Part shown: positions 1 through 64,000 of the stretch, piece by piece
Layout: every line of letters starts with the position of its first letter
How positions within the stretch are numbered: position 1 is the stretch's first letter
Origin: a phage
Length of the DNA stretch: 64,000 nt
Reading direction: 5' to 3' (one strand)
NCBI GenBank assembly: GCA_027337125.1
Contig: GCA_027337125.1_3057.1
Notes under the pieces: model-generated
The model's input: only the letters and a program-made list of their open reading frames with translations
The model's database searches: none
What the model was told of the DNA's origin: nothing
Program-made: the position numbers and the translations under genes

Positions 1-194
1 AGAATGATCAGAAGATTGGACGCAATACTGTCCGTGAATTGCTGGTTCAATATATCTTGTCAGAATTTGATGTTAAAGCCTTTGGTGTAGAATCGAAAGC
101 TTATCAAAAGCACGAAATTTCCGATAAAACTATTCGTCGCATGAAAAATCAACGCAAGAAAAAATTTGCAGACCTGAAAATTACTAAGGCATAA
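1..194 (+). CDS. 3' end of an upstream early ORF (partial, about 63 codons, basic C-terminus)
   Basis: Frame open from window edge to TAA at 192-194; abuts next ORF start at 197. Confidence 0.5.
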   Translation, partial: NDQKIGRNTVRELLVQYILSEFDVKAFGVESKAYQKHEISDKTIRRMKNQRKKKFADLKITKA

Positions 195-196
195 TT

Positions 197-412
197 ATGA
201 ACGAAGCTCTTATTAACGATTTACGCCTTGCTGGATATGAAGTAAATACAAATGGCATTGGTTTAACTCAAATTGAAGGAAATGGATTCATCCTTGAGTA
301 TGAATTCAATCAATGGTGGTTATATGCCAATTACGGCGAATTGATTGAATATGTTGACCAATTTGATTCACTGGATGCAGCTCTTGGAGCAGCTAAGTTG
401 ATGAATGTATGA
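197..412 (+). CDS. hypothetical small early protein (71 aa)
   Basis: ORF track; ATG 3 nt after upstream stop; position matches the T4 55.x small-ORF region. Confidence 0.5.
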   Translation: MNEALINDLRLAGYEVNTNGIGLTQIEGNGFILEYEFNQWWLYANYGELIEYVDQFDSLDAALGAAKLMNV

Positions 413-678
413 AATTTATTAATATTTCTATTACTATTGAAAATTATGGAATTTTCTATGTTGACCAATACATGAAAATTTCATTTTTTCCAAATAAGAC
501 TGGTGTTGGATATTGGGAAAGTCATGTTTCTGAATTAAATGAAAGTGAATATGTTAGCACCCATGAAAAGTTTTTAAACTTTTTATATCATGCTGATTTA
601 ACTAGTCATTATATAGATATTCATGAATTTAAAAAGATGATGGAGAAAGTGTTCCAAGCATACTGTTTACTTAGATAA
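409..678 (+). CDS. hypothetical small early protein (89 aa)
   Basis: ORF track; start overlaps upstream stop (ATGA coupling). Confidence 0.5.
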   Translation: MKFINISITIENYGIFYVDQYMKISFFPNKTGVGYWESHVSELNESEYVSTHEKFLNFLYHADLTSHYIDIHEFKKMMEKVFQAYCLLR

Positions 679-756
679 CTGATATCCTCTATGCTTTAAG
701 ATAGATCTTCAAATATTATGATATAATAGATCTATGAATTGAGCTAAGAGGTGAAA

Positions 757-1314
757 ATGTCAGAAACTAAGCCTAAATATAATTACGTAAACAATAAAGA
801 GCTTTTACAAGCTATTATTGATTGGAAAACAGAATTAGCAAATAATAAAGACCCAAATAAAGTAGTTCGTCAGAATGATACTATCGGATTAGCCATTATG
901 CTTATTGCAGAAGGCTTATCTAAACGTTTCAACTTTTCAGGATACACCCAGTCTTGGAAACAAGAAATGATTGCAGATGGTATAGAAGCTTCTATTAAGG
1001 GGCTTCATAATTTTGATGAAACGAAATATAAAAACCCACATGCATATATAACTCAAGCTTGTTTTAATGCATTCGTCCAACGTATTAAAAAAGAGCGTAA
1101 GGAAGTTGCAAAGAAATATAGTTACTTCGTTCACAATGTCTATGACAGTCGTGACGACGATATGGTTGCGTTAGTAGATGAAACTTTTATTCAAGATATC
1201 TACGATAAAATGACGCATTACGAAGAATCAACCTATAGAACACCGGGGGCTGAAAAGAAAAGTGTTGTAGACGATTCTCCTAGTTTGGATTTTTTATATG
1301 AGGCTAACGATTAA
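757..1314 (+). CDS. 55: gp55, sigma factor for late transcription
   Basis: Track ORF 751-1314 begins at GTG; ATG at 757 follows GAGG RBS and gives [10 protein letters not shown]..., matching recalled T4 gp55 (about 185 aa). Confidence 0.9.
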
Positions 1315-1516
1315 CCTCTCCGGATTCTTGGAAGAAATACCTGAAGTTGAAGCTATTCCCTATTTACTTAAAATGTATCTCAGGGAAGTTTTAGCTCTTG
1401 ACATTGATATTGACCCAGAAAATCCGTATGATACCGCTTTTAAATCTAATGGTGTAGAATTAAACTATCGGTATCATTTAACAGATGATGATTTTTATTT
1501 TATATTAGAGAAATAA
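1298..1516 (+). CDS. hypothetical protein (72 aa)
   Basis: ORF track; overlaps gp55 3' end; start codon uncertain. Confidence 0.4.
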
Positions 1517-1517
1517 T

Positions 1518-1835
1518 ATGACTGATAAACCCGAAATTAATGATGAAGTGGAAAAGCTTATTTCTTCTATTGAAGAAAAGAACCGTCTTGAAGCAGAAAG
1601 AAAAGCAAACAAGTTATTGTCTAAAAACAAACGCGAACTGAACCGTCTTTACAAGCACGCTCAGATTGCAGCTGAAAATAATAATTTTGCTCAGTACGAA
1701 TATGCTATCAAGAAAAGTCGGGATATTCTTAAACAGCCATATAACGATGAACTCATTAGTATTCTTTGGAAGACTACTAGATCACAGATTGAGGATATGA
1801 TTGATGCTTACACACGTAAAATTCAAGCGTCTTAA
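1518..1835 (+). CDS. hypothetical protein (105 aa), charged and probably coiled-coil
   Basis: ORF track; K/E-rich heptad-like sequence. Confidence 0.5.
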   Translation: MTDKPEINDEVEKLISSIEEKNRLEAERKANKLLSKNKRELNRLYKHAQIAAENNNFAQYEYAIKKSRDILKQPYNDELISILWKTTRSQIEDMIDAYTRKIQAS

Positions 1836-2007
1836 AATTAATGCAGGATTTACCGAATCTTTGAATGGTCATCTTTGTGTGAAAATTTCTGAAAAAGAAT
1901 ACCATGACAGTTCAATTAAAGAAGTTAATCCTCCTATTGTAAGAGCAGACCCTAATATGAAAGTGTGGGTTGATTCTTATCAAGTCAAAAAATGGTGGCA
2001 ACTGTGA
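1801..2007 (+). CDS. hypothetical protein (68 aa)
   Basis: ORF track only. Confidence 0.35.
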   Translation: MMLTHVKFKRLKINAGFTESLNGHLCVKISEKEYHDSSIKEVNPPIVRADPNMKVWVDSYQVKKWWQL

Positions 2008-2183
2008 AAGATGAACGCCCAGACTTGTGAAATAGATTATAATAAAATTCGTTCCTCTAAAGTAGAAATGATGAGACTCTTTAAAGAGTCTCATGATAAA
2101 GCTAAAGCAGAAGGAACTATAAAATATAAGCGTATAAAATTTAGAAGTTCTAATGAGCCTCTGTATGGTGTATTATGCGGATA

Positions 2184-2197
2184 GGAGCTTCGGCTCC
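2184..2197 (+). terminator. UUCG-tetraloop hairpin (GGAGC-uucg-GCUCC)
   Basis: Perfect 5 bp inverted repeat around ttcg, read from sequence. Confidence 0.5.
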
Positions 2198-2201
2198 TAT
2201 A

Positions 2202-2226
2202 TTGCTTTATAAATTTTTGGTAAAAT
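2202..2226 (+). promoter_or_regulatory. candidate MotA-dependent middle promoter for alpha-gt (TTGCTTTA box, about 12 bp, TAAAAT)
   Basis: MotA-box-like motif and -10 at canonical spacing about 25 bp upstream of the 2251 start. Confidence 0.45.
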
Positions 2227-2250
2227 AAACCAAAACAATGAGGATATTAA

Positions 2251-3453
2251 ATGAAAGTATGTATTTTTATGGCTCGGGGTCTTGAAGGTTGCGGTGTAAC
2301 TAAATTTTCTCTCGAGCAACGTGATTGGTTTATTAAAAATGGTCATGAAGTAACTTTGGTTTATGCTAAAGATAAATCATTTACTCGTAACTGTGCGCAT
2401 GATTATAAATCATTTTCAATTCCGGTTTTATTGGCAAAAGAATACGATAAAACACTTAAGCTGGTAAATGATTGTGATATTCTAATTATCAATTCAGTTC
2501 CTGCTACTTCAGTCGAAGAAGACACTATTAATAACTATAAAAAAATTATTGATAACATTAAACCTTCTGTTCGTGTTGTAGTTTATCAACATGACCATTC
2601 TTCTCTTTCTTTACGCCGAAATTTGGGATTAGAAGAAACTGTTCGTCGAGCTGATGTTATTTTTAGTCATTCTGATAATGGTGACTTTAATAAAGTTTTG
2701 ATGAAAGAATGGTATCCAGAAACAGTTTCTTTGTTTGATGATATTGAAGAAGCACCGACCGTATATAACTTTCAGCCTCCTATGGATATTGCGAAGGTTC
2801 GATCAACTTACTGGAAAGATGTTTCTGAAATTAACATGAATATCAACCGTTGGATTGGTCGTACAACTACGTGGAAAGGTTTTTATCAGATGTTTGATTT
2901 TCACGAAAAACATCTTAAACCTGCAGGACTAAGTACTATTATGGAAGGTCTGGAACGTTCTCCGGCATTCATTCCTATTAAAGAAAAAGGAATTCCATAC
3001 GAGTATTATCGTCTTCATCAAGTAGACCAAATTAAAATTGCTCCTAATTTGCCAACGCAAATTCTTGACCGTTATGTAAATAGCGAAATGCTTGAACGCA
3101 TGAGTAAATCCGGATTTGGTTATCAGCTGAGTAAATTGGACAAAAAATATCTACAACGTTCTTTAGAATATACTCATCTCGAGCTTGGTGCGTGCGGAAC
3201 AATTCCGGTATTTTGGAAATCTACTGGCGAAAATTTAAAATTCCGTGTTGATAATACTCCGTTAATTTCGCATGATAGCGGTATCGTTTGGTTTGATGAA
3301 AATGACATGGAATCAACATTTGAGCGTATTAAAGAACTGTCATCTGACCGAGCTCTTTATGACCGTGAACGTGAAAAAGCTTATGAATTTTTGTATCAGC
3401 ACCAAGATTCAAGCTTCTGCTTTAAAGAACAGTTTGACATTATTACAAAATAA
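2251..3453 (+). CDS. agt: DNA alpha-glucosyltransferase (hmC glucosylation)
   Basis: 400 aa; N-terminus MKVCIFMARGLEGCGVTKFSLEQRDWFIKNGHEV matches recalled T4 alpha-gt; sits between 55 and 47 as in T4. Confidence 0.9.
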   Translation: MKVCIFMARGLEGCGVTKFSLEQRDWFIKNGHEVTLVYAKDKSFTRNCAHDYKSFSIPVLLAKEYDKTLKLVNDCDILIINSVPATSVEEDTINNYKKIIDNIKPSVRVVVYQHDHSSLSLRRNLGLEETVRRADVIFSHSDNGDFNKVLMKEWYPETVSLFDDIEEAPTVYNFQPPMDIAKVRSTYWKDVSEINMNINRWIGRTTTWKGFYQMFDFHEKHLKPAGLSTIMEGLERSPAFIPIKEKGIPYEYYRLHQVDQIKIAPNLPTQILDRYVNSEMLERMSKSGFGYQLSKLDKKYLQRSLEYTHLELGACGTIPVFWKSTGENLKFRVDNTPLISHDSGIVWFDENDMESTFERIKELSSDRALYDREREKAYEFLYQHQDSSFCFKEQFDIITK

Positions 3454-3468
3454 AGGGCTTCGGCCCTT
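3453..3468 (+). terminator. UUCG-tetraloop hairpin (AAGGGC-uucg-GCCCUU) after alpha-gt
   Basis: Perfect 6 bp stem read from sequence, immediately after the agt stop. Confidence 0.55.
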
Positions 3469-3492
3469 TAGCTTTATACGGAGTTTGATATA

Positions 3493-3633
3493 ATGATATT
3501 TCTTGGATATGTGATACTTTTTCTTGCATTTTATCTATTCACTAGAGCATGTTGGATTGGGTTCTTTAGTACTCCAGATGGATTTATTTCAATAATTTTA
3601 TTTTGCATTTCAATGACGGTTCTTGATATATGA
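3493..3633 (+). CDS. small hydrophobic ORF (46 aa, predicted membrane peptide; 47.1-like position)
   Basis: Hand-derived ATG; stop overlaps gp47 start (ATATGA); a -10-like TATAAT overlaps its start, which lowers confidence. Confidence 0.35.
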   Translation: MIFLGYVILFLAFYLFTRACWIGFFSTPDGFISIILFCISMTVLDI

Positions 3634-4649
3634 AAATACTAAACTTGGGTGATTGGCATTTAGGCGTTAAAGCTGATGATGAGTGGGTTCAATCCATTCA
3701 GTTGGATGGAATTAAGCAAGCGATAGAATATTCTAAGAAAAATGGAATTACTGTATGGATTCAATACGGCGATATTTTTGATGTGCGAAAAGCAATCACG
3801 CATAAAACTATGGAGTTCGCTCGTGAAATAGTTCAAATGCTTGATGATGCTGGTATTACCCTACATACTATTGTAGGAAACCATGATATGCACTTCAAAA
3901 ATACTTTAACTCCAAATGCCTCTACTGAGCTTTTGGCTAAATATCCTAATGTTAAAGTATATGATAAGCCTACTACCGTAGATTTTGACGGATGTTTGAT
4001 TGATTTGATTCCTTGGATGTGCGAAGAAAATACTGGTGAAATCTTAGATCACATCAAAACTTCATCTGCTTCTTTTTGTGTCGGTCACTGGGAACTGAAT
4101 GGATTTTATTTTTATAAAGGAATGAAATCTCACGGTCTTGAGCCTGATTTCCTTAAGACTTATAAAGAGGTGTGGTCTGGTCACTTCCATACTATTTCTG
4201 AGGCTGCAAACGTCAAGTATATTGGGACACCATGGACACTAACCGCAGGTGACGAGAATGACCCTCGTGGGTTCTGGATGTTTGATACAGAAACAGAGCG
4301 AATGGAATTTATTCCAAACAATACTACTTGGCATCGTCGAATTCAATATCCATTTAAGGGAAAAATTGACTATAAAGATTTTACAAATCTATCAGTACGT
4401 GTTATAGTAACTGAAGTAGACAAAAATCTGACGAAGTTCGAATCTGAACTAGAAAAAGTTGTGCATTCATTGCGAGTTGTGTCAAAGATTGATAACTCTG
4501 TCGAGTCAGATGATAGTGAAGAAGTTGAAGTTCAATCTCTTCAGACGTTGATGGAAGAATATATTAATGCAATTCCAGACATCACTGATTCTGACCGTGA
4601 AGCACTTATTCAATATGCAAATCAGTTATATGTAGAGGCAACACAATGA
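3630..4649 (+). CDS. 47: gp47, Mre11-like recombination nuclease subunit
   Basis: 339 aa; phosphoesterase motifs GDWHLG and GNHD; position and length as T4 gp47. Confidence 0.9.
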   Translation: MKILNLGDWHLGVKADDEWVQSIQLDGIKQAIEYSKKNGITVWIQYGDIFDVRKAITHKTMEFAREIVQMLDDAGITLHTIVGNHDMHFKNTLTPNASTELLAKYPNVKVYDKPTTVDFDGCLIDLIPWMCEENTGEILDHIKTSSASFCVGHWELNGFYFYKGMKSHGLEPDFLKTYKEVWSGHFHTISEAANVKYIGTPWTLTAGDENDPRGFWMFDTETERMEFIPNNTTWHRRIQYPFKGKIDYKDFTNLSVRVIVTEVDKNLTKFESELEKVVHSLRVVSKIDNSVESDDSEEVEVQSLQTLMEEYINAIPDITDSDREALIQYANQLYVEATQ

Positions 4650-4909
4650 CTTTTGATGAATTTAAAAATGTTATGATGAGTCAGCATTTTGAATGCGAAG
4701 TAAAAGATGATATTGGTCATAAAGATATTATTGAATACTGGTTTGAACCACTAGAGGTTGAAGATAATTGTATTAAAAAGGTTACAGTCTGCACTGACTG
4801 GGCTGTATCTTTTAACTTCAACATTTTAGATAATGACACACCTAAATCATTACGAGATATGGCTGTATCTTGTATTAAGGATGCATACTGTGAAGTTTTC
4901 GACATTTGA
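4646..4909 (+). CDS. hypothetical protein (87 aa)
   Basis: ORF track; start overlaps gp47 stop. Confidence 0.5.
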   Translation: MTFDEFKNVMMSQHFECEVKDDIGHKDIIEYWFEPLEVEDNCIKKVTVCTDWAVSFNFNILDNDTPKSLRDMAVSCIKDAYCEVFDI

Positions 4910-5096
4910 CATTAATGATGAATTCATAGCAAATATTGATTATACTGAAGAAGATTCTAGATATGTTGGAATAATTTATATCACATCAAAAGCAGCACAA
5001 GGTGTTGTTTGCATGGCTGAATTTGATGAATACTTTTTAGATTATGATGATATGATAGAATGGTCTAAAAGATACATTAAAAGGAATCTTTTGTGA
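4833..5096 (+). CDS. hypothetical protein (87 aa; start uncertain)
   Basis: ORF track; overlaps upstream ORF by 77 nt, so the true start may be internal. Confidence 0.4.
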   Translation: MTHLNHYEIWLYLVLRMHTVKFSTFDINDEFIANIDYTEEDSRYVGIIYITSKAAQGVVCMAEFDEYFLDYDDMIEWSKRYIKRNLL

Positions 5097-6775
5097 AGAA
5101 TTTTAAACTTAACAGAGTAAAATATAAAAATATAATGTCAGTTGGACAAAATCCTATTGACATTCAACTAGATAAGGTTCAAAAAACTCTTATTACTGGA
5201 CGAAATGGCGGTGGTAAGTCTACTATGCTAGAAGCCATCACATTTGGGCTTTTTGGCAAGCCATTTCGCGATGTAAAGAAAGGCCAATTAATAAACAGCA
5301 CAAATAAGAAAGAACTTTTAGTTGAATTGTGGATGGAATATGATGAGAAAAAGTACTATATCAAAAGAGGACAAAAACCAAATGTTTTCGAAATCACCGT
5401 TAACGGTACACGTCTTAATGAATCTGCCAGCAGTAAAGATTTCCAAGCAGAATTTGAACAGCTTATCGGAATGTCATATGCCAGTTTCAAGCAGATTGTT
5501 GTCCTTGGTACAGCAGGGTATACCCCTTTCATGGGTTTGTCGACCCCTGCGCGAAGAAAGCTTGTGGAAGACCTGCTCGAGGTAGGAACATTAGCTGAAA
5601 TGGATAAGCTTAATAAAGCACTAATACGTGAATTAAATTCACAAAACCAAGTGCTTGACGTTAAAAAAGATAGTATTATCCAACAAATTAAAATATATAA
5701 TGATAACGTTGAACGCCAGAAAAAATTAACTGGTGACAACCTTACTCGTCTTCAAAATATGTATGATGATTTGGCAAAAGAAGCTAGAACATTAAAGTCT
5801 GAAATTGAAGAAGCTAATGAAAGATTAGTTAATATTGTTTTGGATGAAGACCCGACTGATGCATTTAATAAAATTGGTCAAGAAGCATTTTTAATTAAAT
5901 CAAAAATTGACTCATATAATAAAGTCATTAATATGTATCACGAAGGTGGATTATGCCCAACCTGTTTGTCACAATTAAGTTCAGGTGATAAAGTTGTTTC
6001 TAAAATTAAAGATAAAGTTTCTGAATGCACACATTCATTTGAACAGCTTTCAACACATCGTGATAATTTAAAAGTTCTTGTTGATGAATACCGAGATAAT
6101 ATTAAAACTCAACAATCATTGGCAAATGATATTCGCAATAAAAAGCAATCTCTAATTACGACAGTAGATAAAGCTAAAAAAGTTAAAGCGGCTATAGAAA
6201 AAGCATCTTCTGAGTTTATTGACCATGCTGATGAAATAGCACTGCTTCAAGAAGAACTTGATAAAATTGTTAAGACAAAAACTAATTTAGTAATGGAAAA
6301 ATACCACCGAGGAATTTTGACTGATATGCTCAAAGATTCTGGTATTAAAGGTGCTATTATTAAAAAGTACATTCCATTATTCAATAAGCAGATTAACCAT
6401 TATCTTAAAATAATGGAAGCGGATTATGTGTTTACATTAGATGAAGAATTTAATGAGACAATTAAATCCCGCGGTCGCGAAGATTTTAGTTATGCTTCAT
6501 TTAGTCAAGGTGAAAAAGCGCGAATTGATATTGCTCTTTTATTTACTTGGCGTGATATTGCTGAAAAAGTTTCAGGTGTTAAAATAAACACACTAATTCT
6601 TGATGAAGTTTTTGATTCAGCCACCGACGTTGAAGGTGTAAAAGCTATTTCAACTATTTTAGATAGTTTAAAAAATACTAATGTTTTTGTTATTTCACAC
6701 AGAGACCATGACCCACAAGCATATGGTCAGCATCTTCAAATGAAGAAAGTTGGTCGATTTACTGTAATGGCTTAA
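5093..6775 (+). CDS. 46: gp46, Rad50-like recombination ATPase
   Basis: 560 aa; Walker A GRNGGGKST, zinc-hook CPTC, Walker B LILDEVFDS. Confidence 0.9.
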   Translation: MKNFKLNRVKYKNIMSVGQNPIDIQLDKVQKTLITGRNGGGKSTMLEAITFGLFGKPFRDVKKGQLINSTNKKELLVELWMEYDEKKYYIKRGQKPNVFEITVNGTRLNESASSKDFQAEFEQLIGMSYASFKQIVVLGTAGYTPFMGLSTPARRKLVEDLLEVGTLAEMDKLNKALIRELNSQNQVLDVKKDSIIQQIKIYNDNVERQKKLTGDNLTRLQNMYDDLAKEARTLKSEIEEANERLVNIVLDEDPTDAFNKIGQEAFLIKSKIDSYNKVINMYHEGGLCPTCLSQLSSGDKVVSKIKDKVSECTHSFEQLSTHRDNLKVLVDEYRDNIKTQQSLANDIRNKKQSLITTVDKAKKVKAAIEKASSEFIDHADEIALLQEELDKIVKTKTNLVMEKYHRGILTDMLKDSGIKGAIIKKYIPLFNKQINHYLKIMEADYVFTLDEEFNETIKSRGREDFSYASFSQGEKARIDIALLFTWRDIAEKVSGVKINTLILDEVFDSATDVEGVKAISTILDSLKNTNVFVISHRDHDPQAYGQHLQMKKVGRFTVMA

Positions 6776-6830
6776 TTTACAAGAGATTATGCTTTAATTT
6801 ATTAGAGTATAATCTCTATGGAGGAAAAAC

Positions 6831-7019
6831 ATGGAATATTCAACTGGACAGCATTTATTAACTTTTCCTGAAATAAAACGATATATTCTGAGAAATAATT
6901 TTTCTAATGAAGAGCATATAGTTACTGAATCTATGCTTAAGAATGCATTTAAATCAGAATATACAAAAATAATGTCCAACAGAAATGAAGCTTGGACTGT
7001 TACTGATTATTATGACTAA
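6831..7019 (+). CDS. hypothetical protein (62 aa)
   Basis: ORF track only. Confidence 0.4.
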   Translation: MEYSTGQHLLTFPEIKRYILRNNFSNEEHIVTESMLKNAFKSEYTKIMSNRNEAWTVTDYYD

Positions 7020-7028
7020 AGGTGTATT

Positions 7029-7418
7029 ATGACTAAAATTACTGTGAATTATAACGTTGATGTAAAAGATATTCAGCCAAAACACGTGCGTTCTGACTCA
7101 AATCCGCAAAACCAAAATAAAATTCGTCGAGCATGGGTTTTGTCTCTTTCTGAAAACGCAATGGAAATTATTCAGGATAAAATTAAATCTGCTCCAGCTC
7201 GTCATGCGTATTATGAAGCTATCGATCGTGAAGTAAGCGATAAATGGATTGAACTAATGCGTAAACATACTGCAGAATCCCTAAACGCCGGTGCTAAATT
7301 TATTATGACTTCATGTGGTGAACGCCTTGAAGATGATTATTGTGGTAATGCAGATGAACGTCTAATTGTCGCTGCTCAAATTGTTGCAGAAACAATTGCT
7401 TCTGATTTTAATCGTTAA
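7029..7418 (+). CDS. rpbA: RpbA, RNA polymerase-binding protein
   Basis: 129 aa, same length and position (between 46 and 45) as T4 RpbA. Confidence 0.75.
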
Positions 7419-7443
7419 TTGCTTTATTAAATTAGTTATAAAA
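7419..7443 (+). promoter_or_regulatory. candidate MotA-box middle promoter for gene 45 (TTGCTTTA ... TATAAA)
   Basis: MotA-box-like motif right after rpbA stop with a -10-like element about 10-11 bp downstream. Confidence 0.45.
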
Positions 7444-7473
7444 TTAAATCTCATTTGAATTGAAGGAAATTAC

Positions 7474-8160
7474 ATGAAACTGTCTAAAGATACTACTGCT
7501 CTGCTTAAAAATTTCGCTACTATTAACTCCGGTATTATGCTTAAATCAGGTCAATTTATTATGACTCGCGCAGTTAATGGTACAACTTATGCGGAAGCAA
7601 ATATTTCTGACGTTATTGATTTTGATGTTGCAATTTACGATTTGAACGGTTTTCTCGGTATTCTGTCTCTAGTTAACGATGATGCAGAAATTTCCCAGTC
7701 AGAAGATGGAAATATTAAAATTGCTGATGCCCGCTCAACAATTTTTTGGCCAGCAGCCGATCCGAGTACAGTAGTTGCTCCTAATAAACCAATTCCATTC
7801 CCGGTAGCATCTGTTGTTACTGAAATTAAAGCTGAAGACCTTCAACAGCTGTTGCGTGTATCTCGTGGTCTGCAGATTGATACAATTGCTATCACAGTAA
7901 AAGAAGGTAAAATCGTAATTAACGGTTTTAACAAAGTAGAAGATTCTGCTTTGACTCGTGTTAAATATTCTTTAACTCTTGGTGATTATGATGGTGAAAA
8001 TACATTTAATTTCATTATCAATATGGCAAATATGAAAATGCAACCAGGAAATTATAAACTTCTGCTCTGGGCAAAAGGTAAACAAGGCGCTGCTAAATTT
8101 GAAGGTGAACACGCGAATTATGTAGTAGCTCTTGAAGCTGATTCCACCCACGATTTTTAA
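7474..8160 (+). CDS. 45: gp45, sliding clamp
   Basis: 228 aa; position between rpbA and 44; length equals T4 gp45. Confidence 0.9.
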   Translation: MKLSKDTTALLKNFATINSGIMLKSGQFIMTRAVNGTTYAEANISDVIDFDVAIYDLNGFLGILSLVNDDAEISQSEDGNIKIADARSTIFWPAADPSTVVAPNKPIPFPVASVVTEIKAEDLQQLLRVSRGLQIDTIAITVKEGKIVINGFNKVEDSALTRVKYSLTLGDYDGENTFNFIINMANMKMQPGNYKLLLWAKGKQGAAKFEGEHANYVVALEADSTHDF

Positions 8161-8163
8161 TAG

Positions 8164-8177
8164 AGGGCTTCGGCCCT
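8164..8177 (+). terminator. UUCG-tetraloop hairpin (AGGGC-uucg-GCCCU) between 45 and 44
   Basis: Perfect inverted repeat read from sequence. Confidence 0.5.
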
Positions 8178-8210
8178 TTATAATTTACACTAAACTTGAA
8201 TGAGGAAATT

Positions 8211-9170
8211 ATGATTACCGTAAATGAAAAAGAACACATTCTTGAACAGAAATATCGTCCATCTACTATCGATGAATGTATTCTTCCCGCCTTTGATAAA
8301 GAAACCTTTAAATCTATTACAAGTAAAGGTAAGATTCCACATATTATTCTTCATTCTCCTTCTCCAGGAACAGGTAAAACAACTGTAGCAAAAGCATTGT
8401 GCCATGATGTAAATGCTGATATGATGTTTGTGAATGGATCAGATTGTAAAATTGATTTCGTTCGTGGTCCTTTGACTAATTTTGCCAGCGCCGCTTCATT
8501 TGATGGTCGTCAAAAAGTAATCGTTATTGATGAATTTGACCGCTCAGGATTAGCAGAGTCTCAGCGACATCTTCGTTCCTTTATGGAAGCTTATAGTTCA
8601 AACTGCAGTATTATTATTACTGCTAACAATATTGATGGTATTATTAAACCGCTTCAGTCACGCTGCCGAGTTATCACATTCGGTCAACCGACCGATGAAG
8701 ATAAAATTGAAATGATGAAGCAGATGATTCGTCGATTGACTGAAATCTGTAAACATGAAGGAATTGCTATAGCTGATATGAAAGTTGTAGCAGCTTTGGT
8801 TAAAAAGAATTTTCCTGATTTTCGTAAAACTATTGGCGAGCTCGATAGTTATTCATCTAAAGGTGTTTTGGATGCTGGTATTTTATCACTGGTTACTAAC
8901 GATCGTGGTGCTATTGATGATGTTCTTGAGTCTCTCAAAAATAAAGATGTTAAACAACTCAGAGCTTTAGCACCAAAATATGCGGCTGATTATTCGTGGT
9001 TCGTGGGTAAACTTGCCGAAGAAATCTATTCACGTGTAACTCCACAGAGTATTATTCGTATGTACGAAATTGTCGGCGAAAATAATCAGTATCATGGTAT
9101 TGCAGCTAATACTGAATTGCATCTAGCTTATCTTTTCATTCAGTTAGCATGTGAAATGCAGTGGAAGTGA
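8211..9170 (+). CDS. 44: gp44, clamp-loader AAA+ ATPase subunit
   Basis: Track ORF starts at 8196; ATG at 8211 follows GAGGAAA RBS and gives [17 protein letters not shown]; Walker A GTGKTT and SRC motif. Confidence 0.9.
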
Positions 9171-9171
9171 T

Positions 9172-9735
9172 ATGAGCTTATTTGAAGATGATATTCAATT
9201 AAACGAGCATCAAGTTGCTTGGTATTCAAAAGATTGGACAGCTGTCCAATCCGCTGCTGATTCTTTTAAAGAAAAAGCTGAAAATGAGTTTTTTGAAATA
9301 ATTGGAGCTATTAATAATAAAACTAAATGCTCTATTGCTCAAAAAGATTATTCAAAATTCATGGTTGAGAATGCATTATCACAATTTCCAGAGTGCATGC
9401 CAGCTGTATATGCTATGAATTTAATTGGATCAGGCTTAAGCGATGAAGCTCATTTTAATTATCTGATGGCTGCAGTTCCTCGTGGTAAAAGATATGGTAA
9501 ATGGGCAAAACTGGTTGAAGATTCCACTGAAGTATTGATTATTAAGTTACTTGCTAAGCGGTATCAAGTTAATACAAATGATGCAATTAACTATAAATCA
9601 ATTCTTACTAAAAATGGAAAACTTCCTTTAGTATTAAAAGAACTAAAAGGTTTAGTCACGGATGATTTTTTGAAAGAAGTGACTAAGAACGTAAAAGAAC
9701 AGAAACAACTCAAAAAACTAGCATTGGAATGGTAA
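9172..9735 (+). CDS. 62: gp62, clamp-loader small subunit
   Basis: Track ORF starts at 9151; ATG at 9172 overlaps gp44 stop and gives 187 aa as in T4. Confidence 0.85.
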
Positions 9736-9736
9736 A

Positions 9737-10105
9737 ATGATTGAAATTACTCTTAAAAAACCTGAAGATTTTCTGAAAGTAAAAGAAACTTTGACTCGTA
9801 TGGGAATTGCTAATAATAAAGATAAAGTTCTGTATCAGTCCTGTCATATTCTTCAGAAAAAAGGACTATACTATATCGTTCATTTTAAAGAAATGCTTCG
9901 TATGGATGGTCGCCAAGTTGAAATGACAGAAGAAGATGAAGTTCGTCGTGATTCGATTGCATGGCTATTAGAAGATTGGGGACTGATTGAAATCGTTCCT
10001 GGTCAAAGAACTTTTATGAAAGATTTAACTAATAACTTCCGAGTTATTTCTTTTAAACAAAAACATGAATGGAAACTCGTTCCTAAATATACGATTGGTA
10101 ATTAA
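9737..10105 (+). CDS. regA: RegA, translational repressor of early mRNAs
   Basis: 122 aa; directly follows gene 62 and precedes gene 43 as in T4. Confidence 0.85.
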   Translation: MIEITLKKPEDFLKVKETLTRMGIANNKDKVLYQSCHILQKKGLYYIVHFKEMLRMDGRQVEMTEEDEVRRDSIAWLLEDWGLIEIVPGQRTFMKDLTNNFRVISFKQKHEWKLVPKYTIGN

Positions 10106-10108
10106 GCA

Positions 10109-10124
10109 AGGGGCTTCGGCCCCT
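10109..10124 (+). terminator. UUCG-tetraloop hairpin (AGGGGC-uucg-GCCCCU) after regA
   Basis: Perfect 6 bp stem read from sequence. Confidence 0.5.
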
Positions 10125-10149
10125 TAATTGGAGTATAATATATCAAGAG

Positions 10150-10183
10150 CCTAATAACTCGGGCTATAAACTAAGGAATATCT
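10150..10183 (+). promoter_or_regulatory. gene 43 translational operator hairpin overlapping the RBS
   Basis: AGCC-uaauaacuc-GGGCU hairpin followed by AAGGAA RBS just upstream of the gp43 ATG; T4 DNA polymerase is known to autoregulate through such a hairpin. Confidence 0.5.
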
Positions 10184-12880
10184 ATGAAAGAATTTTATAT
10201 CTCTATTGAAACAGTCGGAAATAACATTGTTGAACGTTATATTGATGAAAACGGAAAGGAACGTACTCGTGAAGTAGAATATCTTCCGACTATGTTTAGG
10301 CATTGTAAGGAAGAGTCAAAATACAAAGACATCTATGGTAAAAACTGTGCTCCTCAAAAATTTCCATCAATGAAAGATGCTCGAGATTGGATGAAGCGAA
10401 TGGAAGACATCGGTCTCGAAGCTCTCGGTATGAACGATTTTAAACTCGCTTATATCAGTGATACATATGGTTCAGAAATTGTTTATGACCGAAAATTTGT
10501 TCGTGTAGCTAACTGTGACATTGAGGTTACTGGTGATAAATTTCCTGACCCAATGAAAGCAGAATATGAAATTGATGCTATCACTCATTATGATTCAATT
10601 GACGATCGTTTTTATGTTTTCGACCTTTTGAATTCAATGTATGGTTCAGTATCAAAATGGGATGCAAAGTTAGCTGCTAAGCTTGACTGTGAAGGTGGTG
10701 ATGAAGTTCCTCAAGAAATTCTTGACCGAGTAATTTATATGCCATTTGATAATGAGCGTGATATGCTCATGGAATATATCAATCTCTGGGAACAGAAACG
10801 ACCTGCTATTTTTACTGGTTGGAATATTGAGGGATTTGACGTTCCGTATATCATGAATCGCGTTAAAATGGTTCTCGGTGAACGTAGTATGAAACGTTTC
10901 TCTCCAATCGGTCGAGTAAAATCTAAACTAATTCAAAATGTGTACGGTAGCAAAGAAATTTATTCTATTGATGGCGTATCTATTCTTGATTATTTAGATT
11001 TGTATAAGAAATTCGCATTTACTAATTTACCGTCATTCTCTTTGGAATCAGTTGCTCAACATGAAACCAAAAAAGGTAAATTACCGTACGACGGTCCTAT
11101 TAATAAACTTCGTGAGACTAATCATCAACGATACATTAGTTATAACATCATTGACGTAGAATCAGTTCAAGCAATTGATAAAATTCGTGGGTTTATCGAT
11201 CTAGTTTTAAGTATGTCTTATTATGCTAAAATGCCTTTTTCTGGTGTAATGAGTCCTATTAAAACTTGGGATGCTATTATTTTTAACTCGTTGAAAGGTG
11301 AACATAAGGTTATTCCTCAACAAGGTTCGCACGTTAAACAGAGTTTTCCGGGTGCATTTGTGTTTGAACCTAAACCAATTGCTCGTCGATATATTATGAG
11401 TTTTGACTTGACGTCTCTGTATCCGAGTATTATTCGTCAGGTTAACATTAGTCCTGAGACTATTCGTGGGCAGTTTAAAGTTCATCCAATTCATGAATAT
11501 ATTGCAGGAACAGCTCCTAAACCGAGTGATGAATATTCTTGTTCTCCGAATGGATGGATGTATGATAAGCATCAAGAAGGTATCATTCCAAAGGAAATCG
11601 CTAAAGTATTTTTCCAGCGTAAAGACTGGAAAAAGAAAATGTTCGCTGAAGAAATGAATGCCGAAGCTATTAAAAAGATTATTATGAAAGGCGCAGGGTC
11701 TTGTTCAACTAAACCTGAAGTTGAACGATATGTTAAGTTCAGTGATGATTTCTTAAATGAACTATCGAATTACACCGAATCCGTTCTCAATAGTCTGATT
11801 GAAGAATGTGAAAAAGCAGCTACACTTGCTAACACAAATCAACTTAACCGTAAAATTCTTATTAACAGTCTTTATGGTGCTCTTGGTAATATTCATTTCC
11901 GTTACTATGATTTGCGAAATGCTACTGCTATCACAATTTTCGGCCAAGTCGGTATTCAGTGGATTGCTCGTAAAATTAATGAATATCTGAATAAAGTATG
12001 CGGAACTAATGGTGAAGATTTCATCGCAGCAGGTGATACTGATTCGGTATATGTTTGCGTAGATAAAGTTATTGAAAAAGTTGGTCTTGACCGATTCAAA
12101 GAGCAGAACGATTTAGTTGAATTCATGAATCAGTTCGGTAAGAAAAAGATGGAACCTATGATTGATGTTGCATATCGTGAGTTATGTGATTATATGAATA
12201 ACCGCGAGCATCTGATGCATATGGACCGTGAAGCTATTTCTTGCCCTCCACTTGGTTCAAAGGGCGTAGGTGGATTTTGGAAAGCGAAAAAGCGTTATGC
12301 TCTGAACGTTTATGATATGGAAGATAAGCGATTTGCTGAACCGCATCTAAAAATCATGGGTATGGAAACTCAGCAGAGTTCAACACCAAAAGCAGTGCAA
12401 GAAGCTCTCGAAGAAAGTATTCGTCGTATTCTTCAGGAAGGTGAAGAGTCTGTCCAAGAATACTACAAGAACTTCGAGAAAGAATATCGTCAACTTGACT
12501 ATAAAGTTATTGCTGAAGTAAAAACTGCGAACGATATAGCGAAATATGATGATAAAGGTTGGCCAGGATTTAAATGCCCGTTCCATATTCGCGGTGTGCT
12601 AACTTATCGTCGAGCTGTTAGTGGTCTAGGTGTAGCTCCAATTTTGGATGGAAATAAGGTAATGGTTCTTCCATTACGTGAAGGAAATCCATTTGGTGAT
12701 AAGTGCATTGCTTGGCCATCGGGTACAGAACTTCCAAAAGAAATTCGTTCTGATGTGCTATCTTGGATTGACCACTCAACTTTGTTCCAAAAATCGTTTG
12801 TTAAACCGCTTGCAGGTATGTGTGAATCGGCTGGCATGGACTATGAAGAAAAAGCTTCGTTAGACTTCCTGTTTGGCTGA
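10184..12880 (+). CDS. 43: gp43, family B DNA polymerase with 3'-5' exonuclease
   Basis: 898 aa; exo motif NCDIEV, polymerase motifs SLYG and GDTDS. Confidence 0.95.
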   Translation: MKEFYISIETVGNNIVERYIDENGKERTREVEYLPTMFRHCKEESKYKDIYGKNCAPQKFPSMKDARDWMKRMEDIGLEALGMNDFKLAYISDTYGSEIVYDRKFVRVANCDIEVTGDKFPDPMKAEYEIDAITHYDSIDDRFYVFDLLNSMYGSVSKWDAKLAAKLDCEGGDEVPQEILDRVIYMPFDNERDMLMEYINLWEQKRPAIFTGWNIEGFDVPYIMNRVKMVLGERSMKRFSPIGRVKSKLIQNVYGSKEIYSIDGVSILDYLDLYKKFAFTNLPSFSLESVAQHETKKGKLPYDGPINKLRETNHQRYISYNIIDVESVQAIDKIRGFIDLVLSMSYYAKMPFSGVMSPIKTWDAIIFNSLKGEHKVIPQQGSHVKQSFPGAFVFEPKPIARRYIMSFDLTSLYPSIIRQVNISPETIRGQFKVHPIHEYIAGTAPKPSDEYSCSPNGWMYDKHQEGIIPKEIAKVFFQRKDWKKKMFAEEMNAEAIKKIIMKGAGSCSTKPEVERYVKFSDDFLNELSNYTESVLNSLIEECEKAATLANTNQLNRKILINSLYGALGNIHFRYYDLRNATAITIFGQVGIQWIARKINEYLNKVCGTNGEDFIAAGDTDSVYVCVDKVIEKVGLDRFKEQNDLVEFMNQFGKKKMEPMIDVAYRELCDYMNNREHLMHMDREAISCPPLGSKGVGGFWKAKKRYALNVYDMEDKRFAEPHLKIMGMETQQSSTPKAVQEALEESIRRILQEGEESVQEYYKNFEKEYRQLDYKVIAEVKTANDIAKYDDKGWPGFKCPFHIRGVLTYRRAVSGLGVAPILDGNKVMVLPLREGNPFGDKCIAWPSGTELPKEIRSDVLSWIDHSTLFQKSFVKPLAGMCESAGMDYEEKASLDFLFG

Positions 12881-12893
12881 TAGAATAAATCTA

Positions 12894-12914
12894 GGGACCT
12901 CCAGGTCCCTTTTT
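12894..12914 (+). terminator. intrinsic terminator (GGGACCU-cc-AGGUCCC plus T-run) after gene 43
   Basis: 7 bp perfect stem followed by TTTTT. Confidence 0.7.
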
Positions 12915-12997
12915 CATACAAGTAATATAAATCTATACTTATGAAAAAGAGATGATTCTGGACCCTTTGGATTCCCTAAAAATTTTTTCACAAAACT

Positions 12998-13027
12998 GTT
13001 TACATCCCTGTTCTTCTATGGTACTAT
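12998..13027 (+). promoter_or_regulatory. early sigma70-type promoter (GTTTACA -35, TACTAT -10), cassette copy 1
   Basis: T4 early promoter consensus; 18 bp spacing; A/T-rich upstream element. Confidence 0.6.
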
Positions 13028-13052
13028 ACAACTATCAACTACTGATACGGAT

Positions 13053-13301
13053 TTGGAGAATGAAATGAAAATTGTTATGGGATGCTTAGCAGTTTGTTTA
13101 GTTGCATTAGCAGCAGTTCCATTTGTTAGTGTTGAAAATGATACCCAACCTGTGATTGAATCTAGCACTGTTATTCACACTAATGGTAAAATATCAGTTA
13201 AAATTGATGATAATCTTCATGTGAATACAAATGGATCTTTAGGTGTGCAAATAGGTAATACCTGCATAAGCACTATTGGAGTAATTACTACTTGCATTTG
13301 A
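13053..13301 (+). CDS. predicted secreted or membrane-anchored small protein (82 aa)
   Basis: Hydrophobic N-terminal signal-like segment CLAVCLVALAAVPFV; downstream of an early promoter. Confidence 0.5.
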   Translation: MENEMKIVMGCLAVCLVALAAVPFVSVENDTQPVIESSTVIHTNGKISVKIDDNLHVNTNGSLGVQIGNTCISTIGVITTCI

Positions 13302-13311
13302 GGAAATTATT

Positions 13312-13692
13312 ATGAAAATCGCTATTTTGGTTATTGCATTAGGTCTTACTGGTTGTGTAGCTCAAGGACCGGTAGTAAATCAGTCTGATGTAGGAAAAAT
13401 TGTAAACTGTTCAAGCAAGTTTTATAATCCTAATGTCAAGTGTTATAAAGAAGCTCCAAAACAGACAGTAGAACAAATGCAGGCGAATTTTGACGAAGCT
13501 ATTCGTCCAGATGAATCTGCCCAAGCATATCGTAATTCAGATGTGATTACACGTGAAGAAAAAATTGAAAACTACTGTGCTGAACTTTGGGCAAATTGGG
13601 CTAATAATTACCAATGGCGTACCGGTAAAAATGCTCCGATGGAGTATGTAGTAAATTCTTATAATTCATGCGTAAAAAATTTGACTAAGTGA
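13312..13692 (+). CDS. predicted lipoprotein (126 aa)
   Basis: N-terminal signal peptide with lipobox LTGC; Cys followed by VAQ, suggesting outer-membrane sorting. Confidence 0.55.
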   Translation: MKIAILVIALGLTGCVAQGPVVNQSDVGKIVNCSSKFYNPNVKCYKEAPKQTVEQMQANFDEAIRPDESAQAYRNSDVITREEKIENYCAELWANWANNYQWRTGKNAPMEYVVNSYNSCVKNLTK

Positions 13693-13699
13693 GGAAAAT

Positions 13700-13951
13700 A
13701 TGGAAACTTTAGTAGCAGGTTCAATTTTTATGGTTTTAGTTTCAGGTGTGTTGGCTATTATTATATACATGCTTCCTTGGTTCATTGCCTTGATGCGTGG
13801 GTCAAAATCGACAGTAGGAATCTTTTTTACATCTTTACTGTTTAACTGGTCAATCATTGGTTGGTTTATTACATTTATTTGGTCAATTGCGGGTGAAACT
13901 AAAAAGTCAACACAGCCAAATCAAGTAATTATCATCAGAGAGAAGGAATGA
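13700..13951 (+). CDS. imm: Imm, membrane superinfection-immunity protein
   Basis: 83 aa with two hydrophobic transmembrane segments; lies between genes 43 and 42 as in T4. Confidence 0.75.
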   Translation: METLVAGSIFMVLVSGVLAIIIYMLPWFIALMRGSKSTVGIFFTSLLFNWSIIGWFITFIWSIAGETKKSTQPNQVIIIREKE

Positions 13952-14097
13952 AAAGCAAAATTTTAGCAGTATTGCTTTTAATCTTGATGATTATAATAAG
14001 TATATACTATAGTGTAACGGTTCCTCTTATGATTCCAACTATTATTTTAGGTTGGGGTTTATTACTGTTACAAGTTAAATATGAATGTATCAATTGA
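13948..14097 (+). CDS. small hydrophobic ORF (49 aa)
   Basis: Hand-derived; ATG overlaps imm stop; highly hydrophobic. Confidence 0.3.
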   Translation: MKSKILAVLLLILMIIISIYYSVTVPLMIPTIILGWGLLLLQVKYECIN

Positions 14098-14104
14098 GGT
14101 TTAA

Positions 14105-14845
14105 ATGATTAATGATTCTTTGACAGTTGAAGAAATCCGTCTTCATTTGGGAATTGCATTAAAGGAAAAAGATTTCGTAATTGATAAAACTGGTGTTAAA
14201 ACTATTGAAATTATTGGCGCATCATTTGTAGCAGATGAACCGTTTATTTTTGGCGCTCTTAATGATGAATACATTCAGCGTGAACTTGAATGGTACAAGT
14301 CTCAAAGTCTGTTTGTTAAAGATATTCCAGGCGAAACGCCAAAGATTTGGCAACAGGTAGCATCTTCTAAAGGTGAAATTAACTCGAATTATGGTTGGGC
14401 TATCTGGTCAGAAGATAACTATGCCCAGTATGATATGTGTTTAGCTGAACTTGGTCAAAATCCTGATTCTCGCCGCGGTATCATGATTTATACTCGTCCA
14501 TCCATGCAGTTTGACTACAACAAAGATGGTATGTCAGATTTCATGTGTACGAATACAGTACAGTACCTGATTCGTGATAAGAAAGTCAATGCAGTAGTAA
14601 GCATGCGTTCAAATGACGTGGTCTTTGGATTCCGTAATGATTATGCATGGCAAAAATACGTACTAGATAAATTAGTATCTGATTTGAATGCAGGTGATTC
14701 AACTCGTCAGTATAAAGCAGGTTCCATTATATGGAATGTTGGAAGCCTTCATGTGTATTCTCGTCATTTTTATTTGGTTGACCATTGGTGGAAAACTGGC
14801 GAAACTCATATTGCGAAAAAAGATTATAACGGTGAGTGGAAATGA
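14105..14845 (+). CDS. 42: gp42, dCMP hydroxymethylase
   Basis: 246 aa; conserved position and length relative to T4 gp42. Confidence 0.85.
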   Translation: MINDSLTVEEIRLHLGIALKEKDFVIDKTGVKTIEIIGASFVADEPFIFGALNDEYIQRELEWYKSQSLFVKDIPGETPKIWQQVASSKGEINSNYGWAIWSEDNYAQYDMCLAELGQNPDSRRGIMIYTRPSMQFDYNKDGMSDFMCTNTVQYLIRDKKVNAVVSMRSNDVVFGFRNDYAWQKYVLDKLVSDLNAGDSTRQYKAGSIIWNVGSLHVYSRHFYLVDHWWKTGETHIAKKDYNGEWK

Positions 14846-15684
14846 TTCAATTCGTAATTCCAAGCTATCAACGTGTAGGGGCAGTTTCTGCCCTTGATAT
14901 GTTTCCGACTGATTATGAACCTCATATTGTAGTACGTAAACACGAAGAAAAAGCTTATTATGACGCTTATGGGTCTAGAGCTAAAATTATAACTATTCCT
15001 GATGATGTTAATGGAATTGCTGGAACTCGTAAAGCAATTACTGATATGTATGCAGGTCAACGAATCTGGATGATTGACGATGATACTACGATTCGTATGA
15101 GTTCAATACGAAAGAGAGACGATAAACGGCGCGTAGATAAAATTAATCAATTAACTCGTGAACAGTTCTATGAATTGATTCAATACGTTGAAGATGCCAT
15201 GGATTGCGGGTATTATCATGGCCATGCTCGTCTACCAATTTTTAAAATTACTTCATCTTGGGGTAATTATCGTGAAAACTCATATGGATTCACGAATACG
15301 TGGTATGACCTCGGAAAACTTACGACAGAACAAATTGGGTATGGAAAAATTGATTTATGCGAAGATATGTATGCATTTCTCAATTTAATTAATCAAGGTT
15401 ATCCGCATTTGGCCTTGTTCAAATATCTAGTTGTATCTGGAAAATCACACGCTCCCGGTGGGTGTAGTTCAATTCGTAGTAATTCTAAACATAATAGAGC
15501 GCTTGAGCAAATCAATAGAGAGTTTCCAGAGCAAGCTCGTTGGAAAACTTCTAATATTGAAAAACGAAAATCGTTGGGTGAAGAAGATGAACCATTAAAG
15601 GTTCTTCGCATGTGTGTTTCGCGTAAAGAAAAATCAGAAGCATTTCATAAGTTTAATGCTATTCATCCAATAGCAGTTGATTAA
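14836..15684 (+). CDS. GT-A-fold glycosyltransferase at the locus where T4 has beta-gt; possibly the T2/T6-type beta-glucosyl-HMC alpha-glucosyltransferase
   Basis: 282 aa; DxD motif (IWMIDDDTTI); no resemblance to recalled T4 beta-gt; start probably the ATG at about 14842 overlapping the gp42 stop. Confidence 0.55.
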   Translation: MEMIQFVIPSYQRVGAVSALDMFPTDYEPHIVVRKHEEKAYYDAYGSRAKIITIPDDVNGIAGTRKAITDMYAGQRIWMIDDDTTIRMSSIRKRDDKRRVDKINQLTREQFYELIQYVEDAMDCGYYHGHARLPIFKITSSWGNYRENSYGFTNTWYDLGKLTTEQIGYGKIDLCEDMYAFLNLINQGYPHLALFKYLVVSGKSHAPGGCSSIRSNSKHNRALEQINREFPEQARWKTSNIEKRKSLGEEDEPLKVLRMCVSRKEKSEAFHKFNAIHPIAVD

Positions 15685-15761
15685 TGCCTAAATTTATTGT
15701 GTTATAATTACTCTATCTTTAACCAGTGAGGAAAATATAATGATGCCTATGGAAAAAATGA

Positions 15762-16943
15762 ATGTCTATTGCAGATTTAAAATCCCGTTTGATTAAAGCT
15801 TCCACTTCTAAAATGACTGCTGAACTGACTACATCTAAATTCTTTAATGAAAAGGATGTAATTCGTACAAAAATCCCAATGCTTAATATTGCTATTTCTG
15901 GTGCGATTGATGGCGGTATGCAGTCTGGTTTAACTATTTTCGCAGGGCCTTCTAAACACTTTAAATCAAATATGTCTTTGACTATGGTTGCGGCATATTT
16001 GAACAAATATCCTGATGCAGTTTGTCTATTCTATGATAGCGAATTTGGTATTACTCCAGCTTATTTGCGATCCATGGGAGTTGACCCGGAACGAGTAATT
16101 CATACGCCAATCCAGTCAGTTGAACAGCTAAAAATTGATATGGTGAATCAGCTTGAAGCTATTGAGCGCGGTGAAAAGGTTATTGTATTCATCGACTCAA
16201 TCGGTAATATGGCTTCTAAGAAAGAAACGGAAGATGCCCTGAATGAAAAATCTGTGGCAGATATGACTCGTGCTAAATCACTGAAGTCATTATTCCGTAT
16301 TGTTACTCCTTACTTTAGCATTAAAAATATTCCGTGTGTTGCGGTTAACCATACAATTGAAACAATTGAAATGTTTAGTAAAACCGTGATGACAGGTGGT
16401 ACAGGCGTAATGTATTCGGCTGATACCGTATTCATTATCGGTAAACGTCAGATTAAAGATGGTTCTGATCTTCAGGGGTATCAATTTGTTCTAAATGTAG
16501 AAAAATCTCGTACTGTTAAAGAAAAAAGTAAATTCTTTATTGATGTTAAATTTGACGGTGGTATCGATCCTTATTCTGGATTGTTAGATATGGCTCTAGA
16601 ATTAGGATTTGTAGTAAAACCTAAAAATGGCTGGTATGCTCGTGAATTTCTTGACGAAGAAACCGGCGAGATGATTCGCGAAGAAAAATCTTGGCGTGCA
16701 AAAGATACCAACTGCACTACATTCTGGGGTCCTTTATTTAAGCATCAACCATTCCGAGATGCTATTAAACGTGCTTATCAGTTAGGTGCTATTGATAGTA
16801 ATGAAATTGTTGAAGCTGAAGTTGATGAATTGATTAACTCAAAGGTTGAAAAATTTAAATCTCCAGAAAGTAAAAGTAAATCAGCTGCTGATTTAGAAAC
16901 TGACCTCGAGCAGTTAAGTGATATGGAAGAATTTAATGAGTAA
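15762..16943 (+). CDS. uvsX: UvsX, RecA-like recombinase
   Basis: 393 aa; Walker A GPSKHFKS; matches recalled T4 UvsX. Confidence 0.95.
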   Translation: MSIADLKSRLIKASTSKMTAELTTSKFFNEKDVIRTKIPMLNIAISGAIDGGMQSGLTIFAGPSKHFKSNMSLTMVAAYLNKYPDAVCLFYDSEFGITPAYLRSMGVDPERVIHTPIQSVEQLKIDMVNQLEAIERGEKVIVFIDSIGNMASKKETEDALNEKSVADMTRAKSLKSLFRIVTPYFSIKNIPCVAVNHTIETIEMFSKTVMTGGTGVMYSADTVFIIGKRQIKDGSDLQGYQFVLNVEKSRTVKEKSKFFIDVKFDGGIDPYSGLLDMALELGFVVKPKNGWYAREFLDEETGEMIREEKSWRAKDTNCTTFWGPLFKHQPFRDAIKRAYQLGAIDSNEIVEAEVDELINSKVEKFKSPESKSKSAADLETDLEQLSDMEEFNE

Positions 16944-17286
16944 AGATGATTTAGATTTAGATTTAGATCTAGAAATTATCGATGAATCCCCCTCTTCGGA
17001 GGGGGAAGAAGAAAGAAAAGAACGTCTTTTTAATGAATCTCTTAAGATAATTAAATCTGCCATGGAAAATGTTATCCAGGAGATTGTCATTAAACTAGAA
17101 GATGGTTCTACACACATTGTGTATGTGACAAAATTAGATTGGGTTGATGGAAAAGTCGTAATGGACTTTGCTGTTCTTGACCAAGAAAGAAAAGCTGAGT
17201 TAGCTCCTCATGTAGAAAAATGTATTACAATGCAACTACAAGATGCATTTAATAAAAGGTCAAAGAAAAAATTTAAATTCTTTTAA
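16918..17286 (+). CDS. 40: gp40-like head assembly protein
   Basis: Lies between uvsX and gene 41; true start may be the downstream ATG (MSKDDLDLDL...); contains a DLDLDLDL repeat from a GATTTA tandem. Confidence 0.65.
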   Translation: MIWKNLMSKDDLDLDLDLEIIDESPSSEGEEERKERLFNESLKIIKSAMENVIQEIVIKLEDGSTHIVYVTKLDWVDGKVVMDFAVLDQERKAELAPHVEKCITMQLQDAFNKRSKKKFKFF

Positions 17287-17295
17287 GGAGTAAGT

Positions 17296-18723
17296 GTGGT
17301 AGAAATTATTCTTTCTCATCTCATATTTGATCAAGCTTATTTTTCAAAAGTTTGGCCATATATGGATTCAGAATATTTTGAAAGTGGTCCAGCTAAAAAT
17401 ACATTCAAATTAATTAAATCTCATGTTAATGAGTACCATAGCGTTCCATCTATTAATGCGTTAAATGTTGCATTAGAAAATAGTTCATTTACTGAAACAG
17501 AATATTCTGGTGTAAAAACACTTATTTCGAAACTAGCCGATTCTCCAGAAGACCACAGCTGGTTAGTAAAAGAAACAGAAAAATATGTTCAGCAAAGGGC
17601 GATGTTTAATGCTACGTCTAAAATAATTGAAATTCAAACTAATGCTGAGCTTCCTCCGGAAAAACGAAATAAGAAAATGCCGGATGTTGGTGCTATTCCT
17701 GACATCATGCGCCAAGCATTATCAATTTCATTTGATAGTTACGTTGGCCATGATTGGATGGATGACTACGAAGCACGTTGGCTATCTTATATGAATAAAG
17801 CTCGTAAGGTTCCATTTAAACTCAAAATTCTAAATAAAATTACTAAAGGCGGAGCTGAGACTGGAACACTGAACGTTTTAATGGCTGGTGTTAACGTTGG
17901 TAAGTCATTAGGTCTATGTTCATTGGCAGCAGATTATTTACAACTCGGTCATAATGTTCTTTACATTTCAATGGAAATGGCAGAAGAAGTCTGTGCTAAA
18001 CGTATTGACGCTAATATGCTCGATGTTTCTCTTGATGACATTGATGATGGGCATATTTCTTATGCTGAGTATAAAGGAAAAATGGAAAAATGGCGTGAGA
18101 AATCTACTCTCGGCCGTTTAATCGTTAAACAGTATCCTACTGGCGGAGCAGACGCTAATACATTTAGATCGCTTTTAAACGAATTAAAGCTCAAGAAGAA
18201 TTTTGTTCCAACAATCATTATTGTTGACTATCTAGGTATTTGTAAATCTTGCCGCATCAGAGTTTACTCAGAAAATAGTTACACAACTGTTAAAGCTATC
18301 GCAGAGGAATTGCGTGCTCTGGCTGTTGAAACAGAAACTGTTCTTTGGACTGCAGCGCAGGTTGGTAAACAAGCTTGGGATTCTTCCGATGTTAACATGA
18401 GCGATATTGCAGAATCCGCCGGTCTTCCAGCAACAGCCGATTTTATGCTTGCGGTCATTGAAACCGAGGAGTTAGCAGCTGCTGAACAACAACTCATTAA
18501 GCAAATCAAATCACGATATGGTGATAAGAATAAATGGAATAAGTTTTTGATGGGTGTTCAAAAAGGAAATCAGAAATGGGTAGAAATTGAACAAGATTCT
18601 ACTCCAACTGAAGTGAACGAAGTAGCAGGTTCACAGCAGATTCAGGCTGAACAGAACCGCTATCAAAGAAACGAATCTACTCGAGCTCAGTTAGATGCTT
18701 TGGCGAATGAATTAAAATTTTAG
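17296..18723 (+). CDS. 41: gp41, replicative DnaB-like helicase
   Basis: 475 aa as in T4; Walker A GVNVGKS; GTG start. Confidence 0.95.
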   Translation: MVEIILSHLIFDQAYFSKVWPYMDSEYFESGPAKNTFKLIKSHVNEYHSVPSINALNVALENSSFTETEYSGVKTLISKLADSPEDHSWLVKETEKYVQQRAMFNATSKIIEIQTNAELPPEKRNKKMPDVGAIPDIMRQALSISFDSYVGHDWMDDYEARWLSYMNKARKVPFKLKILNKITKGGAETGTLNVLMAGVNVGKSLGLCSLAADYLQLGHNVLYISMEMAEEVCAKRIDANMLDVSLDDIDDGHISYAEYKGKMEKWREKSTLGRLIVKQYPTGGADANTFRSLLNELKLKKNFVPTIIIVDYLGICKSCRIRVYSENSYTTVKAIAEELRALAVETETVLWTAAQVGKQAWDSSDVNMSDIAESAGLPATADFMLAVIETEELAAAEQQLIKQIKSRYGDKNKWNKFLMGVQKGNQKWVEIEQDSTPTEVNEVAGSQQIQAEQNRYQRNESTRAQLDALANELKF

Positions 18724-18760
18724 TTTACAAGCTGACAAGACTATGGTATAGTAGTCTTGT
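18724..18760 (+). promoter_or_regulatory. early promoter (GTTTAC ... TATAGT) with its -10 inside a 9 bp perfect inverted repeat (ACAAGACTA / TAGTCTTGT)
   Basis: Read from sequence; 18 bp spacing; repeat arms at 18735-18743 and 18752-18760. Confidence 0.55.
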
Positions 18761-18781
18761 TGGTTAAATGAGGAGATCGTT

Positions 18782-18964
18782 ATGGAATTGGTAAAGGTAG
18801 TTTTTATGGGGTGGTTTAAGAATGAAAGCGTGTTTACTAAAGAAATCACAATGATGAAAGATGACGTTCAATGGGCTACTACTCAATATGCTGAAGTTAA
18901 TAAAGCATTAGTTAAAGCTTTCATTGATGACAAGAAAGTGTGTGAAGTGGATTGCAGAGGATAA
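18782..18964 (+). CDS. dmd: Dmd, inhibitor of RnlA/LsoA toxins
   Basis: 60 aa; sequence MELVKVVFMGWFKNES... matches recalled T4 Dmd almost exactly. Confidence 0.9.
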   Translation: MELVKVVFMGWFKNESVFTKEITMMKDDVQWATTQYAEVNKALVKAFIDDKKVCEVDCRG

Positions 18965-19208
18965 TATGCACATTGTTTTATTTAAACCTACTCCGTATAA
19001 TGTCAAGAAAAATACTCAATTCAAAGCACTTGTTGCAGATACGTGGGAATTGGTGTTAGATATTCCAGCAGAAGAAAGTCCTCCATTTGGTCGAGTGGAA
19101 TTTATTAAGTTTGCTGTGCGCCCTACGAAGCGACAGATTCGCCAATGCAAAAGATACTTTCGTAAAATCGTCAAGTTAGAGAAACAGTTATTGATGCTAG
19201 TAAAATAG
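18924..19208 (+). CDS. hypothetical small early protein (61.4-like position; possibly starts at ATG about 18966)
   Basis: ORF track; basic C-terminus; lies between dmd and sp. Confidence 0.5.
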   Translation: MMTRKCVKWIAEDNMHIVLFKPTPYNVKKNTQFKALVADTWELVLDIPAEESPPFGRVEFIKFAVRPTKRQIRQCKRYFRKIVKLEKQLLMLVK

Positions 19209-19210
19209 TA

Positions 19211-19252
19211 GTTTACAAGCTGATAGAGTTGTGTTATAGTAATTCTATCAGC
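19211..19252 (+). promoter_or_regulatory. early promoter (GTTTAC ... TATAGT) with its -10 inside a 9 bp perfect inverted repeat (GCTGATAGA / TCTATCAGC)
   Basis: Read from sequence; same -35/-10 as the 18724 promoter but different repeat arms. Confidence 0.55.
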
Positions 19253-19271
19253 TAATCGTGGAGAAAAGAAA

Positions 19272-19526
19272 ATGATGCTAGTTAATAGAGAATATCAGTT
19301 TAAATCAGAAGAAGATTTGGAAAAATTCGCGAGTGGTTGTGAACTGAATAGACGCACAGCTAAAGTCATAGGATTAAAACCCTTTACAGTTCTAGATTGT
19401 GAAGTTTCTAAATTCCGCAGAGGGTGTTCTATTAGCGGTCATGCTCTGGTTGATGGGAACACATTTTTCTTTGTTTTTAGCGTCAGAGAACTTTTATTGA
19501 TTAACGAACTTGAGGAAATAAAATAG
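19272..19526 (+). CDS. hypothetical small early protein (84 aa)
   Basis: ORF track; downstream of an early promoter. Confidence 0.5.
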   Translation: MMLVNREYQFKSEEDLEKFASGCELNRRTAKVIGLKPFTVLDCEVSKFRRGCSISGHALVDGNTFFFVFSVRELLLINELEEIK

Positions 19527-19583
19527 TTTACTTTTGTTGGAAATTGAGATACTATATAAACATAAACTACTGAGGAGATTATC

Positions 19584-19877
19584 ATGAAAAAATTTGTTTT
19601 TGCTGCAATTTTTGCTTTGGCTTCTTGTGCTGCTCAGCCTGCTATGGCGGGTTATGATAAAGATTTGTGCGAATGGTCTATGACTGCAGATCAGACTGAG
19701 GTTGAAACTCAGATTGAAGCAGATATTATGAATATCGTTGAACGTGATCGCCCTGAAATGAAAGCTGAAGTACAAAAACAGCTTAAGTCTGGTGGTGTAA
19801 TGCAGTATAATTACGTTCTGTATTGTGATAAAAACTTCAATAATAAAAATATCATCGCTGAAGTAGTAGGTGAATAA
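19584..19877 (+). CDS. sp: Sp (spackle), periplasmic superinfection-exclusion protein
   Basis: 97 aa with N-terminal signal peptide; matches recalled T4 Sp length and position. Confidence 0.8.
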   Translation: MKKFVFAAIFALASCAAQPAMAGYDKDLCEWSMTADQTEVETQIEADIMNIVERDRPEMKAEVQKQLKSGGVMQYNYVLYCDKNFNNKNIIAEVVGE

Positions 19878-19889
19878 TTAGAGGCTAAT

Positions 19890-20054
19890 ATGAAAACGTT
19901 TAAAGAATTTATCAAAGAAGATATGGTCGCTGGAGATTCAGGTGGTAATCCTGAAAATATCTCTACTGGAACAACGTCAGGCGCTGTAGTAAATAAAGGT
20001 CCTGAACAGATTCCTAAAAAGAAAAAAGAGGAATCTAAAGAAAAAGAAGAGTAA
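19890..20054 (+). CDS. small hydrophilic ORF (54 aa; 61.1-like position)
   Basis: Hand-derived ATG to TAA just before gene 61; below the track length cutoff. Confidence 0.35.
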   Translation: MKTFKEFIKEDMVAGDSGGNPENISTGTTSGAVVNKGPEQIPKKKKEESKEKEE

Positions 20055-20056
20055 AA

Positions 20057-21085
20057 ATGTCATCAATACCTTGGATTGATAATGAGTTTGCATATCGTGC
20101 GCTAGCTCATTTACCTAAATTCACACAAGTAAATAATAGTTCAACTTTTAAATTACGGTTTAGATGCCCTGTTTGTGGAGATTCAAAAACCGACCAAAAT
20201 AAAGCTCGTGGATGGTATTATGGCGATAATAATGAAGGAAATATTCATTGCTATAACTGTAACTATCATGCACCAATCGGAATATATTTAAAGGAGTTTG
20301 AACCCGATTTATATCGTGAGTATATCTTTGAAATAAGAAAAGAAAAAGGTAAAAGTCGTCCAGCAGAAAAACCTAAAGAACTTCCTAAACAACCTGAGAA
20401 GAAAATAATTAAATCTCTTCCGTCATGCATTAGATTGGATAAACTGGCGGAAGACCATCCAATTATAAAATACGTAAAAGCTCGATGTATTCCAAAGGAT
20501 AAATGGAAATATCTTTGGTTTACAACCGAATGGCCTAAATTAGTTAATAGTATAGCGCCAGGAACATATAAAAAGGAAATATCTGAGCCTCGTCTTGTTA
20601 TTCCAATTTATAATGCTAATGGAAAAGCTGAGTCTTTTCAAGGACGTGCATTAAAGAAAGATGCTCCTCAAAAATATATCACCATCAAAGCTTATCCTGA
20701 GGCAACAAAAATCTATGGAGTCGAACGGGTTAAAGATGGTGATGTATATGTTCTAGAAGGACCTATAGATTCTCTTTTTATTGAAAATGGTATAGCTATT
20801 ACGGGTGGTCAATTAGACCTAGAAATTGTTCCATTTAAAGATAGACGTGTATGGGTTTTAGATAATGAACCTCGTCACCCTGACACTATTAAACGAATGA
20901 CTAAATTAGTTGATGCAGGAGAAAGGGTTATGTTTTGGGATAAATCTCCCTGGAAATCAAAAGATGTCAATGATATGATTAGAAAGGAAGGTGCAACCCC
21001 TGAACAAATTATGGAATATATGAAAAATAATATTGCCCAAGGGTTGATGGCTAAAATGCGGCTATCTAAATATGCTAAGATTTAA
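20057..21085 (+). CDS. 61: gp61, DNA primase
   Basis: 342 aa; zinc ribbon CPVCGDS...CYNCNYH and TOPRIM-like EGPIDS; matches recalled T4 gp61. Confidence 0.95.
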   Translation: MSSIPWIDNEFAYRALAHLPKFTQVNNSSTFKLRFRCPVCGDSKTDQNKARGWYYGDNNEGNIHCYNCNYHAPIGIYLKEFEPDLYREYIFEIRKEKGKSRPAEKPKELPKQPEKKIIKSLPSCIRLDKLAEDHPIIKYVKARCIPKDKWKYLWFTTEWPKLVNSIAPGTYKKEISEPRLVIPIYNANGKAESFQGRALKKDAPQKYITIKAYPEATKIYGVERVKDGDVYVLEGPIDSLFIENGIAITGGQLDLEIVPFKDRRVWVLDNEPRHPDTIKRMTKLVDAGERVMFWDKSPWKSKDVNDMIRKEGATPEQIMEYMKNNIAQGLMAKMRLSKYAKI

Positions 21086-21282
21086 ATTAACCCAACTAAA
21101 GCAAATGCTAAATCTACGAATGTATCAAGAGTAATTACTGGAATACTAACGCCATGAGCAATAGCAACTGGCGATAAAACAAAATTCCAAAGTAAAATTC
21201 CTATCATAGCAGAAATAGTAAAAGCTATACGTTTTTTATTACCTTTGATGGCATTAACAAGTGCCATTAATTTTTGTACCAT
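21082..21282 (-). CDS. small hydrophobic protein encoded antisense to the early gene block (66 aa)
   Basis: ORF track; strong AGGAGG RBS upstream on the - strand; GATAAATA (near-late-promoter) motif further upstream. Confidence 0.45.
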   Translation of the reverse strand: MVQKLMALVNAIKGNKKRIAFTISAMIGILLWNFVLSPVAIAHGVSIPVITLDTFVDLAFALVGLI

Positions 21283-21330
21283 GCGTCGTCCTCCTTTAAA
21301 TTAATATTTATCGCAAATTTTACAAAATTT

Positions 21331-21360
21331 GTTTACTTTCTCAGCTTGTTATGGTATTAT
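21331..21360 (+). promoter_or_regulatory. early promoter (GTTTAC -35, TATTAT -10)
   Basis: T4 early promoter consensus, 18 bp spacing; precedes the 21386 ORF. Confidence 0.55.
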
Positions 21361-21385
21361 AAAATAAACTGCTGAGGATAATATA

Positions 21386-22725
<1,340 letters not shown>

Positions 22726-22785
22726 TTGCTTATATATTCAAATGATATAATTATTTAACTTATTAATGAATTGAAAGGAAAAATA

Positions 22786-23304
22786 ATGGCATACTTTAAT
22801 GAATGTTCACAACTGATTGAAGGCGCTGATAAAGCTCAAAATGAATACTGGGATATTCTCGGTGATGAAAAAGACCCGCTGCAGGTTATGCTTGATATGC
22901 AGAAATCTTTACAGGTTCGTTTAGCTAAAGATAAACCTGAATATAACCGTCATCCTGATGATTTGGCTACTGCAGGTGAAGTTGTTGATTGGCTACGTAA
23001 TCAGAAAGATTATATTGACGATGAATTCCGCGAACTTCTGACTTCTCTTGGCGGTATGAGCAATGGTGAAAAAGATGCATCTGCTGTATGGAAGCCTTGG
23101 AAAGCTCAACATGGTGAACGCCGTGAAACTCTAATTACTGATTTGTCTCCACAAGACCAGTTGGAAATTAAATTCGAAATGATTGATATTCTTCATTTCG
23201 TTCTGAACATGTTCCAAGGTCTCGGCCTTACAGCTGAAGAAATCTTTAAACTTTATTATCTGAAAAATGCTGAAAACTTCGCGCGTCAAGACCGAGGTTA
23301 TTAA
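22786..23304 (+). CDS. 56: gp56, dCTPase/dUTPase (dCTP pyrophosphatase)
   Basis: Track ORF starts at 22771; ATG at 22786 after GGAAA RBS gives MAYFNEC..., similar to recalled T4 gp56. Confidence 0.85.
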   Translation: MAYFNECSQLIEGADKAQNEYWDILGDEKDPLQVMLDMQKSLQVRLAKDKPEYNRHPDDLATAGEVVDWLRNQKDYIDDEFRELLTSLGGMSNGEKDASAVWKPWKAQHGERRETLITDLSPQDQLEIKFEMIDILHFVLNMFQGLGLTAEEIFKLYYLKNAENFARQDRGY

Positions 23305-23348
23305 TGGCTCGTTTATTTAAACGACGACTTAAAAGCCGTGAGAATTAT

Positions 23349-23356
23349 TATAAATA
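23349..23356 (+). promoter_or_regulatory. late promoter TATAAATA for soc
   Basis: Exact gp55-type late promoter consensus about 30 bp upstream of the soc start. Confidence 0.7.
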
Positions 23357-23386
23357 ATCATGTAATTTAAATAAAAGGAGAATTAC

Positions 23387-23632
23387 ATGGCTAGTACTCG
23401 CGGTTATGTTAATATCAAAACGTTTGAGCAGAAATTAGATGGAAATAAGAAAATTGAAGGAAAGGAAATTTCTGTAGCTTTCCCTCTTTATTCTGACGTT
23501 CACAAAATTTCTGGCGCTCATTATCAGATATTCCCTTCAGAAAAAGCAGCATATACTACCGTATATGAAGAAAATCAACGTGCTGCGTGGATTGCTGCAA
23601 ACGAAGATTTGTGGAAAGTAACTGGTGAATAA
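23387..23632 (+). CDS. soc: Soc, small outer capsid protein
   Basis: 81 aa; MASTRGYVNIKTFEQKLDGNKKIEGKEISVAFPLYSDVHKISGAHYQ matches recalled T4 Soc. Confidence 0.9.
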   Translation: MASTRGYVNIKTFEQKLDGNKKIEGKEISVAFPLYSDVHKISGAHYQIFPSEKAAYTTVYEENQRAAWIAANEDLWKVTGE

Positions 23633-23637
23633 ATTCA

Positions 23638-23665
23638 GGGACTCCTTCGGGAGTCCTTTTTTCAT
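23638..23665 (+). terminator. intrinsic terminator (GGGACUCC-uucg-GGAGUCC plus T-run) after soc
   Basis: 8 bp stem, UUCG loop, TTTTTT tail. Confidence 0.7.
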
Positions 23666-23672
23666 TTTACCG

Positions 23673-23702
23673 GTTTACTTTCCACAATGAGTATGGTATA
23701 AT
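23673..23702 (+). promoter_or_regulatory. early promoter (GTTTAC -35, TATAAT -10)
   Basis: Consensus early promoter, 18 bp spacing. Confidence 0.55.
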
Positions 23703-23728
23703 AGAATTATCTTATAGAGGAGAGCACT

Positions 23729-23941
23729 ATGTTAAATCGTTGGATTAAACCAAATGAAGACCTCCAGAAGGTTCTTGATAAAGCTATCTCTGATAAATGG
23801 GGTATGAAAAGCTGGGATTGTGATATCGTCACGCATTCATTCATGATGCATACAGATGGTTCAGTCGAGTTCAATGCTGAAATGCGATACACTGACTGGG
23901 GTGGATTTCAAAGAGTCGAATTTCAAAGAGGCTTTTTGTAA
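23729..23941 (+). CDS. hypothetical protein (70 aa)
   Basis: ORF track; RBS GAGGAGAG upstream. Confidence 0.5.
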   Translation: MLNRWIKPNEDLQKVLDKAISDKWGMKSWDCDIVTHSFMMHTDGSVEFNAEMRYTDWGGFQRVEFQRGFL

Positions 23942-24282
23942 TGTTTATCTTTAATTGGTTTAAAAGTTTCTTTACGGATTTTTTCTCTACAACTCCCGGA
24001 GAAGGTGTAGTTCCTATTTCAAATGACTACCTTCCTTTAACTGTAGTTGAATATGTTTATATGGGAGATGGAACAGTAGAAGCAGTTACTATGACTTATG
24101 AAGAAGCCCAGGAATATTATAAAAATCCTTGGCGCTGGTCAACACCTACTACATCATCTAATACGCAGAATACACAGTCTAGTTCTGATTCATATGACAC
24201 TAATGTTCCTGTTCATGTATGGGCAGGCGATTCGTGTGGAAGTTCTTGTGATTCTAGTTGTTCATCTACATCTTGTGATTGA
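23941..24282 (+). CDS. hypothetical protein (113 aa) with Ser/Cys-rich C-terminus
   Basis: ORF track; C-terminal [15 protein letters not shown] tail. Confidence 0.5.
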
Positions 24283-24290
24283 GGAAAATT

Positions 24291-24776
24291 ATGGAAGCGA
24301 TTTTGTTTGAAATGTATATTAGCAGTGATAGCATGGCGTTTGCTAAAGATATTCCAATTACAGTAGCAGTAATGATTGATAAGGGTTATTGTGACCCAAT
24401 GTATCTCGTAGAAAATTTCGTTTCAATGCCAGTTCCAGAAGATGCTGAAATAAAGCTTAAAAAGATTGGTATCATTGAAACTGTACCAAATATTCCGTTT
24501 AGAGCAATTGAAGCATTTACTAAATCCGAATACATTAATGTTAGCGCAGAACAATATAATGATAAGCCTTTATCTTTTTATTCGTACGATTCACTATATA
24601 GCTGGAAAATAGATAAAGGAAATAAATTTATAATTGCAAGTGAAGATGCTTTATCATACTTTATTTCTTCTGTATGGAATAGTTTACATCCAAATTTGCT
24701 AAAAATTCATGAATTTGATGATGCTCCTACTGTTGTTTTAGGTAAAACAAATGAAAGTTCTGAAGAAAATGTTTGA
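24291..24776 (+). CDS. hypothetical protein (161 aa; size and position resemble T4 mrh)
   Basis: Track ORF 24279-24776; ATG at 24291 follows GAGGAAA RBS. Confidence 0.45.
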
Positions 24777-24954
24777 ATGGTTCAATAGACCAAACTCAAT
24801 GTACATTGACGATGGTTGGGTTGAACAGGCAAATAAAGAAATGCAGAACGAATCAGAAGAATGGATGAAATCAATGATTAGTGCCGAGAAAGAAAAGAAA
24901 TTAGAACGCTCAGCGCTTAAATTGATGAGAGACATCTATGGGGATAAATCATGA
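24751..24954 (+). CDS. hypothetical protein (67 aa)
   Basis: ORF track only. Confidence 0.4.
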
Positions 24955-25115
24955 ACAGAGATATGACGTTAGAAGAGGCCAAGGCTAAAGCAAATGAAGC
25001 ATTGGATTTGCTTCTTAAAATTGGCAGTAAAATGATGGAAGAAAATGAGAAATATATCCAGGAAAACAAAATTCCTGACGGTCCATTAGTAGGCAAGAGG
25101 AAATCATATGATTGA
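24951..25115 (+). CDS. hypothetical small protein (54 aa)
   Basis: Hand-derived; ATG overlaps upstream stop; stop overlaps next ORF start. Confidence 0.35.
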
Positions 25116-25578
25116 AGTAGCAAAACATTATTCAATAGAATTTATGTCCAAAGAAGGTAAATCAGTAAATACACTTGATAAAAAGTGCTCATTAATTATT
25201 CCTTTAGCAGAAAATCCGGATCTTTTAATTAAAGATATAAAAGAAAGAAAATATCCAGAAAATGTTATTCTAATTATAAAGCATACTGAAGATATTTTGC
25301 AGAATACTGATTCACCATTTTCTTCTTCTGAAGCTTTAACTATTAAAGGCTATAAAAGAGCTCGTGAATATGGTCTTTTTGACCTGTTTGAAGACGATAA
25401 AGTTAAATTAGCGAGTCAACCTTCTAAAAGTAAAACATTCATTATTGAAGATATTAAAGATATAAATGCATTTGTTAAGATGGTCTGGGCTCATTTTGAT
25501 GTTGGACTACGCTGGAGAATGTCCGAAGAAGAAAGAAAGATTATTGAAGCTAATCGTCAATTTGGTTTTTATCGCTAG
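25108..25578 (+). CDS. hypothetical protein (156 aa)
   Basis: ORF track only. Confidence 0.5.
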
Positions 25579-25586
25579 GAATTAGT

Positions 25587-25769
25587 ATGGATTTATTTGA
25601 GATGTTAGAAGATAATCATTCTACGAATATCCAGAATGATTCTAGTGATTATAAGAAAGAATACCGTATAGTATTACAGAATTATGGAATTGAAGCCCCA
25701 GATGCTCTTCTAGAAGAACTGGCTTCATACCATCTTGACCCTCCGCCTTGGGCTCCCTGGGCAAAATAA
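25587..25769 (+). CDS. hypothetical protein (60 aa)
   Basis: ORF track only. Confidence 0.4.
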   Translation: MDLFEMLEDNHSTNIQNDSSDYKKEYRIVLQNYGIEAPDALLEELASYHLDPPPWAPWAK

Positions 25770-25780
25770 TTCAAAAAGTT

Positions 25781-25810
25781 GTTTACTTTCCTTTCTAACG
25801 ATGATATGAT
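25781..25810 (+). promoter_or_regulatory. early promoter (GTTTAC -35, TATGAT -10)
   Basis: Consensus -35, 18 bp spacing; precedes modB. Confidence 0.5.
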
Positions 25811-25836
25811 AGCTTCTGAAGTATACGGAGGCTATC

Positions 25837-26460
25837 ATGATTATTAATCTTGCAGATGTTGAACAGTTATCTATAAAAGCTGAAAGCGTTGATTTTCAAT
25901 ATGATATGTATAAAAAGGTCTGTGAAAAATTTACTGACTTTGAACAGTCAATTCTTTGGCAATGTATGGAAGCCAAAAAGAATGAAGCTCTTCATCGGCA
26001 GTTGAATAAAATCATTAAAAAGCATTTAACTAAATCACCTTATCAGCTATATCGTGGTATATCAAAATCGACAAAAGAACTCATTAAAGATTTACAAGTC
26101 GGAGAAGTGTTTTCAACGAACAGAGTAGATTCATTTACTACTAGTTTGCACACAGCGTGTTCTTTTTCTTATGCTGAATATTTTACTGAAACAATACTTC
26201 GCTTAAAAACTGATAAAGCTTTTAATTACTCTGACCATATCAGCGATATTATACTTTCTTCTCCTAATACTGAGTTTAAGTATACATATGAAGATACTGA
26301 TGGATTAGATTCAGAACGTACTGATAACTTAATGATGATTGTGCGTGAACAAGAATGGATGATTCCAATTGGAAAGTATAAAATAACTTCTATTTCAAAA
26401 GAAAAATTACATGATTCATTTGGAACATTTAAAGTGTATGATATTGAGGTAGTTGAATGA
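25837..26460 (+). CDS. modB: ModB, ADP-ribosyltransferase
   Basis: 207 aa; R-S-EXE ART motifs (LYRG, STN, EQEWMIP); order modB-modA-srd as in T4. Confidence 0.75.
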   Translation: MIINLADVEQLSIKAESVDFQYDMYKKVCEKFTDFEQSILWQCMEAKKNEALHRQLNKIIKKHLTKSPYQLYRGISKSTKELIKDLQVGEVFSTNRVDSFTTSLHTACSFSYAEYFTETILRLKTDKAFNYSDHISDIILSSPNTEFKYTYEDTDGLDSERTDNLMMIVREQEWMIPIGKYKITSISKEKLHDSFGTFKVYDIEVVE

Positions 26461-27059
26461 AATATTCAGCAATGCAATTAAAAGATTTTAAAATCAAATC
26501 AATGGATGCATCGGTGCGTGCTTCTATTCGTGAAGAATTACTTTCTGAAGGATTTAATTTATCTGAAATTGAACTTTTAATTCATTGTATTACTAATAAG
26601 CCAGACGATCATTCTTGGTTAAATGAAATAATCAAATCTCGTTTGGTTCCAAACGATAAACCTCTTTGGAGAGGTGTTCCAGTTGAGACTAAGCAGGTGT
26701 TAAATCAAGGAATTGATATTATTACATTTGATAAAGTAGTATCAGCTTCATATGATAAAAATATAGCTCTGCATTTTGCTTCTGGATTAGAATACAACAC
26801 GCAAGTTATTTTTGAATTCAAAGCTCCTATGGTATTTAATTTTCAGGAGTATGCTATAAAAGCTCTACGCTGTAAAGAATATAGTCCAAGTTTTAAGTTT
26901 CCGGATAGCCATCGCTATCGTAATATGGAATTAGTTTCAGATGAACAAGAAGTAATGATACCAGCTGGAAGTGTATTTAGAATTGCGGATAGATACGAGT
27001 ATAAAAAGTATTCAACATACACTATCTATACTCTTGACTTTGAAGGATTTAATCTATAA
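26457..27059 (+). CDS. modA: ModA, ADP-ribosyltransferase (modifies RNA polymerase alpha)
   Basis: 200 aa; ART motifs (LWRG, SAS, EQEVMIP). Confidence 0.75.
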   Translation: MKYSAMQLKDFKIKSMDASVRASIREELLSEGFNLSEIELLIHCITNKPDDHSWLNEIIKSRLVPNDKPLWRGVPVETKQVLNQGIDIITFDKVVSASYDKNIALHFASGLEYNTQVIFEFKAPMVFNFQEYAIKALRCKEYSPSFKFPDSHRYRNMELVSDEQEVMIPAGSVFRIADRYEYKKYSTYTIYTLDFEGFNL

Positions 27060-27115
27060 TGGAAGGACTTAGATTCATTATACCATGAAAGTTTTAAAGC
27101 ATTTTTCATAAAGTT

Positions 27116-27145
27116 GTTTACAAGCTGAAGTAAAAATGTTATAAT
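27116..27145 (+). promoter_or_regulatory. early promoter (GTTTACAAGCTGA -35 region, TATAAT -10)
   Basis: Consensus, 18 bp spacing. Confidence 0.55.
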
Positions 27146-27175
27146 ATAAGTAGTTAACCCGTCCGTGAGAAAAAT

Positions 27176-27922
27176 ATGAAACTGTCTAAAAATCAAATTC
27201 GTAAAATTACACGTCGTCTAGAGCATACTCAGGCATCAGCTAAAAGACGTTCTAAAGATTTTAACTTAGACTTCAATTACATTAAGAACATTTTAGATCA
27301 GAAAGTTTGCGCTTACTCAGGAGAACCTTTTGATAATCGTATTGAAGGAGAGAAATTATCGTTAGAACGTTTTGATAATAACGTTGGATACATTAAAGGG
27401 AATGTTATTGCAGTAAAGAAAAAGTATAATACATTTCGTTCTGATTATACTTTAGAAGAGTTGATTGAAAAGCGTGATTTATTTGCTTTGCGAATTGGTC
27501 GTTCATCTGCGAAAAAAGTTCATAAACTAAATTTAGATGAAAAGAAATGGGCTAAAATCAAAAAGACTTATAATCAAATTAAAGCTATACAGAAAAAACG
27601 TGAAAACCGAATTGAACACATTTCTCAGCTTTCTAAATCAAAACAAACTTCTGACGTTAAGCTAACGATTATAGCACTTAAAGCTCGTATTGATGGTTCT
27701 CGTATAGCAGAAGGCGCTGAAGTTGTTAAATTGAACGTTCTTCTTAAAGGCTCGGATTGGAAAACTGTGAAAAAGCTGTCAGAAGCAGAAATGCAATATG
27801 ATATGTGTGATAAAATTATTCAAGGTGTAGAGCGGTATCAAAACTTGTCTTTTATTGATAAACTTAAACTGAAAAGAGGATACCCGCTAAATTGTTCAAT
27901 TTTTAAACTTATCCGAGGATAA
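27176..27922 (+). CDS. srd: Srd-like protein (248 aa)
   Basis: Position between modA and dda.1/dda as in T4; identity from gene order only. Confidence 0.55.
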   Translation: MKLSKNQIRKITRRLEHTQASAKRRSKDFNLDFNYIKNILDQKVCAYSGEPFDNRIEGEKLSLERFDNNVGYIKGNVIAVKKKYNTFRSDYTLEELIEKRDLFALRIGRSSAKKVHKLNLDEKKWAKIKKTYNQIKAIQKKRENRIEHISQLSKSKQTSDVKLTIIALKARIDGSRIAEGAEVVKLNVLLKGSDWKTVKKLSEAEMQYDMCDKIIQGVERYQNLSFIDKLKLKRGYPLNCSIFKLIRG

Positions 27923-27923
27923 T

Positions 27924-28235
27924 ATGTTTTATGTATATGCGATAGTGTATAGAGATAAAGATGGTTTTGCGGTGCCTGTTCCTCTTGATGAACATCGCCC
28001 TGCTGTATTTTTTGAAAGGGAGATTGCTGATAAAGTATTTACAACTCTTAAAGAGCAGTATCGACTAGCTTTAGGTATGGGAATTCCTAGATTAGTTGAG
28101 ACTCCACGCAAGTTTTGGTTTAATAAAATAGAAGTTAAACATGTTAAGCCTGATGTAGACACACAAAGATTATATCGGCGAATTTTAGATACTGGGCGTA
28201 TTGTTAGTATACCAATTGCAGGGAATTTACGATGA
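27924..28235 (+). CDS. hypothetical protein (103 aa; dda.1 position)
   Basis: ORF track; stop overlaps dda start. Confidence 0.5.
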   Translation: MFYVYAIVYRDKDGFAVPVPLDEHRPAVFFEREIADKVFTTLKEQYRLALGMGIPRLVETPRKFWFNKIEVKHVKPDVDTQRLYRRILDTGRIVSIPIAGNLR

Positions 28236-29551
28236 CATTTGATGATTTGACCGAAGGCCAGAAAAATGCCTTTAACATTGTTATGAGGGCTATTAAAGAA
28301 AAGAAACATCATGTAACTATTAATGGACCTGCTGGTACCGGTAAGACTACTCTTACTAAGTTCATCATTGAAGCTTTAATATCTACAGGCGAAACTGGAA
28401 TTATTTTAGCAGCTCCTACACATGCAGCTAAAAAGATTCTTTCAAAACTATCAGGGAAAGAAGCGAGTACTATTCACAGTATTCTTAAAATTAACCCAGT
28501 AACATACGAAGAAAACGTTCTTTTTGAGCAAAAAGAAGTACCGGATTTGGCTAAATGCAGGGTATTAATCTGCGACGAAGTGTCAATGTATGATAGAAAG
28601 CTATTTAAAATTTTGCTTTCAACTATCCCGCCATGGTGTACTATAATTGGAATAGGCGATAATAAGCAAATTAGACCTGTTGACCCAGGAGAAAACACTG
28701 CTTATATCAGTCCGTTCTTTACGCACAAAGACTTTTATCAGTGTGAACTCACCGAAGTTAAACGCAGTAATGCTCCTATTATTGATGTAGCTACTGATGT
28801 TCGCAACGGTAAGTGGATTTATGATAAAATTGTTGACGGACATGGAGTACGTGGATTTACTGGTGATACCGCTTTACGCGATTTTATGGTAAATTATTTT
28901 TCAATCGTCAAATCACTAGATGATTTGTTTGAAAATCGTGTAATGGCATTTACGAATAAATCTGTTGATAAGTTAAATAGCATTATTCGCAAAAAGATTT
29001 TTGAAACCGATAAAGATTTTATCGTTGGTGAAATTATTGTAATGCAGGAACCATTAATTAAAACATATAAAATTGATGGAAAGCCTGTGTCAGAAATTAT
29101 TTTTAATAACGGGCAATTAGTTCGTATTATAGAAGCAGAATATACATCAACATTTGTTAAAGCTCGTGGTGTTCCTGGAGAATATCTAATTCGTCATTGG
29201 GATTTAACAGTAGAAACTTACGGCGATGATGAATATTATCGTGAAAAGATTAAAATAATTTCATCTGATGAAGAGCTGTATAAGTTTAACTTATTTTTAG
29301 GTAAAACTGCAGAAACTTACAAAAATTGGAATAAAGGCGGAAAGGCTCCATGGAGTGATTTTTGGGATGCTAAATCACAATTTAGTAAAGTGAAAGCACT
29401 TCCTGCGTCAACATTCCATAAAGCTCAGGGCATGTCTGTAGATCGTGCTTTTATCTATACGCCTTGTATTCATTATGCAGACGCTGAACTAGCTCAACAG
29501 CTTCTTTATGTTGGTGTCACTCGTGGTCGTTATGATGTGTTTTATGTATGA
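28232..29551 (+). CDS. dda: Dda, SF1B 5'-3' DNA helicase
   Basis: 439 aa; Walker A GPAGTGKT; near-identical to recalled T4 Dda. Confidence 0.95.
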   Translation: MTFDDLTEGQKNAFNIVMRAIKEKKHHVTINGPAGTGKTTLTKFIIEALISTGETGIILAAPTHAAKKILSKLSGKEASTIHSILKINPVTYEENVLFEQKEVPDLAKCRVLICDEVSMYDRKLFKILLSTIPPWCTIIGIGDNKQIRPVDPGENTAYISPFFTHKDFYQCELTEVKRSNAPIIDVATDVRNGKWIYDKIVDGHGVRGFTGDTALRDFMVNYFSIVKSLDDLFENRVMAFTNKSVDKLNSIIRKKIFETDKDFIVGEIIVMQEPLIKTYKIDGKPVSEIIFNNGQLVRIIEAEYTSTFVKARGVPGEYLIRHWDLTVETYGDDEYYREKIKIISSDEELYKFNLFLGKTAETYKNWNKGGKAPWSDFWDAKSQFSKVKALPASTFHKAQGMSVDRAFIYTPCIHYADAELAQQLLYVGVTRGRYDVFYV

Positions 29552-29557
29552 TTAAAT

Positions 29558-29818
29558 TTGAGGAAGCTATTCGTGGAAATAACTAAAGACCAGTTTTATC
29601 TGCTTCAAGATAAAGTAAGCGAAATTTATGAAATAGCTTATAGTAAAAATCGTAAAAACGTGAAAATTGAATCAGGCAAGTTAATGCTTCAATTGGAAGA
29701 AATTGAACGAGATTTGATTGCGTTAGAATTCTTTTGTGGTGAAGTGAAAACTGTTACAATCAGTGATTACGTTTTAGGTGAAATTAGCCATCTTTATAAG
29801 GCGGTTATTAATGATTGA
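29558..29818 (+). CDS. hypothetical protein (about 80-86 aa), paralog of the next ORF
   Basis: ORF track; shares I-DY-LG-I--L motif with the 29811 ORF; start codon uncertain. Confidence 0.45.
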   Translation: MRKLFVEITKDQFYLLQDKVSEIYEIAYSKNRKNVKIESGKLMLQLEEIERDLIALEFFCGEVKTVTISDYVLGEISHLYKAVIND

Positions 29819-30053
29819 ATTAAGTTTGCATCAGTTTAAATCTCTTATGACAAATGTTAAAGCTGTCATTCAAGAAAATTCAGGACCTGATAATGTTACT
29901 ATTCGCGAAAAAGCTTTAAAGATAGTATACAGTCTTGAAGAGATACAAAAAGATATTGAATCTATGGCAAAATTTATTGATGAGCCCATTAATAAAGTTT
30001 ATATCCAAGATTATACTGTAGGTCAAATTCGCGATTTAGCGAGGAAAATTTAA
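29811..30053 (+). CDS. hypothetical protein (80 aa), paralog of the preceding ORF
   Basis: Track ORF 29778-30053; ATG at 29811 overlaps upstream stop (ATGA). Confidence 0.45.
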   Translation: MIELSLHQFKSLMTNVKAVIQENSGPDNVTIREKALKIVYSLEEIQKDIESMAKFIDEPINKVYIQDYTVGQIRDLARKI

Positions 30054-30736
30054 TGTTTGATTTTATTATAGATTTTGAAACAATGGGAAGCGGTGAAAAG
30101 GCAGCTGTTATTGATTTGGCTGTTATTGCCTTTGACCCTAATCCAGAAGTAGTTGAATCATTTGATGAATTAGTTTCGCGCGGCATTAAAATCAAATTTG
30201 ATTTAAAAAGCCAAAAAGGACATCGTCTTTTTACTAAAAGCACTATCGAATGGTGGAAAAATCAGTCTCCTGAAGCTCGAAAAAATATTGCACCATCAGA
30301 TGAAGATGTAAGCACTATCGATGGTATTGTAAAATTTAATGATTACATCAATGCACATAACATCGATCCTTGGAAATCTCAAGGATGGTGCCGTGGAATG
30401 TCGTTTGATTTTCCAATTTTAGTCGATCTCATTCGCGATATTCAACGTCTTAATGGCGTTTCTGAGAATGAACTTGACACATTTAAGTTAGAACCATGTA
30501 AATTCTGGAATCAGCGTGATATTCGTACCAGAATTGAAGCACTTCTCCTTGTTCGTGATATGACCACGTGTCCTCTTCCAAAGGGAACTTTAGATGGATT
30601 CGTTGCACATGATTCTATTCATGACTGTGCGAAAGACATCTTGATGATGAAGTATGCTTTGCGATATGCTATGGGTCTTGAAGACGCTCCGTCAGAGGAA
30701 GAGTGCGATCCTCTATCTCTTCCAACAAAACGATAA
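30053..30736 (+). CDS. dexA: DexA, exonuclease A (DEDD family)
   Basis: 227 aa; MFDFIIDFETMG...; matches recalled T4 DexA. Confidence 0.9.
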   Translation: MFDFIIDFETMGSGEKAAVIDLAVIAFDPNPEVVESFDELVSRGIKIKFDLKSQKGHRLFTKSTIEWWKNQSPEARKNIAPSDEDVSTIDGIVKFNDYINAHNIDPWKSQGWCRGMSFDFPILVDLIRDIQRLNGVSENELDTFKLEPCKFWNQRDIRTRIEALLLVRDMTTCPLPKGTLDGFVAHDSIHDCAKDILMMKYALRYAMGLEDAPSEEECDPLSLPTKR

Positions 30737-30742
30737 AAAGTT

Positions 30743-30772
30743 GTTTACTTCCTCGGTTAGTTGTGGTATTAT
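30743..30772 (+). promoter_or_regulatory. early promoter (GTTTAC -35, TATTAT -10)
   Basis: Consensus, 18 bp spacing; lies inside track ORF 30761, implying a downstream true start. Confidence 0.5.
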
Positions 30773-30799
30773 AACACCATAGTTACTGAGGATAATAAA

Positions 30800-31300
30800 A
30801 TGAAAATTTATCGTGTTGAATCATCGTTTAGTATTCTTGATTATGAAGATGCTATAACAATACGTCGAAATCTTTGTGTTCAAATAACACCGTACAGGAG
30901 TATAATAGATTCATGGAGCGAAGAGTGGCTATTACACGTAGGTTATGACAGACCTAATTTTATGCATCATAGCGATAATAATAAAAGAATTCCTTTACCA
31001 CACGAAGATAAACTATTAGTTAAAAACGCTAATATAGTAATTAATACTAAGTTCAAGAAAGATTATGTTGGAGTAGAATATCATATTCCAGGATGGTTTA
31101 TAGCTCTTTATCATTTTGCTTTCGCTAGTGAATATGATATGATGAGATGGTTCACACGAGAAGAGCGGGAAGAATTATCTTCTAAAGGATTTTATCTCGC
31201 TGTATACGAAGTTCCTGAAGATGAAGTTATCATTGGCGGGCACCAAGTAATGTTCCGTAAATCCCATGCTGAACTCGTAGATTTTATTGAAATGAGATAA
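30800..31300 (+). CDS. hypothetical protein (166 aa)
   Basis: Track ORF 30761-31300; ATG at 30800 follows GAGGA RBS and the promoter. Confidence 0.5.
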   Translation: MKIYRVESSFSILDYEDAITIRRNLCVQITPYRSIIDSWSEEWLLHVGYDRPNFMHHSDNNKRIPLPHEDKLLVKNANIVINTKFKKDYVGVEYHIPGWFIALYHFAFASEYDMMRWFTREEREELSSKGFYLAVYEVPEDEVIIGGHQVMFRKSHAELVDFIEMR

Positions 31301-31302
31301 TT

Positions 31303-31845
31303 ATGAAATTTAATTATAATCCTGAATATACACCAAATCCGGTAGCTAAACTGATTGATTTTGATGTTGTAAGCACTTATGTATGCCCTGTTAAACCACT
31401 GGAAATTAAGGAATCTACTATGACTACCGCTATTGAAATCGGCAAAACCTACAAACTAGTTGAACCTGAAATTAAAACCAATGCCTTGATTTCCGGCTAT
31501 AAAACTTTGACTGATGTTTTTGGCGAAGGCGAATTTACTGTTGAAGACTTTGGAAAAAGTAAATGGTTTACTAAATCTTATATTGTCCACGGTCGTCGTT
31601 TAGACAATAACAAAATAGAGAAAATCCTGGTTTATGAAGCAGAGTTCATCCTGTTCCAAGAAGTTGAAGAACAAGACCCTACAGACCTTCTAACTCGTGC
31701 TATAGCTATCAAGACTCCATTTATTTCGGTCTGTGGTTGGGTAACAGACCAATGGATTGAAGATGGCGTTGAACTTCTGAACGTTGTTCATGCAGGTGAT
31801 TTTAGTGTAGTACCTCGTAGTGCGGTGGTAGCTATTTTGAATTAA
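31303..31845 (+). CDS. hypothetical protein (180 aa), paralog of the MotB-like ORF
   Basis: Shares C-terminal motif (C..TDQW-EDGV-L-N-V) with ORF 31922. Confidence 0.5.
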   Translation: MKFNYNPEYTPNPVAKLIDFDVVSTYVCPVKPLEIKESTMTTAIEIGKTYKLVEPEIKTNALISGYKTLTDVFGEGEFTVEDFGKSKWFTKSYIVHGRRLDNNKIEKILVYEAEFILFQEVEEQDPTDLLTRAIAIKTPFISVCGWVTDQWIEDGVELLNVVHAGDFSVVPRSAVVAILN

Positions 31846-31847
31846 TA

Positions 31848-31883
31848 GTTTACAAACTCTTGGGACCAGAGTATAATGGTCCC
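31848..31883 (+). promoter_or_regulatory. early promoter with its -10 (TATAAT) in the loop of a 7 bp inverted repeat (GGGACCA / TGGTCCC)
   Basis: Read from sequence; GTTTAC at 31848-31853, 18 bp spacing. Confidence 0.55.
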
Positions 31884-31921
31884 GCGGAGTATAAAATCTT
31901 TTTAACAAGTGAGAGATAACT

Positions 31922-32413
31922 ATGATTATTAATATTGGTGAAATTGCTCGTGTATCTGATAAATCCCGTTCTAAAGCAGCAGGAAAATTGGTCGAAATTG
32001 TAAGCATTCAGCTTAAACATGGTGTTAAAGATGAAGATTCTGAAGTAAAAGTGCGTATCATTCCTAAAGATGGAAAGTCTAAACCTCAGTTTGGCTATGT
32101 TCGTGCGAAATTTCTTGAATCTGCGTTTTTGAAAGCTGTTCCTGCTAAAGGAATTGAAACGATTGATACTTCGCATGTAGGTGTAGACTTTAAGTGGAAA
32201 CTCGGTCAGGCTATTAAGTTCGTTGCTCCTTGTGAATTCGAATTTACCGAAGGTGAGGAAGGTGTTGCTCACCGTACCCGCGCTATGTGTGCATACATTA
32301 CCGATCAATGGGTAGAAGATGGCGTTAAGTTGTACAACGCAGTATTTTTAGGAACATACAAAGTCATTCCCGAAAGTTGGATTAAACACTATAGCAAAGC
32401 CCGCTATGCATAA
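31922..32413 (+). CDS. motB: MotB-like protein (163 aa)
   Basis: Size and position between dexA and gene 39 as T4 motB; assignment by synteny only. Confidence 0.45.
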   Translation: MIINIGEIARVSDKSRSKAAGKLVEIVSIQLKHGVKDEDSEVKVRIIPKDGKSKPQFGYVRAKFLESAFLKAVPAKGIETIDTSHVGVDFKWKLGQAIKFVAPCEFEFTEGEEGVAHRTRAMCAYITDQWVEDGVKLYNAVFLGTYKVIPESWIKHYSKARYA

Positions 32414-32511
32414 AATTTAAAATTTTTTCATAAAACTATATACATCAGTAGTTGATTATGGTACTATATCAATATCAACTACTGATACAGAAAAACAACT
32501 TGGAGAATAAA

Positions 32512-32781
32512 ATGGAAAACTTAATTATCATCGAACAATCTTTCAACGATTATGGTATGGCTTACGGTTATCGTGCGATAATGGAAGATTCTCGTGGATG
32601 TGTTATCGATATTGCTGAATGTAAAGATTTACTGCAGCTTTTGAAGACTGTTCGCAAAAATTGGGATTGTGAAAATATTAAAGCTCGAGTTGTTACAGAA
32701 GAAGAAACTGTTTTTCATGATGTAAAATTCGCCAAAGGTGCTGCTACTCTTCTGAAACGTATCGCTCCACTGTTCAATTAA
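32512..32781 (+). CDS. hypothetical protein (89 aa)
   Basis: Track ORF 32452-32781 spans a promoter; ATG at 32512 follows GGAGAA RBS. Confidence 0.5.
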   Translation: MENLIIIEQSFNDYGMAYGYRAIMEDSRGCVIDIAECKDLLQLLKTVRKNWDCENIKARVVTEEETVFHDVKFAKGAATLLKRIAPLFN

Positions 32782-32794
32782 TGAGGAAATTGCA

Positions 32795-33010
32795 ATGAAA
32801 CGTAAAATTGTTCAGAACTGCACTAATGATGAATTTGAAGATGTATTATTTGATCCAAATTTGGTAGTAGTTCAAAAGGAACATACTAGCAAGTTTACTC
32901 ACTTGACTTCTGTTTATGTGTATGAGAAAGTCGGTGATAAACAGCCAATTTACGGTGTATTTCGTGAAATTACTGAAGACGGCACAACTTACTGGAAGGA
33001 AATTTATTAA
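32795..33010 (+). CDS. hypothetical protein (71 aa; length and position as T4 cef)
   Basis: ORF track; RBS GAGGAAA. Confidence 0.45.
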
Positions 33011-33429
33011 TGGCTATTAAATTTGAAGTTAATAAATGGTATCAATTTAAAAATAAACAAGCCCAAGAAAATTTTATTAAAGACCATACTGATAACGGAA
33101 TCTATGCACGACGTTTAGGTATGGAGCCTTTTAAAATTTTAGATGCTGATTATCTTGGGCGTCCTACTAAAATTATGACATCCATAGGTGTACTCAAACG
33201 TTGTGCCGGTGGTGATATCCTTGACGAAAACTTTATCTGGCTCTCTACTAACGAAGCTGGGTTCTTTGATGAAGTTGAAAATCCATATCAGGCAGCTGAA
33301 GAGCAAGAGCAGGAAGAGCAAGAACAAATAGAAGATTTCACAGCATTTCCTGTCATGAAAGTTACTATTGAAAATAATGAACAGGCATGGTCCTTGTATC
33401 AGATGTTGAAAGCACACTTTAAGGAATAA
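33010..33429 (+). CDS. hypothetical protein (139 aa) with acidic EQEQEEQEQ tract
   Basis: ORF track only. Confidence 0.5.
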
Positions 33430-33431
33430 TT

Positions 33432-33608
33432 ATGCCAATGTATGATTATAAATGCCAATCTGAAGACTGCGGGCATGAATATGAAAAAATTAAAAAGATT
33501 TCTGAACGAGAAAATGATGTTTGCCCTAAATGTCATCGTTTGTCTACTCGTCGGCCTTCTGCTCCTAAGCATGTGAATGGTGGTTTTTACGATTTACTTA
33601 AAGGGTGA
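33432..33608 (+). CDS. small zinc-ribbon protein (58 aa), FmdB-like CxxC...CxxC
   Basis: Hand-derived; MPMYDYKCQSEDCGHEYE...CPKCH resembles the FmdB-family zinc-ribbon signature. Confidence 0.4.
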   Translation: MPMYDYKCQSEDCGHEYEKIKKISERENDVCPKCHRLSTRRPSAPKHVNGGFYDLLKG

Positions 33609-33610
33609 TT

Positions 33611-33982
33611 ATGTTTAAAATCGGTAAGAAATATCGTGTTCGCGAAGGTGAAGAAAAGAAATATCTAATGTCTGCTATTTATAGGAATGGTTCTATTAAT
33701 GCTGTAATATCTACAAGCGAATTTATCGTTGAAGATATGAAAGGTCATAATGTTACAATGATTAGTACAGCATCTGGAAATGATGGAAAAATTCTTCACA
33801 GTATGCAGAGTAATGTTCTAATTTATGCTGAAGAATTTGACTTCTTCGAAGAAGTTTCCGAAAATTTTGATTTTGGATGCACTATCACTATGAAATCTGG
33901 CGACCCTCTTTCATTTACGGTTAAAGATGAAAGAAGTCGTTTGAGAATTATTAGTCTTCTTCAAGCCATTAAATTTGAGTGA
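33611..33982 (+). CDS. hypothetical protein (123 aa)
   Basis: Track ORF 33605-33982 starts at GTG; ATG at 33611. Confidence 0.5.
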   Translation: MFKIGKKYRVREGEEKKYLMSAIYRNGSINAVISTSEFIVEDMKGHNVTMISTASGNDGKILHSMQSNVLIYAEEFDFFEEVSENFDFGCTITMKSGDPLSFTVKDERSRLRIISLLQAIKFE

Positions 33983-34247
33983 AATTATGAAATATATTAA
34001 TCGTTCTATCGCAGCATTAGTATTAGCAGTGTCTTTAGCAGGATGTACTGATGCTGATAATGCAACCAAAGTTTTGTCTTCAAGTGGTTTTACTAATATT
34101 GAAATCACTGGATACAATTGGTTCGGTTGCTCTGAAAATGATTTCCAACATACTGGATTTCGCGCTATTGGACCTACCGGACAGAAAGTAGAAGGAACCG
34201 TATGTTCTGGTCTATTCTTCAAGGATTCGACTATCCGTTTTAAATAA
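33975..34247 (+). CDS. predicted lipoprotein (about 85-90 aa)
   Basis: Signal peptide with lipobox LAGC (MKYINRSIAALVLAVSLAGCTD). Confidence 0.5.
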   Translation: MSEIMKYINRSIAALVLAVSLAGCTDADNATKVLSSSGFTNIEITGYNWFGCSENDFQHTGFRAIGPTGQKVEGTVCSGLFFKDSTIRFK

Positions 34248-34264
34248 AAGGCCTTCGGGCCTTT
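34247..34264 (+). terminator. UUCG-tetraloop hairpin (AAAGGCC-uucg-GGCCUUU) followed by a MotA-box-like middle promoter for gene 39
   Basis: Perfect 7 bp stem; downstream AGCTTTA then TATAAT. Confidence 0.5.
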
Positions 34265-34316
34265 AGCTTTATGATTACCGGAGTATAATATTCCCGAAAC
34301 CAAACGAGGATAAGTG

Positions 34317-36134
34317 ATGATTAAGAATGAAATTAAAATTCTGAGCGATATTGAACATATCAAAAAGCGTAGCGGCATGTACATTGGTTCTTCTGCTAAT
34401 GAAATGCATGAGCGCTTTCTGTTTGGTAAATGGGAAAGTGTTCAGTATGTACCTGGTCTTGTTAAGCTTATTGATGAAATTATCGATAACTCAGTAGATG
34501 AAGGTATTCGTACTAAGTTTAAATTCGCGAATAAAATTAATGTTACTATTAAAAACAATCAAGTAACAGTTGAAGATAACGGTCGTGGTATTCCACAAGC
34601 GATGGTTAAAACACCTACTGGTGAAGAAATTCCTGGTCCTGTTGCTGCCTGGACTATTCCAAAAGCAGGTGGTAACTTCGGTGATGATAAAGAACGCGTC
34701 ACTGGCGGTATGAACGGTGTTGGTTCTAGTTTAACTAACATTTTTTCTGTGATGTTTGTCGGTGAAACTGGCGACGGTCAAAATAATATTGTAGTTCGTT
34801 GTTCAAATGGCATGGAAAATAAATCATGGGAAACTATTCCTGGAAAATGGAAGGGAACACGTGTTACTTTCATTCCTGATTTTATGTCATTTGAAACTAA
34901 TGAGCTATCTCAAGTTTATCTTGACATTACATTAGATCGCCTCCAGACACTTGCAGTAGTTTATCCTGATATTCAATTTACCTTTAATGGTAAAAAGGTT
35001 CAGGGTAATTTTAAGAAATATGCACGCCAATATGATGAGCATGCTATCGTTCAAGAACAGGAAAATTGCTCTATTGCGGTTGGTCGTTCACCGGATGGTT
35101 TTCGTCAATTAACATACGTCAATAACATTCATACTAAGAATGGTGGTCATCACATTGACTGTGTTATGGATGATATTTGTGAAGACCTTATTCCACAAAT
35201 CAAACGTAAGTTCAAAATTGATGTAACTAAAGCACGTGTTAAAGAATGTTTGACTATCGTTATGTTTGTCCGTGATATGAAAAACATGCGATTTGATTCT
35301 CAAACTAAAGAGCGTTTGACTTCTCCATTTGGTGAAATTCGTAGTCATATTCAGCTTGATGCTAAAAAGATTTCACGTGCTATTTTAAATAATGAAGCAA
35401 TTTTAATGCCAATTATTGAAGCTGCTTTGGCTCGTAAATTGGCGGCAGAAAAAGCAGCAGAAACTAAAGCAGCTAAAAAGGCTTCTAAAGCTAAGGTTCA
35501 TAAACATATTAAAGCGAATCTTTGTGGTAAAGATGCTGACACTACTCTTTTCTTGACTGAGGGTGATTCGGCTATTGGGTATCTTATTGATGTTCGTGAT
35601 AAAGAACTTCATGGTGGTTATCCATTACGTGGTAAAGTTCTCAACAGCTGGGGTATGTCATATGCTGATATGCTTAAAAATAAAGAACTGTTTGATATTT
35701 GCGCAATCACTGGATTAGTTCTTGGTGAAAAAGCCGAAAACTTGAATTATCATAATATTGCTATTATGACTGACGCTGACCACGATGGTCTAGGAAGCAT
35801 TTATCCTTCTCTGCTCGGATTTTTTAGTAATTGGCCAGAACTGTTTGAACAAGGAAGAATTCGCTTTGTCAAAACTCCTGTAATCATCGCTCAGGTCGGT
35901 AAAAAACAAGAATGGTTTTATACAGTCGCTGAATATGAGAGTGCCAAAGATGCTCTACCTAAACATAGCATCCGTTATATTAAAGGACTTGGCTCTTTGG
36001 AAAAATCTGAATATCGTGAGATGATTCAAAACCCAGTATATGATGTTGTTAAACTTCCTGAGAATTGGAAAGAGCTTTTTGAAATGCTCATGGGAGATAA
36101 TGCTGACCTTCGTAAAGAATGGATGAGCCAGTAG
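34317..36134 (+). CDS. 39: gp39, topoisomerase II large subunit (GyrB-like ATPase plus TOPRIM), unsplit form
   Basis: 605 aa from the ATG at 34317; GHKL and TOPRIM motifs; continuous through the region where T4 is split into 39 and 60. Confidence 0.9.
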   Translation: MIKNEIKILSDIEHIKKRSGMYIGSSANEMHERFLFGKWESVQYVPGLVKLIDEIIDNSVDEGIRTKFKFANKINVTIKNNQVTVEDNGRGIPQAMVKTPTGEEIPGPVAAWTIPKAGGNFGDDKERVTGGMNGVGSSLTNIFSVMFVGETGDGQNNIVVRCSNGMENKSWETIPGKWKGTRVTFIPDFMSFETNELSQVYLDITLDRLQTLAVVYPDIQFTFNGKKVQGNFKKYARQYDEHAIVQEQENCSIAVGRSPDGFRQLTYVNNIHTKNGGHHIDCVMDDICEDLIPQIKRKFKIDVTKARVKECLTIVMFVRDMKNMRFDSQTKERLTSPFGEIRSHIQLDAKKISRAILNNEAILMPIIEAALARKLAAEKAAETKAAKKASKAKVHKHIKANLCGKDADTTLFLTEGDSAIGYLIDVRDKELHGGYPLRGKVLNSWGMSYADMLKNKELFDICAITGLVLGEKAENLNYHNIAIMTDADHDGLGSIYPSLLGFFSNWPELFEQGRIRFVKTPVIIAQVGKKQEWFYTVAEYESAKDALPKHSIRYIKGLGSLEKSEYREMIQNPVYDVVKLPENWKELFEMLMGDNADLRKEWMSQ

Positions 36135-36164
36135 TTTAATTATACCACAAGGATGTGGTATAAT
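36134..36164 (+). promoter_or_regulatory. promoter-like element with 10 bp inverted repeat (TTATACCACA / TGTGGTATAA) overlapping a TATAAT -10
   Basis: Read from sequence right after the gp39 stop. Confidence 0.45.
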
Positions 36165-36189
36165 TAATTGGGCAAATGAGGATATTGAA

Positions 36190-36393
36190 ATGAAATCATA
36201 TAAAGTAAATTTAGAACTTTTTGATAAAGCAGTTCATCGAGAATATAGAATCATTCAACGCTTTTTCGATATGGGAGAAGCCGAAGAGTTTAAAAACCGC
36301 TTTAAGGATATTAGAGATAAAATTCAATCCGACACTGCAACTAAAGATGAACTACTAGAAGTTGCTGAAGTTATTAAACGCAATATGAATTAA
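36190..36393 (+). CDS. hypothetical protein (67 aa; rIIA.1-like position)
   Basis: ORF track only. Confidence 0.5.
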
Positions 36394-36403
36394 TGAGGAA
36401 ATT

Positions 36404-38581
36404 ATGATTATCACCACTGAAAAAGAAACAATTCTTGGTAATGGTGCTAAATCAAAAGCATTTAGCATCGCAGCAAATCCTAAAGTATTTAAAATTCTGT
36501 CATCTGATTTGTATACAAACAAGATTCGCGCAGTGGTTCGTGAATTGATTACCAACATGATTGATGCCCATGCTCTTAATGGAAATCCTGAAAAATTTAT
36601 CATTCAAGTCCCAGGACGATTAGATCCGCGATTTGTTTGCCGAGATTTTGGTCCAGGTATGAGCGATTTTGATATTCAGGGTGATGATAATTCTCCTGGG
36701 TTGTATAATTCATACTTCAGTTCATCTAAGGCTGAATCTAACGATTTCATTGGTGGATTTGGTTTAGGTTCTAAATCTCCGTTTAGTTATACTGATACGT
36801 TTAGTATTACTTCGTATCATAAAGGTGAAATTCGTGGTTATGTAGCTTACATGGATGGTGATGGTCCGCAGATTAAACCTACATTCGTAAAAGAAATGGG
36901 TCCAGATGATAAAACTGGTATTGAAATCGTAGTTCCAGTTGAAGAAAAAGACTTTAGAAACTTTGCTTATGAAGTTTCTTATATCATGCGACCATTCAAA
37001 GATTTGGCTATCATTAATGGTCTTGACCGCGAAATTGATTATTTTCCGGATTTTGATGACTATTACGGTGTAAATCCAGAAAGATACTGGCCAGATCGTG
37101 GTGGATTGTACGCTATCTATGGTGGTATTGTTTATCCTATTGACGGTGTTATTAGAGACCGTAACTGGTTAAGCATTCGCAATGAAGTGAATTATATTAA
37201 GTTTCCAATGGGTTCACTTGATATTGCTCCATCGCGTGAGGCTCTTTCGCTGGATGATCGTACTCGTAAAAATATTATTGAGCGTGTTAAAGAGCTCAGT
37301 GAGCGGGCGTTTAATGAAGATGTAAAACGATTTAAAGAATCTACATCTCCTCGTCATACATACCGTGAATTGATGAAGATGGGGTATTCTGCTCGAGATT
37401 ATATGATTAGTAATTCAGTCAAATTCACGACTAAAAATCTGTCATATAAGAAGATGCAGAGCATGTTTGAACCTGACAGTAAGTTATGCAATGCAGGAGT
37501 TGTGTATGAAGTAAATCTTGACCCTCGACTGAAACGCATTAAACAAAGTCATGAAACTTCAGCCGTTGCATCAAGTTATCGTCTGTTTGGTATTAATACG
37601 ACAAAAATTAATATTGTTATTGATAATATTAAAAATCGTGTTAATATTGTCCGTGGATTAGCACGTGCATTAGATGATAGCGAATTTAATAACACTTTGA
37701 ATATTCATCACAATGAACGCCTTTTGTTTATTAATCCGGAAGTAGAATCGCAGATTGATTTGCTTCCTGATATTATGGCAATGTTTGAAAGTGATGAAGT
37801 TAACATTCATTATCTGTCAGAAATTGAAGCTTTAGTTAAAAGTTATATTCCAAAGGCAGTAAAAAGTACAGCTCCTCGTCCTAAAACTGCTACTGCATTT
37901 AAGTTTGAAATTAAAGACGGGCGCTGGGAAAAAGAGGAATTGTTTACGCTCACATCAGAAGCAGATGAAATTACTGGTTATGTAGCATACATGCATCGTT
38001 CTGATATTTTCTCTATGGATGGTACTACATCGCTTTGTCATCCATCTACGAGTATTTTGACTCGTATGGCTAATCTTATTGGCATTAATGAATTTTATGT
38101 TATTCGTCCGCTTTTGCAGAAAAAGGTAAAAGAACTTGGTCAGTGCCAATGTATTTTTGAAACTCTACGTGATTTATATGTAGATGCTTTTGATGATGTA
38201 GATTATGATAAGTATGTAGGTTATTCAAGTTCAGCTAAACGATATATTGATAAAATTATCAAGTATCCTGAGTTAGATTTTATGATGAAGTACTTCAGTG
38301 CAGATGAAGTTTCTGAAGAATATACACGACTCGCTAATATGGTTAGTTCATTGCAGGGTGTATATTTTAATGGTGGAAAAGATACCATCGGTCATGACAT
38401 CTGGACAGTAACTAATCTTTTTGATGTATTATCAAATAATGCTTCAAAAAACAGTGATAAAATGGTTGCTGAGTTTACCAAGAAATTCCGTATTGTTTCT
38501 GACTTCATCGGATATCGTAACTCTTTGAGTGATGATGAAGTTTCCCAAATCGCTAAAACTATGAAGGCCCTTGCGGCCTAA
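36404..38581 (+). CDS. rIIA: RIIA, membrane-associated rII protein with GHKL ATPase-like N-terminus
   Basis: 725 aa as in T4; [10 protein letters not shown]-box; followed by rIIB. Confidence 0.9.
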
Positions 38582-38592
38582 TAAGGAAAATT

Positions 38593-39531
38593 ATGTACAA
38601 TATTAAATGCCTGACCAAAAACGAACAAGCTGAAATTGTTAAACTGTATTCAAGCGGTAATTATACCCAACAGGAATTGGCTGATTGGCAAGGTGTATCG
38701 GTTGACACAATCCGTCGTGTTTTGAAAAATGCTGAAGAAGCTGAGCGCTCCAAAGTTGCCATTAGCGGTGACATTACAGTTGAAGTTAAGAGCGATGTAG
38801 CTATTGCTCCAGTTGCTAAATCTGACATTATTTGGAATGCATCTAAAAAATTCATTTCAATTACTGTTGACGGCGTAACTTATAACGCAACTCCTAATAC
38901 TCATTCAAACTTCCAGGAAATTCTTAACCTGCTTGTTGCAGATAAATTGGAAGAAGCGGCACAAAAAATTAATGTTCGTCGCGCTGTTGAAAAATATATT
39001 TCCGGTGATGTTCGAATTGAAGGTGGAAGCCTGTTCTATCAAAATATTGAATTGCGGTCTGGTTTAGTTGATCGTATTCTTGATTCGATGGAAAAAGGTG
39101 AAAACTTTGAATTTTATTTTCCGTTCTTGGAAAATCTGCTGGAAAACCCAAGCCAAAAAGCAGTATCTCGACTCTTTGATTTCTTGGTAGCAAACGATAT
39201 TGAAATTACAGAAGACGGCTACTTCTATGCTTGGAAAGTAGTTCGCAGCAATTACTTTGACTGTCACTCAAATACCTTTGATAACAGTCCTGGTAAAGTA
39301 GTTAAAATGCCACGTACTCGTGTGAATGACGATGATACACAAACTTGTTCTCGTGGTCTGCATGTGTGTTCTAAATCTTATATTCGTCACTTTGGCAGTT
39401 CAACCAGCCGAGTTGTAAAAGTTAAAGTACATCCTCGCGATGTAGTATCAATTCCGATTGATTACAATGATGCTAAAATGCGTACCTGCCAATACGAAGT
39501 AGTTGAAGACGTTACTGAACAATTTAAATAA
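38593..39531 (+). CDS. rIIB: RIIB
   Basis: 312 aa as in T4; directly downstream of rIIA. Confidence 0.9.
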   Translation: MYNIKCLTKNEQAEIVKLYSSGNYTQQELADWQGVSVDTIRRVLKNAEEAERSKVAISGDITVEVKSDVAIAPVAKSDIIWNASKKFISITVDGVTYNATPNTHSNFQEILNLLVADKLEEAAQKINVRRAVEKYISGDVRIEGGSLFYQNIELRSGLVDRILDSMEKGENFEFYFPFLENLLENPSQKAVSRLFDFLVANDIEITEDGYFYAWKVVRSNYFDCHSNTFDNSPGKVVKMPRTRVNDDDTQTCSRGLHVCSKSYIRHFGSSTSRVVKVKVHPRDVVSIPIDYNDAKMRTCQYEVVEDVTEQFK

Positions 39532-39545
39532 GGGCTTCGGCCCTT
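39530..39545 (+). terminator. UUCG-tetraloop hairpin (AAGGGC-uucg-GCCCUU) after rIIB
   Basis: Perfect 6 bp stem. Confidence 0.5.
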
Positions 39546-39559
39546 AACTAAGGAAAATT

Positions 39560-39754
39560 ATGTTAGGTTATCAAGCACGAGTAAAAGAAGAATACGAACA
39601 ATTAATGCTCAAAATTAATGCACTGAGCAAATTTTTAGAAAGTGAAAAGTTTTCAACGGTTAATGCAGTTGAGCAAGAACTGCTGCTTTCACAGTTTATC
39701 TCAATGAAATCTTACGCAGATTGTTTAGAGAAAAGAATTGCACAATTTAAATAA
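39560..39754 (+). CDS. hypothetical protein (64 aa)
   Basis: ORF track only. Confidence 0.5.
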   Translation: MLGYQARVKEEYEQLMLKINALSKFLESEKFSTVNAVEQELLLSQFISMKSYADCLEKRIAQFK

Positions 39755-39775
39755 GGGCTTCGGCCCTTTTGTTTT
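39753..39775 (+). terminator. intrinsic terminator (AAGGGC-uucg-GCCCUU plus U-rich tail)
   Basis: Second copy of the same hairpin, here followed by TTTTGTTTT. Confidence 0.6.
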
Positions 39776-39785
39776 AAGGAAAATT

Positions 39786-40115
39786 ATGATTTATTGTATG
39801 AATATCGGTGATTCCGACATAAAAGAAATTTCTCTACACGGTAATCATCACGCTAATATTGTGTACTGTAATAAATTTGAGTTTGGTCATGAAAAACTTG
39901 GAGTTCTTTACTGCAATGATGTTATAGTCATGGATAAAAAGAATCTCGATGAACTTGATCGTAATTCTTTAGATGAAAATGATCGAATTTATTATGGTAC
40001 TCTTAAAGTATATAACGCTTATCTTAGTGGTAAAAAGGAAAGTCTAAATGCAGAAAACGAATCCAGGTTTACAAAGACTATTTCAGATTCCGACATTTAC
40101 CCTATCGAACAATGA
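39786..40115 (+). CDS. hypothetical protein (109 aa)
   Basis: Track ORF 39738-40115 spans the terminator; ATG at 39786 follows AAGGAAA RBS. Confidence 0.45.
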   Translation: MIYCMNIGDSDIKEISLHGNHHANIVYCNKFEFGHEKLGVLYCNDVIVMDKKNLDELDRNSLDENDRIYYGTLKVYNAYLSGKKESLNAENESRFTKTISDSDIYPIEQ

Positions 40116-40605
40116 CTTGACTAGTGAAATGAAGGTCAAAATTGCTGATACAGCAAGATACTCTTTAAAACAAAATCCTAATCAGGATAAAGCAGAAGTT
40201 ATCGAAAGATGCCGTATTGCGGTGTACGCAGAGTTTTTTGTAGCAGATTGGCTAAGCGGATATGTTAACAAAGGACAAGAGGATGTTAATGACCCGTATA
40301 CATATGCATGGGATGTACTGGCGCATCCAAAATACTGCGGGCTTCGTGTAGAAGTCAAAACACATCAAACTGACTCACGTTGGATTTCGGTAACAACCGG
40401 ATGCAGCGGAGAGTATCCATACGGTTCTGGAATAAATCTAGGGCCCATTCTGAATCACCAAGTCGCTGACTGTATAATTATATTCAACACTAAAGAAATT
40501 CATCCAGGTGTCATCAAGTACACTCCGAAGTTCATCGGTGATAGAGAAGACCTTCGTAAAGTTGTAAGAAAAAGCAACTACAACGGATGGTATCTTTCCA
40601 TTTAA
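40048..40605 (+). CDS. denB: DenB-like endonuclease IV
   Basis: 185 aa, same length as T4 DenB; lies between rIIB and ndd. Confidence 0.7.
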   Translation: MQKTNPGLQRLFQIPTFTLSNNDLTSEMKVKIADTARYSLKQNPNQDKAEVIERCRIAVYAEFFVADWLSGYVNKGQEDVNDPYTYAWDVLAHPKYCGLRVEVKTHQTDSRWISVTTGCSGEYPYGSGINLGPILNHQVADCIIIFNTKEIHPGVIKYTPKFIGDREDLRKVVRKSNYNGWYLSI

Positions 40606-40621
40606 AAATTTTCACAAAACG

Positions 40622-40651
40622 GTTTACAAACCACAAGGACTGTGGTACTAT
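40622..40651 (+). promoter_or_regulatory. early promoter (GTTTACA, TACTAT), cassette copy 3
   Basis: Shares upstream A/T tract, -35, -10 and leader with copies at 12998, 44425, 61720. Confidence 0.55.
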
Positions 40652-40679
40652 ACAACTATCAACTGCGGAGGAGCGGAAA

Positions 40680-40943
40680 ATGAAATTTAAATTTTATTAT
40701 GCTAAACATAAAATAACTGATGAGTTTGTGTCAGTTGAATATTCTAGCGATGATGAAGGTATGATTTATACTCGCTTAGGATTATCGCATTGGGAATCTG
40801 ATCAGCCTTATTTTTCAACTCCTGAAGAAATTACACGCTTAGTTAATGGTCATATGAATGACCACTGGAATGTAATTCTTTCAGATAGTCTTAAAGCGGC
40901 TATTAATAGTAATGAAATGAAAATCGCTGAGATTGAACTATGA
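40680..40943 (+). CDS. hypothetical protein (87 aa)
   Basis: Track ORF 40587-40943; ATG at 40680 lies downstream of the promoter. Confidence 0.5.
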   Translation: MKFKFYYAKHKITDEFVSVEYSSDDEGMIYTRLGLSHWESDQPYFSTPEEITRLVNGHMNDHWNVILSDSLKAAINSNEMKIAEIEL

Positions 40944-41026
40944 GTTCGTTATGGTGGTGTTTTGTTTGGTTAATTAGTATTCCAGTAATTTGTTTAACAT
41001 TTACTTTTGTAATGAGGCTATTATGA
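40940..41026 (+). CDS. tiny hydrophobic ORF (28 aa)
   Basis: Hand-derived; overlapping start/stop coupling. Confidence 0.25.
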   Translation: MSSLWWCFVWLISIPVICLTFTFVMRLL

Positions 41027-41121
41027 AAATTTTGAATTCTGTACTTATTGCTTGTGCGTGGTGGGTTGCGCAAGTTTCGGCAGTTGTGATTGGCATTCAC
41101 ATTTATTACGAATATTTTTAA
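41023..41121 (+). CDS. tiny hydrophobic ORF (32 aa)
   Basis: Hand-derived; overlapping start/stop coupling. Confidence 0.25.
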   Translation: MKILNSVLIACAWWVAQVSAVVIGIHIYYEYF

Positions 41122-41127
41122 AAAGTG

Positions 41128-41157
41128 GTTTACAAGACTGTTCCTCTGTGGTATTAT
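41128..41157 (+). promoter_or_regulatory. early promoter (GTTTACAAG, TATTAT)
   Basis: Consensus, about 18 bp spacing. Confidence 0.5.
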
Positions 41158-41182
41158 TCTATCAACTATGGAGGAACAGAAA

Positions 41183-41296
41183 ATGAAAAAGATTGTTAAA
41201 GCTATATGGAATGTAATTATAATTTTAGTTGTTTTGAGTATATTCCCAATCGTTTTAATGATTGATGTATTAAACGCTTACTTTGGATTTATGTGA
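41183..41296 (+). CDS. small membrane protein (37 aa)
   Basis: Track ORF 41090-41296; ATG at 41183 follows GGAGG RBS; hydrophobic. Confidence 0.3.
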   Translation: MKKIVKAIWNVIIILVVLSIFPIVLMIDVLNAYFGFM

Positions 41297-41303
41297 GGAA
41301 AAC

Positions 41304-41501
41304 ATGAAGCATAAACGCAGTGCTTTTACATTTATAGAATGGTTTTTCGATAATATTTTTCCGGCTTTATTCATTTTCATGCTGATTTTTGCATTAGGTT
41401 CAGTTGTAGTTGGAATCTATTTGATGACGGTAGTCGGAATGGATATTCATCAGAATGGTTTAAAATCCGTGGTTGAAACAATTTGGAATGGTGTAAAATG
41501 A
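41304..41501 (+). CDS. small membrane protein (65 aa)
   Basis: Track ORF 41283-41501; ATG at 41304 follows GAGGAAAA RBS. Confidence 0.35.
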   Translation: MKHKRSAFTFIEWFFDNIFPALFIFMLIFALGSVVVGIYLMTVVGMDIHQNGLKSVVETIWNGVK

Positions 41502-41608
41502 TGAATTTGCTGAGTGGTTGGTTTTATATTCTCATGTTTTACGTTGGTGCAAATTTTCCGTATTGGATGGGATGGTCAACAACTGCATTTGGATTTTATA
41601 CTCCCTGA
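41498..41608 (+). CDS. tiny hydrophobic ORF (36 aa)
   Basis: Hand-derived; ATG overlaps upstream stop. Confidence 0.25.
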   Translation: MMNLLSGWFYILMFYVGANFPYWMGWSTTAFGFYTP

Positions 41609-41616
41609 GGTGAATT

Positions 41617-41832
41617 ATGAAAATTTTTAAAGATGTAAAAGTTGGCGAAATTTTTTGCTTGGATAGTGGTGATCAGTTAATTCGTATTTCACCTCTTAAG
41701 AGCACTAGCGAGAAAATGACAGTTAACGCTACTTTAGCAAACAACAGTAATGAACGTTTCTGTATTGAAAATGATACTGAAACTTATACTGTAGAAGAGT
41801 TCTGGGAATTGAGCGTCGATTGCGACGATTAA
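41617..41832 (+). CDS. hypothetical protein (71 aa)
   Basis: ORF track; RBS GAGGTGAA. Confidence 0.5.
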   Translation: MKIFKDVKVGEIFCLDSGDQLIRISPLKSTSEKMTVNATLANNSNERFCIENDTETYTVEEFWELSVDCDD

Positions 41833-41891
41833 TTTATTGGCCGTGTGTATTCATGCGGCCTTGGAGTAGAAAATAATTAGAGGAAATTAAT

Positions 41892-42344
41892 ATGAAATAC
41901 ATGACTGTTACTGATCTGAATAATGCAGGTGCTACTGTTATTGGTACAATCAAGGGTGGTGAATGGTTTTTGGGAACTCCGCACAAAGATATTTTATCTA
42001 AACCTGGATTTTACTTTTTGGTAAGTGAATTCGATGGTTCATATGGTTCATGCGTATCTGCACGATTTTATGTAGGTAATCAGCGTTCTAAGCAAGGATT
42101 CAGTGCAGTTCTAAGTCATATTCGTCAACGCCGGTCTCAACTTGCACGTACTATTGCAAATAACAATATGGCATACACTGTATTTTATCTGCCTTCTTCT
42201 AAGATGAAACCTCTGACGACAGGATTTGGAAAAGGTCAGTTAGCTTTGGCGTTTACTCGTAATCATCATTCTGAGTATCAAACGCTTGAAGAAATGAACC
42301 GTATGTTGGCTGATAACTTTAAATTTGTTTTACAGGCATATTAA
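41892..42344 (+). CDS. ndd: Ndd, nucleoid disruption protein
   Basis: 150 aa; [33 protein letters not shown]... matches recalled T4 Ndd. Confidence 0.85.
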
Positions 42345-42424
42345 TGAGTAATTTCCACAACGAACACGTGATGCAGTTCTATCGTAATAATCTTAAAACT
42401 AAAGGCGTCTTCGGACGCCAGTGA
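42344..42424 (+). CDS. stp: Stp, 26-residue peptide that activates the host PrrC anticodon nuclease
   Basis: Hand-derived: [26 protein letters not shown] matches recalled T4 Stp; ATG overlaps ndd stop. Confidence 0.8.
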
Positions 42425-42431
42425 GGAAAAT

Positions 42432-42587
42432 ATGAAATTTGTTCACGGTATAGCCTTTTTCTGTTGGTTCTTTTTATGCATCGGAACAGTAATAACTGGA
42501 GAAACTTCAGTATTTTTGCAAGCATCAGCTCAGGGCGTATTAGCGATTTTATCATTATTCGCGTACATTGGTTCTAAAAATAGTTGA
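42432..42587 (+). CDS. Ac-like small membrane protein (51 aa)
   Basis: Hand-derived; hydrophobic; which of this and its paralog is ac is not resolved. Confidence 0.45.
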   Translation: MKFVHGIAFFCWFFLCIGTVITGETSVFLQASAQGVLAILSLFAYIGSKNS

Positions 42588-42597
42588 GGAGAATATT

Positions 42598-42756
42598 ATG
42601 AATATCGCAAAATTATTAGGAGTTATTTCATTTATTTGTTGGATAGTAGCATGTGTTTTAACTATCTGTATTGATGCCAGCAGTGTGTTTTCACAAGCTT
42701 TAGCCCAGGGTATGTGTGCATATTTAACATTTGTGTTGTTATCTACTAATGATTAA
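42598..42756 (+). CDS. Ac-like small membrane protein, paralog (52 aa)
   Basis: Track ORF 42568-42756; ATG at 42598 after GAGGAGAA RBS; shares S-VF-QA-AQG motif with ORF 42432. Confidence 0.45.
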   Translation: MNIAKLLGVISFICWIVACVLTICIDASSVFSQALAQGMCAYLTFVLLSTND

Positions 42757-42889
42757 GAAAATCTTGGGCTATTCACTAGCCCTTGCTACTTTATTGGTAG
42801 CGTTATATTACGGAATAATGTTCGGGTTAATTCAAGTCGTGCTTTTCATTTCTGATGTTATTATGGCACTACATTCACTAGTATGGTAA
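42749..42889 (+). CDS. small membrane protein (46 aa)
   Basis: Hand-derived; overlaps upstream stop; hydrophobic. Confidence 0.3.
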   Translation: MIKKILGYSLALATLLVALYYGIMFGLIQVVLFISDVIMALHSLVW

Positions 42890-42893
42890 ATTT

Positions 42894-44222
42894 ATGCAAC
42901 TGAATAATCGTGATTTAAAAAGTATCATTGATAATGAAGCATTGGCTTATGCTATGTACACGGTTGAAAATCGTGCTATCCCAAATATGATTGACGGATT
43001 TAAGCCAGTCCAACGATTTGTTATTGCTCGAGCTCTTGATTTGGCACGAGGAAATAAAGATAAGTTTCACAAACTTGCTTCTATTGCAGGTGGTGTAGCT
43101 GACCTTGGATATCATCATGGTGAAAACTCTGCACAAGATGCAGGTGCTTTGATGGCTAACACTTGGAATAATAATTTTCCTCTGTTAGATGGTCAAGGAA
43201 ACTTTGGTTCTCGTACCGTCCAAAAAGCAGCAGCAAGTCGTTATATTTTTGCTCGTGTAAGTAAAAATTTCTATAACGTATATAAAGATACTGAATATGC
43301 TCCGGTACATCAAGATAAAGAACACATTCCGCCTGCTTTCTATTTGCCTATTATTCCTACTGTTCTTCTTAATGGCGTTTCCGGTATTGCAACTGGTTAT
43401 GCAACTTACATTCTTCCTCATAGTGTTTCTTCTGTCAAGAAAGCTGTACTGCAAGCTCTTCAAGGAAAGAAAGTAACTAAACCGAAGGTAGAATTCCCAG
43501 AATTTCGTGGTGAAGTCGTTGAAATTGATGGGCAATATGAAATTCGTGGAACATATAAGTTTACTTCACGAACTCAAATGCATATCACTGAGATTCCGTA
43601 TAAGTATGATCGTGAAACTTATGTGAGTAAAATTTTAGACCCGCTTGAAGATAAAGGCTTCATTACGTGGGATGATGCTTGTGGTGAGCACGGCTTTGGC
43701 TTCAAAGTTAAATTCCGTAAAGAATACTCTTTGAGCGATAATGAAGAAGAACGACACGCAAAAATTATGAAAGACTTCGGGTTGATTGAGCGTCGTTCTC
43801 AGAATATTACGGTTATTAATGAGAAAGGAAAACTACAAGTTTACGATAACGTAGTCGATTTAATTAAAGACTTTGTTGAAGTTCGTAAAACTTATGTCCA
43901 AAAACGAATTGATAACAAAATCAAAGAAACTGAATCAGCATTTCGTTTAGCCTTTGCCAAGGCACATTTCATTAAGAAAGTAGTTTCAGGTGAAATCGTT
44001 GTGCAGGGTAAAACTCGCAAAGAACTGACTGAAGAACTTTCTAAAATTGATATGTATTCTTCTTATGTTGATAAACTAGTTGGTATGAATATTTTTCATA
44101 TGACTTCTGATGAAGCAAAGAAACTTGCTGAAGAAGCTAAAGCTAAAAAAGAAGAAAACGAATATTGGAAAACTACTGATGTAGTTACCGAATACACCAA
44201 AGATTTAGAGGAAATCAAATGA
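42894..44222 (+). CDS. 52: gp52, topoisomerase II DNA-cleavage subunit (GyrA-like)
   Basis: 442 aa as in T4; active-site region AASRYIFARVS. Confidence 0.95.
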   Translation: MQLNNRDLKSIIDNEALAYAMYTVENRAIPNMIDGFKPVQRFVIARALDLARGNKDKFHKLASIAGGVADLGYHHGENSAQDAGALMANTWNNNFPLLDGQGNFGSRTVQKAAASRYIFARVSKNFYNVYKDTEYAPVHQDKEHIPPAFYLPIIPTVLLNGVSGIATGYATYILPHSVSSVKKAVLQALQGKKVTKPKVEFPEFRGEVVEIDGQYEIRGTYKFTSRTQMHITEIPYKYDRETYVSKILDPLEDKGFITWDDACGEHGFGFKVKFRKEYSLSDNEEERHAKIMKDFGLIERRSQNITVINEKGKLQVYDNVVDLIKDFVEVRKTYVQKRIDNKIKETESAFRLAFAKAHFIKKVVSGEIVVQGKTRKELTEELSKIDMYSSYVDKLVGMNIFHMTSDEAKKLAEEAKAKKEENEYWKTTDVVTEYTKDLEEIK

Positions 44223-44368
44223 GTCCATTCATTGGTATTACAAGCGCGGCGTTAGTATCCGGTAGCATTTTACTGGCGGGTTTAGGCGTTGTTCCAGCCG
44301 TAGCAGGAGGTCTTCTTGCGTTCGGAATTCAACGTGTTATCATGACAGTTATCACAGTCATGCAGTAA
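44219..44368 (+). CDS. small membrane protein (49 aa)
   Basis: Hand-derived; ATG overlaps gp52 stop; Gly/Ala-rich hydrophobic. Confidence 0.35.
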   Translation: MSPFIGITSAALVSGSILLAGLGVVPAVAGGLLAFGIQRVIMTVITVMQ

Positions 44369-44373
44369 TTTTA

Positions 44374-44400
44374 GGGAGAGCCGAGGCTCTCCCTTTTTTA
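44374..44400 (+). terminator. intrinsic terminator (GGGAGAGCC-ga-GGCUCUCCC plus T-run)
   Basis: 9 bp perfect stem followed by TTTTTT. Confidence 0.75.
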
Positions 44401-44424
44401 TTTTAAAAATTTTTTCACAAAACG

Positions 44425-44454
44425 GTTTACAACCAAAGCATACTGTGGTACTAT
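44425..44454 (+). promoter_or_regulatory. early promoter (GTTTACA, TACTAT), cassette copy 4, for motA
   Basis: Same cassette as 12998, 40622, 61720 including conserved leader CAACTATCAACTACTGATACAG. Confidence 0.6.
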
Positions 44455-44495
44455 ACAACTATCAACTACTGATACAGAATTACGGAGATTAGAAA

Positions 44496-45131
44496 ATGTC
44501 TAAAGTAACTTACATCATCAAAGCTTCTAACGATGTTCTGAATGAAAAAACTGCTGCGATTTTAATTACCATTGCTAAGAAAGATTTCATTACAGCTGCA
44601 GAAGTTCGTGAGGTGCATCCAGATTTAGGTAATGCAGTAGTTAATAGTAATATTGGGGTATTGATTAAAAAAGGCCTGGTGGAGAAATCTGGTGATGGAT
44701 TAATCATTACTGGTGAAGCTCAGGATATTATTTCAAATGCAGCAACTTTATACGCGCAAGAAAACGCTCCTGAACTGCTGAAAAAACGAGCAACTCGTAA
44801 AGCTCGCGAGATTACTTCTGATATGGAAGAAGATAAAGACCTCATGTTAAAACTGCTAGATGAAAATGGATTTGTTCTTAAAAAGGTTGAAACTTACCGC
44901 AGTAACTATCTTGCTATTTTAGAAAAACGCACTCACGGAATTCGCAATTTTGAAATTAACAATAATGGAAACATGCGAATTTTTGGATACAAAATGATGG
45001 AACATCATATTCAGAAATTTACTGACATCGGAATGTCATGTAAAATCGCTAAAAACGGTAATGTGTATCTTGACATTAAACGCTCGGTAGAAAACATTGA
45101 AGCTGTAATCACTGTAGCATCTGAACTGTGA
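44496..45131 (+). CDS. motA: MotA, activator of middle transcription
   Basis: 211 aa; MSKVTYIIKASNDVLNEKTAAILITIAKKDFITAAEV... matches recalled T4 MotA. Confidence 0.95.
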   Translation: MSKVTYIIKASNDVLNEKTAAILITIAKKDFITAAEVREVHPDLGNAVVNSNIGVLIKKGLVEKSGDGLIITGEAQDIISNAATLYAQENAPELLKKRATRKAREITSDMEEDKDLMLKLLDENGFVLKKVETYRSNYLAILEKRTHGIRNFEINNNGNMRIFGYKMMEHHIQKFTDIGMSCKIAKNGNVYLDIKRSVENIEAVITVASEL

Positions 45132-45141
45132 GGAATAAATA

Positions 45142-45471
45142 ATGAACAAGTTAGAAATTGTCAATGAACTTCGTCGTTGTGCAGAACCTACTCAAGAGGG
45201 TTGGGACATCTGGTATCATGGAGCTTATCTTGGAACTATCGTAAAGATTAAGACTGGTAAATACATGATTATTCGTGAAAGTAAAGATGCTCCAGTAGGT
45301 ATTCGTAATAATTTTATGGCAGCGATAAGTTCCTTTACAGATGCAGCTTACGAAATTTATCTTGCTGATTATAAAGAATTCCAGGAATCTCAACCGGTTA
45401 TTCGCTCAATTGGTGTTAACAAAGCTCAACAGAAAACTTTGTGGCAACGTATTAAAGGATGGTTTAAATGA
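45142..45471 (+). CDS. hypothetical protein (109 aa)
   Basis: ORF track only. Confidence 0.5.
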
Positions 45472-45929
45472 AAACTTTTAAAGAACGTTTAGCTCTGTTA
45501 GATAAAGCTTTGTTACGTGAGACTCCGGAAAGTCTGGCTGCTAAATTAGCTTCTTACAGTGGTGAATATACAGAACAAAATGTTTTAGATGAAGTTCCTG
45601 AAATATGTTGGCAGACTGCGTATTGGGATGAAAACCAAAAGTATCAACGACGAATTGTCTGTGCAGCCAACCGTTTTAAATTAAAAGATGGACGAACTCT
45701 CGTTATTCCAGGTGCTCGTCATTATTCTAAAGATATGGCAGAAGTTTTAGATGTAGTTAAACCTCAATTAGTTACTCAACAAGTTTGTGATGATGACCAA
45801 GGGTTTATTGACCAATACAGTAATTATTGGACACGTGAAGAAGCAATGATTATTGCAACTTACGCTGGACAAGTACGTATTGAACGTGGTGGTAGTGAAA
45901 AAGAACTTTACTCTGAGGACCTTTACTAA
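45468..45929 (+). CDS. hypothetical protein (153 aa)
   Basis: ORF track; start overlaps upstream stop; no confident domain assignment. Confidence 0.5.
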
Positions 45930-46225
45930 TGAATATTAAAAAGTTTCAAATTGATGGAATTATGAATCAAATTCAGGCACTGGAATATGCCAATAAAATG
46001 ATGTCAACTAATTGGGGAATTTATGCCAATGAACCGGCATTTCAGTTCTGTAATATGGAATTCACCAAAAAGCTCGTAGGAAAAGATTATGTATGTCCAT
46101 TTAGTTCTCCAGTAAATGGAATGTTAAAACCTGCTTTACGAGATCTTTATATTGCGATGAACGAAGAAATGATAAAAGAACTAAAACGTCAACTGAAGGT
46201 GATTCAATTTGGCCAGGGAAATTAA
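45929..46225 (+). CDS. hypothetical protein (98 aa)
   Basis: ORF track only. Confidence 0.5.
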   Translation: MNIKKFQIDGIMNQIQALEYANKMMSTNWGIYANEPAFQFCNMEFTKKLVGKDYVCPFSSPVNGMLKPALRDLYIAMNEEMIKELKRQLKVIQFGQGN

Positions 46226-46427
46226 TTCAAAATCCGATTATTTTAATTCTCTCAATGATAAAGATAAAAATCTAATACGGCATTTTATTGTTGAGATGGG
46301 ATATACTGACACACGTGATTTAAGAGAACATATATTTGAATGTGGTGTAGCTAAAAAGTTTTCATTCACATGCAAATGTTTGAGAGAGGTAATTCAGCAC
46401 TATGAACAATTTAGTCGCAAAACATAA
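46209..46427 (+). CDS. hypothetical protein (72 aa)
   Basis: ORF track; overlaps upstream ORF end. Confidence 0.4.
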   Translation: MAREINSKSDYFNSLNDKDKNLIRHFIVEMGYTDTRDLREHIFECGVAKKFSFTCKCLREVIQHYEQFSRKT

Positions 46428-46510
46428 TTTTAATAAAGCTTCTGTCCATAAGGATAAAAAGAAAGCGTTTAAAGAATCTAATCGCAAACAGAAACATAAG
46501 GGGAAGGTCT

Positions 46511-46789
46511 ATGATTATTGATTCTCAGTCTGTGGTTCAATACACAATCAAAATTGATATTCTAGAAAAGCTATACAAGTTACTACCAAATTTATACCAC
46601 TCAATTGTTAATGAATTAGTTGAAGAACTACATCTCGAGAATAATGATTTCTTGGTTGGAACTTATAAAGACCTCTCAAAAGCAGGGTATTTTTACGTAA
46701 TTCCAGCTCCAGGAAAAAGTATTGATGATGTATTAAAAACTATAATGATTTACGTCCATGATTACGAAATTGAAGATTATTTCGAATGA
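46511..46789 (+). CDS. arn: Arn-like anti-restriction protein (inhibitor of McrBC in T4)
   Basis: 92 aa acidic protein immediately upstream of asiA, as T4 arn; assignment by size and synteny. Confidence 0.55.
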   Translation: MIIDSQSVVQYTIKIDILEKLYKLLPNLYHSIVNELVEELHLENNDFLVGTYKDLSKAGYFYVIPAPGKSIDDVLKTIMIYVHDYEIEDYFE

Positions 46790-46938
46790 GTCATAATCTT
46801 GAAAAGGTAATCGAGCATAATGTAGCTCAGGAACGTGAGTCGTTCAAGGAATTCGTAGAAAAAATTTTTGAAGAAAATAACACAGACCAGTTTACAAATC
46901 AAACGTCTGATGATATTATAACAAAGTCAACTAATTGA
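46786..46938 (+). CDS. small acidic ORF (50 aa)
   Basis: Hand-derived; ATG overlaps arn stop. Confidence 0.3.
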   Translation: MSHNLEKVIEHNVAQERESFKEFVEKIFEENNTDQFTNQTSDDIITKSTN

Positions 46939-46950
46939 GTGGTATAGTTA

Positions 46951-47223
46951 ATGAATAAAAACATTGATACAGTTCGTGAAATTATTACTGTTGCGTCTAT
47001 TTTGATTAAATTTTCCAGAGAAGATATTGTTGAAAATCGTGCTAATTTTATTGCATTTCTGAATGAGATTGGAGTAACGCATGAAGGTAGAAAATTAAAT
47101 CAGAATTCATTCCGTAAAATTGTTTCTGAATTAACTCAAGAAGATAAGAAAACCCTCATCGACGAATTCAACGAGGGTTTTGAGGGTGTATATCGATATC
47201 TAGAGATGTATACGAACAAATAA
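46951..47223 (+). CDS. asiA: AsiA, anti-sigma70 factor and MotA co-activator
   Basis: 90 aa; MNKNIDTVREIITVASILIKFSREDIVENRANFIAFLNEIG... matches recalled T4 AsiA. Confidence 0.9.
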   Translation: MNKNIDTVREIITVASILIKFSREDIVENRANFIAFLNEIGVTHEGRKLNQNSFRKIVSELTQEDKKTLIDEFNEGFEGVYRYLEMYTNK

Positions 47224-47880
47224 TTATTTAGCCCTTCCTAATATTCTGGCCGCCTGAGCACATATTGATTCAAGGCGGTCATTACTTATATGATCATTTC
47301 TATACCAGTACATGGTTATTGTTCCAGCATAGATATTATCCAAATTGAAATATGGACAACTGTACATGTAGTTTATTTCGGGAGTAGGCTTTTTAGTTGG
47401 TAAAAAAGCAAATTTTGAGTTGGAATAATAATGACGTCCATTTAAATGAACTGTATATTCATCCATAGTTTTATCAACAGGATATCCTCCAAGTGATTTT
47501 TCACTTATTGTTGAAGGTAATTTTCCTTCATATGCTATAATATCGACAAAATAGTTTAAGTTTTTAGGGCGGAAAGAATACACCGCACTAAAGTCTGCCT
47601 CAGATGATATGTGAACTATCTGGAGTTGTTCCAGGGCGACAGATTCAAAGCGTGCATTTCTTTCCTTTTCAATAATTTCACTGTATGTTTCATACTTTGA
47701 TTGCTTATAGTACTCAAAGAAACTATCTCCCCTATACCAAACAATCGCCATCATAAATAAAAGAATTACGACAGCTACCCGGGAAGCAAGAACTTTCCCG
47801 GTAGCATTATCTTTGAACAAGCGATCTAGAACACCAAACAGAATACCAGAGGGCGAAAGTGATATTCTAGGTGCTGCCAT
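47224..47880 (-). CDS. t: T holin
   Basis: 218 aa; MAAPRISLSPSGILFGVLDRLFKDNATGKVLASRVAVV... matches recalled T4 holin; one N-terminal TM segment. Confidence 0.95.
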   Translation of the reverse strand: MAAPRISLSPSGILFGVLDRLFKDNATGKVLASRVAVVILLFMMAIVWYRGDSFFEYYKQSKYETYSEIIEKERNARFESVALEQLQIVHISSEADFSAVYSFRPKNLNYFVDIIAYEGKLPSTISEKSLGGYPVDKTMDEYTVHLNGRHYYSNSKFAFLPTKKPTPEINYMYSCPYFNLDNIYAGTITMYWYRNDHISNDRLESICAQAARILGRAK

Positions 47881-47899
47881 ATTACCTCCAATTTATCAA

Positions 47900-47907
47900 T
47901 ATTTATA
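47900..47907 (-). promoter_or_regulatory. late promoter TATAAATA upstream of t
   Basis: Exact late consensus on the - strand about 20 bp upstream of the t start. Confidence 0.65.
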
Positions 47908-47925
47908 ACTGAGAGGTATTATCGT

Positions 47926-48711
47926 TTAAATCCAGGAGCCGTAGATCGTGCCTGTAGCACCCCATGACGGTGAACTTCCGAATACTGCTCTGCCAGGAGC
48001 ACCACCGCCAGATCTAGATAAGTGATTACCCCATCCATCTCCGCCCCGACCTCCAGCATCACCGCCATTGCCTCCGCCGAATTGGGAAGTGTAGCCGGCA
48101 CCGCCCGGCGCGTCATAACTAGCATTACCACCCGGCCAATTAACGCCGCCTCCGCCGATGCCAAATGGTCTACCGCCACCGCCACCTGCTGTAGCATTTG
48201 GCGCCCAGCTATTCTTTAATGACACTGCACCACCACCGCCACCGCCTGATGCAATAACGCCATAGTTCCAAATACGAAGTCTTCCGCCGATATCATTTTG
48301 GATTACATCGCCGCCATTTGTGCCTGGGTTTCCATTTACGCTACCGTTACCACCTCGTCCCCACATATGAACTCCACCATGAATATTCAAAGTAACATAT
48401 TCATTTGGTGTATCTCCGTACATGAAGAATAAAGGAACGTCTCTAGAATATGATACCAAATTTCCAGTGATATTAAACACTATAGGTGCACTACCTGCCT
48501 CAAAACATCTATCTCGGAACCATTGACCATTGAAGTTATGGTCTGCTCCAAGTGTGTGAATTACTTCAACAGATCGACCTATCATATTACTCATCCAAAA
48601 TGGAGTACCCATTCTTAATCGTTGGGCCGCGCCGCCCATCCAATTTTGTCCTGTATTAACTACTGCAGACGATCCTACCCACGGTCCTGTTACTGCCATA
48701 TAAACCTCCAA
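47926..48711 (-). CDS. 38: gp38, long-tail-fiber tip adhesin (T2/T6 type, glycine-rich motifs)
   Basis: 261 aa; conserved N-terminal region then poly-Gly blocks (GGGGGG, GGGGG, GGGG) separated by variable segments. Confidence 0.85.
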
Positions 48712-48724
48712 GGGGCCGAAGCCC
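48711..48724 (-). other. UUCG hairpin (GGGGC-uucg-GCCCC) in the gp37-gp38 junction, followed by the GGAGG RBS of gene 38
   Basis: Perfect inverted repeat between gp37 stop and gp38 start. Confidence 0.45.
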
Positions 48725-48730
48725 CTCTTA

Positions 48731-51700
48731 TTATTTTAACAATGATTTAACTAATGCTTTAAGTTCTTCAATTTCTGATTTAAGTTCCGCAATTTCTGCA
48801 GTATGCTCATTGATTGCAGCTGTATTTAAACCAATTACACCGTTATAGTTCAAACGAAGTAAAGCTTCGCCATCAGGGTCACCTTCAACTAATTCAGGCA
48901 AAATAGCTTGAACTTCTTGAGCTATCAAACCGGCGTTTGGTTCCCATTTCTGATTACCTTCTTCATCTAGGCCTCGCTTCTGCATATAAGTGTAACCATT
49001 AATTTTTGAAAGCTTCTCAGAAGCATTTTCAAATTTAACTAGGTCCTTTTTGACACGAATATCAGAGCGGACATAAACATCGCGGACATATGTTGAATAG
49101 TTGTCATTCGCCTGAACTAAATGACCATGAGAAATAACTGCTTTGCCAACTTCTGTCCACAAAGCACCGTTTGTCTCCCAAAGGCCAGGATGAGAATGAT
49201 AAGATGAAGACCATGAAGCTATATGCACTCCATTTGCAACCATATTGATTCGGCCGTCACCACCGTGAACTAATCCAGTATCATTATCACCAATAACAAG
49301 ACACGGTCCAGTCCACACCGGGTCGCCACCACCAGCTGATAATCTTGCTCCGGTTTTAACCATGTTAGGAACATACATAACTCCATTGTGGTGAAATTCA
49401 TAGATAGCTTGTGGGTCAGAACCGTTTTCCTGGTTACCTACACAAATAATACCTTGTGCCCAGTTATTAGTAATGCGTCGCATACCAAAATCTACGCCGG
49501 AAAAATATCCTTCGTTAGTAATACCAGATTTTCCTTTAATAATAGGATAATAGCAGTCATTGCTGACGGATCCAAAATCTACAAATATAGGAGCTTCTAA
49601 ACCCCATTGGTCACCCCAGGCGCCAGATTTATGCGCAACCCATTGTGTACCGTTTATATGAAGGCGGTCTCTATTAAAATTAAATGTTCCTTGACCTTGA
49701 GGAGAAAGCGATATTTCGCCATTATTTGTTATGTATACACCGCCTTGTGTAATGTAACTATAAAAACCTAGACCATTGTCGCCGCCGCCTTTGCCTATAT
49801 ACCAGTTACCTGTACCACCTACATCACTACGGATGTGCGATGAAGCACCCACGCCTGCAGTTAAAACAAGGGCATCATTTCCAGCAGATAAAGTCAACTT
49901 ACCGGTCATCGTATCGCCTTCTTTAGCAACACGAGTAGCTATCGCATCGCGAATATTTGTAGTGTCTCCCGCAGAAGTAAACGATTTCCAAATATCTGAG
50001 AAAATATTACCATTGCGAGCAATAGTAGCTTCACCGCCGCCGACCTGAACGTTATCGGGGAAATTAACTGTACCATCAGCATTAAATCTTGATGTATGGC
50101 CCTGTGAACCATCTTCTTTCAGATGATGAATAACGAATGTACCCGAATTAATTTCAGTACCTAAAGACCAAACGGCTTTACCATTTAAAAACTTCTGTTT
50201 AACAATAGGATAATATTTGCTTATAGCATCATCATCAATTTCCTGGAAAATAGGAGCCGCTTGAACATATTGAATATCATAACCACCAGCGCCTGCGCCA
50301 TGACCAGTAAATTTAATATAGCCGTTTGCCGCGAACGTATTGTAACTTGATTGTAAATCTGGAATAGTAACTTTACCAGTATCTAAAGCTATACTAAACG
50401 GGCGAAGTGGACCGATATCACCATTTTTACCTTCACCGTAAGCAGTTGGAATAATATGAAGACTGCCTTCTGAACGTCTAAAAATGGCTCCGTAATCATT
50501 ATTCCAAATACGAAGACCATTAACAGCATTTGTAGTGATTTCGCCAAGGGTGTGAACTGCTCGGTCAACCCAAATATCCTTTTTTGCAATAATATTTTCG
50601 TTAATTGTCTGTTGACCATTTAATACGGCTTCAACTGTATTATCTTTATTTCGTTGAATATAATGCATCCATCCAATATCATCAGAAATTTCCATGACAT
50701 TTTTACGGGTGCCTTCACTTGGATTAGTAAAAGTATTTCCCCAAACAGCTATATACATGTTATCAACGGAGCTTTGACCCATGGTATAGCCTTTAAACAT
50801 TAAAGTTGAATTATTATTTCTACCATCAATATTAACAGAACCGCCAATAACATCAATATTACCTGGAGTAACTAACAAACCGCCGTGAGTATTAATGTTT
50901 GTAGTACCTTTACCGCGGAAATAGTGATGATAATTACCGCCTTGATAATATCCTAAAAGAGTCTGACCGTCACCGTATGCGTTATTATCATGGTAAGTAA
51001 CAACAGTGGCTAATGCATAGTTTTCAGTCGGAGGAGTAGTTAAATCTGTTCCATTAGTAGAATATCCAGCTACAAATTTTCTTAGGCTAGTTGTTTCGCT
51101 AGGGCTAAATAAAAATGTTTTCGTTCCATTATTGACGCTGAAATAATATCCATCCTGATGCCATTTTAGCCCGGTATCATTATCGCCAAGAGAAATTGAA
51201 GCAGTCCCTAATTCAGAGTATCCTTTATTGCCACCAGGAGTACCAACAGAAATAGAATGGCCTGCTTTCAATCCACCGGACCAGGTAAACGACCAAAGAT
51301 AGGCATCTAACCCGTCACCGGCGTACCAGGTTATCCCGTCGTTATCTTTAACTTCATGGAATATACCAGATCCTACGGCATTTCGCATAACACGGAGGTG
51401 GTTAATAGCCGTTTCGCTTTCTGCCAATGGAGTGTTATTTGCTAATGAAGATATATCATAATCGCCCGTCTTCTTCCCATCTGTAATAACTTTATCGGTC
51501 AGAATTTGTGGAGACGAAATAGATTTCCATGCTGATACTTCAGGTGAAGTAAATAGGCCACTGCCTGAAAATGCATAAGTGCTTTCATCACCAGCGGCGT
51601 AGTCTTGAACCCTGATATTAAGTACTTGTGTAGTTAAACCATCATTAGCCGGGGCATAAATGATTCCGCGTTCGCGACTATTGCCATCGAAAAAACGAAC

Positions 51701-52060
51701 ATGTGCTGTACCTGAACTTTTTGTAATAAGTTCACCGCCTTCGGTCATAATCTGCCCGGCGGCAATAATATCGCGAGTTACTCGAGCAATACCAGTTAAA
51801 TTAAAATTACCTGTCTGAGTGAAAGTGCCATTTAAAGTATAATCACCAGTTTGATTATAGTTTCCTGTATGAATAACATTCCCGTCAATGCTACCGCCTT
51901 TAGCAAAACCCAGATCAATAATATTTCCTTGGTCGTCTTTAGTAAAAAGTACGCGGTCTTTTAAGTTTATAGCCAATTCACCTTCGGCTAATACTGAAGC
52001 GGCAGGACGTGCTCCTGCAGTTTTGCTTCTTTTAAATTGTATTTGTTTTAAAGTAGCCAT
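48731..52060 (-). CDS. 37: gp37, distal long tail fiber subunit with C-terminal intramolecular-chaperone-like domain
   Basis: 1109 aa, Gly/Thr/Asn-rich fibre; C-terminal about 110 aa begin at SDIRVKKDL and end in a coiled-coil; position after gp36. Confidence 0.9.
48734..49066 (-). other. gp37 C-terminal intramolecular chaperone (self-cleaving) domain
   Basis: Motif RSDIRVKKD...NYNGVIGL... plus terminal coiled-coil resembles the autoproteolytic chaperone domains of other phage fibres; T2-type gp37 is known to be C-terminally processed. Confidence 0.55.
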
Positions 52061-52068
52061 AAGTCCTC

Positions 52069-52725
52069 TTAATAATAGCCGAAATCTTGAACAGAATCCT
52101 TAATAACAATTTGATCAAATCGTGGAACATGCGAAGGTTGAGATGCAGGATTCTGTGAAAAAAGGTTTGGCGCAGTTAAATTTCCTGTCATAGTATCTCC
52201 AGAGCGTAATACTCTAGAGTTTGCGTTTGCTGTAACAATATTTATTGCTCCATCAACATAATCTTTCCTTGTAAGGTCATAATTATTTACTGGAGATAAT
52301 GAAGCTGCGCGTATTTGTGATGCTTCAATTACACCCTTTGAGCTAATATCTCCATTTCGCGTGTTAATTACTACAGTTCTACCTGCTGTTCCTTGTGATG
52401 ATTTAAAACCAATACCATACCACGAAACAATATCCATATTTGTAGTATCAAATGTTGCTCCATCATCATTACCAGGATATATACCATTTCCAGAATTACT
52501 TGCTAATGGAATCGTTATTCCATTATTAAAAATTACTCTATTTAAATAAGTACCACCATTAGCTTTAGAAACGAAATCGTTATCAGCAGCTTGTGGTTTA
52601 TTGTATTCTGAATATATTTTAAATGATTTATAGAGTACATCGTCACCGGCTGGATTCAATGGAAAATTTCCTTGATGCCAAATGACAGAGCCTCCAGTTG
52701 TTGAACCTACTTTTAAATCAGCCAT
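52069..52725 (-). CDS. 36: gp36, long tail fiber hinge connector
   Basis: 218 aa; between gp35 and gp37 as in T4. Confidence 0.85.
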   Translation of the reverse strand: MADLKVGSTTGGSVIWHQGNFPLNPAGDDVLYKSFKIYSEYNKPQAADNDFVSKANGGTYLNRVIFNNGITIPLASNSGNGIYPGNDDGATFDTTNMDIVSWYGIGFKSSQGTAGRTVVINTRNGDISSKGVIEASQIRAASLSPVNNYDLTRKDYVDGAINIVTANANSRVLRSGDTMTGNLTAPNLFSQNPASQPSHVPRFDQIVIKDSVQDFGYY

Positions 52726-52748
52726 TGTATGCCCCTTTATTTTAATAG

Positions 52749-52756
52749 TATTTATA
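52749..52756 (-). promoter_or_regulatory. late promoter TATAAATA upstream of gene 36
   Basis: Exact consensus on the - strand in the 35-36 intergenic region. Confidence 0.65.
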
Positions 52757-52787
52757 AAGAAAAAGGGAACCCGAAGGCTCCCTCAAT

Positions 52788-53906
52788 TTAAACTTCTCTA
52801 AATTCTTGTCCAAACACTTTACCAGTTTTAGACGATGCTTGTGTAGGAAGTACCATTATGTCCGGAGGTGAAGCAGATTCACAGACATAATTAACTCGAA
52901 TACCATTAACGCCAAATTCAGCAGGTTTAGAAATACCTCCATTTCTTGACACTTCAGAAAAGCTTAAATTTCTCATACCGCCTTGACCAGCTTGTGCAGT
53001 TCTTTGTGCGTATATCGTAAATCCTACTGCGTTTTCTGGAATAACTACATAATCTTCCTTTAATTCCCATGACCCAGCTTGTCCAGTAAACTCAGCATGT
53101 GTTGAGGAAATATATCCATTCGACTCATCATAAAATCTAATAGATATATTCGTAGTTCCAAGAGCGAGTAAATCTGCATCAGCATATAGTTGTGCTTTAA
53201 GATAAAGCACATCGCCTGGAATTAAATTATAATCAGATAATTTACTTATAGCAGCTGAAGTTGGTAGACGCGCAATTTCGTTATTAGTTCCACCAACCGC
53301 TGACATAAATTGCTCCACGCTTTCATATGTTCTTTTAGGAAATCCCGTAGCTCCAACGTCTTCTAAACTATCAAATACAACATCTAAAATAGTTTGATAA
53401 TCATCTGTGCTTTTTCTATTGCTCAGTTTAACATGCTCTAATGCAATAGCTCTTTTAGAAGAAGTGTAAAAAGCAGCATATGATACGTCAAATCTTGACA
53501 ATACAGAATCAGATGGAAAAGCAGACGTTCCTGCGGTTCTTATCCAAGATACTACCTCAGGAGGAAAATTAACTTTTCCGTTAGTTAATATAGCAACAAG
53601 TCTATTATTCGTCAAAGAGTTCATGAAACTAACAAAAGCAGCTGATGTAGTATCATTTGAAGTCGAAAAAGCATATGACTTACTATCAACTAATGCACCG
53701 GTGGAAGGATCAAAAACTCTTAAATGAAGACCCGCGCTAAATGTTTGACTTCCGACAGGATTATCCTGAAATTTAACGTATGGTCCTTCTGCAGTAGAAA
53801 GCGGGCAAGAACCCGCTATACTTATTTTATATCTTACTGAATTACTTTCCGATAAAAATGGCGTTTGGACATATCCTTGTCCAAACTCTGCCATAAATTT
53901 TTCCAT
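52788..53906 (-). CDS. 35: gp35, long tail fiber hinge protein
   Basis: 372 aa as in T4; follows gp34. Confidence 0.85.
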   Translation of the reverse strand: MEKFMAEFGQGYVQTPFLSESNSVRYKISIAGSCPLSTAEGPYVKFQDNPVGSQTFSAGLHLRVFDPSTGALVDSKSYAFSTSNDTTSAAFVSFMNSLTNNRLVAILTNGKVNFPPEVVSWIRTAGTSAFPSDSVLSRFDVSYAAFYTSSKRAIALEHVKLSNRKSTDDYQTILDVVFDSLEDVGATGFPKRTYESVEQFMSAVGGTNNEIARLPTSAAISKLSDYNLIPGDVLYLKAQLYADADLLALGTTNISIRFYDESNGYISSTHAEFTGQAGSWELKEDYVVIPENAVGFTIYAQRTAQAGQGGMRNLSFSEVSRNGGISKPAEFGVNGIRVNYVCESASPPDIMVLPTQASSKTGKVFGQEFREV

Positions 53907-53914
53907 AATACCTC

Positions 53915-56900
53915 TTATTCAACCCATTCAAATTTAACCGTTTTATTCACTGGGTCAGGAATAATGCGAACATTACCAATTCGTAAGAAATCACGAATAG
54001 TAAGATTCCCCATTATAGCATTATCAGATGGTAAAGCACCGATATCAGACGGCTGAGGAGGGTTACCCCCATCAAATACCTGAACAAAACTTGACCAAGA
54101 GTTTTTGGTTTTCTGCCATGTGCGCGTCCAGCGAGTGGTGCGCGCTTCTGGGGTCGTTGGATAAGTAATCCAATCTTGATAAAGCGAATCGAGTGTGTTA
54201 CCAAACTGAGTCAATGTACCAGGAGATTTAACTTCTTCGCCACGTTCTAAGTATGGAAGTCCAGTCACTTCATTAGTCTTTTCAACCATCTTAAAATAAC
54301 CCGGGAACTGGTTATAAGTGGCTGAATCATTAATATCGATTGACCAGAATCCTACAGTATCAGATGTTGGCGCACGAGTATATAAATCAGAGGTTTTAGT
54401 GCCTTGAGAACGAATTCTCGAGTTGACAGTTAAACCACCTGAAGTTATAGTAGCACCTTTGGCAATGATTAAGCTTTCACCAATTGTAACCTGACCAGAT
54501 TGATTATTAATTGATAATGGACGTAATCCATTAAATCCACCAGTCTGATCACCAGATGCAGTAAGCATAAAATAGGTGTTAGCAGCATCATTACGAATAA
54601 AGAATCCATAATCACCGTTTATTGCTCTAAAAGCATTCGACGATTTACTGATAAATTCGCCATTAGCAGTAACTGAACTACCGAATGTTGCAACGCCGTT
54701 CGCGTTCAAAGAACCTAAAGCATTCACATTTATTGGCATTACAGTACCATTAATGCTAAATGCTATATTACCATCCGTATCGCGTTGAGAATAAAAGTGA
54801 TAAGATGTTTCATCACTAACTTCAAATACGGTAGAACGTGTTGTGTTTGATTCCCCGCTAAATTGATTCCCCCACACGCTGACTGTCATCGTTTGAGCCG
54901 GGTTCGTTCCAGTTTGAGGTCCTTTCTCAAAAATCAGACGAGTTGCTGTTCCATCAGTATTAGAAATGGTTAGTGTACTATTTGCTGAAACTGATCCACC
55001 AAACGTAGCAGTACTAGATGATACAAGAGGGGCACCCAGATTCGTTTGTTGGGTTAAGGTTAGTGAACCATTAACCGTTTGTGCAATATCCCTACGAATG
55101 AACTGAGATGAATTTAGACCATCCAGTAAATTACTATCTACGGCTTTTGCTTTTAACGGCAAATAATTTGCTAATACACGGTTTAATTCATATGGCGATA
55201 CTGCATAGCTATTTTTCTCGTATAATTCTAATGACTGGGTTGAACCAACTGTATCATTACCAACGAATGTAATTGAACCAGATGAAGTTTTAACAAAACC
55301 TCTTACCAGGGTAGTAGCTGCCCAAGTAGGTTCACTCTGTACAATCCATTTTAAATTTTTTGGAGATACAGCAGTGTTCGCTGACGTTCCAGTCACAGTT
55401 TCAGACTGGGTTGCAACTTTAATAACACCTTCTTGTGCTTCGGTAGATTTAGTACCTAAAAGCTTTTTAGGAGTTATTAAAACATTATCTAATATTCCTG
55501 CAGCAGCTTCAACTTGTGTAGCTACACGAAGTGTACCACGTTGTGTCTCATTTGCTTCAAGAATATTAAGGGTATAATGGTCCCAGAGAGTTCCTGATTC
55601 AACTAATCCAGATAGAGCAACAACAGAAGTACGATCAGTACTATTAAATCTGGTTTTAATTTTTAATGGTGTAGAGATACGAGTATCATCGACGCCTGCG
55701 TCGAATTCAACTTGTGTAGCAATTTCAGCTATACCACTTAAACTTTCAGTTGCTCTACGGTCATTTAAAGTTTTAGGAGTGACTGCACGAGTATAATCAG
55801 TTCCTGTATTAACTTCACTTTGCGTAGCAATTTCAATTAAACCAATTCTTGCATCAGTTGATGTCTTTTTATGTAACGTTTCTGGTGTTACAACCGCATT
55901 TGCCCATCCTTCTTGGCTTTGTCCAGCAATTACTTCACTTTCAACTGCTAAAATTACTGCACCTTGTTGTGTTGGAGTAGCTTTATACTGATCCAAAGCT
56001 TTAGGCGAAACAACTAAATTATTAGTGTTTTTATTATAAACGTTTGTACCATTTAATTCACGACTAGAAGCTGGAGTAGCTCCTGCGGTAGATACAAAGG
56101 TTACAATACCAGATAATGATTCAGAACCCTGACGAGCTTGAAGCTTTTTAGGAGTGATGATTGTAGTATCATCAGTACCTGCATTAGTTTCTTGCTGCGT
56201 AGCAATTTCAGCGACACCTCTACGAGTTTCTGTAGCAGTTCTTTCATTCAGCTTTTTAGGGGTGATGATAAGGTCATCAGCAAAAGAGAATGTGGTGTTC
56301 TGATTCACTTGAGCAGTTGTTGCTATTCTTGCAATACCTCTACGAGTTTCTGTAGCAGTACGATTAGCTAACGTTTCTGGAGTAATTGCCAATTCTTTTT
56401 GCGGAGAATTTTCTAAATCGGCATTAGCTTGAGCTTGTGTAGCTAAAGCAATTACGCCTAATCTCGCTCTAGTAGAATCATTTAAAGAATCAACTCTTTC
56501 TACAGTTGGAACGTTTTGCTGTACAACCCAGTATTTTCCATCAGAATCTTCTATATAAGCAAGCTCTAAAACTGGAACATAATTAGTTTCACCGTTAAAA
56601 ACTAATTCTTGAACTGTAACCCACTCAGCTTCAGGCGGATATTCTGAGCGTTTTGGGAATTGCAGCAATTGAACTGAAGAAGCAATTTTATCTTCATCAG
56701 CAGCTTTGATTTTAACTGTTTGTCCTTTTCTCATGTAATTCATGGAAATTTTAACAGTATCGCCAATGGAAATATCGGTCGGAAGCTGAAGTTCAATTGT
56801 TTGAGTTGTTCCATTATTCGCACCAAATACCATAACTTCTTCGTTTGGACGAATATTAGAATTAGTTGTTATAACGCGTAAACGTGCTTTACTATCCCCG

Positions 56901-57787
56901 TCAAATAATCTCCATAATTTCTCATTATCATCATACATCAAGAAACCATCAATAGATGTACGGCCTTCAATGGAATGAGTTCCATCTTCTTGTACTGATG
57001 TAGTTTCATCATATGTAGTAACAATTGTATGATAAAGAGGATTTAATTTATCTAAATCAACGAAATTAATAATATCGCCATGATTAGCAAATCTCGGAAG
57101 TTTAATATTTATCGGTGCAGCAGAAGTAAATCTGCGCACGATAAAATCGTTTGACTGCGCCTGGTAGAGACTTGCTGGCGTCACAACTACCGCTTCTCTG
57201 CTATAATCAGCCACATACATTTGCCACAGACGATTACTAAAAATTAAAACTATCTGTGATTTTGGATGGGTCATTAGTACTGATCGTACTTGTTCGCCTC
57301 TAAAGTTTACAATACTTTGCACTGGAGCTACAATTAAAACTTGGTTAACTCCCGGTTTTCCTCCAATATCTTGGAGAACGATAGTATCACCATCAATTGG
57401 AGAAGATGGCAAAGTAAATGTAATGTCATTACCAGCTGCGGTGTTAACTGAAATTGATTCACCTGATTTTAATTGATACGGTCCTGATGAAACAGTTGTC
57501 CAATTTGCATCAGTACGTAATGCTCTCCATCGTACGCTATTAAAAGCTCCTGCTGGTTTTGGAATATCATTTATAGCAGCCCAAAAACGGTTATCATAAA
57601 TGATTACAAAATCTTTTAAATATCCACGAGTTGGATCATATTGTTGAACTGTGTTTTCTTGAATTAAGTAATCAACGTTAACACCGTCAGTTCCTACGGT
57701 ACGATCAGCTAAAGCTACATTGATTACTTTATCGCCACCTGCGTCCAGACCGTCTTCTGCTCTGAACTTTCTTTTAATCTCGGCCAT
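53915..57787 (-). CDS. 34: gp34, proximal long tail fiber subunit
   Basis: 1290 aa; internal repeats (TETRRG-A-IAT ... TPKKL); first gene of the - strand late fibre operon. Confidence 0.9.
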   Translation of the reverse strand: MAEIKRKFRAEDGLDAGGDKVINVALADRTVGTDGVNVDYLIQENTVQQYDPTRGYLKDFVIIYDNRFWAAINDIPKPAGAFNSVRWRALRTDANWTTVSSGPYQLKSGESISVNTAAGNDITFTLPSSPIDGDTIVLQDIGGKPGVNQVLIVAPVQSIVNFRGEQVRSVLMTHPKSQIVLIFSNRLWQMYVADYSREAVVVTPASLYQAQSNDFIVRRFTSAAPINIKLPRFANHGDIINFVDLDKLNPLYHTIVTTYDETTSVQEDGTHSIEGRTSIDGFLMYDDNEKLWRLFDGDSKARLRVITTNSNIRPNEEVMVFGANNGTTQTIELQLPTDISIGDTVKISMNYMRKGQTVKIKAADEDKIASSVQLLQFPKRSEYPPEAEWVTVQELVFNGETNYVPVLELAYIEDSDGKYWVVQQNVPTVERVDSLNDSTRARLGVIALATQAQANADLENSPQKELAITPETLANRTATETRRGIARIATTAQVNQNTTFSFADDLIITPKKLNERTATETRRGVAEIATQQETNAGTDDTTIITPKKLQARQGSESLSGIVTFVSTAGATPASSRELNGTNVYNKNTNNLVVSPKALDQYKATPTQQGAVILAVESEVIAGQSQEGWANAVVTPETLHKKTSTDARIGLIEIATQSEVNTGTDYTRAVTPKTLNDRRATESLSGIAEIATQVEFDAGVDDTRISTPLKIKTRFNSTDRTSVVALSGLVESGTLWDHYTLNILEANETQRGTLRVATQVEAAAGILDNVLITPKKLLGTKSTEAQEGVIKVATQSETVTGTSANTAVSPKNLKWIVQSEPTWAATTLVRGFVKTSSGSITFVGNDTVGSTQSLELYEKNSYAVSPYELNRVLANYLPLKAKAVDSNLLDGLNSSQFIRRDIAQTVNGSLTLTQQTNLGAPLVSSSTATFGGSVSANSTLTISNTDGTATRLIFEKGPQTGTNPAQTMTVSVWGNQFSGESNTTRSTVFEVSDETSYHFYSQRDTDGNIAFSINGTVMPINVNALGSLNANGVATFGSSVTANGEFISKSSNAFRAINGDYGFFIRNDAANTYFMLTASGDQTGGFNGLRPLSINNQSGQVTIGESLIIAKGATITSGGLTVNSRIRSQGTKTSDLYTRAPTSDTVGFWSIDINDSATYNQFPGYFKMVEKTNEVTGLPYLERGEEVKSPGTLTQFGNTLDSLYQDWITYPTTPEARTTRWTRTWQKTKNSWSSFVQVFDGGNPPQPSDIGALPSDNAIMGNLTIRDFLRIGNVRIIPDPVNKTVKFEWVE
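56216..56359 (-). repeat. direct repeat inside gene 34 (24 bp perfect repeat 120 bp apart, part of the about 40 aa protein repeats)
   Basis: ACCTCTACGAGTTTCTGTAGCAGT occurs at 56216-56239 and 56336-56359 on the + strand. Confidence 0.7.
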
Positions 57788-57822
57788 TCTCCCGGGCTCC
57801 TATTGTGTTTTCAATAATAAGT

Positions 57823-57830
57823 ATTTATAC
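57823..57830 (-). promoter_or_regulatory. late promoter TATAAATA for gene 34
   Basis: Exact consensus on the - strand about 35 bp upstream of the gp34 start. Confidence 0.7.
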
Positions 57831-57832
57831 TT

Positions 57833-57862
57833 GTTTACTTTAAGATTTGGATGGTATATAAT
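57833..57862 (+). promoter_or_regulatory. early promoter (GTTTAC, TATAAT) for rnh, divergent from the gene 34 late promoter
   Basis: Consensus, 18 bp spacing; -35 lies 3 bp from the - strand late promoter. Confidence 0.55.
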
Positions 57863-57891
57863 AGAAATCTCACTAATTGAACGAGGTTCAT

Positions 57892-58809
57892 ATGGATTTA
57901 GAAATGATGCTGGATGAAGATTACAAAGAAGGAATTTGCTTAATTGACTTTAGTCAAATTGCGCTTTCAACTGCTTTGGTAAACTTCCCAGATAAAGAAA
58001 AAATTAATTTATCAATGGTTCGTCATTTGATATTGAACTCAATTAAGTTTAATGTCAAAAAAGCAAAAACTCTTGGATACACTAAAATTGTACTGTGTAT
58101 CGATAACGCGAAATCTGGATACTGGCGTCGTGATTTCGCTTATTACTATAAGAAAAACCGTGGAAAAGCACGAGAAGAATCTACTTGGGATTGGGAAGGT
58201 TATTTTGAATCCAGTCATAAAGTTATAGATGAATTGAAAGCTTATATGCCATACATTGTTATGGATATTGATAAGTATGAAGCAGATGACCACATTGCTG
58301 TGCTTGTTAAAAAGTTCTCTTTAGAAGGACATAAGATTTTAATCATTTCATCGGATGGCGACTTTACTCAACTTCACAAATATCCAAATGTTAAGCAATG
58401 GTCTCCGATGCATAAGAAATGGGTTAAAATTAAAAGTGGTTCTGCTGAAATTGACTGTATGACTAAAATCCTTAAAGGCGACAAAAAGGATAACGTTGCT
58501 TCAGTTAAAGTACGATCTGACTTTTGGTTTACCAGAGTTGAAGGTGAACGAACTCCTTCAATGAAAACTTCAATCGTTGAAGCTATTGCTAATGACCGTG
58601 AGCAAGCTAAGGTGCTTCTCACAGAATCTGAATATAATCGTTATAAAGAAAATTTAGTTCTAATTGATTTTGATTATATTCCTGATAATATTGCTTCAAA
58701 CATTGTGAATTATTATAATTCATATAAATTACCACCGCGTGGCAAAATTTATTCATATTTTGTAAAAGCGGGTCTTTCTAAATTAACTAATAGCATTAAT
58801 GAATTTTGA
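57892..58809 (+). CDS. rnh: RNase H (5'-3' exonuclease, FEN family)
   Basis: Track ORF 57877-58809; ATG at 57892 gives MDLEMMLDEDYKEG..., 305 aa as in T4. Confidence 0.9.
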   Translation: MDLEMMLDEDYKEGICLIDFSQIALSTALVNFPDKEKINLSMVRHLILNSIKFNVKKAKTLGYTKIVLCIDNAKSGYWRRDFAYYYKKNRGKAREESTWDWEGYFESSHKVIDELKAYMPYIVMDIDKYEADDHIAVLVKKFSLEGHKILIISSDGDFTQLHKYPNVKQWSPMHKKWVKIKSGSAEIDCMTKILKGDKKDNVASVKVRSDFWFTRVEGERTPSMKTSIVEAIANDREQAKVLLTESEYNRYKENLVLIDFDYIPDNIASNIVNYYNSYKLPPRGKIYSYFVKAGLSKLTNSINEF

Positions 58810-58817
58810 GGTGAATA

Positions 58818-59087
58818 ATGGCTAAAAAAGAAATGGTTGAATTTGATGAAGCTATCCATGGCGAAGACTTGGCTAAATTTATTAAAGAAGCATCTGATCA
58901 TAAACTGAAAATTTCTGGTTATAATGAATTGATTAAAGATATTCGAATTCGTGCTAAAGATGAACTCGGTGTTGATGGTAAGATGTTTAATCGTCTATTA
59001 GCTTTGTATCATAAAGATAATCGTGATGTGTTTGAAGCTGAAACTGAAGAGGTAGTTGAACTTTATGACACAGTTTTCTCTAAATGA
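58818..59087 (+). CDS. dsbA: DsbA, dsDNA-binding late-transcription accessory protein
   Basis: 89 aa; between rnh and gene 33 as in T4. Confidence 0.75.
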   Translation: MAKKEMVEFDEAIHGEDLAKFIKEASDHKLKISGYNELIKDIRIRAKDELGVDGKMFNRLLALYHKDNRDVFEAETEEVVELYDTVFSK

Positions 59088-59403
59088 TATTCGTCCGGTC
59101 GATGAGGCCGGTCTTTCAGAAAAAGAACTTTCAATTAAGAAAGAAAAGGATGAAATAGCAAAGCTTCTTGATCGTCAAGAAAATGGATTTATTATTGAAA
59201 AAATGGTAGAAGAGTTTGGAATGAGTTATCTTGAAGCTACAACAGCATTCTTAGAAGAAAATTCTATTCCTGAAACTCAATTTGCTAAATTTATTCCTTC
59301 GGGTATAATTGAAAAAATTCAGTCAGAAGCTATTGACGAAAATCTTTTACGTCCTTCTGTTGTTCGTTGTGAAAAAACTAATACATTAGATTTTCTACTA
59401 TGA
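59065..59403 (+). CDS. 33: gp33, late transcription co-activator
   Basis: Track ORF 59056-59403; ATG at 59065 gives 112 aa as in T4. Confidence 0.75.
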   Translation: MTQFSLNDIRPVDEAGLSEKELSIKKEKDEIAKLLDRQENGFIIEKMVEEFGMSYLEATTAFLEENSIPETQFAKFIPSGIIEKIQSEAIDENLLRPSVVRCEKTNTLDFLL

Positions 59404-60053
59404 TTAAACTCCGCATGCCTGCTGGTGGTGAAAGATACATTGATGGTAAATCAGTTTATAAATTATACTTAATGATAAAACAACATATGAATGGAAAGTA
59501 TGATGTAATTAAGTATAATTGGTGCATGCGGGTGTCTGATGCCGCTTATCAAAAGCGAAGGGATAAGTATTTTTTCCAGAAGTTATCAGAAAAATATAAA
59601 TTAAAGGAACTTGCTTTAATCTTTATAAGCAATCTTGTTGCTAACCAAGATGCTTGGATTGGTGACATCTCTGACGCTGATGCACTTGTGTTTTATCGTG
59701 AATATATCGGACGCTTAAAGCAAATTAAATTTAAGTTTGAAGAAGATATTCGCAACATTTATTATTTTAGTAAAAAAGTTGAAGTTTCTGCTTTTAAAGA
59801 AATCTTTGAGTATAATCCAAAAGTCCAATCAAGTTATATTTTTAAACTACTTCAATCGAATATAATTTCGTTTGAGACGTTTATCTTGCTTGATTCGTTT
59901 TTAAATATAATCGATAAACATGATGAACAGACTGATAATTTAGTCTGGAATAATTATTCTATAAAGTTAAAGGCTTATAGAAAAATTTTAAATATTGATT
60001 CACAGAAAGCTAAAAGTGTTTTTATTGAAACTGTGAAATCTTGTAAGTATTGA
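59400..60053 (+). CDS. 59: gp59, helicase loader
   Basis: 217 aa; MIKLRMPAGGERYIDGKSVYKLYLMIKQHMNGKYDVIKYNW... matches recalled T4 gp59. Confidence 0.9.
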   Translation: MIKLRMPAGGERYIDGKSVYKLYLMIKQHMNGKYDVIKYNWCMRVSDAAYQKRRDKYFFQKLSEKYKLKELALIFISNLVANQDAWIGDISDADALVFYREYIGRLKQIKFKFEEDIRNIYYFSKKVEVSAFKEIFEYNPKVQSSYIFKLLQSNIISFETFILLDSFLNIIDKHDEQTDNLVWNNYSIKLKAYRKILNIDSQKAKSVFIETVKSCKY

Positions 60054-60054
60054 T

Positions 60055-60687
60055 ATGAATATAGTATATTGGTTTACATTTGAAGACCGTGTCAAAAATA
60101 AGACTCCGCCATACTACTATATCGGTAGTAAATTAAATTGCTCATTTGAGAACGGAATAATATATGACTCTTCCGGAAAGGAATACTGGAGTTCGTGTAA
60201 ACAAAAAAGATTTTTGAATGCGGTAATGCTTCAAAAACCGAGCGTTAAAATAATTCAAATTGATGATGATTTGGATGTTATTGAAGCAGAGCGAAAATAC
60301 CAACTTGAAGTAAATGCCAGAGATAATCCAGACTATTTTAATCTGGTATATGCTGGCGGCGGATTTGGTGTGAGTGGTGAAACTCACCCAGCTAAAGACC
60401 CGGAAGTTAGAGAGCATATGAGATTGGCTAATTATATGAACCGTGACGATTTCAGACCTTGGAAAACATCACGAGCTAATATAGAGTCTTGGAAATTATC
60501 TCATATTGCTTACGAGAATTATGTGTTATTATTATCCTCTAATCTGTACGGTAAAACTCCTGGATGGCGAAGAGTTAAAGGTAATATAAATATAACTGAT
60601 ACAACTGCTAAATCGATGGTAAAGTATTTCAACTCAGGTTGGATACCTCTCGAAGACCCAGAGTATTGCAAATTATGCCAGCTATGA
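60055..60687 (+). CDS. GIY-YIG-like putative homing endonuclease (Seg-like, 210 aa)
   Basis: N-terminal IVY...(16 aa)...YYIGS then conserved-position E and N; occupies the 59-32 intergenic slot where T4 carries a seg gene. Confidence 0.45.
   Translation: MNIVYWFTFEDRVKNKTPPYYYIGSKLNCSFENGIIYDSSGKEYWSSCKQKRFLNAVMLQKPSVKIIQIDDDLDVIEAERKYQLEVNARDNPDYFNLVYAGGGFGVSGETHPAKDPEVREHMRLANYMNRDDFRPWKTSRANIESWKLSHIAYENYVLLLSSNLYGKTPGWRRVKGNINITDTTAKSMVKYFNSGWIPLEDPEYCKLCQL
60585..60592 (+). promoter_or_regulatory. candidate late promoter TATAAATA for gene 32
   Basis: Exact consensus about 150 bp upstream of the gp32 start, inside the 60055 ORF. Confidence 0.4.
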
Positions 60688-60741
60688 GGTAAAGTGTCAT
60701 AGCACCAACTGTTAATTAAATTAAGTTAAAAAGGAAATAAA
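60678..60741 (+). promoter_or_regulatory. gene 32 translational operator: pseudoknot-forming hairpin plus UUAAA/UUAAG repeats
   Basis: Stem GCUAUGA/UCAUAGC then UUAAUUAAAUUAAGUUAAAAAGGAAAUAAA before the ATG; corresponds to the known gp32 autoregulatory operator. Confidence 0.6.
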
Positions 60742-61647
60742 ATGTTTAAACGTAAATCTACTGCTGAACTTGCTGCGCAAATGGCTAAACTGAATGGCAA
60801 TAAAGGTTTTTCTTCTGAAGATAAAGGCGAGTGGAAACTGAAACTCGATAATGCGGGTAACGGTCAAGCAGTAATTCGTTTTCTTCCGTCTAAAAATGAT
60901 GAACAAGCACCATTCGCAATTCTTGTAAATCACGGTTTCAAGAAAAATGGTAAATGGTATATTGAAACATGTTCATCTACCCATGGTGATTACGATTCTT
61001 GCCCAGTATGTCAATACATCAGTAAAAATGATCTGTACAACACTGACAATAAAGAGTACAGTCTTGTTAAACGTAAAACTTCTTACTGGGCTAACATTCT
61101 TGTTGTAAAAGACCCAGCTGCTCCAGAAAACGAAGGTAAAGTATTTAAATATCGTTTCGGTAAGAAAATCTGGGATAAAATCAACGCGATGATTGCGGTT
61201 GATGTTGAAATGGGCGAAACTCCGGTTGATGTAACTTGTCCGTGGGAAGGTGCTAACTTTGTACTGAAAGTTAAACAAGTTTCTGGTTTTAGTAACTACG
61301 ACGAATCTAAATTCCTGAATCAATCTGCGATTCCAAACATTGATGATGAATCTTTCCAGAAAGAACTGTTCGAACAAATGGTTGACCTTTCTGAAATGAC
61401 TTCTAAAGATAAATTCAAATCGTTTGAAGAACTGAGCACTAAATTCAGTCAAGTTATGGGAACTGCTGCTATGGGTGGTGCCGCAGCGACTGCCGCTAAG
61501 AAAGCTGATAAAGTTGCTGATGATTTGGATGCATTCAATGTTGATGACTTCAAAACAAAAACTGAAGATGATTTTATGAGCTCAAGCTCTGGCAGTTCAT
61601 CTAGTGCTGATGACACGGACCTGGATGACCTTTTGAATGACCTTTAA
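60742..61647 (+). CDS. 32: gp32, single-stranded DNA-binding protein
   Basis: 301 aa as in T4; zinc site [10 protein letters not shown]; acidic C-terminal tail. Confidence 0.95.
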
Positions 61648-61670
61648 TAGATTATATTACTAATTAATTG

Positions 61671-61696
61671 GGGACCCTAGAGGTCCCCTTTTTTAT
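61671..61696 (+). terminator. intrinsic terminator (GGGGACC-cuag-AGGUCCCC plus T-run) after gene 32
   Basis: Stem-loop followed by TTTTTT. Confidence 0.7.
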
Positions 61697-61719
61697 TTCA
61701 AAAATTTTTTCACAAAACG

Positions 61720-61749
61720 GTTTACAAGCATAAAGCTTTATGGTACTAT
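61720..61749 (+). promoter_or_regulatory. early promoter (GTTTACA, TACTAT), cassette copy 5
   Basis: Same cassette as 12998, 40622, 44425. Confidence 0.55.
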
Positions 61750-61792
61750 ACAACTATCGGCAATACTGCTGATGATTAAAGAGGAAAATAAT

Positions 61793-62023
61793 ATGGCTAA
61801 AGTTGATATTGACATCGTTGATTTTGAATATATTGAAGAAATTATTCGTAATCGTTATCCTGAACTTAGTATCACAAGTATTCACGATGACCCTAATTAT
61901 TGCAATTTTTCTATTGTCATTGAAGGTCCTCTTGAAGACCTCACCCGCTTTATGGCTAATGAATATTGTGATGGCATGGATGCCGAAGACGCAGAATTTT
62001 ACATGGGACTGATTGAACAATAA
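61793..62023 (+). CDS. hypothetical protein (76 aa)
   Basis: Track ORF 61772-62023; ATG at 61793 follows GAGGAAAA RBS. Confidence 0.5.
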
Positions 62024-62068
62024 TTATCAAGGGGCTATTACAGCCCCTATCAAAATGAGGAAAACACA

Positions 62069-62449
62069 ATGTATATTGGCAAAAAGTATGAACTTGTTCC
62101 AAGACTTATTGATACATTTATTAATTATAGTCCACGTTCTAATTCATCAATAGTTAAAATTATTCAAGATAATGGCGGATGGTTTGAAGTCAAAGAAGTT
62201 TTCTTTGCTAATGGATTTAAAGCAGTAAAACACATTGAATGCGCTAATGGAAAGCATTTTTACCTCAAAGATAGACTTTTAGAAATTTGCGAAGACGAAT
62301 TTCATTGTTTCCGCGAGTATAAAGAACCGACTTCTGAAGAAGATGAAGTCGAAGACAAGATTTCTGGCGTAACAAAAATTCACTGCGTTGTAGACGAAAA
62401 CAATGTAGATGAAATTATTGAACTTTTGCGAAAAACTTTCAAAAAGTAG
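62069..62449 (+). CDS. hypothetical protein (126 aa)
   Basis: ORF track only. Confidence 0.5.
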   Translation: MYIGKKYELVPRLIDTFINYSPRSNSSIVKIIQDNGGWFEVKEVFFANGFKAVKHIECANGKHFYLKDRLLEICEDEFHCFREYKEPTSEEDEVEDKISGVTKIHCVVDENNVDEIIELLRKTFKK

Positions 62450-62485
62450 TTTACAGTAGGGTAGTAGTGTGATACTATTACCCTA
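62449..62485 (+). promoter_or_regulatory. early promoter with its -10 (TACTAT) inside a 7 bp inverted repeat (TAGGGTA / TACCCTA)
   Basis: Read from sequence; GTTTAC at 62449-62454, 18 bp spacing. Confidence 0.5.
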
Positions 62486-62503
62486 TCAACTAAGGAGAAT
62501 AAA

Positions 62504-62746
62504 ATGAGATTACAACGCCAGAGCATCAAAGATTCAGAAGTTAAAGGTAAATGGTATTTTAATATCATTGGTAAAGATTCTGAGCTTGTTGAAAAAGCTG
62601 AACATCTTTTACGTGATATTGGATGGGAAGATGAATGTGATGGATGCCCTCTTTATGAAGATGGAGAAAGCGCAGGATTCTGGATTTACCATTCTGACGT
62701 TGAACAGTTTAAAGCCGATTGGAAAATTGTGAAAAAGTCTGTTTGA
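62504..62746 (+). CDS. hypothetical protein (80 aa)
   Basis: ORF track; RBS AAGGAGAA. Confidence 0.5.
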   Translation: MRLQRQSIKDSEVKGKWYFNIIGKDSELVEKAEHLLRDIGWEDECDGCPLYEDGESAGFWIYHSDVEQFKADWKIVKKSV

Positions 62747-62756
62747 GGAAAATAAT

Positions 62757-62999
62757 ATGATTTTTGTTTTTGAATTTATGAATGACGAATTCGATTATGC
62801 AATTTTTAACGCATTACATAATCCTGATTTAAGTGAATTTAATGAAATGTTTTCTGACGCTTTGAGTATGTCAGAAGAATACTGTGGAGAATGTCAACGT
62901 GTTTGTGTGACAGTTTTTGAAAACAAAGAAAAGACATATGAAGAGTTATTCTTTGATGCTAATAAAGCCACTGAATGGTTTATTGAAAAGGGGTTTTGA
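62757..62999 (+). CDS. hypothetical protein (80 aa), Cys-containing
   Basis: ORF track only. Confidence 0.5.
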   Translation: MIFVFEFMNDEFDYAIFNALHNPDLSEFNEMFSDALSMSEEYCGECQRVCVTVFENKEKTYEELFFDANKATEWFIEKGF

Positions 63000-63957
<958 letters not shown>

Positions 63958-63970
63958 TTATAGGTGCTAA

Positions 63971-64000
63971 ATGAAACAATACCAAGATTTAATTAAAAAT
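63971..64000 (+). CDS. td: 5' end of td (thymidylate synthase), partial
   Basis: ATG followed by MKQYQDLIKN, matching the recalled T4 thymidylate synthase N-terminus; truncated by window end. Confidence 0.6.
   Translation, partial: MKQYQDLIKN

What the first reader, a model, noticed from the sequence alone, without database searches (positions are those of the whole stretch)
18782..19877. Anti-defence gene neighbourhoods contain unassigned small ORFs
Known host-defence countermeasures cluster here: dmd (anti-RnlA/LsoA) and sp at 18782-19877, stp and ac at 42344-42756, arn and asiA at 46511-47223, modB/modA at 25837-27059. Interleaved are unassigned small ORFs (18924-19208, 19272-19526, 45142-46427, 23729-25769). 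Anti-defence genes tend to cluster, so these neighbours are candidate inhibitors of toxin-antitoxin, restriction or other immunity systems; a ToxIN inhibitor (tifA) has been reported near dmd in T4.
Basis: inference. Interest (0 to 1): 0.4.

Follow-up and report, generated by a model that had tools for sequence, protein, structure and literature searches.

The report
T4 anti-toxin gene cluster, mostly known
This stretch of a T4-like phage genome is the already well-studied cluster of small early genes that disarm bacterial toxin-antitoxin defences; one "unassigned" gene is the known ToxN inhibitor TifA, a second is an uncharacterised miniature relative of the phage protein GoF, and the rest are named T4 genes whose functions are still unknown.

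Summary
The window is a Tequatrovirus (T4-like) genome.

The "unassigned" ORFs are less anonymous than claimed:
- 45142-46427 is arn.4 to arn.1.
- 23729-25769 is mrh.2, mrh.1, mrh, srh, modA.4, modA.3 and modA.2.
- Only 19272-19526 is absent from T4.

That ORF is a real gene (dN/dS 0.05-0.17). It has its own early promoter with a hairpin. It is a stand-alone copy of the GoF N-terminal small beta-barrel domain, found in about 14% of close relatives and always in the gene 41-61 gap near tifA or dmd. Its function is untested.

The anti-DarT gene adfA is missing from this phage.

One new lead: the swappable first 31 residues of Arn.3 match the CmdA antitoxin profile of the CmdTAC defence system (E about 1e-8). 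However, a BASEL phage with nearly this allele is reported CmdTAC-sensitive.

Overall: ordinary, largely known locus, with two modest untested leads.

The parts
18721..18774 (+). Early promoter with overlapping hairpin (PeSL-like unit 1) upstream of dmd-tifA
   Evidence: TTTACA-N17-TATAGT with TG, 10/12 match, at 18724-18752. Hairpin of 15 bp, -18.9 kcal/mol, z -4.7. T4 dmd-61.4 is driven by one early promoter (PMC9391042).
18782..18964 (+). dmd, antitoxin-like inhibitor of RnlA/LsoA (60 aa)
   Evidence: 98% identical to T4 Dmd. Pfam PF17587 E 1.3e-45.
18966..19208 (+). tifA (T4 61.4), RNA-binding inhibitor of the ToxN endoribonuclease; 80 aa, with a C-terminal tail that differs from T4
   Evidence: 95% identical to T4 gp61.4 over aa 1-76. 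PF23945 DUF7279 E 5.7e-20. F41, P53-T54 and K55/R56/R59 are present by direct reading, the residues discussed in PMC10853763. The tail is QLLMLVK here and QFVTCDYAEILK in T4.
19209..19262 (+). Second early promoter with overlapping hairpin (PeSL-like unit 2), heading the extra gene
   Evidence: TTTACA-N17-TATAGT with TG at 19212-19240. 14-bp hairpin, -18 kcal/mol, z -4.3. 64-nt direct repeat, 70% identical to the dmd promoter region (D1).
19272..19526 (+). Accessory gene absent from T4: 84-aa stand-alone homologue of the GoF N-terminal small beta-barrel domain
   Evidence: phrog_2980 E 3e-20. BLASTP to the window's GoF 37% over 41 aa, E 2e-8. Aligns over GoF aa 1-93. AF2 pLDDT 78. Foldseek hit to T4 MotB.1. 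dN/dS 0.05-0.17. Present in 84 phage records.
19190..19527 (+). Replacement relative to T4: about 0.34 kb here (new tifA tail, promoter/hairpin, extra gene) where T4 has about 36 bp
   Evidence: Pairwise alignment with T4. The right junction lies at AAAATA/GTTTAC, just before the sp upstream region, which is identical in T4.
19584..19877 (+). sp (spackle), periplasmic superinfection-exclusion protein
   Evidence: 97% identical to T4 Sp. PF25676 E 4.8e-45.
19878..19889 (+). Direct sp-to-61.1 junction: the slot that holds adfA (61.2, anti-DarT) in T4 is empty
   Evidence: No tblastn match for T4 gp61.2 in the window. adfA is present in relative P8 and absent in EP01. The contiguous junction occurs in 50 of 487 records.
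19890..20054 (+). 61.1, conserved 54-aa ORF of unknown function
   Evidence: 98% identical to T4 gp61.1. phrog_1823 E 7e-34.
45142..46427 (+). arn.4, arn.3, arn.2, arn.1: four named T4 ORFs of unknown function upstream of arn
   Evidence: 100%, 82%, 97% and 100% identical to T4. No Pfam or NCBIfam family. Described as unknown in bioRxiv 10.64898/2026.06.19.733364.
45468..45593 (+). Hypervariable N-terminal module of Arn.3 resembling the N-terminus of the CmdA antitoxin
   Evidence: PADLOC PD-T4-9_B E 2.7e-8 for the whole protein and 5.4e-9 for aa 1-40, profile positions 1-31 of 77. aa 1-42 are about 40% identical to T4, while aa 43-153 are about 98% identical.
23729..25769 (+). mrh.2, mrh.1, mrh, srh, modA.4, modA.3, modA.2: seven named T4 early genes
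   Evidence: 56-100% identical to T4. mrh.1 is DUF7206 and modA.3 is in the T4_MRH family.
42344..42756 (+). stp (42344-42424), an extra ac-like paralogue (42432-42587) and ac (42598-42756)
   Evidence: stp 100%, ac 96%, paralogue 42% to T4 Ac.
46511..47223 (+). arn (McrBC inhibitor), asiA.1 and asiA (anti-sigma-70)
   Evidence: 96%, 96% and 100% identical to T4.
25837..27059 (+). modB and modA ADP-ribosyltransferases
   Evidence: 98% and 97.5% identical to T4.

Best explanation
The flagged locus is the hyperplastic region between genes 41 and 61 of a T-even phage. It is built from early-promoter cassettes that encode very small proteins made in the first minutes of infection.

Cassette 1 (promoter/hairpin, dmd, tifA) encodes two decoy antitoxins. 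Dmd binds and blocks the RnlA/LsoA RNase toxins. TifA binds the ToxN RNase together with RNA through its Pro-Thr-capped basic helix. Both mechanisms were shown for the T4 orthologues. They are inferred here from 95-98% identity and intact motifs.

Cassette 2 (promoter/hairpin, 84-aa gene) is an accessory insertion carried by a minority of relatives. Its product is a free-standing copy of the N-terminal small beta-barrel (SH3/LSm-like) domain of GoF, a T4 protein genetically tied to mRNA stability. The most likely mechanism (inferred, not shown) is that it binds RNA, or a host RNA-handling protein, early in infection and alters transcript fate. Whether that counters a defence system is open.

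The third unit (sp, 61.1, gene 61) has lost or never had adfA, so this phage lacks the AdfA layer of anti-DarT protection.

The other 'neighbourhoods' are ordinary T4 early or middle gene blocks (arn.1-4; mrh/srh/modA.2-4) with names but, mostly, no known function.
For: - Identity of the genes.
- tifA is 61.4 and inhibits ToxN: PMC9391042. The PT motif and basic helix bind RNA, and F41 is the weaker allele: PMC10853763. These residues are present here.
- Two promoter-plus-hairpin units. They match the PeSL description for T4-type phages, TTTACW-N17-TAYWAT with a stem-loop (PMC4122927).
- The indel relative to T4 is mapped.
- The extra gene is real: dN/dS 0.165 at dS 0.57.
- Recurrent placement next to tifA or dmd in Tequatrovirus, Gaprivervirus and an uncultured lineage.
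- adfA absence.
Against: - No experiment exists for this phage's alleles.
- The TifA tail differs from T4. Its effect is unknown, although RB69 TifA lacks the extension and is more potent.
- For the 84-aa gene the RNA-related mechanism rests on homology to a family whose wild-type function is itself unknown. Wild-type GoF and MotB.1 had little effect in reporter assays.
- The protein is near neutral in charge, by my count from the sequence, unlike the basic TifA.
- The structure model is of only moderate confidence, and GoF sequences were in its alignment.
Confidence: 0.8

Rival explanations
1. The 84-aa gene (19272-19526) is a dedicated inhibitor of a host defence, most plausibly an RNase-type toxin or abortive-infection effector. 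It would act as a decoy antitoxin, like its neighbours Dmd and TifA.
For: - It is always found within a gene or two of tifA or dmd in the gene 41-61 gap, in three lineages and in different gene orders. That suggests an independently mobile cassette kept in the anti-toxin island.
- Patchy distribution typical of counter-defence genes: 71 of about 500 close relatives.
- Early promoter and strong purifying selection.
Against: - No similarity to any PADLOC defence component or to any solved antitoxin by sequence.
- The exhaustive profile search found no bacterial relatives.
- Co-location is the only argument.
Confidence: 0.25
2. The 84-aa gene is a passenger with no benefit to the phage. It would be carried only because promoter/hairpin cassettes recombine easily.
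For: - It is flanked by repeated promoter sequences.
- It is absent from most relatives, including T4, without obvious cost.
Against: - dN/dS is far below 1 across lineages that are 55-80% identical in protein. Length and four invariant Cys/His positions are preserved.
Confidence: 0.1
3. Arn.3 (45468-45929) is a modular decoy antitoxin. Its exchangeable N-terminal two-helix module would copy the toxin-contacting N-terminus of CmdA and neutralise CmdT-type mRNA ADP-ribosyltransferases without needing the SecB-like chaperone.
For: - PADLOC PD-T4-9_B (second gene of CmdTAC, i.e. CmdA; PMC9519451) matches aa 1-31 at E 2.7e-8 to 5.4e-9.
- CmdA is described as two N-terminal helices plus a disordered tail.
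- The N-terminal 42 aa of Arn.3 are about 40% identical between this phage and T4, while the rest is about 98% identical. Several allele classes exist across 839 records.
- Both BASEL phages that escape CmdTAC (Bas35, Bas38) carry 'MKTF' alleles. Nine T4-type phages are sensitive.
Against: - Bas36 carries this window's allele (one substitution) and is not among the reported escapers. So this allele is not sufficient against CmdTAC of ECOR22.
- The association (2/2 against 1/10, Fisher about 0.045) is small and confounded by relatedness.
- No actual CmdA sequence could be retrieved for a direct alignment.
- The same module lies inside an unrelated 320-aa Klebsiella phage protein, so it may be a generic helical adaptor.
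- Published T4 escapers map to alt.-3, not arn.3.
Confidence: 0.15

Closest known systems
T4 dmd-tifA(61.4)-sp-adfA(61.2)-61.1 locus between genes 41 and 61
   Same: Same genes in the same order and orientation, 95-99% identical. Same early promoter before dmd. tifA starts two bases after the dmd stop.
   Different: An extra promoter/hairpin plus an 84-aa gene lies between tifA and sp. The TifA C-terminal tail is replaced (80 aa against 85 aa). adfA is missing. The arrangement matches RB3/RB5-RB10 and phage EP01 rather than T4.
GoF / MotB.1 / Frd.2 family of Tevenvirinae 'LSm-like fold' proteins (Kim et al. 2025, PMC12152347)
   Same: The 84-aa protein aligns along the whole GoF N-terminal domain with 14 invariant positions. 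Its model matches T4 MotB.1 and SH3-like barrels such as FeoA and IdeR, as reported for GoF.
   Different: It has no linker or C-terminal domain. It carries four clade-specific invariant residues (C23, C43, C52, H57) that GoF lacks. It sits in the anti-toxin island rather than next to gene 39. The family's wild-type function is unknown, so this gives a fold, not a mechanism.
PeSL (promoter-early stem-loop) cassettes of T4-type phages (Arbiol 2010, PMC2839356; Comeau 2014, PMC4122927)
   Same: An early promoter TTTACA-N17-TATAGT overlapped by a stable hairpin marks an indel between close relatives in a hyperplastic region.
   Different: Recombination at these sites is inferred from comparison with T4, not observed. 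The left junction lies inside the tifA coding end rather than exactly at a promoter.
CmdA antitoxin of the CmdTAC toxin-antitoxin-chaperone defence (PD-T4-9)
   Same: The first ~31 residues of Arn.3 match the first 31 positions of the CmdA profile.
   Different: Arn.3 has a conserved folded-looking 110-aa C-terminal part instead of a disordered chaperone-addiction tail. It has no neighbouring toxin or SecB-like gene. The match is short.

Membership tests
TifA (ToxN inhibitory factor A, T4 gp61.4 / Pfam DUF7279) | Sequence homology to T4 gp61.4 | tested here: met
   95% identity over aa 1-76. PF23945 E 5.7e-20, 71 bits against a cut-off of 24.5.
TifA (ToxN inhibitory factor A, T4 gp61.4 / Pfam DUF7279) | Located directly downstream of dmd in the same early transcription unit | tested here: met
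   The ATG at 18966 follows the dmd stop at 18962-18964. A single promoter lies at 18724-18752.
TifA (ToxN inhibitory factor A, T4 gp61.4 / Pfam DUF7279) | Pro-Thr cap followed by a basic C-terminal helix that binds RNA | tested here: met
   P53 T54 K55 R56 R59 are present by direct reading. The motif is defined in PMC10853763.
TifA (ToxN inhibitory factor A, T4 gp61.4 / Pfam DUF7279) | Binds and neutralises ToxN | not testable with these tools
   Needs co-expression or pull-down. The altered C-terminal tail makes this worth checking.
GoF/MotB.1/Frd.2 LSm-like fold family (for ORF 19272-19526) | Sequence homology to the GoF N-terminal domain | tested here: met
   BLASTP E 2e-8. Reciprocal PHROG cross-hits between phrog_2980 and phrog_622. 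Full-length alignment.
GoF/MotB.1/Frd.2 LSm-like fold family (for ORF 19272-19526) | Bent five-stranded antiparallel beta-sheet (SH3/LSm-like barrel) | tested here: inconclusive
GoF/MotB.1/Frd.2 LSm-like fold family (for ORF 19272-19526) | N-terminal domain joined by a linker to a C-terminal domain | tested here: not met
   The protein ends at residue 84, the end of the N-terminal domain. It is a stand-alone domain.
GoF/MotB.1/Frd.2 LSm-like fold family (for ORF 19272-19526) | Effect on RNA stability or RNA binding | not testable with these tools
   Shown only for the GoF(D25Y) mutant in the literature.
PeSL mobile regulatory cassette | Early promoter TTTACW-N17-TAYWAT | tested here: met
   TTTACA-N17-TATAGT with TG at 19212-19240 and at 18724-18752.
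PeSL mobile regulatory cassette | Stable stem-loop overlapping the promoter | tested here: met
   -18.0 and -18.9 kcal/mol, z -4.3 and -4.7, 0 of 200 shuffles as stable.
PeSL mobile regulatory cassette | Marks an indel between closely related phages | tested here: met
   The gene is present here and in 71 close relatives, and absent in T4 and most others.
AdfA (anti-DarT factor A, T4 gp61.2) | A homologue present between sp and 61.1 | tested here: not met
   No tblastn match in the window. There are 12 bases between the sp stop and the 61.1 start.
CmdA-like antitoxin (for Arn.3) | Homology to CmdA over its toxin-neutralising N-terminus | tested here: inconclusive
   The profile match covers 31 residues at E about 1e-8. 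No real CmdA sequence was obtained for a direct alignment.
CmdA-like antitoxin (for Arn.3) | Disordered C-terminal chaperone-addiction tail and adjacent toxin and SecB-like genes | tested here: not met
   Arn.3 has a conserved 110-aa C-terminal part. Its neighbours are arn.4 and arn.2.
CmdA-like antitoxin (for Arn.3) | Presence of the allele predicts escape from CmdTAC | tested here: not met
   Bas36 has this allele (one substitution) yet is not among the two reported escapers.

The most novel reading that the evidence does not exclude
Two of the neighbours could be new counter-defence proteins.

(1) Arn.3 would be a modular decoy antitoxin. Its rapidly exchanged N-terminal two-helix module copies the CmdA antitoxin and targets particular variants of the CmdT mRNA ADP-ribosyltransferase. 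Allele diversity in T-even phages would then mirror the known diversity of CmdA sequences.

(2) The 84-aa GoF-domain protein would be a further inhibitor of an RNase-type toxin, housed in the dmd-tifA-adfA island.
Probability: 0.2. Interest if true: 0.65.

Novelty: new member of a known kind. Interest (0 to 1): 0.35.

Why it matters
The practical value is mainly in cleaning up the claim.
- The locus is a textbook anti-toxin island, and one "candidate" is the known inhibitor TifA.
- The phage lacks AdfA, which predicts one fewer layer of protection against DarTG-type defence.
- Its TifA has the weak F41 allele with an unusual tail.

Two inexpensive experiments follow. If the 84-aa GoF-domain gene proved to be a counter-defence factor, it would give the first function for the GoF/MotB.1/Frd.2 family. 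If the Arn.3 module proved to be an antitoxin mimic, it would show phages borrowing the variable part of a chaperone-dependent antitoxin.

Tried and rejected
- Word-index protein search with the 84-aa ORF found only 5 near-identical proteins.
- The exhaustive profile search added one real cluster. The other hits were C2H2 zinc-finger repeat proteins, matched through a chance 'KPF..L.CE.SF' resemblance, and were rejected.
- The IMG/VR scan gave one locus.
- Pfam, NCBIfam, PADLOC and PDB sequence searches were empty for the 84-aa ORF, TifA beyond DUF7279, 61.1, arn.1/2/4, mrh.2 and modA.2/.4.
- The first structure model, from a 4-sequence alignment, was too poor to use (pLDDT 61).
- Attempts to obtain a real CmdA sequence all failed:
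  - blastn of E. coli complete genomes
  - word-index search (two fragments only)
  - species-representative genome scan with ETPESL[AV][AE]K (none confirmed)
  - plasmid tblastn
  - the supplement of PMC11618068
- The prediction that the window's Arn.3 allele marks CmdTAC escapers was tested and failed for Bas36.
- A weak PADLOC hit of arn.4 to a type II restriction enzyme model (E 0.003) was disregarded as noise. So was a tblastn hit to a mycobacteriophage VIP2-like toxin (E 6).

Full report
**What the window is.** A megablast of 17500-21500 finds 609 phage records. Of these, 486 are 95-99% identical, and almost all are Escherichia or Shigella Tequatrovirus. The window runs antiparallel to the T4 reference. 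I extracted T4 proteins from three stretches of NC_000866 and mapped them to the window by tblastn.

**Checking the observation.**
- dmd 18782-18964 (98%)
- sp 19584-19877 (97%)
- stp 42344-42424 (100%)
- ac 42598-42756 (96%)
- arn 46511-46789 (96%)
- asiA 46951-47223 (100%)
- modB 25837-26460 (98%)
- modA 26457-27059 (97.5%)

Pfam independently recognises Dmd and Spackle.

The ORFs called "unassigned" are a different matter.
- ORF 18924-19208 is T4 gene 61.4. It is 95% identical over residues 1-76 and matches Pfam DUF7279 (E 6e-20). Its real start is the ATG at 18966, two bases after the dmd stop and behind a GAGGA ribosome site.
- Gene 61.4 was renamed tifA when it was shown to inhibit ToxN (PMC9391042).
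- The 2-kb stretch 23729-25769 is mrh.2, mrh.1, mrh, srh, modA.4, modA.3 and modA.2.
- These genes have names but mostly no function. There are no Pfam or NCBIfam assignments beyond DUF7206 and T4_MRH. A 2026 preprint still calls arn.1-4 unknown.
- Only 19272-19526 lacks a T4 counterpart.

**Anatomy of the main locus.** Two sigma-70-type early promoters score 10/12 with an extended TG. Both read TTTACA-N17-TATAGT, at 18724-18752 and 19212-19240.
- Each is overlapped by a 14-15 bp hairpin (-18.9 and -18.0 kcal/mol; z -4.7 and -4.3; no shuffle as stable).
- The two 64-nt regions are 70% identical direct repeats.
- This is the composite promoter/stem-loop (PeSL) described for hyperplastic regions of T4-type phages (PMC4122927).
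- Alignment with T4 shows that about 0.34 kb here replaces about 36 bp of T4. The replacement comprises a new TifA tail, the second promoter/hairpin and the 84-aa gene. The right junction is at AAAATA/GTTTAC.
- Phages carrying the insertion have shortened TifA tails...KLEK* or ...KLEKQLLM(L/I)VK*, against T4 ...KLEKQFVTCDYAEILK*.
- Between sp and 61.1 there are only 12 bases. T4's adfA (61.2, anti-DarT) is absent.
- That direct junction occurs in 50 of 487 related records, including RB3 and RB5-RB10. adfA itself is found in 487 records.
- One metagenomic relative (L007) fills the slot with a 118-aa homologue of the AdfA C-terminal half (PF23813, 30.4 bits).

**TifA allele.** The product keeps F41 and the P53-T54 cap. 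It also keeps the basic residues K55, R56 and R59. The NAR study tied these features to ToxN interaction and RNA binding, F41 being the weaker natural variant (PMC10853763). By inference it is a functional ToxN inhibitor of T4-like strength. The changed tail is untested.

**The 84-aa gene.**
- It is a real gene. Homologues 55-81% identical in protein keep their length, and dN/dS is 0.165 at an unsaturated dS of 0.57, lower elsewhere.
- It occurs in 84 of 50,697 phage records. Of these, 71 are at least 95% identical (about 14% of close relatives) and 13 are Gaprivervirus-type at 57%.
- An exhaustive profile search of 1.8 billion representatives found only one further genuine cluster.
- It always sits in the gene 41-61 gap. 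In Tequatrovirus it follows tifA. In SP18 it follows gene 41 directly, three genes before dmd. In an uncultured lineage it precedes a TifA homologue.
- By sequence it is a free-standing GoF N-terminal domain. It matches phrog_2980 (E 3e-20), which the window's own GoF also hits over residues 11-91. BLASTP to GoF gives E 2e-8. The alignment spans GoF residues 1-93 with 14 invariant columns.
- That family has no established wild-type function. Only the GoF(D25Y) mutant stabilises gene 41 mRNA.
- The mechanism I favour is binding of RNA or of an RNA-handling host protein early in infection. This is an inference.

**A lead in the arn block.**
- In a PADLOC scan, the first 31 residues of Arn.3 (45468-45929) matched PD-T4-9_B at E 2.7e-8, and at 5.4e-9 for residues 1-40 alone.
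- PD-T4-9 is CmdTAC. Its second gene is the antitoxin CmdA, described as two N-terminal helices plus a disordered chaperone-addiction tail (PMC9519451, PMC11618068).
- Against T4, Arn.3 is about 40% identical in residues 1-42 and about 98% identical afterwards. T4's allele scores only 16-18 bits.
- Across 839 phage records the module falls into several identity classes.
- The same 35-residue module (69% identical) lies inside an unrelated 320-aa Klebsiella Jedunavirus protein.

I tested one prediction of this lead. CmdTAC restricts all BASEL Tevenvirinae except Bas35 and Bas38.
- Both escapers carry "MKTF.ERL" alleles.
- T4 and Bas37 and Bas39-45 carry the T4 type.
- However, Bas36 carries this window's allele with one substitution and is not an escaper.
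- So the allele is not sufficient. The remaining association (2/2 against 1/10, Fisher about 0.045) is small and confounded by relatedness.
- I could not retrieve a true CmdA sequence for a direct alignment.

This remains a lead, not a finding.

**Verdict.** The coordinates are right. The label "unassigned" is wrong for tifA and loose for the other blocks. Several listed genes (sp, ac, asiA, modA/B) are not defence inhibitors in the strict sense, by established knowledge of T4. The locus is a known kind of structure with one additional family member of unknown function.

Noticed in passing
window 19878-19889 (sp to 61.1 junction): adfA (T4 61.2, anti-DarT factor A) is absent. Only 50 of 487 related records share this direct junction. 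Another relative (L007:4617-4973) has a 118-aa homologue of the AdfA C-terminal half in the slot.
   Followed up: yes
window 45468-45593 (Arn.3 N-terminus): A hypervariable 31-42 residue module matches the CmdA antitoxin profile of CmdTAC (E about 1e-8). The rest of Arn.3 is about 98% identical to T4. The allele also occurs in Bas36, which is not reported to escape CmdTAC.
   Followed up: yes
window 33605-33982: An extra 125-aa ORF lies between 39.2 and 39.1 and is not annotated in T4. It is a weak match to the GoF N-terminal domain profile (E 0.0015) and has a GoF-like C-terminal end. It is probably another GoF paralogue, two genes from goF.
   Followed up: partly
window 42432-42587: A 51-aa membrane-type ORF between stp and ac is a diverged tandem paralogue of Ac (42% identical over 40 aa). 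T4 and the BASEL phages examined show a single ac gene there.
   Followed up: partly
window 19272-19526: Four residues (C23, C43, C52, H57) are invariant in all members of the 84-aa clade, and all differ in GoF. They may form a metal site. The spatial arrangement could not be checked.
   Followed up: partly
whole window: T4 genes b-gt, segA, segF, mobA and 60.1 have no match. The gap between gene 42 (ends 14839) and uvsX (starts 15768) must hold something other than beta-glucosyltransferase.
   Followed up: no
window 22786-23938: A diverged patch in an otherwise 95-100% T4-like stretch: gene 56 is only 74% identical to T4 and mrh.2 only 56%.
   Followed up: no
window 31295-31921: The motB.1 region is rearranged. 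Only residues 65-115 of T4 MotB.1 match (47%), and a fragment resembling MotB residues 120-151 lies next to it.
   Followed up: no
window 46402-46521: A 39-aa highly basic ORF spans the arn.1/arn intergenic region. It overlaps the ends of both genes and is not annotated in T4.
   Followed up: no
L013:14841-14996 (Bas35, MZ501113): Bas35, one of the two CmdTAC escapers, has an extra 51-aa ORF between arn.3 and arn.4 that the other BASEL phages examined lack.
   Followed up: no
L009:3179-3940 and L008:3179-3940: In an uncultured T4-like lineage, a 253-aa ORF with a weak GIY-YIG match (E 3e-4) sits directly after gene 41. In T4 that position holds dmd. It is followed by the 84-aa gene homologue and a TifA homologue. 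No dmd was seen in the called genes.
   Followed up: no

Follow-up and report, generated by a model that had tools for sequence, protein, structure and literature searches.

A probable T2/S16-type receptor-binding tip of a Tequatrovirus long tail fibre, with a gp38 adhesin predicted to recognise OmpF and a putatively self-cleaving gp37 chaperone domain

The variable segments of the adhesin gp38 carry the receptor specificity of the long tail fibre. The module made up of gp37 and gp38 is already known as a standard host-range determinant, and solved structures and mapped receptors exist for T2-type relatives. In phage S16, whose gp38 binds Salmonella OmpC, the tip is built from two proteins (gp37-gp38, PDB 6F45), namely a gp37 trimer with a cleavable chaperone, the autoproteolytic release of which has been shown, and gp38 as a monomer that carries Trp prongs and a polyglycine-II (PGII) sandwich. 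The sequence suggests that the present phage shares this plan. The cleavage site of S16 gp37 is DLNVS^SDRRIKK (PMC7917993), and a docking role has been described for the three Trp prongs of gp38 (PMC6851490). The receptor of phage RB51 was identified as OmpF by RB-TnSeq, and both RB51 and RB69 require OmpF together with FhuA and the LPS core (Trojet et al.). OmpF and LPS form the receptor of fPS-2, while FL31 depends on OmpF/TolC and shows a drop of only one log on deletion of ompF. The receptor can be changed by very few residues in this family, since the substitution Q206L in an RB51-type gp38 redirects it from OmpF to OmpW (bioRxiv 10.64898/2026.04.02.716166), and SV76 compared with T2 is another case of a receptor change by a single loop substitution. 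In the swap between CM8 and EV240, porin specificity was switched by a segment of gp38 that extended from HVS2 onwards.

The window, by which we mean the whole stretch of 64,000 nucleotides analysed, very probably encodes the receptor-binding tip of a Tequatrovirus long tail fibre of this T2/S16 type, with a gp38 adhesin, a self-cleaving gp37 chaperone and OmpF as the predicted receptor. This assignment rests directly on the order of the genes, on the families to which the proteins belong, on conservation at the level of single residues and on near-identity with adhesins already characterised. What we infer for the present phage from its homologues is that gp37 is cleaved, that gp38 adopts the PGII fold, docks on the fibre and is present in virions, and that OmpF is the receptor. 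The genes stand in the order 36-37-38-t-asiA, which RB51, RB69, T2, T6 and S16 share, with gene 38 immediately following gene 37 and preceding t:

48731-52060, minus strand: gene 37, long tail fibre distal subunit, 1109 aa followed by tandem TAATAA stops (PHROG 1699 'long tail fiber protein distal subunit', E = 0)
47926-48699, minus strand: gene 38, receptor-recognising adhesin, 257 aa and stop codon (Pfam, PHROG 2056 and relatives)
47224-47880, minus strand: gene t, holin, which follows gene 38 as a conserved neighbour (Pfam Phage_holin_T, E 1.8e-116)

The start codon of gene 38 is ATG, at 48699, and the final base of its stop codon is 47926; a TTG at 48711 marks only the mechanical start of the open reading frame. 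The exact protein has already been deposited (NCBI EKH7476279.1). It matches the Pfam families GP38 (PF05268; 277.7 bits, E 1e-82) and Gp38_N (PF21721; 77.2 bits, E 9.5e-22), each with a cut-off of 25, as well as PHROG 2056 'tail fiber protein; host specificity' (E 9.5e-108) and the solved adhesins PP01 gp38 (9v85, E 2e-74) and S16 gp38 (6f45_D, E 7e-51). NCBIfam holds no model for gp38 or gp37. Two parts can be delimited in the protein:

48580-48699, minus strand: N-terminal attachment domain, residues 1-40, by the PF21721 match, with the Trp prongs W7, W20 and W35
47929-48360, minus strand: specificity domain and core of the GC-rich island, residues 114-257, with Gly-rich motifs and hypervariable loops, aligned to 9v85 and 6f45_D

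The three tryptophans are invariant across 10 aligned adhesins, including that of S16. Glycine makes up 25% of the whole protein and 34% of residues 110-257, and the GC content over residues 114-257 is 0.56. Runs of glycine occur at residues 152-157, 172-176, 182-185, 208-210 and 231-233. The first-pass annotation had proposed a T2/T6-type architecture for gp38, with a conserved N-terminal attachment region followed by poly-Gly motifs that are separated by variable loops. This was borne out, with exact coordinates, by the two Pfam matches and the PP01 and S16 structures, by the Gp38_N domain with its invariant tryptophans and by the adhesin alignment, in which the five Gly runs are invariant and the loops between them diverge. 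By analogy the C-terminal half of gp38 would fold as a PGII sandwich.

The other half of the module lies at the C-terminus of gp37:

48734-49066, minus strand: intramolecular chaperone / Peptidase_S74 domain, gp37 residues 999-1109 (PF13884 and S16 alignment)
49049-49066, minus strand: putative catalytic-dyad segment S999-D-I-R-V-K1004, Ser codon at 49064-49066 and Lys codon at 49049-49051
48734-48835, minus strand: heptad-repeat helix, gp37 residues ~1076-1109, presumed trimeric coiled coil (heptad register)

The Pfam family Peptidase_S74 (PF13884) is found at residues 999-1058 (48.5 bits, cut-off 22; E 1.1e-12). The domain matches S16 gp37 (6f45_A, E 8e-44; tail alignment, E 2.9e-34) and is 100% identical to those of RB51, FL31 and PP01. 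The motif SDIRVKKD corresponds to residues 999-1006 (49043-49066), and the Ser999 codon begins at 49066. Ser999 and Lys1004 align within SDRRIK of S16 and also with positions 49 (Ala there) and 54 (Lys) of the MyRF chain 7dc3 (E 0.019). These two positions would correspond to S587 and K592 of MyRF, which are equivalent to S911/K916 of endoNF and define the dyad (PMC8326128). Features in common with the endosialidase and MyRF chaperones are the Ser-x4-Lys dyad, cleavage right before the Ser (predicted here) and a trimeric coiled coil at the C-terminus (presumed here), but the relation is distant, as the E value indicates, and the domain here caps a tail-fibre beta-helix that later receives an adhesin. 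The scissile bond is predicted to be Arg998-Ser999, between nucleotides 49067 and 49066, where DVYVR^SDIRVKK lines up with the cleavage site of S16; the cleavage context is thus R^S here, whereas it is S^S in S16. For the ~35 C-terminal residues of gp37 one heptad register is clearly the best, with 8 of 14 strong hydrophobics at a/d (a = I,I,I,I,V; d = L,L,L) compared with 2-6 in the other registers. A single-sequence AF2 model of the tail, of low confidence overall (mean pLDDT 47.8), shows one long terminal helix with pLDDT 71-78 there. The earlier proposal that gp37 ends in a domain resembling autoproteolytic chaperones, marked by SDIRVKKD, is therefore upheld at the level of sequence, and the heptad register fits the coiled coil that was also proposed.

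In the mechanism that we propose, gp37 would form a trimeric beta-helical fibre, with its own 111-residue C-terminal intramolecular chaperone serving as the template. Once the trimer has folded, the Ser999/Lys1004 dyad would cleave between Arg998 and Ser999 and the chaperone would depart. This would expose the ...DVYVR tip, to which one gp38 monomer could dock via its N-terminal three-helix domain and Trp7, Trp20 and Trp35. The Gly-rich motifs would then form the PGII sandwich, from which five projecting loops would bind an outer-membrane porin.

The loops were named A-E by the framework of PP01 gp38, in which loop A is W119-I124. HVS numbers of Trojet et al. were not assigned to residues 120 and 162, as the text of that paper gives no boundaries.

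48325-48342, minus strand: receptor loop A, residues 120-125, mapped from PP01, with Ser120 at 48340-48342
48190-48219, minus strand: receptor loop B, residues 161-170, aligned, with Lys162 (AAG) at 48214-48216
48079-48093, minus strand: receptor loop D, residues 203-207, with the OmpF/OmpW switch residue Gln206 (CAA) at 48082-48084
48013-48039, minus strand: receptor loop E, residues 221-229, same as in the OmpF group

When the variable segments were aligned with those of adhesins of known receptor, the best agreement was with the OmpF group. RB51, RB69 and FL31 each share 33 of the 35 loop residues with the present gp38, compared with 12 for T2, nine for PP01, eight for T6 and two for S16, and the OmpF group (RB51/RB69/FL31/fPS-2) has exactly the same loops C, D and E. 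Overall identity is 70% with PP01 gp38, the receptor of which differs (OmpC of E. coli O157), and ~50% with that of S16. The closest characterised adhesin is RB51 gp38 (ACP31167.1; the GenBank RB68 record is identical), which also has 257 aa, is 98.1% identical and has the same N-terminal attachment domain; the gp37 chaperone domain and the 37-38 intergenic region of RB51 are identical to those of the present phage. Five substitutions lead from the present gp38 to that of RB51 (T32I, N80D, R86K, S120T and K162Q), two of them in loops A and B. The laboratory stock of RB68 has the same gp38 backbone with Leu206 and is OmpW-specific, but the present gp38 keeps Gln206, the OmpF state. Since its loop set matches the adhesins of RB51, RB69, FL31 and fPS-2, the primary receptor of the present phage is predicted to be OmpF, probably with dependence on the LPS core. 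The one-log drop of FL31 and the FhuA and LPS dependence reported by Trojet et al. mean that 'OmpF' may be an incomplete description. The variable segments had also been proposed as the most likely place for a new specificity; novelty was not supported, given the 33 loop residues held in common with the OmpF-dependent group. In practice, sequence alone places the phage in the OmpF-dependent adhesin group.

Many GenBank records name gp38 'distal long tail fiber assembly catalyst', which would make it a T4-style assembly chaperone only, absent from the virion, with the tip of gp37 binding the receptor. This label is however inherited from T4, according to the RB69 record's own note. In Pfam gp38 had no match among assembly-chaperone families, the only families matched at E <= 0.01 being the two of adhesins; its PHROG matches are to adhesin or tail-fibre proteins and the solved structures matched are adhesins capping gp37. 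Moreover there is no T4-type needle tip in gp37, which ends in the S74 domain, cleavable by homology, and in related phages a swap of gp38 alone switches the receptor. A role restricted to assembly is hardly credible here, and gp38 is preferably read as the adhesin. The base composition of gene 38 could also suggest an origin outside the phage. Among 200-nt intervals across the 64 kb, GC content peaks at 0.625 in the one that begins at 48041 (mean 0.352, sd 0.044, z = 6.2; genome GC 0.35), and all 31 intervals of this length with GC >0.5 start between 47881 and 48181. The island that the first-pass annotation had placed at about 48000-48300 is thus real and well outside what chance would give, although slightly wider than claimed. 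Horizontally acquired foreign DNA, rather than an effect of protein composition, might also account for the slight GC enrichment of the non-Gly codons of the island (0.43 against 0.365). Nevertheless the excess lies at codon positions 1 and 2 (0.61 and 0.69), position 3 being at 0.39; glycine takes up 51 of the 147 codons at GC 0.82, as against 0.43 for the 96 others; and the T-even genera that were sampled (Tequatrovirus, Mosigvirus, Dhakavirus and Gelderlandvirus) share the gp38 domain. A foreign origin is very improbable, and the island is explained by amino-acid composition, mainly by the Gly codons already named as its source in the earlier annotation, which provide most of the excess, not all of it.

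The remaining alternative concerns the two loop residues, Ser120 and Lys162, that depart from every OmpF-validated adhesin compared. They could shift the receptor away from OmpF (for example to FadL, as in T2) or alter the OmpF loop variants or hosts that are recognised. Position 120 is Thr in RB51, and Ser is also present in JS10, MN04, UPEC01 and T2. At position 162 the present phage has Lys (AAG) where RB51 has Gln (CAG), Gln being found in all 26 RB51-type adhesins aligned. Both residues equal those of T2 at the aligned positions, and the pair was not seen together in the other adhesins compared. Porin switching by a single substitution is also precedented in the family, by RB51 Q206L and by SV76 compared with T2. 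On the other hand T2 agrees at just 12 of the loop residues overall, loops C, D and E with Gln206 are those of the OmpF group, and the porin-switching part in the CM8/EV240 swap ran from HVS2 onwards. Furthermore the S/T and K/Q changes are conservative, and both residues are known from other E. coli phages, K162 in NHEP11 and S120 in JS10, MN04 and UPEC01. A changed use of receptors is therefore unlikely, and some chance of an altered host range is left because single substitutions do alter it in this family; OmpF remains the predicted receptor. If the two residues did retarget the adhesin, this would be, with RB68 Q206L as the first, the second natural case in which an RB51-type adhesin is redirected by one or two residues of its loops. 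As the sole loop departures from validated OmpF binders, residues 120 and 162 are relevant to host-range engineering and cocktail design.

Lys162 was also considered as unique to the present phage. This was rejected, as a short-query BLAST and alignment show the same AAG codon in NHEP11 (PQ511149.1), whose gp38 is 90% identical overall with an otherwise near-identical specificity domain; unlike the present gp38, it has Thr120, Ala217/Trp218 and a T6-like N-terminal attachment domain. Degenerate-pattern scans of IMG/VR gave no match for the Lys162 allele and none for the Gln162 control, even though the patterns do occur in the window itself and in 12 other loci, so that these scans are uninformative on frequency. 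A metagenome scan for the Lys162 allele was likewise negative. A protein-guided search of IMG/VR yielded 17 relatives, the best 92% identical, which are too few for allele frequencies.

Gene 37 shows 89-92% nucleotide identity to EC128, RB51, PP01 and others, with a mosaic identity profile. Two stretches of gp37 were considered as novel and rejected. The stretch around residues 451-500 has 44% identity to RB51, RB69, FL31 and EC128 but 98% in MLF4, Ec_O157kw, SfPhi01 and others, and nearly all the changes in residues 951-998, by the gp38 docking surface, are present in at least one of RB51, RB69, FL31, EC128 and PP01.

Two elements were recognised between the genes:

48710-48727, minus strand: RNA hairpin between genes 37 and 38, GAGGGGC-UUCG-GCCCCUU (MFE -17.8 kcal/mol, z = -2.66)
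47900-47907, minus strand: late-promoter motif TATAAATA, between gene 38 and gene t (sequence motif)

The hairpin is directly followed by a GGAGG Shine-Dalgarno sequence at 48705-48709, and its stem is conserved in T2, T6, S16 and NHEP11, with both-sided changes at four of the seven pairs. At the site equivalent to that of the late-promoter motif a late promoter is annotated in fPS-2.

The window is T-even (Tequatrovirus) phage genome, with 96.7% identity to Escherichia phage GEP001 over 20000-44000, and its local gene order is the same as in the genomes of RB51, RB69, T2, T6 and S16. The genes concerned are the following:

48731-52060, minus strand: gene 37, long tail fibre distal subunit (gp37), 1109 aa
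47926-48699, minus strand: gene 38, glycine-rich adhesin (gp38), 257 aa
47224-47880, minus strand: gene t, holin

The limits 47926-49066 proposed by the first-pass annotation are exact: gene 38 including its stop codon ends at 47926, and the Ser codon of the motif SDIRVKKD (gp37 residues 999-1006) begins at 49066. The start codon of gene 38 is ATG (48699); the ORF list gives a TTG at 48711, which is a purely mechanical start.

As judged from profile and structure matches, gp38 is an adhesin of the T2/S16 type. Residues 1-40 match Pfam Gp38_N (E 9.5e-22) and residues 45-257 match Pfam GP38 (E 1e-82). The protein also hits PHROG 2056 ('tail fiber protein; host specificity'), and two solved crystal structures align with it, the receptor-binding domain of PP01 gp38 (9v85, E 2e-74) and S16 gp38 (6f45_D, E 7e-51). 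In S16, gp38 docks into the gp37 trimer by three tryptophans (PMC6851490); they correspond to W7, W20 and W35 in the window and are invariant in 10/10 aligned adhesins. Together with the Gp38_N match, this bears out the T2/T6-type architecture with a conserved N-terminal attachment region that had been described. Similarity of gp38 to the T4-type assembly chaperone was not found in the Pfam and PHROG searches. The label 'assembly catalyst' carried by this protein in many records is a T4 inheritance, given that the RB69 record's own note traces it to T4.

The poly-Gly motifs are present as five runs of three to six Gly each, glycine amounting to 25% of gp38 and to 34% of residues 110-257. The GC peak of the entire 64 kb is the 200-nt window starting at 48041 (GC 0.625 against a mean of 0.352, z = 6.2), and in the 64-kb scan every 200-nt window with GC >0.5 starts between 47881 and 48181. 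The excess lies at codon positions 1 and 2 (0.61/0.69/0.39 for positions 1/2/3) and the 51 Gly codons have a GC of 0.82 compared with 0.43 for the 96 non-Gly codons, so the island is a consequence of protein composition, as had been suggested; the Gly codons are its main source, and Ala, Pro, Arg and Trp codons add a little. The glycine-rich region of gene 38 is also crossed by two open frames (47919-48197, minus strand, other frame, 92 codons; 48022-48219, plus strand, 65 codons); both sit in this island, where composition makes stop codons rare, and nothing seen pointed to either being a gene.

The gp37 tail is, by homology, a self-cleaving intramolecular chaperone, with cleavage predicted. 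Residues 999-1058 match Pfam Peptidase_S74 (48.5 bits, cut-off 22) and residues 920-1109 align to S16 gp37 (E 8e-44), which removes its own C-terminal 113 residues by a cut at DLNVS^SDRRIKK (PMC7917993). The window sequence DVYVR^SDIRVKK aligns with this site, which predicts a cut between Arg998 and Ser999 that would free 111 residues. In an alignment with a MyRF chain, Ser999 falls on position 49 and Lys1004 on position 54, which we read as S587 and K592, the Ser position being Ala in that chain. In MyRF these two residues form the catalytic dyad, equivalent to S911/K916 of endoNF, and cleavage occurs immediately N-terminal to the Ser (PMC8326128). The Peptidase_S74 match and the cleavage-site alignment thus support the likeness to autoproteolytic chaperones, and a single, clearly preferred heptad register in the last ~35 residues fits the presumed coiled-coil. 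In an AlphaFold2 single-sequence model of the tail (mean pLDDT 47.8, low confidence) only the long terminal helix is reliable.

Although the first-pass annotation read the sequence correctly and had the right mechanism, its hint of a new receptor specificity is not supported, since the loops are nearly those of RB51, RB69 and FL31. NCBI already has an identical gp38 (EKH7476279.1), recorded only as an Escherichia coli protein and encoded on a contig of 170,267 bp; the window thus probably derives from a complete genome of a lytic T-even phage that entered the database inside a bacterial isolate assembly, as a contaminant or a carried phage, and not as a phage submission. The module is ordinary, with nothing new, and close relatives have already been characterised. 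Identity to the window gp38 is 98.1% for RB51/RB68, 97.3% for FL31 and 96.1% for RB69, and the chaperone domain is 100% identical in RB51, FL31 and PP01. Five receptor loops are defined in PP01 gp38 (PMC12892980); mapped onto the window gp38 they comprise 35 residues, of which 33 are identical in RB51, RB69 and FL31, 12 in T2 (FadL/OmpF), nine in PP01 (OmpC), eight in T6 (Tsx) and two in S16 (OmpC).

RB51 gp38 differs at five sites (T32I, N80D, R86K, S120T and K162Q, window residue first), two of them in loops: Ser120, which opens loop A, and Lys162, the second residue of loop B. At both aligned positions T2 has the same residue as the window. Ser120 is also present in JS10, MN04 and UPEC01. 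Gln162 occurs in 26/26 RB51-type adhesins of one alignment, which first suggested that Lys162 was unique to the window; this was ruled out by the same AAG codon in phage NHEP11. The two residues occur together in the window allele only, among the sequences compared. A host range or porin preference differing from that of RB51 is improbable, the small chance retained reflecting that single substitutions are able to retarget this adhesin family.

The gp37 gene has 89-92% DNA identity to its nearest relatives with a patchy profile, which is the usual T-even tail-fibre mosaic. The most divergent stretch, residues ~451-500 (50560-50710, minus strand), is only 44% identical to RB51, RB69, FL31 and EC128 and six residues longer than in these phages, and reaches 98% identity in MLF4, Ec_O157kw, SfPhi01 and others; the fibre shaft has clearly recombined here. 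Of the substitutions that immediately precede the cleavage site, nearly all recur in some relative.

The predicted receptor is OmpF, on the documented receptors of close relatives and the retention of Gln206 (codon CAA, 48082-48084). RB51 is OmpF-specific by RB-TnSeq, and Q206L alone moves its receptor to OmpW (bioRxiv 10.64898/2026.04.02.716166). In spot tests RB51 and RB69 needed OmpF, FhuA and full LPS core (PMC3157838). FL31 requires OmpF and is affected to a minor degree by TolC (PMC12032242), and fPS-2 uses OmpF and LPS core (PMC7917993).

The GenBank RB68 gp38 (KM607004.1) is identical to that of RB51 and hence has Gln206, whereas the RB68 stock of the 2026 preprint has Leu206 and OmpW as receptor (bioRxiv 10.64898/2026.04.02.716166), so that deposit and stock differ at the receptor-setting residue. 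In Yersinia phage fPS-2 (LR215722.1, 922-924) the Gln206-equivalent gp38 codon 208 is CNA, and the ambiguous middle base is the one at which an A-to-T change produces the RB51/RB68 Q206L switch from OmpF to OmpW; there may be a mixed population at this site in that phage stock.

Between genes 37 and 38 lies a UUCG-tetraloop hairpin (48710-48727, minus strand; GAGGGGC-UUCG-GCCCCUU, -17.8 kcal/mol, z = -2.66), preceded by the tandem gene 37 stops (TAATAA) and followed by the gene 38 ribosome-binding site (GGAGG). It is not terminator-like, as no T run follows. A hairpin is found at the equivalent site in T2, T6, S16 and NHEP11 with differing stem sequences and both-sided changes at 4/7 pairs. 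Between gene 38 and gene t lies the late-promoter motif TATAAATA (47900-47907, minus strand). RB51 and RB69 conserve it, and fPS-2 has a late promoter annotated at this site; T2, T6 and PP01 carry AATAAATA in its place.

Follow-up and report, generated by a model that had tools for sequence, protein, structure and literature searches.

A segG gene between genes 59 and 32 of a T4-like phage that overlaps the control elements of gene 32

Phage T4 carries, between genes 32 and 59, a free-standing endonuclease gene of the GIY-YIG type, segG, which has been shown to be mobile and has its target in gene 32 (PMC2988022). The exclusion of T2L gene 32 that is seen in crosses of T4 with T2 is due to SegG (PMC2330249). 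The middle and late promoters of gene 32 are located within segG, an arrangement that favours the keeping of the endonuclease gene, and a promoter specific to segG is found in the 3' part of the gene upstream; in addition, processing of the segG-32 transcript by RNase E stabilises the gene 32 mRNA (PMC2988022). The operator of gene 32 begins with a 5' pseudoknot of ~28 nt, whose 5' part overlaps the segG reading frame, and continues for more than 40 nt in which UUAAA/UAAA repeats occur (PMC535899). Another close comparison is T4 SegF, which is likewise free-standing, cleaves an essential T2 gene in its vicinity and brings about marker exclusion there; however, it lies next to gene 56, has another target, and shows no significant sequence similarity to SegG. 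All the elements that are treated below, namely the exclusion of T2 gene 32, the embedded promoters and the pseudoknot overlap, are thus already known for T4, in work published from 1989 to 2010.

The DNA analysed here is a stretch of 64,000 nucleotides (termed the window), in which an open reading frame of 210 amino acids runs on the plus strand from an ATG at 60055 to 60687. The stop codon of gene 59 sits one base before this ATG, and a 54-nt spacer separates the end of the reading frame from the gene 32 ATG at 60742; the first-pass annotation had included this spacer and drawn the end at 60741. Megablast aligned the reading frame with T4 segG (NC_000866 147909-148541) over all 633 nt, with a nucleotide identity of 98.3%. 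The annotation of NC_000866 at the matched span is "SegG homing endonuclease, GIY-YIG family", that of the RB3 group "segG". The gene order rnh-dsbA-33-59-segG-32-frd.3 is that of T4, and the order 59-segG-32 is also that of RB3. The features of the locus are as follows.

59400 to 60053, plus strand: gene 59 (helicase loader), from the list of open reading frames and so annotated in T4 and RB3
59888 to 59911, plus strand: GCTT-N14-TATAAT in the 3' part of gene 59, a candidate middle promoter of the MotA type; a T4-type middle promoter is annotated at the same offset in OL960581
60055 to 60687, plus strand: segG (formerly 32.1), gene of a free-standing GIY-YIG homing endonuclease, 210 codons plus stop, from T4 homology and PHROG 7504
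60055 to 60360, plus strand: N-terminal catalytic domain, about residues 1-102, with IVY (3-5), YIG (22-24), Glu79 and Asn96
60385 to 60684, plus strand: C-terminal helical domain, about residues 111-210, presumed to bind DNA
60585 to 60592, plus strand: TATAAATA, T4-type late promoter for gene 32 inside segG, from T4 homology and the annotation of OL960581
60676 to 60703, plus strand: pseudoknot of the gene 32 mRNA, nucleation site of the translational operator, UGCCAGCUAUGAGGUAAAGUGUCAUAGC, from its base pairs and its identity to T4
60704 to 60741, plus strand: unstructured, A/U-rich remainder of the operator, containing the ribosome-binding site and UUAAA/UAAA repeats, from the sequence and PMC535899
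60742 to 61647, plus strand: gene 32 (ssDNA-binding protein), from the list of open reading frames
60793 to 61033, plus strand: uniformly T4-type tract in the 5' third of gene 32, contiguous with segG, from the typing of informative sites
61670 to 61697, plus strand: strong intrinsic terminator downstream of gene 32, formed by a 7-bp G+C-rich stem and a T run behind it

The encoded protein shares 208 of its 210 residues with T4 SegG (NP_049855), from which it differs by L57V and E206K. Of the 11 nucleotide differences from T4 segG, nine are synonymous, a silent majority that is consistent with purifying selection. A protein that is 100% identical was found by tblastn in Escherichia phage 121/2022-2B, and an end-to-end match (E 1e-133) links the protein to PHROG 7504, "homing endonuclease". 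The upstream neighbour gp59 differs from T4 gp59 by a single amino acid. Over the 25 kb around the locus, no phage record exceeds ~94.5% identity. Near-identity to a characterised gene led us to reject a chance open reading frame. Altogether, there is little doubt that the reading frame represents segG in a T4-like phage of the genus Tequatrovirus and encodes a two-domain homing endonuclease with a T4-type mechanism, whose activity is assigned by analogy with T4. We infer cleavage activity, homing and promoter use of the present allele (V57, K206) from the experiments on T4. The first-pass annotation had described a GIY-YIG-like reading frame in the slot of the free-standing T4 homing endonuclease between genes 59 and 32; both points were correct, whereas the identity of the gene with the already characterised segG had been missed.

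The signals that control gene 32 lie in and around segG. The last base of the octamer TATAAATA inside segG is 150 nt upstream of the gene 32 ATG, and none of the nucleotide differences from T4 falls in this site, which is identical in T4. At the same offset, a T4-type late promoter is annotated in OL960581. With 6 occurrences against 9.6 expected, the octamer shows no enrichment in the window, so its meaning as a late promoter rests on the homology to T4, not on statistics. Judged by its position, the candidate middle promoter within gene 59 could transcribe both segG and gene 32. The pseudoknot at the end of segG is of the H-type and spans 28 nt, with a stem 1 of four pairs (60676-79 with 60688-91) and a stem 2 of seven pairs (60681-87 with 60697-703), and all 11 pairs are standard. 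Its first 12 nt are the segG codons 208-210 and the UGA stop codon (60685-87). The pseudoknot sequence is identical to that of T4, whereas the A/U-rich tail shows two differences: at 60725 an A is changed to G, so that one UUAAA repeat reads UUAAG, and the stretch before the ATG is one A shorter. The locus therefore shares with T4 the length of the protein, its position between genes 59 and 32, the embedded octamer and the overlap of the pseudoknot with the stop codon, and differs from it in two residues of SegG and in the operator tail. A late promoter within the reading frame, a gene 32 operator behind it and the resulting intertwining of endonuclease and gene 32 signals had all been proposed in the first-pass annotation; each of them was found, with the pseudoknot reaching also into the last three codons and the stop codon, and each had been published for T4.

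Several further observations concern the same segment. Phages differ in how many AAATT/UUAAA repeats their gene 32 operator contains (window 60712-60741): T2 and PEC04 have fewer than T4, and SG1 has more. The G-to-A change at 60670, which gives rise to E206K, is located 72 nt upstream of the gene 32 ATG, and the downstream AAUUA motif is intact; we take the mapped site at which RNase E processes the segG-32 transcript of T4 to lie at about -71. On the minus strand of the pseudoknot region (60700-60672), a sigma-70-like match, ATGACA-17-CATAAT with an upstream TG, is present, in a region where the count of such matches equals the chance expectation. An Rfam scan of 59900-61800 returned chance snoRNA-like matches alone, and Rfam holds no family for the gene 32 pseudoknot.

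The N-terminus of the protein reads MNIVYWFTFEDRVKNKTPPYYYIGS, in which IVY occupies residues 3-5 and YYIGS residues 21-25. We collected 29 homologues, none of which has a precomputed Pfam domain, and aligned 26 of them with the window protein. In this alignment of 27 sequences, the residues P19, Y22, I23, G24, S25, K26, C29, Y44, S47, E79, N96 and A100 are invariant, and Y5 reaches at least 90% conservation, whereas the positions of L57V and E206K are variable columns. An AlphaFold2 model built from the alignment (mean pLDDT of 90.7) consists of two domains joined by a linker of low confidence at residues 104-107. In the predicted N-terminal domain, IVY (3-5) sits on a strand of residues 2-8 and YIG (22-24) on a strand of residues 21-26, and E79 is placed on a helix of residues 75-85. 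A BLASTP alignment of SegG residues 67-120 against residues 64-112 of I-TevI paired E79 with the catalytic Glu75 and N96 with Asn90. As modelled, the protein has the GIY-YIG fold, and the GIY-YIG assignment holds at the level of this predicted fold and of the catalytic Glu and Asn.

The I-TevI catalytic domain (PDB 1LN0 / 1MK0) shares only 17% identity with SegG, and the two are distinguished by an extra helix in the first hairpin and by a β-hairpin insertion (residues 30-37) on the SegG side. The zinc finger, NUMOD3 and helix-turn-helix domains of I-TevI were not detected in SegG, and the C-terminal DNA-binding part is unrelated; moreover, SegG is free-standing, whereas I-TevI is intron-encoded. 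A search of the 27 homologues for the catalytic Arg gave no invariant residue that matches Arg27 of I-TevI. The best candidate is R52, which opens the helix of residues 51-59 in a K-R-F context similar to the K-R-W of I-TevI and is found in ~20 of the 27 homologues. At the place of the Arg27 helix of I-TevI, SegG has the β-hairpin of residues 30-37 and the invariant Y44...S47, and this insertion makes the Arg equivalent in SegG uncertain. Visual comparison suggests a resemblance between Y44...S47 and Y-M-G-S-G, a motif invariant in SegA-F. A tentative proposal, which we hold to be rather unlikely, is that the SegG branch has a rearranged GIY-YIG active site, in which R52 or K26 would take the role of the Arg. 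The first-pass annotation had made its reading depend on the catalytic Arg, Glu and Asn; Glu79 and Asn96 are in place, but the Arg lacks an invariant counterpart.

Searches with profiles and structures gave a less favourable picture, and they bear on a reading in which the N-terminal domain is not GIY-YIG, the IVY...YIG match is coincidental, and the domain has another chemistry or binds DNA alone. No sequence HMM detects GIY-YIG in the protein, as Pfam and NCBIfam scans returned zero families even at E-values up to 10 (PF01541 / PF19835 not matched). In a control scan, however, I-TevI and SegA-E matched GIY-YIG and/or SegE_GIY-YIG, but SegF gave zero matches. As SegF is an experimentally proven GIY-YIG homing enzyme, and like SegG is missed by Pfam, the models are insensitive to the SegG branch and the Pfam negative of SegG is uninformative. 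The alignment to I-TevI and the Seg proteins that the first-pass annotation had suggested yielded the BLASTP pairing of E79 and N96, whereas the profile-profile comparisons were not significant. In hhalign, the family alignment scored a very low probability of 1.7% against I-TevI, with only the C-terminal parts aligned, and 3.3% against SegA-F, though here YIG, Glu, Asn and GG lined up. Foldseek placed I-TevI at the top of its matches, yet without significance (E 1.4), and a PDB sequence search with the protein gave nothing relevant, noise alone. With the modelled fold and the invariant Glu and Asn set beside these scores, we regard a domain other than GIY-YIG as extremely improbable and keep the GIY-YIG assignment.

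The other reading to be weighed is that of a decayed or domesticated segG, which no longer cuts and is kept for the gene 32 promoters and the half pseudoknot in its DNA. The embedded late promoter and the pseudoknot overlap would indeed make this segment hard to lose whatever the enzyme does, but the reading frame is intact, and of its 11 differences from T4 nine are silent. Decay might also be read from the two substitutions relative to T4 SegG; both, however, fall in variable columns, every family-invariant residue is kept, and the same protein occurs in another phage. The missing Pfam/NCBIfam match and the lack of a clearly conserved catalytic Arg can be counted in favour of an inactive enzyme, yet experimental activity is reported for the near-identical T4 protein (PMC2988022, PMC2330249). 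Finally, at least one relative, PEC04, has a segG that is annotated as a shortened CDS. We therefore judge decay or domestication of the window gene to be very unlikely, and an active segG of the T4 type remains our preferred reading. The PEC04 locus itself (1273-1734) has its segG CDS annotated at 462 nt though the DNA matches the full gene, and may represent a frameshifted or decaying copy.

The homologues of SegG differ in how much of the protein they match. Full-length relatives at 39-59% identity again adjoin the helicase-loader gene. By contrast, several homologues match only the N-terminal ~110-120 residues, at ~50-55% identity, and have another C-terminal part. Some of these divergent C-terminal parts are zinc-finger-like, with a C-x-x-C...H-x-x-x-C pattern. 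The genes of these N-domain-only relatives are found at other loci of T4-like phage genomes, for example adjoining gene 49 or rpbA. One catalytic module combined with exchangeable DNA-binding modules is the usual arrangement of GIY-YIG homing enzymes.

Comparison of the window with T4 by BLASTN showed that four other homing-endonuclease insertions of T4 are missing. In place of the T4 mobB, the window has 24 bp (about 2235-2260), and T4 beta-gt together with segA is replaced by a different segment of ~950 bp (14827-15774), which holds a beta-glucosyl-HMC-alpha-glucosyltransferase gene at 14836-15684. In addition, T4 segF has no counterpart at 23267-23349, nor does 35734-35799 contain the mobA/60.1 block, which in T4 divides gene 39 from gene 60. 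Gene 39 is a single reading frame of 606 codons (34314-36134), which gives a full-length match to the topoisomerase large-subunit family, including the part that is gp60 in T4. Within the genome span covered by the window, segG is thus the only T4 homing-endonuclease insertion present. The T2-like features named in the first-pass annotation, an unsplit gene 39 and the lack of segA and segF, are all real, and mobB is absent as well; its suggestion of mosaic acquisition is supported by the absence of four other T4 insertions and by a T4-type tract that extends from gene 59 to nt 292 of gene 32. Between gene 61 and dam, a 186-codon reading frame (21386-21946) is absent from T4 and matches PHROG 8706, of unassigned function, over its full length. 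The segment 47907-51874, which covers the distal part of gene 37 and gene 38 (tail-fibre tip; assembly or adhesin gene), has no BLASTN similarity to T4, and this fits a different receptor-binding module.

Among phage records, segG was found by megablast in 142, all with at least 95% identity over the full length. A query made of the 59-32 junction with segG deleted matched 631 records, and in about 500 of these the match covered 80% or more of the query. The gene is therefore present in some close relatives and absent from others at one fixed site. T2 (MH751506) lacks segG and has a spacer of 99 bp between genes 59 and 32, in place of the 633-bp gene; homology between T2 and the window resumes at CCAGCUAUGAGG, inside the pseudoknot. 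The segG-less spacer of the T2 type shares with the window the flanking genes and the 3' half of the pseudoknot and operator, and it has its own late promoter TATAAATA just upstream of a variant pseudoknot. In this variant, stem 1 is UGACC/GGUCA and loop 2 is UACAUCG, compared to UGCC/GGUA and AAGUG in the type found in segG carriers. Our linkage sample comprised 14 phages, and the spacers were examined in the window and six relatives, all carriers, and in six segG-less phages. The T4-type pseudoknot is present in 7/7 carriers and the T2-type in 6/6 segG-less phages. Five of the six segG-less spacers are identical, and the sixth, from SG1, has extra AAATT repeats.

Sites that are informative between T4 and T2 showed a boundary within gene 32. 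From gene 59 through nt 292 of gene 32 (61033) the window is almost uniformly T4-type; after this point the sites are mixed, and they are T2-type over 61447-61593 (nt 706-852). At the protein level, gp32 differs from T4 gp32 by four amino acids, all C-terminal, three of which match T2. Much of this "T2-type" 3' half of gene 32 is, however, the common allele, and laboratory T4 is the outlier. From its position and its types of site, the tract 60793-61033 looks like a co-conversion tract. We take the SegG cut to lie roughly 330 bp from the insertion site. Codon 76 of gene 32 (60968-60969) is ACA (Thr) in 8/8 segG carriers and AAT/AAC (Asn) in five of the six non-carriers among the 14 phages, the exception being SG1, and this codon may be part of the polymorphism of the SegG target. 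That codon 76 marks the natural SegG-resistant and SegG-sensitive target alleles is a doubtful conjecture, for which we would give somewhat poor odds. In the 14 phages, segG did not prove to be strictly linked to a T4-type 5' part of gene 32: PEC04, ZJUN4 and SNUABM01 carry segG together with T2-type or mixed gene 32 sites, and SG1 is largely T4-type in gene 32 although it has no segG. With the linkage imperfect, the T4-type tract of the window could reflect ordinary recombination rather than homing. The overall pattern fits, without proving it, homing with co-conversion that was followed by ordinary recombination.

We propose that SegG acts as its T4 counterpart does: catalysis would reside in the N-terminal GIY-YIG domain, and the helical domain at the C-terminus presumably binds the DNA. 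When a segG-less relative takes part in a mixed infection, the enzyme would cut gene 32 of that relative, and the break would be repaired with the segG-carrying genome as the template. Such repair would copy segG and the adjoining gene 32 sequence into the recipient, and would be visible as marker exclusion and co-conversion; these steps are drawn from T4. The gene would be transcribed together with its neighbours from upstream promoters. It would also be hard to lose, as its coding sequence holds the late promoter that serves gene 32, an essential gene (and also, as published for T4, a middle promoter), and its last codons form the 5' strand of the pseudoknot operator. Since both the promoter and this strand lie inside segG, a clean deletion of segG would damage the expression and autoregulation of gene 32.

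As the reading frame is segG, the annotation of T4 can be transferred to it, and the region 59-segG-32 of this phage can be annotated in this way with the late promoter, the pseudoknot operator and the terminator included. For biology the locus brings nothing new, and its mildly useful by-products are two: a natural segG in a genome without the other homing-endonuclease insertions of T4, and support from a predicted structure for the GIY-YIG fold in a protein that is invisible to Pfam.
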